A stretch of 34,343 bases of DNA from NCBI GenBank assembly GCA_031393845.1, contig JANMWF010000014.1, positions 1 through 34,343 of the forward strand, in the 5' to 3' direction. The notes beneath the pieces are model-generated. The model was not told the DNA's origin and searched no databases. It saw nothing but the letters and a program-made list of their open reading frames with translations. This DNA is from Nitrosomonadales bacterium (GTDB lineage Bacteria; Pseudomonadota; Gammaproteobacteria; Burkholderiales; Gallionellaceae). The position numbers and the translations under genes were made by a program. Positions 1-34,343 of this stretch are shown piece by piece; positions within the stretch are counted from its first letter, which is position 1, and every line of letters starts with the position of its first letter.

Positions 1-29
1 CACACCAAGTGAACTATATTTAAAAAAAT

Positions 30-56
30 TAAAGTCTTGCCATTGTCTGCCGATAA
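30..56 (+). promoter_or_regulatory. sigma28 (FliA) promoter, copy 1
   Basis: TAAA(30-33)-N15-GCCGATAA(49-56), exact match to the FliA consensus. Confidence 0.85.
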
Positions 57-62
57 CACAAA

Positions 63-100
63 TAGAGGCTTGAATTTGCCCCCTTGCAGATTCAATTTTT
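63..100 (+). ncRNA. Candidate small antisense RNA: hairpin with CCCCUU loop followed by a U-tract
   Basis: Stem 70-79/86-95 (one G-U), loop CCCCTT at 80-85, then TTTTT at 96-100; lies just downstream of a sigma28 promoter; complementary to the flhD RBS. The 5' end is estimated. Confidence 0.5.
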
Positions 101-172
101 CAATAAAAATACATATATTTCAATTGTTTGATGTAAAATGCATACCAAGTGAAATATATTTTTAAATATAAT

Positions 173-199
173 TAAAGTTTTGCTATTGTCTGTCGATAA
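173..199 (+). promoter_or_regulatory. sigma28 (FliA) promoter, copy 2
   Basis: TAAAGTTT(173-180)-N11-GTCGATAA(192-199). Confidence 0.8.
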
Positions 200-205
200 C
201 AAAAA

Positions 206-343
206 TGTAAGCTTGAATTTGTCCCCTTGCAGATTCAGGTAAGCATGTAATCCTCCACTTAAACCTGATACGAGTAAGCAGAGGCTTGTCTATCCGTGTA
301 GGAAAGTTTCTTACAAAGAGATCAGAAGTCTTCTGATTTCTTT
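206..343 (+). ncRNA. Candidate sRNA or 5' leader, copy 2 (anti-RBS hairpin 211-240, possible terminator hairpin 315-343)
   Basis: Stem 211-222/229-240 with loop CCCCTT; 217-235 pairs with 393-411; boundaries are inferred. Confidence 0.4.
315..343 (+). terminator. Hairpin, possible terminator or attenuator upstream of flhD
   Basis: aaagagatcagaa-gtc-ttctgatttcttt, 13 bp stem with one G-U and a U-rich 3' side. Confidence 0.4.
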
Positions 344-412
344 CTGTTCGTCCGTGTAGCAATATTCAACCGTCGAAAAAGACAGTGTTGTTAATTTGCA
401 AGGGGACGAATC

Positions 413-733
413 ATGAATACAGATCAACTTCATCAAGAAATTAAAGAAGCCAATCTTTCTTATATGTTGCTTGCGCGGCAGATGATTCAGGAAGACAAGG
501 AGGCAGCTATTTTTCGTCTTGGCATTAACCAAGAAATGGCTGAACTCATCGCCGGCTTAAGCTCAGCACAATTACTCAAAATGGCGGCATCCAATATGTT
601 GTTGTGCCGCTTTCGCTTTGATGAAAAGCTTCTGCTCAATATGATTACCGATTACAACAAGAACAGGATGATGTCGCAAGCACATACCACCATCCTGATG
701 GCTGGGCAGCCTTTGGAGGCTCTAGCTGCTTGA
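413..733 (+). CDS. flhD: Flagellar master regulator FlhD
   Basis: EIKEANLSYMLLARQMI..D...AIFRLGI and LLCRFRF motifs; upstream of flhC; RBS AAGGGG at 400-405. Confidence 0.97.
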   Translation: MNTDQLHQEIKEANLSYMLLARQMIQEDKEAAIFRLGINQEMAELIAGLSSAQLLKMAASNMLLCRFRFDEKLLLNMITDYNKNRMMSQAHTTILMAGQPLEALAA

Positions 734-762
734 CGTAAATCAACTATTGGTGGGGGTATACC

Positions 763-1320
763 ATGCGAAACAAGAGTGTTGTCACTGAAGCTTACCAAAT
801 CCAGATCGCCGTGGATTTAATCAAGCTAGGAGCACGTTTACAATTGCTGCAGGAAGAAACCGCTTTAAGTCGTGAACGTTTGCTTAAGCTGTACAAGGAA
901 ATAAAGGGTGTTTCGCCGTCCAAGGGTATGCTGCCCTATTCAACCGACTGGTTCATGAGCTGGTCGCCTAACATTCATTCTTCGCTATTTATGGACATTC
1001 ATCAGTTTATGCTGACGCATACCCGCTTAACGGGCGTTGAGGCGCTTATTAAAAGTTATTGTTTATACCTTGAGCAAATCAATGCTAGCGGCGATGAGCC
1101 GATATTGAGTGTTACACGTGCATGGTTTCTAGTACGGTTCTTTGATGCAAAGATGCTGCAACTGACAGGCTGCACTGAATGTGGTGGACATTTCATAGCG
1201 CATGCCAATGGACTGTATGCCGACTATGTGTGTGGCATATGTCGTCCACCCTCTCGTGCCGGGAAAACAAAAAAGAACGCCGTAGCATCAAGTTTGTTGG
1301 CATTAAGTATGGCGAATTAA
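763..1320 (+). CDS. flhC: Flagellar master regulator FlhC
   Basis: LGARLQ, KGMLPYSTDWF, Zn ligands CTECGG...CGIC, PPSRAGK. Confidence 0.97.
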   Translation: MRNKSVVTEAYQIQIAVDLIKLGARLQLLQEETALSRERLLKLYKEIKGVSPSKGMLPYSTDWFMSWSPNIHSSLFMDIHQFMLTHTRLTGVEALIKSYCLYLEQINASGDEPILSVTRAWFLVRFFDAKMLQLTGCTECGGHFIAHANGLYADYVCGICRPPSRAGKTKKNAVASSLLALSMAN

Positions 1321-1344
1321 AGTTTTATTATCGGGTGCCGTTAC
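1318..1344 (+). promoter_or_regulatory. sigma28 promoter for motAB, overlapping the flhC stop codon
   Basis: TAAAGTTT-N11-GCCGTTAC. Confidence 0.75.
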
Positions 1345-1511
1345 CATCACAAAATGCTATGTGGAATAATAATGATGATGTTTGCGCTATTCGGCAGTAT
1401 GAATGCACGAAATAATGTCGATTTATCAGATTTTTTTCCGAAGCTTTTCCAGAAGCTGATACTGCACTGCCACAAACAATCGCTTTGCGCGCAACTCAAG
1501 GGAGTTGAGCC

Positions 1512-2366
1512 ATGTTGGTAATTGTCGGATACGTAATAATTTTAATTTCTGTGTTCGGCGGCTATGCGTTAGCAGGCGGGCATTTGGCTTCCTTGCTTCA
1601 GCCAATTGAGCTGTTGATGATAGCAGGTGCTGGTACGGGCGCTTTTTTAGTGGGAAATAGCGGCAAAACAATCAAGGCTACTTTGAAAGCATTGCCTAGT
1701 ATATTTAAGGGCGCTAAATATACTAAAGATCACTATATGGAACTAATGGCTCTACTCTATGAGTTGCTAGGCAAAATTCGCAAGGAAGGATTAATGGCCA
1801 TTGAAAACGATATTGAGAATACAAATGAGAGCCCTCTCTTTGCCAAGTATCCAAAAGTAATGGCTGATCATCATATAATTGAATTTATGGCAGATTATCT
1901 GCGAATCATGTTGAGCGGCAACCTGAATGCGATGGAAATCGAGAACCTGATGGATGTAGAAATAGAAACCCATCACCATGAGGCAATGGTACCGTCGCAT
2001 GTACTCGCCAAGTTTGGTGACGCCTTGCCAGCTTTCGGTATAGTTGCGGCGGTTATGGGGGTTGTACATACCATGGGGTCTGTTGGAATACCGCCCGCCG
2101 AATTGGGCGTGCTGATCGGTGCAGCATTGGTTGGTACTTTTCTCGGTATCCTGCTGGCTTATGGTTTCGTCGGCCCGTTGGCGACTTTACTGGAGCAAAA
2201 AGCAGAGGAGTCGAGCAAAATGTTCCAGACAGTCAAGGTTACATTGCTGGCTAATCTGAATGGCTACGCTCCAGCGATGGCGGTAGAGTTTGGTCGTAAG
2301 GTACTCAATTCTACTGAACGTCCCAGTTTTATCGAGTTGGAAGAACACGTCAAACAAAAGCGTTGA
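1512..2366 (+). CDS. motA: Flagellar stator MotA
   Basis: RKEGLMAIE, DALPAFGIVAAVMGVV, ALVGTFLGILLAYG, AVEFGRK. Confidence 0.97.
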   Translation: MLVIVGYVIILISVFGGYALAGGHLASLLQPIELLMIAGAGTGAFLVGNSGKTIKATLKALPSIFKGAKYTKDHYMELMALLYELLGKIRKEGLMAIENDIENTNESPLFAKYPKVMADHHIIEFMADYLRIMLSGNLNAMEIENLMDVEIETHHHEAMVPSHVLAKFGDALPAFGIVAAVMGVVHTMGSVGIPPAELGVLIGAALVGTFLGILLAYGFVGPLATLLEQKAEESSKMFQTVKVTLLANLNGYAPAMAVEFGRKVLNSTERPSFIELEEHVKQKR

Positions 2367-2401
2367 GTTGAATAGAAAATTCATATTGAGAGAGCTGCAA
2401 C

Positions 2402-3364
2402 ATGGCGAGCGACGATAAAAGACTTATAGTAGTTAAACGTATTAAGAAGGTGGCGGGCGGGCATCACGGCGGCGCATGGAAAATTGCTTACGCCGATTTT
2501 GTTACTGCAATGATGGCATTTTTTCTGTTGATGTGGCTGTTGGGTTCGACTGCTAAAGGTGATTTGAAAGGTATCTCTGCGTATTTTAATACGCCGCTCA
2601 AGGTTGCACTGTTAGGCGGATCTGGTAGCGGCGATAGCTCCAGCCTGATTAAGGGGGGGGGTAAGGACTTGACGCGTAGTGAAGGCCAAGTGAAGCAAGG
2701 GGAGCTTCCGACTGAAAAGAAGACAGTCAATCTGAAGGTGGCAACTGAAGAAGCTTTGCGTATTGAAAGGCGCAAAGAGCTGGACAATCTCAAGATGTTG
2801 AAAACCAGCCTGGAAAAGGCGATCGACGCCGACGCAAAGCTACAACAATTCAAGAAGCAAATTATGCTTGACATTACCACTGAAGGCCTGCGCATCCAAA
2901 TCGTGGATGAAGAAAATCGTCCCATGTTTCAGAGTGGAAGTGCAAAACTTGAATCTTACTCTAAAGTAATTTTGCGTGAAATTGGTAATATGCTGAATCA
3001 AGTACCAAACAAGGTGAGCTTATCGGGGCATACAGATGCTCGACAATACTCTTTTGGAGAAAAAGGTTACAGCAATTGGGATCTGTCGGCAGATCGTGCC
3101 AATGCCTCGCGACGCGAGTTGATTGCGGGCGGGATGGCGGAGGAAAAAATGGTACGGGTAGTGGGATTGTCTTCTGCTGTGCTGTTCGACGCGAAAGATC
3201 CATTTAATCCGATTAACCGTCGCATCAACATTATCGTGATGAACAAAATGGCAGAAGAGTCTGTACGCACTGATGGAGGTACAGTCGAAGTGGAAGCTGA
3301 AAGCGGACCGTCTGCCCAGCAGTTAATAAAAAGCAATATTGAGAGCAACAATAGCCATCGATAA
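2402..3364 (+). CDS. motB: Flagellar stator MotB
   Basis: HHGGAWKIAYADFVTAMMAFF plus OmpA-like domain (GHTD, NWDLSADRA, NRRI). Confidence 0.97.
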   Translation: MASDDKRLIVVKRIKKVAGGHHGGAWKIAYADFVTAMMAFFLLMWLLGSTAKGDLKGISAYFNTPLKVALLGGSGSGDSSSLIKGGGKDLTRSEGQVKQGELPTEKKTVNLKVATEEALRIERRKELDNLKMLKTSLEKAIDADAKLQQFKKQIMLDITTEGLRIQIVDEENRPMFQSGSAKLESYSKVILREIGNMLNQVPNKVSLSGHTDARQYSFGEKGYSNWDLSADRANASRRELIAGGMAEEKMVRVVGLSSAVLFDAKDPFNPINRRINIIVMNKMAEESVRTDGGTVEVEAESGPSAQQLIKSNIESNNSHR

Positions 3365-3487
3365 TTTTAAATGAGCATTTCTGCTATGCACGGTAGGCAA
3401 TATTATTTCCAGTCTGCGTTGATGTTCTTGAAACATGATTTTTAGTTGTTCATTACTGCCGAGATATCCACGTGCTTTTCAGTCCAT

Positions 3488-3515
3488 TGAAAATGAATGT
3501 GCTTATTCATTTTCA
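3488..3515. promoter_or_regulatory. Perfect 11 bp inverted repeat (operator-like or weak terminator)
   Basis: TGAAAATGAAT-gtgctt-ATTCATTTTCA. Confidence 0.4.
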
Positions 3516-4090
3516 TGTATTAGTGGTATTCGTGTGGCTTAAACGATTTGCTTATTTACTTTTTATAGCCATCGTCCTATTATGTGGCACTCGCCAATAT
3601 GAATAAGTTAAAGGTGAGGCACGTGAAACTGAGTGGGACTAAAAGTTGACGATTGGTTGTCTTATTTTAAATTTAAGACACTTGCTGGCTTCTCCATGAA
3701 GTTAATCAGTTGCGGCGTGATAAGTTGTATGCAGTTATCCATGTGGTCTATGTAATTCGATCAAATGGACGTGGTATCGTAATTGAAACAATATGTTATG
3801 TATTATGCATTTAATAAAAATGGAATAATGATTTATCAGGAGAATACTTTATACGTATGTTTTTTTCTGTAGCCGGTGAATCTTAATTTTAGTATCAATG
3901 AGTTATGTGGATATTGAAATAAATTAAATTCAATAAAAACTGTTTGGTACTATGGTGAACTTGTATATTGATTTACTTCCATAATGATTATTTGCACACT
4001 TAACGTAATAGCAATAAAAGCTTGTAGGAGTGAGGCACATTTCACCCCCACTCAACTATCCTCGTAAGATTTGATATTAAGGAGCTTATA

Positions 4091-4519
4091 ATGAAAAAAA
4101 CTGTTATGAATCTAGCTATCGTTTCCTGTTTTGCATTTGGCATTTCATTAGCGCAAGCTTCTGCCCATGGAAATGGGCATGAAGCTGCCAGCACTGATGA
4201 TGGGCATGCTCATGATACGTCGGGTAACTATTTCAAGAAAGCAGATATAAGTGGTCAAGCACAAAATATTAAGGTTGATGCTAAAGGAGTTCGCCTTCCC
4301 TATAACATGGCTGCAGACATGCCAAGTGTAGGTGATAGCGAGCATGGGGTAAGGGCAATGCATGGCCAACCCGATCCATACCGTGTAGCCCATAATGTAG
4401 CAAAGCCAGTAGTTGAATCCAATAAGAATTGGTGCATGGTAGGAACTAATAATCCATCAGGATCTTGCTTTAATGCATACCCTACTAGTTCTGGAAGAAA
4501 TTATTATAATGCCAGATAA
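4091..4519 (+). CDS. Hypothetical secreted protein with His-rich N-terminus
   Basis: Strong RBS TAAGGAG; Sec signal MKKT...LAQA; HGNGH..GHAHD; two Cys near the C-terminus. Confidence 0.8.
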   Translation: MKKTVMNLAIVSCFAFGISLAQASAHGNGHEAASTDDGHAHDTSGNYFKKADISGQAQNIKVDAKGVRLPYNMAADMPSVGDSEHGVRAMHGQPDPYRVAHNVAKPVVESNKNWCMVGTNNPSGSCFNAYPTSSGRNYYNAR

Positions 4520-4559
4520 TACTTGGTAACATGGCACCATGATGTTTACGTAAAAATCG

Positions 4560-4594
4560 AACGACAAGCCAGCAGCAATGCTGGCCTTGCCGTT
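4560..4594 (+). terminator. Stem-loop downstream of the secreted-protein gene
   Basis: gccagca-GCAA-tgctggc with an extended outer stem (aacgacaa/ttgccgtt); no clear U-tract. Confidence 0.5.
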
Positions 4595-4791
4595 CATGCA
4601 TTACATAATATTTTTGATTATTTTCGGCACCGACATTTTTACTTTTAGTCGGCATCAGCGATTCGCCTCCCGTATTTCACTCCACCTCCGCCACTACGTG
4701 CTTTCACTTCCAGCTTGATTTGTGTGTGTTTGTTTTCGGCGGATTCAAGTTCGAAGTGCAACACATTGCCAATTCACCTTTATTGCATAAA

Positions 4792-4971
4792 GGGCACCTC
4801 TAAAAATCCAATTTTGCGAGCAGCCGCTTTGCGGCTTGCCTGCTTACCCCGTTTCGTCACAATACGGCGTTACTCGAAAAAAATTATCGCTTACATATCA
4901 ACTATATGCCGCGCTTAAATTTTTTACTCGTGCTTTGTCTTGCCTAGAAACTTGAATTTTTAGAGGTGCCC
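4792..4971. mobile_element. 180 bp IS5-like MITE nested in the IS30-like element
   Basis: TIRs GGGCACCTCTAAAAATcCAA / TTGaATTTTTAGAGGTGCCC; 4 bp target duplication TAAA at 4788-4791 and 4972-4975. Confidence 0.85.
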
Positions 4972-4987
4972 TAAAGACCAAGGGGTT

Positions 4988-5063
4988 GATACTTCTGGCG
5001 GGGTCAAGGCGCGGCTAAGCTGCGCCACGTGTGGTGCTTGCCCTTGATGCCGCCAGAAGTATC
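4988..5063. repeat. Long internal hairpin of the outer MITE
   Basis: gatacttctggcggggtcaagg ... ccttgatgccgccagaagtatc, 20/22 inverted match. Confidence 0.8.
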
Positions 5064-5157
5064 GATCAAACTTAAAAAGTTAATGAGAGCGCCTGGTGCA
5101 ACCCGTGTTGCACTTCGAACTTGAATCCGCCCAATGGTTTTTCTTGAATATTGAAAA

Positions 5158-6096
5158 TTATATAGCGCCAGCCTGATGTGCCTGCTCATCGGCATGGTAG
5201 CTACTACGCACCATCGGTCCGCAGGCTGCATGTGAGAATCCCATTCCCAGCGCGGACTGCTCGAACATTTTGAAGGTGTCCGGGTGGACATAACGTAACA
5301 CCGGCAGATGACTGTCGGAGGGTTGCAAATATTGTCCCAGCGTGAGCATTTGTACATCGTGCGCGCGCATGTCTCTCATTACCTGTAGTACCTCCTCGTC
5401 AGTCTCGCCCAGTCCCAGCATCAAGCCGGATTTTGTTATCACCTGTGGAAAGCGCATTTTGAAATCTTTTAATAATTTGAGCGAATGAGTGTAGTCAGCG
5501 CCGGGACGCGCCAGTTTGTAGAGGCGCGGCACGGTTTCCATATTGTGGTTAAGTACGTCAGGTAGGCTATTCGCCAGAATGTCCAACGCGGTATCCAGGC
5601 GGCCACGAAAATCCGGTACCAGTGTTTCCAGCTTGGTATGTGGTGAAGTAGCGCGAATGGCAGTCAGACAATCGATGAAATGTTGCGCGCCCCCATCCCG
5701 CAGATCGTCGCGATCCACGCTGGTGATGACCACATACTTAAGCTTGAGTATCGCAATGGATTGCGCCAGATGTGCCGGTTCGTTAGCATCTGGCGCCAGC
5801 GGTTTGCCGTGCCCTACGTCGCAGAAGGGGCAGCGTCGTGTGCAGAGATCGCCTAGAATCATGAAGGTGGCCGTTCCCTTGCTGAAGCATTCGCCAATGT
5901 TGGGGCAAGAGGCTTCTTCACACACAGTGTGCAATTTGTGTTCACGTAGCAGGCGTTTGACATCGTGATAACCTTGCCCGCTACCGGATTTAACGCGTAT
6001 CCATTCTGGTTTGCGTAGTCGTTGCTCTAGCTGAACAATTTTGATTGGATTACGTGTTGTTTTAGCTGCGCCAGTTTGCTTTTCTATTATAGTCAT
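5158..6096 (-). CDS. lipA: Lipoyl synthase (radical SAM)
   Basis: [26 protein letters not shown]; start reassigned to ATG at 6096 with RBS AAGGA. Confidence 0.97.
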
Positions 6097-6226
6097 AATG
6101 GTTTTTCCTTTTAGCTGGTTTGCATGCAAGGCGTGCTCTTGCATAAGCCATTGTTCATTTTGTTGTAGGAGCGTGTCTTGTATGAAGTCTTAATTTTTTG
6201 CAGGAGCCTGCTTCTGCAAATATGCA

Positions 6227-6859
6227 TTATTGGGCCGATTTCTCTGATTTATGTTGTTGTAATAGTTTGATCAAATTCTGTGCAAGTTGCAGTTCCAGTT
6301 CGGACCGTGGAGCGCAGATACCCAAGTCTTTCGTTTGGATAACACGCAATCCGGCAAACCCACAGGGGTTAATGTAAGCGAACGGGGCAAGATCCATGTC
6401 TACGTTGAACGCCAATCCGTGATAGCAGCATCCATTGCGGATTTTTAATCCGAGTGCGGCAATTTTTGCGCCATCTACATATACGCCCGGTGCTTCCTCT
6501 CGCCCCTGAGCTATTACGCCGAATGGTGCAAGCAAATCTACCACAGCCTGTTCCATTAGCCTTACCAGCCCACGCACGTTAAGTTTCCAGTGGCGTAAAT
6601 CCAGCATAAGGTAAGCAACGACTTGGCCGGGGCCATGGTAGGTAATCTGGCCGCCGCGATCGATCTTGACTACCGGTATGTCGCTGGCATGCAGAAGGTG
6701 TTCCGGTTTTCCTGCCAAGCCTTGGGTATAAACTGGAAAATGATGTAGTAGCCAGATTTCGTCTCGCGTGTCGGCATTACGTGCACCGGTGAACTGTTTC
6801 ATTGCTTGCCAGGTTTGCTGGTATTCGACCAGGCCTAGATGTTTTATCAGCGGTACCAT
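6227..6859 (-). CDS. lipB: Octanoyltransferase LipB
   Basis: [32 protein letters not shown]. Confidence 0.96.
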
Positions 6860-6863
6860 TTCA

Positions 6864-7130
6864 CTAAAGTACCATCACTACTTGTGGGTGGTCACACAAT
6901 TCTTGATACAGTGCATTGAGTTGCTCGCGTGAAGTGGCGTGCACGGTACAGGTCAGACCGATATAGCGTGCGCCGCTACTGGGGCGCATTTCCATAGTGG
7001 CGGCGTTAAAGTCGTGATCGTAACGCATTACCACGTCCGCCACTGCTTGCGCGAAACCCTGATGCGACAGCCCTAACACCTTGATTGGAAAGTCGCATGG
7101 GTATTCGATAAGGCTGTCAGTTAGTGCCAT
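6864..7130 (-). CDS. ybeD: YbeD/DUF493 family protein
   Basis: [15 protein letters not shown]...[20 protein letters not shown]; conserved position upstream of lipB; start reassigned to ATG at 7130. Confidence 0.9.
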
Positions 7131-7272
7131 GGATAACTTGGTAAGTTTAGGATATTCTATCCCCAAGAAGGCAGGGATCCAGTTTGATTGTTTTGATTAC
7201 AGTTCAATAAAATTTATTAACTCTCGATATCTGCCAAGTTGTTAGCTAACCACACGAGAATGTCGAGTTTTC

Positions 7273-8130
7273 TTACGTCTTTCGCATTACGTCGCGCTTA
7301 TAGTCCTGATAAAGTTTATGTAGTTTGGCGAACATCACTCCGGGTTTGCCATCGCCTACCGGTTTATTATCTAATGTGGTGATGGCAAGTACTTCCTTGG
7401 TGGAGGAGGTGAGTAAAAGCTCATCGGCGTTGAATATTTCGTCCTTGGCAATCTTGCGAACTTTATGAGGAATGTTGTTGTTAGCGGCGATTTCCAGCAA
7501 TACGTCGTAGGTGATTCCAGGCAGCATTAGATTGTCTTTAGGCGGGGCGAGAAGGACGCCATTTTTTACCAAAAAAATGTTGCTGGCTGCGCCTTCAGTC
7601 ATGAAATCATCATCACGGATTAAAATAGTTTCGGCACAGCCAGCGTCTATCGCCATTTGGCGTAGCAGCACGTTAGGTAAAAGTGAGATGGCCTTGATGT
7701 CACAACGCAGCCAGCGGTTATCCGGCGCGCTTATCGCCCCCACGCCACTGGTAAGTAACGCGGTGGGTGGTGTGAGAAGCGGATTGCTCATCATGAATAT
7801 GGTCGGCTGAACCGAAGGGTTGGGAAAAGCATGGTCGCGTTTGGCCACCCCACGCGTGATATGCAGATATAAATACTGATCTTCGGCTGTGTTGCGTTCG
7901 ATCAGATCCGTGATGAGCTTAGTCCATTCCTGGTCACTGTGCGGGTTTGTCAGGCGTATGCCGTCCAAGCTGAATTGCAGGCGCTTGAGATGTTCGGCCA
8001 GACGGAAAGCAAAGCGCGAATACACCGGGATAACTTCATATACGCCATCGCCGAAAATGAAGCCACGATCCAGCACGGGAATGCGGGCTTCTTCAATGGG
8101 CATGAATTGCCCGTTCAAATAGACTGTCAT
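7273..8130 (-). CDS. dat: D-amino acid aminotransferase (PLP class IV)
   Basis: LDRGFIFGDGVYEV, RWLRCDIKAISLL, EGAASN, LPGIT; start ATG at 8130 with RBS AAGGA. Confidence 0.9.
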   Translation of the reverse strand: MTVYLNGQFMPIEEARIPVLDRGFIFGDGVYEVIPVYSRFAFRLAEHLKRLQFSLDGIRLTNPHSDQEWTKLITDLIERNTAEDQYLYLHITRGVAKRDHAFPNPSVQPTIFMMSNPLLTPPTALLTSGVGAISAPDNRWLRCDIKAISLLPNVLLRQMAIDAGCAETILIRDDDFMTEGAASNIFLVKNGVLLAPPKDNLMLPGITYDVLLEIAANNNIPHKVRKIAKDEIFNADELLLTSSTKEVLAITTLDNKPVGDGKPGVMFAKLHKLYQDYKRDVMRKT

Positions 8131-8152
8131 TTTATGATCCTTAAAGAAGCCA

Positions 8153-9292
8153 TTATTTGAAAAGTAAACGGATGCTGTCCCAACCGCGTGAAAATACATT
8201 GGCTAGCGGCATAGGCTCCAGTGCCACCAGCCGGTATTCGGCATATGGTTTGCCGCCCAAGGTAATTTTTATCATACCGACTTTTTGCCCACTGGCAATC
8301 GGCGCAATAAGAGGCTGCTGTGTTTCCATGGTTGCCTTCAATTGTGCAAGTTGTCCTGTAGGGATGGACAGTAGCAGATCGCTGCGGAATCCCACTTTGA
8401 CCATGCTCTCGGTGCCTTTCCACAGACGTAAGCTGGCTACCGGTTCGTTCTTCTGATACAGACGTACTGCTTCAAAATTTTGGAAGCCGTAATTTAGCAG
8501 CTTCTGGCTTTCGGTAGCTCGCAGGTTGTCTGAGGATGCGCCCAGCACGACTGATATTAGCCGCCGCTGGTTGCGTTTGGCCGAAGCCACTAAGCAGAAT
8601 CCTGCACTTTCTGTATGTCCCGTTTTTATTCCATCCACATAAGGATCCATCCACAATAAGCGGTTGCGGTTGGCTTGATTGATATTGTTGTACTGATATT
8701 CGCGCAAGCTATAGATTGGATAGTGCTCGGGAAAGTCGCGCACTATGGCGGCCGCGAGTAGCGCAGTATCATATGCACTGGAATAGTGCTGAGGGTGCGG
8801 CAATCCGGTGGCGTTGATGTAATGCGTGTTGTTCATGCCCAATCGTTGCGCTTCCTGATTCATTAGTTTGGCGAAGTTTTCCTCGCTGCCAGCTATGGTG
8901 GTTGCCAACACACGCGCTGCATCGTTACCAGACTGTACGATGAGGCCACGCAGTAATTCTGCAATCGTCACTGGTTTATTTTTGTCGAGAAACATGCGTG
9001 ATTCCACGCCTTGAGTGCGCAGTGCTTCTGCTGAAGGTATTATTGTCTGGTTCAGTAAAAATTTGTCCAGCTTGAGGGAGCTGAAGGTTAGATAAGCCGT
9101 CATCAACTTGGTAATGGATGCTGGTTCGGTGCGTTCATTGCCGTTCTGGTCGACCAGAATCTGATTGCTGGTAAAGTCGTATAGCAGATAGGATTTGGCT
9201 GCCAGCACTGGAGCGGGCGGCAGGTTGGTTAGCTGCGCCTGGGCAAACAATGGAAATAACAGAGCGACGAGAAACGACAACGTAAACTTCAT
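8153..9292 (-). CDS. dacC: D-alanyl-D-alanine carboxypeptidase (PBP5/6)
   Basis: SxxK (ASITK), SxN (SGN), KTG motifs; signal peptide; start ATG at 9292. Confidence 0.9.
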   Translation of the reverse strand: MKFTLSFLVALLFPLFAQAQLTNLPPAPVLAAKSYLLYDFTSNQILVDQNGNERTEPASITKLMTAYLTFSSLKLDKFLLNQTIIPSAEALRTQGVESRMFLDKNKPVTIAELLRGLIVQSGNDAARVLATTIAGSEENFAKLMNQEAQRLGMNNTHYINATGLPHPQHYSSAYDTALLAAAIVRDFPEHYPIYSLREYQYNNINQANRNRLLWMDPYVDGIKTGHTESAGFCLVASAKRNQRRLISVVLGASSDNLRATESQKLLNYGFQNFEAVRLYQKNEPVASLRLWKGTESMVKVGFRSDLLLSIPTGQLAQLKATMETQQPLIAPIASGQKVGMIKITLGGKPYAEYRLVALEPMPLANVFSRGWDSIRLLFK

Positions 9293-9399
9293 ATTGAGAC
9301 CAATAACCAAAACCGCAATTATAGACGTGTGGGGTTGGTTGGGCTATGGGGTGAGTTTGATTGCTCAGGTTAAATGCGCCGGAATACCGCGCATCTTAA

Positions 9400-10290
9400 T
9401 CAATATACTGCCGCAGCTTGTTCCGCTTGTTCAGCTACTTGTACACTAATTTCCTCAGCCTTGCTCGGATCGATGCCCAAAACTTCCCAATCCTCATCGC
9501 TGATGTTGGCATCAACGCGTTCCTGAATACCAAAGGAAGCCAGTAATTTTTCTGCCAAGCTAATCATGTGTACTATTGGTTGTCCCGCTGCCGCTTCGAC
9601 CACATCCGGTGTATGGTGGTAGCGCAACACGGCAATAATTTCATCCGGCAAATTCCAGTGGCGTGCTAGCTCCGCACCCAATTCGTCATGGCATATTTCC
9701 AGTATTTCTCGTTCTATACTCAGTGCAGGACACTCAGATTCCACTGCCAAGCGTACATGCAGGTCATCGCTGCGTTTTGGATCCAGGAAAGCGAGCGCCA
9801 GATAACCGATGTCGTGCAGTATGCCAGCCAAAAAAACTTGGTCATCCTTAGGACGTATCTTTGTGGGCATGGCACGAGCGATGCCGAGCATGGCAAACGC
9901 GATGCCGAAGCTATGTAACCAAAGATCCTGTGTCTTAAACTTACCCGTGGATACTTTGGTCGACAAGGACATGATAGCGATGCCAGTTGCAATCGATTTG
10001 ACACGGTTCATGCCCAGCAATATCGCTGCTTCTTTTACTGACGTTGATTTTCGAGTGGAGCCAAGATTTGCTGAATTGGATAGCCCGATAATTTTTGCTG
10101 AAATTTGCGGGTCTTGCTCAATCAGTATTAACATTTCTCGTTCGTCTTCGTCGGTATCCATAGATAGCGCCAGCAGCCTTTGTGCAATGACAGGCATGGC
10201 AGGTAGCGCATCAATATATTTGACCGCCTGTCTAAGATCAATATTTTGGTTGCCGGGAACTACATGTGTGCTATTGGTTGGCAAGTTCAT
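9400..10290 (-). CDS. HDOD domain signal-transduction protein
   Basis: LPAMP, DPQISAKIIGLSNS, LWLHS, GILHDIG, HDELGAELARHWNLP, YHH. Confidence 0.9.
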   Translation of the reverse strand: MNLPTNSTHVVPGNQNIDLRQAVKYIDALPAMPVIAQRLLALSMDTDEDEREMLILIEQDPQISAKIIGLSNSANLGSTRKSTSVKEAAILLGMNRVKSIATGIAIMSLSTKVSTGKFKTQDLWLHSFGIAFAMLGIARAMPTKIRPKDDQVFLAGILHDIGYLALAFLDPKRSDDLHVRLAVESECPALSIEREILEICHDELGAELARHWNLPDEIIAVLRYHHTPDVVEAAAGQPIVHMISLAEKLLASFGIQERVDANISDEDWEVLGIDPSKAEEISVQVAEQAEQAAAVY

Positions 10291-10495
10291 TCCTCGAGCT
10301 AATTCTGTTTGTTATTGTTAAACGCGCATTATTTACGGTTAACATTCTAGCTAAATTTCTGACAGAAAGATGTTTATATTTCGTTAAATTTATGTAGATG
10401 CTCGGTTTTCTTGATCTTGTTGCTGAGGGCATGCTTGTCTATTTTCGCGCAATTCATGTATCTTACTGTAAATATTTTAAATTAAGGAGACTTAG

Positions 10496-10954
10496 ATGCG
10501 TTACGTAATTGCAATTGCCATGCTGTTTTGTGCGACACAAGCATGGGCAGAAAATGTGGTAGTGAGCGACGCGTTGGTACGCGCCACGGCACCGGGACAA
10601 GAAAGCGCCGCAATACGGTTTTCCATTACCAGCAAGAAAGAAGCACAGCTGATAGCGATTGTCAGCCCGGTTGCGGGTGCAGTCGAAATTCATAGCATGA
10701 CGCATGATAACGGGGTTATGAAAATGCGTGCCATTGAATTTCTGCCGCTACCTGCAGGCAAGACGGTTAAGCTAGGAGCGAGCGGTAATCATGTGATGTT
10801 GCTTAACCTCAAGAATCCGCTTAAAGCGGGTGACCATGTGCCACTTACCATCACCGTGGAGTTCGCCGATAAACGCAAGGAGCAGATTAATGTGAATGCC
10901 GAAGTCAAGTCGCTCACTGCAAGCAGTAATGAGCACGAGCATCATGCCCATTAG
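10496..10954 (+). CDS. Periplasmic copper chaperone PCu(A)C
   Basis: Signal peptide; EIHSM..GVMKM...GNHVML copper motif; His-rich tail. Confidence 0.92.
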   Translation: MRYVIAIAMLFCATQAWAENVVVSDALVRATAPGQESAAIRFSITSKKEAQLIAIVSPVAGAVEIHSMTHDNGVMKMRAIEFLPLPAGKTVKLGASGNHVMLLNLKNPLKAGDHVPLTITVEFADKRKEQINVNAEVKSLTASSNEHEHHAH

Positions 10955-10970
10955 CTGCATCATTGAGTAA

Positions 10971-12601
<1,631 letters not shown>

Positions 12602-12725
12602 AGAAGAATGGCATGGCCGCCAAATCGGCAAGATCAGTTTTGCGCGAGATCCGATGGCACAGTGGTCGCAGCAATGGACCATCTTTCTCGAAAATGATTG
12701 GTTTGCAAATAACAGGAGCTTCACC

Positions 12726-13841
12726 ATGATATTGATTCTTTCTTCCAATACTAACCAGCAAAGCGGAGACTACCAGCAACTGATTGCTTATCTCGCCGGG
12801 TTGATGGGTGTTCAGATGCGCGTGCATGTTGAGCGCGGTACAGAGCAGGTATTAACCGAGATTTACCTCATCGGCAACACCAAGTCTTTAGACATAAAGG
12901 ACATGCAAAGTTTGCCCTGTGTCGAGCGTGTGGTGCGCGTGTCGGAGGAATATCGTATCCTTGGGCAGCATAAAGATGACCCGCGTCCAACGTATTTCGA
13001 CTATAACGGCGTGCGCTTTGGCCAGGACACGCTCAACGTGTTTGCCGGACTTTGTGCGGTGGACAACGCTGAACATGTCGAGATCATGTTAAAAGCATTG
13101 CGCGATAACGGCCAGATTTGCACGCGTATGGGCGCGTACAAGCCGCGCACCAGCCCCTATGCTTTTCAGGGGCATGGCAAGAATTGTTTGCCTTTTGTTT
13201 TCGACTTGGCGGGAAAGTACGGCATGAAGGTGATTGCGATGGAAATTACGCATGAGTCGCATCTCGACGAAATCCGCGCCGCATTGCTGCAGACCGGCAA
13301 CCCCACTGGCGTGATGTTACAGATAGGCACACGCAATACACAGAATTTCGAACTGCTGAAAATCGTTGGACGTCAACAGGAATTCCCGGTGCTGCTTAAA
13401 CGCGGTTTTGGGATCACGCTGGATGAATCACTAAACGCCGCCGAATATCTGGCGTCTGAAGGCAATCGCAATGTGGTGTTCGGCTTGCGTGGCATGAAGA
13501 CCAACATGGGCGATCCGCACCGCAACTTGGTGGATTTTGCGCATGTGCCGGTGGTCAAGCGCCTGACCCGGATGCCTGTGTGCATTGACCCATCGCATTC
13601 AGTTGGCACGCGCAGTGCCGCGCCCGATGGCATTCTTGATTTGATGCATATCACCGCGCAGGGTGTGATGGCTGGCGCCAATATGGTGCTGGTAGATTTT
13701 CATCCAGTTCCCTTAAAGGCTCTGGTGGATGGGCCACAGGCATTATTGCTGAAAGAGTTGCCGCACTTCCTTGAGGATGTCCAAATTGCGCGTGACGCGT
13801 ATCTCAAACGTGTGGCATTGGCGCAACGTTTTGCGCAGTGA
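12726..13841 (+). CDS. DAHP synthase, type I-beta, with N-terminal regulatory domain
   Basis: AGLCAV, GAYKPRTSPYAFQG, QIGTRNTQNFELL, LKRG, DPSH, DG; start ATG at 12726 with RBS AGGAG. Confidence 0.88.
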   Translation: MILILSSNTNQQSGDYQQLIAYLAGLMGVQMRVHVERGTEQVLTEIYLIGNTKSLDIKDMQSLPCVERVVRVSEEYRILGQHKDDPRPTYFDYNGVRFGQDTLNVFAGLCAVDNAEHVEIMLKALRDNGQICTRMGAYKPRTSPYAFQGHGKNCLPFVFDLAGKYGMKVIAMEITHESHLDEIRAALLQTGNPTGVMLQIGTRNTQNFELLKIVGRQQEFPVLLKRGFGITLDESLNAAEYLASEGNRNVVFGLRGMKTNMGDPHRNLVDFAHVPVVKRLTRMPVCIDPSHSVGTRSAAPDGILDLMHITAQGVMAGANMVLVDFHPVPLKALVDGPQALLLKELPHFLEDVQIARDAYLKRVALAQRFAQ

Positions 13842-14815
13842 ACGGAGGCCTTCCATTTGAGTTTGATTCGCTTCCTTCGCTTTATTCTTCTCGCTTGCTG
13901 GAGATGAGTGCGATAAGCGAGGGTGCAAGTGATTATATTATTGTAAAGCACGCCATTTTTTTCTGCTTGCTGCTGTTTTGCGCAACTTCACAGGCCACGA
14001 CGTCATTTACTGTCACCGATGTCAGTGGCACGCAATTAGTATTTGCCACACCGCCACAGCGCATCATCTCTTTAGCTCCAAACCTTACCGAACTCGCTTA
14101 TGCCGCAGGCATGGGCAGCCATATGGTGGCGGTTACGGCATACAGCGACTATCCACAGCAAGCCAAACACTTGCCGCGAGTAGGCGATGCATTTCGACTT
14201 GACTGGGAACGTTTGGTCGCGTTAAAACCCGATCTGGTGCTGGCATGGGGCAGCGGCCTGTCATCGAGAGACCGCGCCACTTTTGAAAAACTGAAGTTGA
14301 AAGTGCTGGTATTGGAACCACGCCGTCTTCATGATATTCCCAAGATATTGCTCTTGCTGGGACGCATCGCCGGCATTGAGGCAGTAGCTGAAGCTGCCGC
14401 GTACGCTTTTGTGCAGCAGCTTGATACCTTGCGCCGGCAATATGCCGGACGCACTAAGGTGCGCGCCTATTTTCAAATAGCCGCAGCGCCGCTGCTTACG
14501 GTCAACGATGCACATATCATCAGTGACGTGCTGCGTTTGTGCGGTGCACAGAACGTATTTGCCGCTGTGCCCCTGTTGACTCCTGCCATTTCGAATGAGG
14601 CACTGGTAAAAGAAAATCCCCAGGCGATGCTGGCTGTCGCTGCCACGCATGAACAGGAAGAAGAGACAAAACGAATATGGCGCGGGTTGCCGTTAATTGC
14701 TGTCCGGCAAGGTCAAATGGCTTTCATTCATCCCGACCTGATCAGCCGCTCCACGCCGCGCATTCTGCTTGGTGCAAAACGGATATGCGAACAAATAGAG
14801 TCAGCTCGGCGTTAA
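13838..14815 (+). CDS. Cobalamin/helical-backbone metal ABC substrate-binding protein (BtuF-like); true start probably ~13904 or later
   Basis: PQRIISLAPNLTELAYAAG, YSDYP, ERLVALKPDLV, LCGAQNVF, RSTPRI. Confidence 0.85.
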   Translation: MNGGLPFEFDSLPSLYSSRLLEMSAISEGASDYIIVKHAIFFCLLLFCATSQATTSFTVTDVSGTQLVFATPPQRIISLAPNLTELAYAAGMGSHMVAVTAYSDYPQQAKHLPRVGDAFRLDWERLVALKPDLVLAWGSGLSSRDRATFEKLKLKVLVLEPRRLHDIPKILLLLGRIAGIEAVAEAAAYAFVQQLDTLRRQYAGRTKVRAYFQIAAAPLLTVNDAHIISDVLRLCGAQNVFAAVPLLTPAISNEALVKENPQAMLAVAATHEQEEETKRIWRGLPLIAVRQGQMAFIHPDLISRSTPRILLGAKRICEQIESARR

Positions 14816-14969
14816 GGGGTTTGAGCACACGAACAAGTTCATGCCTGTTGCTTGGTTCTTCTTGACTTGAAGCCTTGATGGAAAAACGACTCCAGCGCAT
14901 CGGCAAGATAATAGCCCTGATTGAAAGACGGAACCGCAGCAGTGATCAGCGGTGCTAAAGGCAAAACCA

Positions 14970-15965
14970 TTAACGAGCCCCGGTAGATGTATGGCTCTTG
15001 AGAAAATCCGCATAGGCCTTCATCAGCCCAGCCTGCAATGAAGTAGGCGCATGCCAACCTATTGCATTGAGGCGGGAAACGTCTAACAGTTTTCGCGGAG
15101 TTCCATCCTGTTTTGAGGTATCAAAAATGATTTCGCCATCAAACCCCACCGCCTCCTTTACTAATGCTGCCAGTTCGCCGATGGTTACATCTTCACCAAC
15201 ACCAATGTTCACCAAAGGAGGCTCAAACTTACCACTTATGGTTTCATCGCTGCCCAGTAATCCGCAATAAGCGTCATCCGGCAAATTCATCAGATAAACA
15301 CAGGCATCGGCCATGTCTTCACTGTAAAGAAACTCTCGCTTGGTTGACCCGGTACCCCAAACTACCACTTGCTGCTCACCGCGCACCTTGGCTTCGTAAA
15401 ATTTGCGGATCAGTGCCGGAGTGACATGACTATTGCTCAAATCGTAGCTGTCCCCCGGGCCATAAAGATTCGTCGGCATCACAGCCAAATAGCGTGTTCC
15501 ATACTGGCGGTTATAGCTCCAGCACATCTCGATACCAGCAATCTTGGCCAAGGCATAAGGCCGGTTGGTTGGTTCCAAAGAGCCAGTAAGAAGACAATTC
15601 TCACGCATCGGCTGTGGCGCAAATTTTGGATAGACGCAGCTCGAACCGAGAAACATTAGACGCTTAACGGCATTCTGGTAGGACGCGTGGATGATGTTGG
15701 TCTGAATCGCCAAATTGTCACGTATGAACTCCGCTGGGTAGGTGTTATTAGCCAGAATTCCGCCCACCCTGGCGGCGGCAAGAAAGACATAGTCAGGTTG
15801 TTCCTGGGCGAAGAAAATTTCAGTGGCAGCCTGGTTGGTGAGATCCAGTTCGATGTGGGTGCGGGTAATAAGGTGGCTGAAGTCCTTGCCTTGCAAATTT
15901 CGCATGAGAGCCGAGCCAACGAGGCCGCGGTGTCCTGCGATGTAGATTTTGGAGTTTTTGTTCAT
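14970..15965 (-). CDS. fcl: GDP-L-fucose synthase
   Basis: GHRGLVGS, AARVGGILAN, LGSSCVYPK, YALAK, PTNLYG, DGTPRKLLD. Confidence 0.95.
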   Translation of the reverse strand: MNKNSKIYIAGHRGLVGSALMRNLQGKDFSHLITRTHIELDLTNQAATEIFFAQEQPDYVFLAAARVGGILANNTYPAEFIRDNLAIQTNIIHASYQNAVKRLMFLGSSCVYPKFAPQPMRENCLLTGSLEPTNRPYALAKIAGIEMCWSYNRQYGTRYLAVMPTNLYGPGDSYDLSNSHVTPALIRKFYEAKVRGEQQVVVWGTGSTKREFLYSEDMADACVYLMNLPDDAYCGLLGSDETISGKFEPPLVNIGVGEDVTIGELAALVKEAVGFDGEIIFDTSKQDGTPRKLLDVSRLNAIGWHAPTSLQAGLMKAYADFLKSHTSTGAR

Positions 15966-16309
15966 TTGCTTCGGTGCTTGCTGATATCAGCCATAAAACC
16001 AATCGGACGAGAGGAGCCAACAGGCACTGGCATCAGTTGTCGGAAGGCGTCAGTCAGGCTCGCGATGGTTTGGTTGTGGCTGGATATCTTGCGTCCCAAC
16101 TTTGCCTTTCTTTCCTCAACAGTCAGTTGATACATGCAGTTTGATGGGAAGCGCTCAAGGTTCCGGCGCATGGCCTGCTTCAATGACTTGGTGAGCACCC
16201 CATGCAGATCTGTCAAATCGGCTTCGGTCATGACTTTGTGTCCCTTACTCAAGAGAATTCGCTGAGCGATCGACCTCGGCGCGACGAGAGTGAAAGGGGT
16301 GTCATTCAT
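15962..16309 (-). CDS. ORF6N-domain protein, degenerate or internally deleted
   Basis: [36 protein letters not shown]...YQLT matches ORF6N; C-terminal RPIGF; middle part appears missing. Confidence 0.7.
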
Positions 16310-17405
16310 GGTAGTCCATCGCCTTGTAGCCATGCTTTTTAACCAGCTCATCCCGTTCTGCAGCCTTCAAATCCTCACGTACCATCTCCGCCACCAGCTC
16401 ATCAAAAGTTATTTTAGGCACCCAGCCCAATTTTTCTTTTGCCTTGGTCGGGTCACCCAGCAGGGTTTCCACTTCGGTGGGACGGAAGTAACGCGGATCA
16501 ACCTTGACTATAGCTTTCTCTCCACCGGCAGGTGAAGAGGAAAGCAAAGAACCTACCTCATCCGCTCCCTGTCCCTCCCAGCGAATATTCATGCCCAGCT
16601 CCTTTGCCGCCGCATTTACAAAGTCGCGCACGCTGTACTGCACTCCGGTGGCGATAACAAAGTCCTCAGGCTCATCCTGTTGCAACATTAGCCACTGCAT
16701 CTCGACATAATCCTTGGCGTGGCCCCAGTCACGCTTGGCATCCATGTTTCCCAAAAAAAGGCAATCTTGCAGGCCCAGCTTGATCCGCGCCAGTGCCCGA
16801 GTGATCTTGCGGGTAACAAACGTCTCGCCGCGAATAGGCGACTCATGGTTGAACAAAATCCCGTTGCAAGCATATATGCCATACGCTTCGCGGTAATTTA
16901 CCGTGATCCAGTAGGCATAAAGCTTGGCCACTGCATAAGGGCTACGCGGGTAGAAAGGAGTAGTTTCTTTCTGCGGTGTTTCCTGGACGAGGCCGTATAG
17001 CTCTGAGGTGGAAGCCTGATAGAACCGCGTTTTCTTTTCCAGCCCGAGAATACGAATAGCCTCCAGAATGCGCAATGTACCAATGCCGTCAGCATTAGCG
17101 GTGTATTCTGGAGTTTCGAAGCTGACTGCCACATGGCTCATAGCCGCGAGGTTGTAGATTTCATCAGGTTGAACCTGCTGGATGATGCGAATAAGGTTGG
17201 TGGAGTCGGTAAGATCGCCATAATGCAAGATAAAACGCTTGTCATTAACGTGCGGATCTTGGTACAAATGATCAATACGATCAGTATTGAAGAGCGAGGC
17301 GCGGCGCTTAATTCCGTGGACCTCATAGCCGCCTTTATTTAGTAGAAACTCAGCTAAATAGGCACCATCTTGACCGGTGACGCCGGTGATCAAAGCTTTT
17401 TTCAT
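16302..17405 (-). CDS. gmd: GDP-mannose 4,6-dehydratase
   Basis: [50 protein letters not shown]. Confidence 0.97.
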
Positions 17406-17512
17406 TTGTACAGTCCTGTTAAACGATCTACTTAAACTAAGTTATTTTATCCACCTAAGCTGGGGAAAGCCACACCTACAATTTCGGCTTCATTGCTTTG
17501 GGAGGAGGAAAA

Positions 17513-17855
17513 GTATCCGTTTGGATTATGTTGTTGCCACCTCCATGCATCAGCGTACATATCGATAAGAGATTTTCGAGCTCACCAGCCAAGGATTCGC
17601 TGCACGTTGAAAGGGTCTGCACAGAATTCAGCAACATGCATGGGGCGGTAGTAAGTTATCTGAAACGGCACTAACTGACCAATGGCCTTCTCAATAGCGC
17701 GACTACACCTAATACGCTGTAGTCTTGGCAGGTTCCCAGATTGACAGTGAATGGCTCGCCACGCTCTAACAGCACCTTTAGCGCGGCAATATGTCCCTGA
17801 GCCAATCCAACACATGGATGTTGTCACGTATCCCGGTACTTTCTTGTGTAGGGCC
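17513..17855 (-). pseudogene. galE: UDP-glucose 4-epimerase C-terminal remnant
   Basis: Across 2 frameshifts and a TGA: PTQESTGIRDNIHVLD / LAQGHIAAL..VNLGTCQDYSVL / RAIEKAIG..ADP..ILGW*ARKSLIDMYADAWRWQQHNPNGY. Confidence 0.85.
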
Positions 17856-17947
17856 ACCATTATCATTCTTTGGACTAAAGTTTGAAAGTAAAATACTTTC
17901 AAAAAGAAAGATGTCACGATATGCTTTTAGTGGGTGGTGGTCGGAGC

Positions 17948-17979
17948 CTCAACCCACCTGCTTTAGTAGGTGGGTTGAG
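17948..17979. mobile_element. IS200/IS605-like terminal hairpin (orphan end)
   Basis: ctcaacccacctgc-TTTA-gtaggtgggttgag, 14 bp stem; resembles the CCC...GCTTTAG...GGG subterminal palindromes. Confidence 0.55.
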
Positions 17980-18199
17980 TTGGATGATTAGGGGCTGACA
18001 ATGACAATTGCCACGTCGCGGCAAGACTTGTTGAAATCTTCGATGACCGGCACAGACATCGGTCAACAATCATGACAGTTGGTTGCCACTAAAACATTGG
18101 CATAACATCATCAACAGCTCAATACTGGCAGAAATACTCTGGATCGGCTAGTGCACAACACTGACCCATACACCCGTGGCTCACGAATCGATGCGCAAA
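17980..18199 (+). pseudogene. istB: IS21-family helper ATPase IstB C-terminal remnant
   Basis: Across frameshifts: LDD*GL..RQDLL..FDDRHRHRSTIMT..LPLKHWHNII..LA..LDRLVHN..ESMRK. Confidence 0.8.
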
Positions 18200-18625
18200 T
18201 GTAAAATAGTTTGACCAATCCTCTGAGCCAATGGTAAAAAATACCCCCGCGTCGCTAAGCACCTCATGTTCATTTTACCGTGGATTAACTGCCCCTACTT
18301 GCGTGGACTGGGTAGGATTGATTTAAAGTATTCCACAGTGCTACCGTTATTAGTTTTAAATGAGGACTAGTCGCATTAGCTCGTTCCAATTAAGGCTTCG
18401 ATTCTGCTGGCGGAAGGTCAGGTATTCATCACAGAAAACAGAAGGCACATTTTTGAAAAACGATAACCAAAACTGACATAAAGAATGTCATGCGCGTAAA
18501 CATGTCAGTAACAAACATCGAGCGTCATCTCAATGAAGATGGCTATGACGTTGGCAATTGGCGACTGATAATAGTTTGTGCAACATTCCAAATAGAGTCG
18601 AACCAACAAAAATACAATCGACGCA

Positions 18626-21600
18626 ATGCCTATTAATAAATTTACCTTTCCGAACACTTTAGTCGAGTGGCTAAACCAGCTTGGTATCGCCTCGCTTTAC
18701 GTGCTTTTCGGCGTTGTCATTTATCGCTACTTCACCATCAATGACATTGGGAGTGTTATCTGGCCGGGTAGCGGCTTGGCCTTAGCCGCAGTGCTCATTG
18801 GCGGAAAACGTTATTTATGGGGAGTACTTCTAGGTGCGTTGGTAGTGAATTTTCTATCAAGCAACTCACTTGTTTGGGTTGCAGGCGCCACATTGGCAAG
18901 CATACTTGAAGTTCTCTTGGGCGTTAGGTTGCTCACTCGCAGTGATAAATTTTCATCATCACTGAACACTCTGCGTGACTACCTGCTGTTGGCTGTATTG
19001 GGAGGAGCTGTTGCCAGCCTCATCGGCGCCCTCATTGGTACGTGCGCTTTGGTACTTTCAGGCTTCATCGCTCCAGCCGATTATTTTGAGAAAGCATTAC
19101 ATTGGTGGATGGGCGATGCGCTTGGTGTCGTGATGGTCACGCCTTTGATATTGGTTTGGTGGCATTGGTGGCGATCAAAGTCTGAGCATCGAACAGACAG
19201 GCAATGGTTGGAGGAACTGTTACTGATAAGCATCACGTTTATTGGCGGACAAATCGTTTTCCTCGGCTGGTTCCACGAAACTTAAAGCGACACACCTAAA
19301 GGTTTCATGATGTTCTTGTTCATCGCAAAGATTGCCATAAGAATTGGTATTCGTTCTACAACATTTGCCCTGAACATGGTAGCCATTCAAGCTCTATCAA
19401 GTGCTTACCTGAGAGTCGGCTTTTTTGCCAATGAAATAGCCAATGCTGGACTTCAGAATTATTGGTTTTACATGCTGATTCTGTCTGGGGTCGGCATGAC
19501 TATGGCTGCGTATGTCAATGAACTCAGCCTGAAGGAATTTGATCTGCGCGAAAGCACCCAGCACTTAAAAAGAATCCTCGATAATTTATTTTCCTATGTT
19601 GCCTTGCTGGACATCAATGGAGTGATTCTGGAAGTCAACAAGGCGCAGCTTAATCGGGTCGGATTCCACCGTAAGGATGTAATCGGCCAACATTTTTATG
19701 ATATGCCATGGTGGTCATATGACGAAAAGGTACGAGCCCAATTAATGTGGGTCATTGAAGCTGCCAAGCAAGGGGAAACACGACGCTATGACGTGGCAAT
19801 AAAAATTGGAAACAGCTTAGTTCCCATTGATTTCCAGATTTCACCGGTACGCGATGAAAGTGGCAGGATCGTTGGTCTGCTGCCAACAGGAGTGGATATT
19901 ACAGCCCGCAAACAAGCTGAGTCAGCGTTGAAGGAGAGTGCGGCGGAGCTACAAGAAGCGCAGCGAATCTCCCACGTGGGCAACTGGCAACTGGACTTGG
20001 CGACTAATCACGTCGTTTGGTCGGATGAACTTTACCACATGTTTGGGTTGAGCCCGAAGTTGCCGCCGCCGAATTACGCCGAGTACTACCGGTTCTTCAC
20101 TTCTGAGAGTTGGGAGAGATTGAGCACCTCTATGCTCCATATACAGAAAACGGGACATCCCTACGAATTAGAGCTTGAGATGGTCAGGGCAAACGGAGAA
20201 TGCAGGTGGATGCTGGCGCGCGGGGAAGCGCTGCGGAACACGAGTGGTGCAATTGCCACACTTCGAGGAGTGGCGATGGATATCACCGAGCGCAAGAGAG
20301 CTGAGGAACAAATCAAACATCTGTCCGACTATGACACGCTTACCCAGTTGCCTAACCGGCGACTTCTGATGGATCGGCTGAAACATGCGACGGCTTCCAG
20401 CTCCCGTAGCAAAAAGAATTGCGCGCTGTTGTTCATTGACTTGGATAATTTCAAGACGTTGAACGATATTTTGGGTCACGATATTGGTGACATGCTGCTA
20501 AAAAAGGTTGGGGAGCGCCTTTCTGCCTGCATCCGCGAGGGCGATACCGTAGCTCGCTTAGGAGGCGATGAATTCGTGATCATCCTGGAAAACATGAGCG
20601 AAAATGTTTTGGAAGCAGCCAACCAAGTCGAGATGGTCGGTTTCAAAATACTCGCTACCCTCAATCATCCTTATGACCTCGCGGGCAACCATCACGTCAG
20701 CACTCCGAGTATCGGCATCACTTTGTTCAGTGGCCACATGGAATCCATGGAAGCATTATTGAAGCGGGCGGATATTGCCATGTATCAAGCCAAGAAGGCA
20801 GGCCGCAATACTCTACGATTCTATGATCCTGAAATGCAGGCCGCTGTTATAACTCGTGCTGCTCTGGAAGATGACTTACGCCACGCGCTGGCGAAAAATC
20901 AATTCAAGCTCTATTTTCAATTGCAGGCCAACCACAACCGCCAGATTACCGGTGCCGAAGTACTGTTGCGTTGGCAGTGCCCAAAGCGGGGCCTGGTTCC
21001 GCCCTTGGATTTCATCCCGCTAGCGGAGGAAACTGGACAGATATTGTCTATTGGGCAGTGGGTGCTGGAGACCGCTTGCGCCCAATTAAAGTTATGGGAA
21101 GGCAACTCATGTACCCGGGATTTACAGCTTGCCGTCAATGTCAGCGCAAGGCAATTCCACCAAGCAGATTATGTTGAACAGGTCTGTAAAGTTCTGCGTA
21201 GTAGCGCGATCAAGCCCGACCGGCTCAAGCTGGAACTGACGGAAAGTTTAGTACTGGACAGCATTGAGGACACCATCATCAAAATGCATGCGCTCAGCGA
21301 AATTGGAGTGCACTTTTCCATGGATGACTTCGGCATCGGCTACTCATCTCTTTCTTATCTGACTCAATTACCATTCGATCAACTTAAAATTGACCAGTCC
21401 TTTGTACGCAATATCAGCGTAAAACCCAGTGATGAGGTTATTGTGCAGACCATCATCGGTATGGCCAAAAGTCTTCGGATGGATGTAATTGCCGAAGGCG
21501 TGGAGACTGAAGCACAACTCGCCTTTCTGGAGCGACATGGCTGCACAACCTATCAGGGCTATCTGTTTAGTAGACCCGTGCCACTGGAAACTTTTGAACA

Positions 21601-21646
21601 GCTACTAAACCAAACTCATTCCTATCCGAAGTACAGTGTGACGTGA
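18626..21646 (+). pseudogene. MASE1-PAS-PAS-GGDEF-EAL protein interrupted by an in-frame TAA at 19283-19285
   Basis: MASE1 motifs (IWPGSG, WWMGDALG); same frame continues to PAS domains, REGD I-site plus GGDEF, EVLLRW, DDFGIGYSS, IKIDQ-like LKIDQ, AEGVE; downstream ORF 19307-21646 is intact. Confidence 0.85.
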
Positions 21647-21770
21647 CATTTTGAGTTGTTTAGTATTTCTAATGGGTGTGCGAAATAGATAATGCTTCTT
21701 CACAAGGAAATAATTTCCTAAACCGCCTATGGTTTCATAAAACCACAGATGACCTTACCTTCATTTCAAG

Positions 21771-22091
21771 AACCGCAACAAGCCTAAAGATAAGAACCCG
21801 CGTCGAACACGTCTTTGCCGTGATCGAACGACTGTGAGGTTTTTCCAAAGTACTCTACCACGGCTTAGCCAAGAATGCCGGTCGCGGATTTACCGCGCTG
21901 GCATTGACAAATATTTACTTGTCTCGAAATCGATTGATGGCACAGGTGCGCCCATTGCGGGAAAATGGCTGGCGAAAAGCCTAATGAGCAGCCAGAAAGG
22001 ACAAAATAAGCGGGTTAAACTTGCCTTTTTGCATAATCACGCATATTTTGTCACGGGAATCTTGGAAATGCGAGGCTTGTTCAGCGTAGCC
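21771..22091 (+). mobile_element. IS5-family transposase C-terminal remnant with right end
   Basis: IRTRVEHVFAVIERL*GF / KVLYHGLAKNA..FTALALTNIY..RLMAQVRP; end TTGTTCAGCGTAGCC followed by TTAA. Confidence 0.8.
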
Positions 22092-22217
22092 TTAAGTGCA
22101 TGATATACCCTGAATTGTTTGTTCGATGATTACATTGTTAGCGCATTGTGCATACGGCGTCGAGGATATCCATCAATGAGGCTAAGCGACAGCATGCGCT
22201 ACCGCCAGTTCGGACAG

Positions 22218-22778
22218 TTACGTTTCTTGCAGCTTCACTGATTTCCTTTGCCATAAAATTTCTTCTTGCCCCATTGTGCGATTGAGTACACGACACAGTA
22301 TGAACAATAAGTCAGAAAGACGGTTTAGGTAGGGTAGTCCATATTGCGGTACGGCTTCGAGGTGAGCGAGTGCTGCAAAGTCTCGTTCAGCACGACGTGA
22401 CACGGTACGCGCCACATGACATTGTGCTGCGGCACGGGTTCCACCCGGCAGGATGAATTCTTTCAGTGGGGGCAGATCGGCGTTGTAGTGAGCAATGGCG
22501 GCATCCAGGTGCAGGAGTTTGTCTTCGGTAAATTGCGCAGCAGGATATGCCAATGCGCCGCCGAGATCGAACAGGTCATGCTGTACATGTAACAGCAAGT
22601 TGCGTACGTTATCCGGTATGGTTTCAGCGAGCAGTACGCCGAGGTGGCTGTTGAGTTCATCTACGCTGCCGATAGCGTGAATGCGTGCGCAAAATTTTTC
22701 CACGCGCGTGCCGTCGGCTAGTCCGGTGCTACCTTTATCCCCCGTGCGGGTGACGATTTTGCTTAAACGATTAGCCAT
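22218..22778 (-). CDS. PduO-type ATP:cob(I)alamin adenosyltransferase
   Basis: KIVTRTGDKGST, GSVDELNS, QHDLFDLG, EFILPGG, RRAER, YLNRLSDLLF; start ATG at 22778. Confidence 0.93.
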   Translation of the reverse strand: MANRLSKIVTRTGDKGSTGLADGTRVEKFCARIHAIGSVDELNSHLGVLLAETIPDNVRNLLLHVQHDLFDLGGALAYPAAQFTEDKLLHLDAAIAHYNADLPPLKEFILPGGTRAAAQCHVARTVSRRAERDFAALAHLEAVPQYGLPYLNRLSDLLFILCRVLNRTMGQEEILWQRKSVKLQET

Positions 22779-23200
22779 TATTGTTTCTCCAGGCAATTCA
22801 AATATACATTTGCATCTGGCGCTGTGCCATTACGTTGCGCCTGCCAGATCATTTCACCCAGGCATTCCATCATGCGATGTTGAGCGTCGTGTTCTGATTC
22901 ATGATGTGCGACAAGCCGCTGAAAGTGCATGCGGATACCATGCGGCTGGTTGATGGAAATCTGTTCCTCAATTGTGAGGTGCATCATCAGGTGCAGAAAG
23001 GGGTTAGTTGTGCCGTGCTCCGGTGCATAGTCCTTATCCTGATAGTGTTCCGGATTTTCCAGTATTGAGTAATATTCAGGATGCTTTTCGATAAGCTGTG
23101 CAGCGAGGTCTTCCAGTGGAGAAAGCAGCGCGCCTGCTCGACGCTTGCGCCAAGTATCGATTAGAAACATTCGTGCTTCATCTCTGCTGGGATTAAACAT
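22778..23200 (-). CDS. DUF1841 family protein
   Basis: MFNPSRDEAR, HPEY, NPFLHLMMHLTIEEQ, MECLGEMIW; start overlaps the nth stop (TAATG). Confidence 0.85.
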   Translation of the reverse strand: MFNPSRDEARMFLIDTWRKRRAGALLSPLEDLAAQLIEKHPEYYSILENPEHYQDKDYAPEHGTTNPFLHLMMHLTIEEQISINQPHGIRMHFQRLVAHHESEHDAQHRMMECLGEMIWQAQRNGTAPDANVYLNCLEKQ

Positions 23201-23832
23201 TATATTTCCTTGTGGCGGTATTCGCACAGATCAACGATGCTGCAAATGCCACATTTTGGCTTTCGCGCTTGACACACATAGCGTCCATGCAAGATCAGCC
23301 AATGGTGTGCATCATGTTTGAATTTATCTGGCACGAACTTGAGCAGTTTTTGTTCCACTTCCAGCGTGGTCTTGCCGGGGGCAAGGCTGGTGCGGTTGGA
23401 TACGCGGAAGATGTGTGTATCCACTGCGATGGTGGGTTGGCCGAAGGCAGTGTTGAGTACTACGCTTGCGGTCTTGCGTCCTACTCCCGGCAGAGCTTCC
23501 AGCGCCTCGCGTGTTTGCGGCACTTTGCCATCATGATTGTCCAATAATAGTTGGCAGGTTTGAATAATGTGCCTTGCCTTGGTTTTGTAGAGACCGATGC
23601 GCTGCACATAGCCGCGCAATTTTTCTTCTCCCAGTTCGAGAATGCCATGTGGTGTGTTAGCCACTGGAAATAATTGCCGGGTGGCGGCATTTACGCTGAC
23701 ATCGGTAGCTTGCGCAGAGAGGATCACCGCCACAAGGAGCTCAAACACCGAGTGATATTCCAGCTCAGTGGTAGGATGCGGATTAGCTGCTTGCAGGCGG
23801 AGGAAAATTTCCTGGCGCTTTTCTGGATTCAA
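23200..23832 (-). CDS. nth: Endonuclease III
   Basis: LSAQATD, HhH LPGVGRKTA, VDTH, [4Fe-4S] C-x6-C-x2-C-x5-C; TTG start. Confidence 0.96.
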   Translation of the reverse strand: MNPEKRQEIFLRLQAANPHPTTELEYHSVFELLVAVILSAQATDVSVNAATRQLFPVANTPHGILELGEEKLRGYVQRIGLYKTKARHIIQTCQLLLDNHDGKVPQTREALEALPGVGRKTASVVLNTAFGQPTIAVDTHIFRVSNRTSLAPGKTTLEVEQKLLKFVPDKFKHDAHHWLILHGRYVCQARKPKCGICSIVDLCEYRHKEI

Positions 23833-24210
23833 GAAGTGGCCTCACATAAGTAAAATTGGGCTGCGCAGTAGTTGCTCATTAATGGATAGTCTTGCATAAG
23901 GGATTCTGCAACTTCTGAGACTGGCATCCCAAAAGCGAGAAATTGTTTTGTTTTGATAACGCATGTCCAGTTTTTAAGAACCTGGCTAATATTTTACATG
24001 ACAACTTGTGGGCCGCTAGAGTCCGGAGTAACAAAAATATGAAATCGGTGTAAGGATAGGCAGGCTGGTTAGCAAAAATGAGGTGGCGTAGTGCTGTTGC
24101 GCTGGGGTAGACAATACAGCTTAAGCCAGATTGGCTTCTGTCTTGACGGATGGGTTCACTGTACGCTACGCTGATACTACATTTTGGTCACGCGCATTTA
24201 AATAAACTTT

Positions 24211-24726
24211 ATGTTTGATAAAAAAATAATTGGTTTCGCGGGTTATTCCGGTAGCGGCAAAACGACGTTACTGGAAAAAGTTATTCCTTTTCTGACTGCA
24301 CAAGGCTTGCGCATTGCCGTTATCAAGCATGCCCACCATGATTTTGACATCGATAAGCCGGGTAAAGATACCTACCGCCATCGCAAGGCAGGTGCAGGCG
24401 AAGTATTAATTGTTTCTTCGCAAAGATGGGCATTAATGCACGAGCTTAACGATGAACCGGAGCCTAGCCTGGAATATCTCTGTTCACGGTTTTCAGGCTA
24501 TGACCTTATATTGGCGGAAGGCTACAAGCATGCAGCCATACCGAAACTGGAAGTGCATCGCAAAGAAACCGGGGCCGAAAGTCTATATCCAACCGAACCG
24601 GGTATTATTGCAATTGTGACAAATAGCAAAGACAAATTTCCGCTACCTGTGCTTGATATTGACGTGCCAAAGGATGTGGCTGCGTTTATTCTGAATTATT
24701 TTTCCAGGGGAAGTCATGAAAATTGA
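24211..24726 (+). CDS. mobB: Molybdopterin-guanine dinucleotide biosynthesis protein B
   Basis: GYSGSGKTT, IKHAHHDFDIDKPGKD, EGYK, PKLEVHR. Confidence 0.95.
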   Translation: MFDKKIIGFAGYSGSGKTTLLEKVIPFLTAQGLRIAVIKHAHHDFDIDKPGKDTYRHRKAGAGEVLIVSSQRWALMHELNDEPEPSLEYLCSRFSGYDLILAEGYKHAAIPKLEVHRKETGAESLYPTEPGIIAIVTNSKDKFPLPVLDIDVPKDVAAFILNYFSRGSHEN

Positions 24727-25039
24727 GATAGTGTATTTTGGTAAGCCGAGAGAAATTTTGAAAATATCACAGGAAGCTGTAGATGTTCCGGAAGAGTCGT
24801 TGACGCTTGCCGGCCTGCTTGCATGGCTAAGTTTGCGAGGAGAAACATGGGCACAAGAAATGAACGAAGACCGCGTGCGCTGCGCGGTTAATCAGGAGTT
24901 TGCCGGTCTGGCAAGACCATTGAACGAAAATGACGAGATTGCCATCACCGCTCATTACCACGGGTGTTCAGAATTTTGGGTTGACGATCCCCGCTTAAGA
25001 CCAAATGACCACCGCATTAAACAGAACTTATATTCTTGA
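24716..25039 (+). pseudogene. moaD: MoaD paralog lacking the C-terminal Gly-Gly (foreign tail after 24946)
   Basis: Colinear with 25304-25558 up to DEIAI, then unrelated sequence replaces FSPISGG. Confidence 0.75.
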
Positions 25040-25072
25040 TTTTAAAGTAAATTTACAAATTTTAGCACAAAA

Positions 25073-25160
25073 CGTTCGCCCACCGCAGTGCGCCGTACGG
25101 AGGTTTCTCGCTTGGAGAAAAATAAATTCGCTCATCCTTAGACTGGCTCAGGACGAATGG
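25073..25160. repeat. Degenerate palindromic intergenic repeat of the CCGTTCGTCCTGAGC...GCTCAGGACGAACGG type
   Basis: cgttcgccc...tccttagactggctcaggacgaatgg; a partial copy ccattcgtcctcag occurs at ~27213-27226. Confidence 0.5.
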
Positions 25161-25221
25161 ATTAACTTTTTCTGCAGGAGGTTGAAATTTGATTACCCAC
25201 TCTATTTCACATAGAGTCAAG

Positions 25222-25303
25222 AAATTCTCATTATTTATACTTGATATAGACATGCAAAAGGAATTAGCCGTATTTATTTTGAATTATTTTTCCAGGAACA
25301 ACC
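25222..25303 (+). pseudogene. mobB 3' remnant from a tandem duplication
   Basis: aaattctcattatttatacttgatatagac...tttattttgaattatttttccagg matches the mobB 3' end (KF...LDID..K..A.FILNYFSR). Confidence 0.75.
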
Positions 25304-25558
25304 ATGAAAATTGAATTGGTGTATTTCGGTCGGCCGAGAGAGCATTTGAAGATATCACGTGAAACTGCAGATGTGCCAGCAGAAGCATCCACGCTAGCCG
25401 GTCTTCTGGCATGGCTGCGTTTGCGTGGAGATATATGGGCGCAGGAGCTGGCAGACAGCCGCGTGCGTTGCGCGATTAATCAAGAGTTTGCTGGTTTGCC
25501 TGCTGCCATTAACGAGCATGACGAGATCGCCATTTTCTCGCCTATCTCCGGAGGTTGA
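25304..25558 (+). CDS. moaD: Molybdopterin synthase sulfur-carrier subunit
   Basis: Beta-grasp-type sequence, AINQEF, C-terminal PISGG. Confidence 0.93.
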   Translation: MKIELVYFGRPREHLKISRETADVPAEASTLAGLLAWLRLRGDIWAQELADSRVRCAINQEFAGLPAAINEHDEIAIFSPISGG

Positions 25559-25559
25559 A

Positions 25560-26033
25560 ATGAGCGTGCTAATACAGGAAGACGATTTTGACCTTGCCTC
25601 CGAATTGGCAGTCCTGCGTTCCGGAAACTCAAAAGTGGGTGCCATGGTTAGCTTTGTCGGTTTAGTGCGCGATTTTAGTCATAATGAAACGATAGAAAGT
25701 ATTTATCTTGAATACTATCCCGGCATGACAGAAAAGGCGCTGAATAAAATCATTGTTGAGGCGACTCAACGGTGGAGCTTAATAAATGTCCGTGTAATTC
25801 ATCGCATTGGGCAGCTGTTTGCAAACGACCAGATCGTGCTGGTAGCGACTACGGCATTACATCGCGGTGAAGCATTTGCAGGCTGCGAATTCATCATTGA
25901 TTACCTGAAAACTGCCGCCCCATTTTGGAAAAAAGAACAAACCAGGGAAGGTTCACAGTGGCTGGAAACACGTGACACTGATGTGAAGCGCATGGAACAT
26001 TGGCATAACGATACAGTCAGGAAATCAGCATGA
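25560..26033 (+). CDS. moaE: Molybdopterin synthase catalytic subunit
   Basis: [45 protein letters not shown]; start ATG at 25560. Confidence 0.95.
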
Positions 26034-26509
26034 CAAATGGTATGACCCACTTCGATCAAGATGGACAGGCACATATGGTGGATGTTGCTGGCAAGAGCGA
26101 GACCCAGCGTATCGCAAAAGCGTCCGGTAGTATCAAAATGAGCCCCAGCACGCTGGAGTTAATTGCTTCCGGTACCGCCAAGAAGGGCGATGTGCTGGGC
26201 ATCGCGCGCATTGCTGCAATACAGGCGAGCAAGCGTACCGCTGAATTGATTCCATTATGTCACCCGCTGTATCTGACTCATGTTGCGGTGGAGTTTCATC
26301 TCGACCATGAGAGCAGCACGGTGGAATGCATCGCCACTACAGAAACGTTTGGCCGCACCGGTGTCGAAATTGAAGCCATGACCGCAGTAAGTATCGCCCT
26401 GCTTACTATCTATGATATGTGCAAGGCGGTTGATCGTGGAATGGAAATTAATCGGCTACGCTTACTGGAAAAAAAAGGTGGGCGTTCAGGGCATTGGCAA
26501 GCTGCATAA
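26030..26509 (+). CDS. moaC: cPMP synthase MoaC
   Basis: [42 protein letters not shown]. Confidence 0.96.
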
Positions 26510-26510
26510 C

Positions 26511-27059
26511 TTATTTTTGTCGTTGCGCTGACTTGGGACGGAATGACGTTAACACGTCTGGATTCGTTTCTATGTAGGGCCCACCAATCAAATCAATGCA
26601 GTAAGGCACGGCGGCAAAAATTCCATCCAGTGTTTCCTTGATTGCTTTCGGTTGCCCAGGCAAATTCAGAATTAGGGACTGCCCGCGCGTCACGCCAAGC
26701 TGGCGTGACAAAATTGCCGTAGGAACATAACGCAGGCTGACTGCACGCATTTGTTCTCCGAAACCAGGTAACACCTTGTGTGCCACGGCCAATGTAGCCT
26801 CCGGAGTAACATCGCGTAACGCTGGACCGGTTCCCCCTGTAGTCAAGATCAGATGGCACTTCTCCTGGTCTGCCAATTCAATCAAGGTAGTCTCAATCAT
26901 CGTCTGTTCATCAGGAATTAAACGTGTGACACATTGCCATGGGCTAGTCAGAGTCTGTGTAAACCACTCTTGTAGCGCTGGTAAGCCCGCGTCCTGATAA
27001 ACGCCACTGCTGGCTCGATCGCTAATTGAAATAAGGCCAATTTTAAGTGTATTTGTCAT
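26511..27059 (-). CDS. mog: Molybdopterin adenylyltransferase
   Basis: SDRAS.GVYQD, TTGGTGPALRDVTPEAT, PTAILSR, NLPGQPKAI; start ATG at 27059. Confidence 0.94.
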   Translation of the reverse strand: MTNTLKIGLISISDRASSGVYQDAGLPALQEWFTQTLTSPWQCVTRLIPDEQTMIETTLIELADQEKCHLILTTGGTGPALRDVTPEATLAVAHKVLPGFGEQMRAVSLRYVPTAILSRQLGVTRGQSLILNLPGQPKAIKETLDGIFAAVPYCIDLIGGPYIETNPDVLTSFRPKSAQRQK

Positions 27060-27291
27060 ATGCTTCGTCAGGTCGGAGATGTAGAACAATTTTTCGCGTG
27101 GAATGTAACTTCACGATATTTTTAATTATGGTTTAACTTATTAGATAAGTCATAAAAACAATCATTTGTAAATTTTTAAAGGTGGTACGCTATTATAATT
27201 ATCGCAATAAAACCATTCGTCCTCAGACGGATTTTAGCTCCGTCTACAGACTTTTAAGTTTGCTTATGAAAATCTACTATAGATTTCCTGG

Positions 27292-28557
27292 TTAACGCGT
27301 AGTTGCCGATGCACTGGCCGTCTGCGCTTGCTCTTTCAATAAGATTATTTTACTCAATACAATAATCATCAATAAGTGGTAATAGAGATCGAAATTGGAC
27401 AGCCCAAGAAAGGCCCCGGCCGTCGCAAAGCCAACCATGCTTACTTGCCCCATTGCGGCTAAATCCGCCGCCCATTTTTTGTCAGGATCGCGTTTCGCCT
27501 GTTTTATTACCCAAGACCCGGTTTGCCATGTCAAGATAGCAAGCAATAACCATAGTCCAAGCCCGATAAATCCATGCTCACCCAGCACTTCAAAATATAC
27601 GCTATGTACATCATGGATATTGGTCGGATCCGGTGCGTACACCTCGAATGTTTGCTGCTGGAACATTTCAAACCCGCCGCCGGTGGGACGATCTTTAGCC
27701 ACATTCCATGCTGTCCACCAGGCGTTTATCCGGCCTTGAGCAGATTGATCCTGCTCATAAGTTTTAATGGTTGACATGCGGTCATACCAATCTTGCGGCA
27801 TAACCATAGCCACAATACCGATGGCGCCTACAAGCATAACGCTGGTGAAAAATTTATTCCGGCTTTTCATCCAGAAAATTGAGCCCATTACTGCGGCGCC
27901 CACCAAGGCGCCTCGAGATTGTGTGCCAATGGCCGATACTGCGGTTAGTACCATTGCAGCACCCAATCCTTGGTGTAGCCATTTGCGTGTCTCATTCAAC
28001 TGTAAATAGCGCATTAAAGGAATAGTCATTAGCAAAGCCAAAGCGATTTCATTGTTACCTTCTATGAATGTCCCTGGCGGTCCCTGGACACGGTGTGCGC
28101 CCCCTTTCAGTATCGTGAAAATTCCGCCTTTCACCCCCTAAAAACCGAGTGACAGTGCTATTATCCAAACCAGTCCATGCAACCGTTGGCGATTAGTTAT
28201 TACCAGAGGTGTAAGAAAGATCATGATTTGAATTTTGAGGACTTTTTGCAATTGCTCCCAGGCCAGATTAGAGTAAAGTGCAAAATATGTGGTTACCGAC
28301 ATCCATAAAACATACATGAGCAGTATCGTCATCTCGCGCGTCCATGGCATGTATTTCGGCTCTTTTGAGGTGAATACACTAATCAATGTCGTAATTGCTA
28401 CGATATAGGCAAAGGGCATGGAGGTCGCGAAACCCCAAGCCATCTTATGAGGGTTCATGTAACTCAACCAGGAGTAAAGGTAAAGGCCAACATGGGGACG
28501 TGATAAAGCCATAGGTAAAAGCCCAAACACTATGGCAGTGACGATCAAATCACGCAC
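27292..28557 (-). pseudogene. Exosortase A/PEP-CTERM-associated putative O-glycosylation ligase (Wzy_C/O-antigen ligase-like), split by an in-frame TAG at 28138-28140
   Basis: MRDL..YMNPH..WGF ... SLGF*GVKGG ... NNEIAL, SRGA, SAQGRINAW, HSVYFEVLGEHG; both halves share one frame. Confidence 0.82.
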
Positions 28558-28561
28558 TGAC

Positions 28562-29392
28562 TTACCTCTGTTCTTTCTCGGTGGAAGTGATGGTGAACCA
28601 TGTCACGCGCTTCTTTAAATGTATATCCTTAAGCAAGCCATCGTGCAAACTTTGTGCGAGTTGTTGCTCATGATGCCAGCCGCGATCCTTGACCTGATAC
28701 AACTTGCCCTTGCCTGATTGCGGTGTACCCAGCGCTTCGTTTCGCGCGAGGCGTCCGATCGCTTCAACGTAAACCTCGGCGCTATCGCGTACAGCGCGCC
28801 AAAATAGCGTGAGCTCGTTGTCGCCCTCATGCACTTCGGGGCAAATATGGGCGAGCAGCTTGCCGGTATCGATGCCGGAGTCGATGAAGTGTAGCGTGCA
28901 GCCGATTTTTTCCGGTTCGCCGTTATAGAGCGCCCAGAATGTGCAATCTGCGCCGCGGTATTCAGGCGACAAGCCACCATGCAGATTGACGATACCCAAA
29001 GAGCCGCGTGTAAGCAGCGCACCTTTGATGAGAGAGGTGCCGAACACGGCAATTATGTCGGGACGAAGCCGATCGGCAAGCTCGATTACACCTGGATGAT
29101 TAATGTGTGGCACCTCAGTTATCAATTCGGGTCTGTCGAGTCGTGGCTCGGCATCGCCAAAGAAAAACTTGCCTTCACCCCCGTCGGCGTAACGCTTGCG
29201 GTCGCGTAGCCAACGCCATACTTTGCGCCATAAGTTATCTGGACGTAATGGTTTAAGCATTTTTTTGTACGTCCAGTGGCTACCTGCCTCTTGGACGATA
29301 GCTACTACCCGTGCGGTTCTACATAGCCGGTTCGCGACATAAAGATGTCGCGGCGCCCGCCCGCATAGCACCATTATTGAAAGCTCAGCCAT
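28562..29392 (-). CDS. Formyltransferase-family protein (sugar modification)
   Basis: NLHGGLSPEYRG, GCTLHFIDSGIDTG. Confidence 0.85.
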   Translation of the reverse strand: MAELSIMVLCGRAPRHLYVANRLCRTARVVAIVQEAGSHWTYKKMLKPLRPDNLWRKVWRWLRDRKRYADGGEGKFFFGDAEPRLDRPELITEVPHINHPGVIELADRLRPDIIAVFGTSLIKGALLTRGSLGIVNLHGGLSPEYRGADCTFWALYNGEPEKIGCTLHFIDSGIDTGKLLAHICPEVHEGDNELTLFWRAVRDSAEVYVEAIGRLARNEALGTPQSGKGKLYQVKDRGWHHEQQLAQSLHDGLLKDIHLKKRVTWFTITSTEKEQR

Positions 29393-30608
29393 GTGGATGC
29401 TCCCATGGCTTGGCGATTCGTGTAGCGACGGGAGGGATCACACAATCTTGCATATCCATCATCAGCGCATCGGCAAAAAATTTTGCAGCCCAGTTCGGAT
29501 ATTCGAAACGAGAATAATCTCCCCAGATCGGCGAGGAGCCAGCGATACCACCCCGCGCCGCCTCGTCAGCATCATCAAGACGCTGTGTGCGTTTTACGTA
29601 GCCGATTGCACGGCGCGCATTCTCGCGAAATTCCGGTGCGCTGCCATCTTGCGCCAGGCGTGTCCAATTGAGGCTCATTTGCGCTACGCCTGTGAGGCAG
29701 CTGTAATTTGCGCGTGGTATCCAATTATCCGTATAAGTGCCGGCAAGCCAGCCGTCGGCGCGCTGCACCCGCGCCATGCCGCGAGCAGCGGCAAGGGCAG
29801 CTGCAAGATACCGCGTATCGTCCAGCAATATTCCACTTTCCAAAAAACCACGAATCGCATAGGCGATGGTATGAGTAAACGGTGCTTTGTCCGGAGTAAA
29901 GGCGTTGGTGCAAAACCATCCGGAAGTTGTTTGCTGGGTGAGTGCCCAATCGAGATTGCGTCGCGCCGCTTGGGTTAGTTTTGGCTCGTTCGCGATCAGG
30001 CCCGTGGCCGCTAGCGCCCAAGTGCCCCGAGTGTTGTACACGTGCGCTACATCATTGTGTTCGAAGCGATGCCAGCAGCCATCGGCATCTTGCTGACGGA
30101 CCAGCCACAAACCGGCCTTGACCGCTGCAGCCAGGCATTCTTGGCGGCCCAGCTGCAGATATCCGGCAAGCATGCCATGCATGATTTGACCGGTATTGAA
30201 GATCACCGGGCGGCTGCCTGTTTCGCCGAAGTGGCCGGGGAATGCGCCATCATTCTGCTGTATGGAGAGTTCCCAGTCGATCATGCGTCGAGCACGTCTC
30301 TCCAGATCAGGGCGTTCCAGCTCCTTGCTCGCCGCGAGGAAGGTTTCGATGATGTAGCCAGTGGTTTCCGGATAGCTTGGCAGCCAGCCGTCTTCGAAGC
30401 TCCATCCTGCCGAAACACCGCCTGCGTCGGGGTGGCCGTCCCTGATGTCCTGGGCACGGCAGAGCCAGTTGATTACGCCCGCGAGATGGATCGCATGGTC
30501 AAATTCGGGTTGGGCCGGTGCAGCAATGTCATTGAGGATCAGACGCATATGCCGCGGCCGCCAAGGACGGTAACGGAAAGGCAGTGCAAGCAGATTGGTA
30601 AGGCTCAT
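29385..30608 (-). CDS. Alpha/alpha-barrel (prenyltransferase/squalene-oxidase-repeat-like) protein of the EPS cluster
   Basis: Repeated W.L..Q..DG.W/F motifs; SYPETTGY; YPNWAAKFF. Confidence 0.75.
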   Translation of the reverse strand: MSLTNLLALPFRYRPWRPRHMRLILNDIAAPAQPEFDHAIHLAGVINWLCRAQDIRDGHPDAGGVSAGWSFEDGWLPSYPETTGYIIETFLAASKELERPDLERRARRMIDWELSIQQNDGAFPGHFGETGSRPVIFNTGQIMHGMLAGYLQLGRQECLAAAVKAGLWLVRQQDADGCWHRFEHNDVAHVYNTRGTWALAATGLIANEPKLTQAARRNLDWALTQQTTSGWFCTNAFTPDKAPFTHTIAYAIRGFLESGILLDDTRYLAAALAAARGMARVQRADGWLAGTYTDNWIPRANYSCLTGVAQMSLNWTRLAQDGSAPEFRENARRAIGYVKRTQRLDDADEAARGGIAGSSPIWGDYSRFEYPNWAAKFFADALMMDMQDCVIPPVATRIAKPWEHPHG

Positions 30609-30619
30609 GGGTTTTCCTG

Positions 30620-32041
30620 TTAAATTTTTTCCGGTTGCATGGTGGGCGGCGATTCTCGGAGTGCACTATCCAGGCCCGATTGCAGTGGCACGTGGCTCAC
30701 CACGTAGCGGTACTTGCCCGAAACTTCTGGCGGAATCGAGTCCACAAATCGTAGTTCGATCCGCACGTTGTTGCCGAGTCGAGCTTGAATTCCGCTTACG
30801 GCCGTGTTGCGAGATTGCTCGGTCCAATCAGGGTTTCGCACCACCAAAATTTCTACGTCTTTAATGCTGTGCTGGATGAATTTGAACTCGTCAATGCCCT
30901 CCGTTGCACGCAGTACGTAGATTACCGCAAGCGCATGCATGATCGTGCCATCGGAGCGCACCACGAAATCTGTGGTGCGGCCCATTACTTCTCCAATTAC
31001 ATGTAGCCCGCGTCCGGCTTTGCAGGTGTCGTTCGCGTAGCGTACCACGTCGCCGGTGCGGTAACGGATAAAGGGCTGTGCGTGAGAACAGAGTCCGGTC
31101 ATGACTGCTTCGCCGGATTCGCCGGGCGCGACTGGATTACCTTGGGCATCGAGGACTTCGAGGATGATACTTTCGCTCATCAACAGCATCTGGCCGTCTG
31201 GGGTTTCGTGAGCGGTGAAACCAATGTCGCGGCTGCCGAATTCATTGGCGGCGGGAACGCCAAAAGTATCTTCGATCAGTTTGCGCTGGTGCGGATAAAG
31301 CGGTTCGCCGGTGGTACATATCACCTTGAGCGAGGGCAACCTGAGTCTGATGTTGCGTTCCCCTGCGTGTGCCGCCAGCAGAGCCAAGCTACTGGCGTAG
31401 CCATAAATGCATTTGGGCTGGAACCCGAGAATGGCTTCGATGTAGGCATCCATATTGGCTGCCGACATGTCGAAAGCGTTTAATAATAGCTGGTTGAGCA
31501 GTCGGTCCCGCAACGCCTTGATATGGCCGGTTTTGTTCAACTCGACCGGCGCGCCCCAGAGATAGACTTCCCGGTCACCCACATCGACGCCCCACCAGCG
31601 CCGTGCGCGTATGCGCCCGGCGGCATCAGAGGCTTGGCGCAGGCGTCCATAGTGAAAGATCAGCGGCTGGCCGCTGGAACCGCCAGTATTGTATTTAAAG
31701 GCCCCGCCAGGAATGTCGCGCCAGACCAGTTGCTCGATGTTGCGAGTGGCGTCCTGCTTGGTCATGGTGGGCAAGTGGCGCAGTGCTTCCAGGGTGAGCG
31801 TCGCGTTGCTGCGCGGCTCCAGACCGGCGGCGTGAATGCGCTCGGCATGCCATGGGCTGTGCTGTTCCGCCGACTGGAGCAGCAGCTTTAGCTTGTGCAT
31901 CTGTAATTGCTCGACCTCTGCGCGGGACAGCCATTGGCTTTTTTCCAGCTCGTCCAGGTAGCCGAAAGTGGGGCGCTGTGTCAGCCGTTCATGCAGAGGA
32001 AACAGGGTATGCGCTACTAATCGGGTATAGAGATCGGCCAT
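30620..32041 (-). CDS. Phenylacetate-CoA ligase-like / CapK-like adenylate-forming enzyme
   Basis: TGGSSGQP, TTGE, EFGSRD, IRYRTGD, GR, SGKYR. Confidence 0.85.
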   Translation of the reverse strand: MADLYTRLVAHTLFPLHERLTQRPTFGYLDELEKSQWLSRAEVEQLQMHKLKLLLQSAEQHSPWHAERIHAAGLEPRSNATLTLEALRHLPTMTKQDATRNIEQLVWRDIPGGAFKYNTGGSSGQPLIFHYGRLRQASDAAGRIRARRWWGVDVGDREVYLWGAPVELNKTGHIKALRDRLLNQLLLNAFDMSAANMDAYIEAILGFQPKCIYGYASSLALLAAHAGERNIRLRLPSLKVICTTGEPLYPHQRKLIEDTFGVPAANEFGSRDIGFTAHETPDGQMLLMSESIILEVLDAQGNPVAPGESGEAVMTGLCSHAQPFIRYRTGDVVRYANDTCKAGRGLHVIGEVMGRTTDFVVRSDGTIMHALAVIYVLRATEGIDEFKFIQHSIKDVEILVVRNPDWTEQSRNTAVSGIQARLGNNVRIELRFVDSIPPEVSGKYRYVVSHVPLQSGLDSALRESPPTMQPEKI

Positions 32042-32043
32042 GT

Positions 32044-33159
32044 TTATTTTCCATTTTGGGTAACAGCCAGCGTCGCCCCATCCAGTGCCATTTTATACGC
32101 CAAAAAGAGTTCATCTCGTACACTTTCCCATGCGAATCGGTGCGCGTGATCGAGACCATTTTTAATCATGCATTCTCGCAACGACTCATCACGCAACACG
32201 CGTAGCATAGCCTCGGCCATCCGCCCTGGATCACGCGGTGGCACCAGCAATGCGGTCTTTCCGTTTTCCACCAGAAACGGTATGCCACCAACATCGGTGC
32301 TGACCACTGGTACACCGCTTGCCAATGCCTCTAAAATCGAGATCGGCATATTGTCTGCCAGACTGGGATTAAGAGCGATATCTGCCTCGCGATAAAGTAC
32401 GGGCATGCGCTCGTTATCTATTTGACCTGCAAACACTACAGCATCGTCCACGCCCAGTTCCTTTGCCATCGCTTCCAATTTCGTGCGCTCTGGGCCGGAA
32501 CCAGCGATAGTCAAACGCGCGTCAGGAATGGATTCACGCACAATGCGAAATGCTTTCAGCGCGGTGGTGTTGTCGTACAAAGGTTCCAGATTACGCGCCA
32601 CCACGATATGCGGTGCCGAAAGGTTTCGTGTGCGCGTATGGTTAGGTATGAAGCGGCTTAAATCCACAATATTAGGTACTATGCGCGTGGTGAAATCTCG
32701 ATTCGCGAATATTTTTTCCAGGAAACCGGAAGGCACGATGATTATATTGACTTGCCTCAGCGTCGGCTGTACCCAGGCAAATGCCCGAGTGAAAAAATCG
32801 TCTGCCTCGCCACCGCGGTAATTGACTAACACTGCCTTGCCGCGTAACTTTGCGGCCCACACCGCCGGTGCCGCAAATAAGTGCCACGACCAGCCGGAGT
32901 TGGCCATGACGTGAAATAAATCGACTCTGCCTGCAGCGTGCCATAAATGGAACAAGTACGGCAGCAAGCGAAACACGGCACGCAGCCCTTTGATGTGGCC
33001 GATAAAGCGTGGCCAGTAGGGGGCATTCACTGGGACAAGCTCTACGTTGACTCCTTCTTGCTTCAGTAACGTAGCCAATTGCCATGTCTGGTTGGCCATT
33101 CCGCCCGAAGGTGGCGGCAGTGGCCCAACGAGAGCAATTTTTAAATCTTGAATTCGCAT
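32044..33159 (-). CDS. Glycosyltransferase family 4
   Basis: GPLPPPSGG, ARNLEPLYD, DNMPISILEALASGVPVVSTDVGG. Confidence 0.92.
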   Translation of the reverse strand: MRIQDLKIALVGPLPPPSGGMANQTWQLATLLKQEGVNVELVPVNAPYWPRFIGHIKGLRAVFRLLPYLFHLWHAAGRVDLFHVMANSGWSWHLFAAPAVWAAKLRGKAVLVNYRGGEADDFFTRAFAWVQPTLRQVNIIIVPSGFLEKIFANRDFTTRIVPNIVDLSRFIPNHTRTRNLSAPHIVVARNLEPLYDNTTALKAFRIVRESIPDARLTIAGSGPERTKLEAMAKELGVDDAVVFAGQIDNERMPVLYREADIALNPSLADNMPISILEALASGVPVVSTDVGGIPFLVENGKTALLVPPRDPGRMAEAMLRVLRDESLRECMIKNGLDHAHRFAWESVRDELFLAYKMALDGATLAVTQNGK

Positions 33160-33164
33160 CCGGA

Positions 33165-34343
33165 TTATCTCGCCGTCTTGTCGGTTAAACGTCTGTAAAC
33201 ATCGCGATAGCGTGCTACGGATACTTTCCAGTTACGCTCAGTCTCGACAAAGCGCCGCCCGGTGGCTTTCATCGCCGCCCAGCGCTCGGGCGTGTTAAGC
33301 AAATCGAGTACCTTGCTCGCTAGGTCTTGCGGAGACTCGGCTTTAAACAGCACGCCCGTTTCGCCATCACGAATTAGTTCTCTGTGACCGCCCACGCTGG
33401 AAGCCACAAATAAACGGCCCTGTGCCATCGCTTCCAGCGGTTTCAACGGCGTAACTAATTCCGTGAGACGGATTGAGTGGCGTGGATAAACGAGTACGTC
33501 CACTAGGTCGTAATAGCGGTTCACTTCACTGTGTGGCACTCGGCCGGTGAACACTACCTTATCTGCAATGCCGAGTTGGTGAGATTGCTGTTTCAGTGCT
33601 TCTTCTTGTGGTCCACCGCCCACCAACAAAACACGTATATCCGGCGTTTGATAGAGCATGCGCGGTAACGCAGCTAGCAGCAAATCCAGTCCTTCATAGG
33701 CATAAAATGAGCCTATGAAGCCGAGGACACGGTAGCCTGCCAGACCTAGTTGCTTTTTAAGTACGGTATCTGGTGTGCTTTCAAAAGAAAATTTTTCAAT
33801 ATCCACGGCATTGGGGATGACGGTGATTCTTTGCGCCGAAATGCCACGCATCACGATATCGTTGCGCAAGCCTTCACAAATCGTGGTGATGGCATCCACG
33901 CGCTTTAAGGCATAGGTTTCAAGCGCACGAGTGAGGCGGTAACGCAGACCCTGTTTTTTGCTGGTGCCATGATCCACCGCCGCATCTTCCCAGAATGCAC
34001 GAACCTCATAGACCACTGGAATGCCCAAGCTACGGCCAACGCGTAAAGCAGCTATGGCATTCAGAGCAGGGGAGTGAGCATGCAAAATGTCTGGTTTAAC
34101 AATTCTGGCTACTTTGTTAAGGCGACGAGTAAGACTGTTAATGACGGAAATTTGGTTCAATAAAGGTACTTTCGTCATTTGGGCAATCGCATGGCGTGTA
34201 CGGAAAAAATGCCAGCCATCGATAGTCTCTTCGCTTGCGCTACAGATACCCTGCTTTGGGCTAGTCAGGTGACTGGTTTTCCACCCTAAAGCACGATGTT
34301 CTTTAAGAATAGAAAGAGTGCGAAAAGTATAGCCACTATGCAG
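33165..34343 (-). CDS. PEP-CTERM/exosortase A-associated GT4 glycosyltransferase (5' end lies outside the window)
   Basis: Open frame to the window edge (LHSGYTFRT..TSPKQG); HAHSP, YEVRAFWED, GSFYAYEG, VTPLKPLEAMA. Confidence 0.9.
   Translation of the reverse strand: MHSGYTFRTLSILKEHRALGWKTSHLTSPKQGICSASEETIDGWHFFRTRHAIAQMTKVPLLNQISVINSLTRRLNKVARIVKPDILHAHSPALNAIAALRVGRSLGIPVVYEVRAFWEDAAVDHGTSKKQGLRYRLTRALETYALKRVDAITTICEGLRNDIVMRGISAQRITVIPNAVDIEKFSFESTPDTVLKKQLGLAGYRVLGFIGSFYAYEGLDLLLAALPRMLYQTPDIRVLLVGGGPQEEALKQQSHQLGIADKVVFTGRVPHSEVNRYYDLVDVLVYPRHSIRLTELVTPLKPLEAMAQGRLFVASSVGGHRELIRDGETGVLFKAESPQDLASKVLDLLNTPERWAAMKATGRRFVETERNWKVSVARYRDVYRRLTDKTAR

Follow-up and report, generated by a model that had tools for sequence, protein, structure and literature searches.

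In the flagellar cascade FlgM is exported, after which FliA (sigma28) is free. To our knowledge, the RNAs known to pair with flhD mRNA respond to outside signals, those known to depend on sigma28 have targets other than flhD, and almost no regulatory RNAs have been described in iron- or nitrite-oxidising bacteria. The stopping of flagellar synthesis is less studied than its starting, as stated in the accessible text of PMC10578931.

The closest described systems are CjNC1/CjNC4 of Campylobacter (CJnc10, CJnc170 = FlmR), for which the accessible parts of PMC4626219 and PMC11187230 were used. These are sigma28-dependent short RNAs, often present as two paralogs, whose terminator stem is more variable; their conserved pairing region is complementary to ribosome-binding sites of an earlier flagellar tier, a feedback on the cascade has been proposed, and partial, Hfq-independent repression was seen in E. 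coli reporters. The RNA unit described here shares with them a sigma28 promoter motif and a conserved region complementary to the ribosome-binding site of an earlier-tier flagellar mRNA, a complementarity that is weakened in 12 loci of one genus (g4). In contrast, the Campylobacter RNAs have, so far as those parts of the sources go, several sigma54 class II targets, hosts without FlhDC and genes located away from most targets, whereas the unit has a single predicted class 1 target, flhD, lies directly 5' of it, carries its seed in a hairpin loop and in one clade uses an FlhDC-box promoter. Membership in the CjNC1/CjNC4 family was rejected on three grounds: there was no Rfam match, flhD was the single top target, and the sequence pattern was confined to one family of bacteria (f1) bar one flgM promoter. 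Judged by its sequence, the unit would work like CjNC1/CjNC4 but is not a member of their family.

In E. coli, UhpU, MotR, FliX and FlgO are also FliA-dependent and tune flagellar synthesis, and UhpU reaches flhDC, raising FlhDC indirectly through lrhA. They are UTR-derived, unlike the flhD unit, and none is reported to pair with flhD mRNA in the accessible text of PMC10578931. Base-pairing with flhD mRNA is a property of ArcZ, OmrA, OmrB, OxyS, McaS and AsflhD (PMC10578931 and PMC11187230, accessible parts). No Rfam match links the unit to the Hfq-dependent RNAs of this kind (ArcZ, OmrA/B, OxyS, McaS). AsflhD is encoded antisense to flhD, and this type of cis-encoded antisense RNA was excluded by the position of the unit, which shares the strand of flhD and lies 5' of it with no overlap. 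In Salmonella, FlhDC activates RflM, which in turn represses flhDC, and the class 2 promoter variant of the unit is predicted to follow this logic; RflM is a protein repressor of transcription, whereas the unit is an RNA predicted to block translation (PMC3946378, accessible part).

An Rfam search, suggested in the preliminary description of this DNA, returned just three chance matches (E 2.7–4.8) in positions 1–1600 of the window (the whole stretch of DNA analysed, 34,343 nt) and none at gathering score in five related loci. A riboswitch or known cis-regulatory leader was rejected on the lack of an Rfam match and on the conservation pattern, in which only the loop is near-invariant and no aptamer is conserved beyond the anti-Shine-Dalgarno (anti-SD) sequence. 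No description of this RNA was found in the literature search, outside which lay most subscription papers and the supplements of RNA-motif screens, and none is among the RNAs given in the accessible part of a 2026 review (PMC13432727). Sigma28-dependent feedback sRNAs are known already; the class 1 target, the tandem location and the FlhDC-box variant are likely new here.

The duplicated unit upstream of flhD

The window makes up the initial 34 kb of its contig, in a genome of 2.04 Mb (94% complete), and the FlhD that it encodes shares 99% identity with the protein of a Candidatus Nitrotoga sp. The relatives' family, f1, is Gallionellaceae according to record titles. Downstream of the RNA element the gene order is flhD, flhC, motA, motB, and fliA, flgM-flgN, flgB, fliE, flhB, fliL and hfq are all found in the genome. 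Its sole Flagellin_N match is low-scoring and located where the contig with the flg operon ends, so that the actual flagellin gene is probably missing from the assembly. A 142-aa ORF at 4091–4519 of the window has a signal-peptide-like N-terminus, a His-rich segment and no Pfam match. An HDOD-domain gene of the same genome (L318:128–1663, G000:C49) is preceded by a sigma28-type motif. The features around flhD are collected in Table 1.

Table 1. Positions, in the window, of the RNA units and of the elements surrounding flhD
Feature	Position	Strand	Remark
Sigma28 (FliA)-type promoter motif, copy 1	30–56	+	motif match; also at flgM
Anti-SD hairpin, copy 1	70–95	+	loop CCCCUU at 80–85; then U5 at 96–100
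Sigma28-type promoter motif, copy 2	173–199	+	conserved position, about -240 from flhD start
Predicted RNA gene, ~90 nt	206–295	+	two-hairpin architecture in relatives; both ends putative
Anti-SD hairpin, copy 2	211–240	+	loop CCCCUU at 223–228; antisense stretch 217–235
Second hairpin (252–284) with short pyrimidine tail	252–293	+	terminator-like in relatives, weak here
Palindromic box 1 (TGTAGG...CTTACA)	297–315	.	kept also in flhD loci without RNA unit
Palindromic box 2 (ATCAGA...TCTGAT)	321–337	.	conserved
Likely sigma70 -10 element (CAATAT) of flhD's own promoter	360–365	+	from conservation alone
Target site in flhD leader	393–411	+	SD AAGGGG at 400–405; complementarity to 217–235
flhD	413–733	+	PF05247; single copy found in genome
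flhC	763–1320	+	PF05280
Separate sigma28-type promoter motif 5' of motA	1318–1344	+	

The units are direct repeats of 76 nt with 86% identity, spaced 143 nt, of which copy 1 is a partial duplicate without the second hairpin. The contig begins 29 nt 5' of promoter 1, and the copy number at this locus is to be read as at least two. Both FliA promoters claimed in the preliminary description were found as motifs, and a sigma28-type motif is likewise present 5' of flgM-flgN in the same genome; their form matches the FliA promoter sequences given in the accessible part of PMC4183435. The hairpins with six-nucleotide CCCCUU loops that had been claimed also fold, and better than shuffled sequences (z = -2.7 for copy 1, z = -5.6 for copy 2), and the loop bases of copy 2 have an unpaired probability of at least 0.98. 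All coordinates given in that description checked out.

Copy 1 had been described as ending in a U5 tract that would give an RNA of ~40 nt. The tract is present, but a conserved 40-nt copy-1 RNA was rejected, because just 2 of the 10 two-copy loci have a U-run after copy 1; for the same reason, the copy-1 transcript probably often continues into copy 2. The second hairpin has an energy of -9.1 kcal/mol in the window versus about -20 to -40 kcal/mol in most relatives, and Nitrotoga-type tails contain just 3–6 U in 9 positions. A terminator-like hairpin with a U-run is found in most Sideroxydans-type and genus-g4 loci.

Conservation of the unit and the promoter of flhD

Alignment of flhD upstream regions across relatives, as the preliminary description had advised, revealed that promoter, hairpin and complementarity are conserved within the family. 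Among the best 80 flhD loci, 4 of them too short to score, the RNA unit was present 5' of flhD in 49 (the promoter being of the sigma28 type in 42 and of the FlhDC-box type in 7). A sigma28 motif was located at -230 to -258 in 43 of these 80 loci, and all but one of the 43 led into a hairpin with a pyrimidine loop, the exception being L064. In the alignment the promoter comes first, then hairpin 1, which bears the anti-SD loop, then hairpin 2 and its U-rich tail, followed by two palindromic boxes, a conserved hexamer and the SD; the unit measures about 80–105 nt in relatives.

A strict promoter-plus-loop pattern was matched in 68 of 301 genomes of the family, representing 8 of 18 genera, and the reversed-pattern control gave 0 matches. 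All 30 matches that were fetched lay directly 5' of flhD on the same strand, 29 by tblastn; L235 was assigned to flhD by its leader and first codons alone, the remainder being masked. No copy distant from flhD was found among these 30, and among 401 genomes of the order the sole match outside the family was a flgM promoter. A model built on 15 Sideroxydans-type sequences (R1) gave no match in five genomes without an adjacent unit, in a run that held no positive control; R1 recovered few Nitrotoga-type copies and missed the window, so that this empty result does not amount to absence.

The stems were analysed by clade. For 15 Sideroxydans-type loci, 18 of 27 pairs had changed on both sides and 91.4% of the cells were paired, a level reached by 0 of 500 shuffles, with slid controls at 36–49%. 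For 15 Nitrotoga-type loci, 10 of 21 pairs had changed on both sides. When 39 sequences from every clade were folded together in a single RNAalifold run, no consensus structure emerged, because the stems diverge far between clades, and structure was therefore assessed per clade. The loop is the only near-invariant part of the unit, the stems turning over around it. On this comparative evidence, the element is a real, conserved, structured RNA, selected as RNA.

In other families (f9, f27, f37, f46, f16), sigma28 motifs were observed 250–700 nt 5' of flhD, singly or as tandems of up to three with AT-rich tracts between them, and lacked an anti-SD loop (L093, L095, L096, L098, L104, L089, L110, L113, L115, L116, L118, L130 and L120). 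The sigma28 units of other families gave no consistent antisense signal: three isolated values were below z = -3, with no loop seed. In L089, GU-rich sequence 3' of the motifs is loosely complementary to the CA-rich flhD leader (z about -1.8).

The preliminary description, which read the region as FliA-driven antisense, had missed the separate promoter of flhD, as well as the second, terminator-like hairpin and the class 2 promoter variant. Box 1 is likely a transcription-factor site of this flhD promoter, and the palindromic boxes together with a hexamer are best read as flhD's own promoter. The hexamer (xAxxxT, ~52 nt 5' of the flhD start) was found in 102 of 109 loci, that is 73 of 77 with the RNA unit and 29 of 32 without it, by a pattern that demanded A2 and T6. 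Since boxes and hexamer persist without the RNA unit, the unit upstream would be a separate gene of ~80–105 nt. A generic sigma70 scan detected no plus-strand promoter 5' of flhD, the -10 call coming from conservation alone, and the flhD mRNA would start near 372. In the clade of the window, box 2 extends into a hairpin with a U-rich tail (315–343), which could be a second terminator. The boxes (297–337) also share a GGA-N5-TCC-like core, ~24 nt apart, and are present in nearly all flhD promoters of the family. Finally, of the 45 unit-bearing loci having motA in view, 31 carry a separate sigma28 motif for this gene, which rules out, in most loci, that read-through is required for motAB expression.

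RNA evidence came from assembled contigs of RNA runs, which hold small shares of the runs, give no ends or strand and may contain DNA. Twenty runs were listed, and eight were compared with the window; X9 and X11 had no match, and none covered 1–94. An X4 contig spans 101–298 and stops there, and contigs of flhD begin at 387 (X1) and 390 (X4), which is weak evidence for a separate upstream RNA. Two contigs cross the proposed boundary, from X13 (263–1168) and X3 (323–540), and reflect either read-through or DNA.

The crossing contigs count in favour of a cis leader, that is, a sigma28 transcript that mostly reads into flhDC and whose 5' loop folds onto its own SD. FliA would then make a translationally silent flhD message and possibly occlude the sigma70 promoter that is crossed, the sign of the feedback being unchanged. 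A leader of 206–445 does fold with the anti-SD paired to the SD, at a probability of about 1.0 and with an advantage of 4.7 kcal/mol over the fold in which hairpin 1 is imposed. The weak second hairpin of the window's genome, the invariable location of the unit directly 5' of flhD on the same strand in the fetched matches, and the sigma28 motifs 5' of flhD in other families go in the same direction. However, most Sideroxydans-type and genus-g4 loci have the strong hairpin with its U-run, the distance from promoter to start is variable (-230 to -346), flhD has promoter elements of its own, and read-through is needless for motAB where motA has its own motif. A predominantly cis-acting leader is, in our estimation, rather unlikely; the strong hairpins with U-runs, and a spacing to flhD that is not constant, speak more for an RNA that is released.

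Complementarity to the flhD Shine-Dalgarno region

The gapless pairing claimed between the copy-2 antisense stretch and the flhD leader was recovered in full, with an 11-nt Watson-Crick run and 19 nt when G-U pairs are counted, and copy 1 showed the claimed pairing with one mismatch, in a 9-nt run. Of 3000 ORF starts drawn at random from the window's genome, 5 had a perfect upstream complement of at least 11 nt. By raw duplex energy with copy 2, flhD ranked second among 22,919 start windows, and by net binding it ranked first of the 1200 best windows (-17.0 kcal/mol, the next being -11.9 kcal/mol). By net energy with copy 1 it was second among the 1200 best of 22,919. Co-folding in trans gave about -15 to -18 kcal/mol net.

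In kissing-loop antisense pairs such as CopA/CopT and RNAI/RNAII, a stable target stem-loop presents the complementary loop. The same geometry had been put forward for flhD, on the basis of a weak hairpin of its ribosome-binding site (394–398/407–411). Unlike the targets in those pairs, this hairpin is predicted not to form, at +0.2 kcal/mol, and is not conserved, and shuffled sequences fold as well as the region itself (z = +0.98); a kissing loop with a folded target was rejected. The SD of a short flhD mRNA is already partly open, with unpaired probabilities of 0.39–0.88. This openness, together with a duplex that covers the SD up to the base before the AUG, argues against a pairing that stabilises or activates flhD mRNA and so gives positive feedback. 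McaS does activate flhDC in E. coli by pairing (PMC10578931, accessible text), but we regard such a role here as highly improbable.

Covariation between loop and SD, another analysis that had been suggested, gave a mixed outcome. At the variable position, the 68 scored loci have U-A (29), C-G (25), a C-A mismatch (12) or other mismatches (2). Further compensating changes were seen in L105, L039 and L030, and in L027, L028 and L032 the pairing is displaced towards the start codon. Own-clade pairing was stronger than cross-clade pairing (-23.9 versus -20.6 and -25.1 versus -19.4 kcal/mol). On the FlhD+FlhC tree (112 rows), however, the SD base at this position changes just twice, and two independent-pair tests, both underpowered, were not significant (median p 0.25 and 1). 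Because of these two points, the covariation is no more than suggestive.

A GGGG-type SD was found in 70 of 77 unit-bearing loci versus 8 of 31 without the unit, kin being not independent in this count (108 loci scored, 4 dropped for short upstream DNA, 25 g4-type loci picked by the loop pattern, six shifted loops assigned by eye). The two loci with a promoter and no loop, L064 and L101, both have an AGGAG-type SD.

These SD types bear on whether there is any antisense function at all. An ancestral sigma28 promoter might have been kept, with hairpins serving just as terminators or stabilisers and the SD match as a by-product. Loop-less sigma28 motifs 5' of flhD in f9, f16, f27, f37 and f46 and in L064 and L101 are compatible with this, as are the non-significant covariation tests. 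It is nevertheless very improbable in our view, given the rarity of an upstream complement of that length at random starts, the retention of the loop while stems turn over, the AGGAG-type SDs of the two promoter-only loci, and the association of the unit with GGGG-type SDs, read with the kinship and loop-picking limits just given.

The 12 loci with the C-A mismatch all belong to genus g4. Promoter, loop and terminator are all retained in them, although in several the pairing with flhD spans just 4–6 nt. In this genus the flhD leader is longer (141–221 nt from box to ATG, versus ~116 nt) and the RNA stays at 81–96 nt with a U-rich tail, which counts in favour of a separate RNA. The retention of the loop despite the mismatch with flhD is the main unexplained result. 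It would fit a broader sigma28-dependent regulator, or a loop that binds a protein, with flhD as one target or a secondary one: the loop is fixed in all 12 loci, the five of these genomes that were checked have one flhD each, hfq is present in the window's genome, and CjNC1/CjNC4 have several predicted targets (PMC4626219, accessible part). Yet there was no better conserved site within flhD-flhC-motA of the mismatched loci, none of the 30 loci that were translated, out of those in the 12 genomes with a start complementary to the loop, was a flagellar candidate, and the next candidate in the window's genome is 5 kcal/mol weaker. We consider such a broader role improbable.

The start site of an HDOD gene in one g4 genome (L288:1514–2353) is complementary to the RNA loop, which makes this gene a possible second target in that lineage.

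Promoter exchange, duplication and the predicted feedback

In one Sideroxydans clade, seven loci have the hairpin without a sigma28 motif (L062, L068, L070, L071, L073, L074, L080), and an eighth, L072, has a decayed loop. They carry a box 26–27 nt 5' of a -10 element that fits the FlhDC consensus, taken from PMC9962212 (six of the seven were scored, L062 being assigned to this class 2 variant by pattern alone). These boxes have 11–14 of 16 matches, versus 9–13 of 16 for flgB, fliE, flhB and fliL of these genomes, with the same spacing. Single boxes are modest, 0–28 of 100 shuffles reaching their score, and it is the fixed position that makes the argument. A promoter swap forced by the loss of FliA was rejected, as all four class 2 genomes that were tested have fliA. 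FlhDC is required by either promoter type, whether directly or via FliA, so that the feedback is negative in both cases, if the RNA represses.

The flhC-motA spacer of L062, L068, L072, L073, L074, L080 and L057 has no sigma28 motif and contains an FlhDC-box-like palindrome with a -10 element, which suggests a wider rewiring from class 3 to class 2 in this clade. A separate flhD clade (L034, L044, L046, L049, L050, L051, L054, L061, L063, L066, L069, L077) has an FlhDC box and -10 element about -220 to -165 from flhD, AGGAG-type SDs, no anti-SD hairpin and no motA found behind flhD; its members are possibly FlhDC-activated flhDC paralogs.

The unit is doubled in ten loci (the window, L001–L004, L011, L013, L016, L053 and L105), scattered over separate parts of the tree. 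In L001, L011 and L016 the proximal copy is decayed, and the distal copy retains the better match to flhD.

The idea of a FliA-driven RNA that occludes the flhD SD, formulated in the preliminary description, is supported by conservation, covarying stems and the rank of the target, and has lost its kissing loop and its ~40-nt RNA. Occlusion of the SD by either route, in trans or in cis, is quite probable, and the unit is likely a feedback repressor of FlhD translation. For the more specific proposal, that a conserved two-hairpin RNA transcribed by FliA pairs in trans with the flhD SD and blocks FlhD translation, our confidence is moderate. The export of FlgM would free FliA, and the ~90-nt RNA would then accumulate. 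Its six-base loop would nucleate on the AAGGGG of a short flhD mRNA starting near 372, and the hairpin would unzip into a duplex of 11–19 bp ending beside the AUG. FlhD translation would be blocked, with negative feedback on the flagellar cascade as a result. The doubled unit of the window's genome would raise the RNA dose. Because its second hairpin is weak, some of the transcripts may continue into flhD, whose SD would then be silenced in cis by this pairing, with no change in the sign of the feedback. In the Sideroxydans clade, the FlhDC-box input would shorten the loop to direct autorepression.

A dedicated RNA gene placed before flhD may thus close the cascade, acting in trans and, wherever termination is incomplete, as a leader that silences itself, and tuned by repeated duplication and by rewiring from a FliA to an FlhDC promoter; we lean only slightly towards this overall view. 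If it is true, an RNA driven by FliA or FlhDC that blocks FlhD translation would be a missing link from class 3 to class 1. The module, at ~250 nt, is short enough to be reconstructed as a reporter, and thanks to the promoter swap found in nature the effect of feedback delay is open to testing in E. coli, in which both activators are present: close relatives would offer a natural comparison of long-delay (FliA) and short-delay (FlhDC) feedback on a common target.
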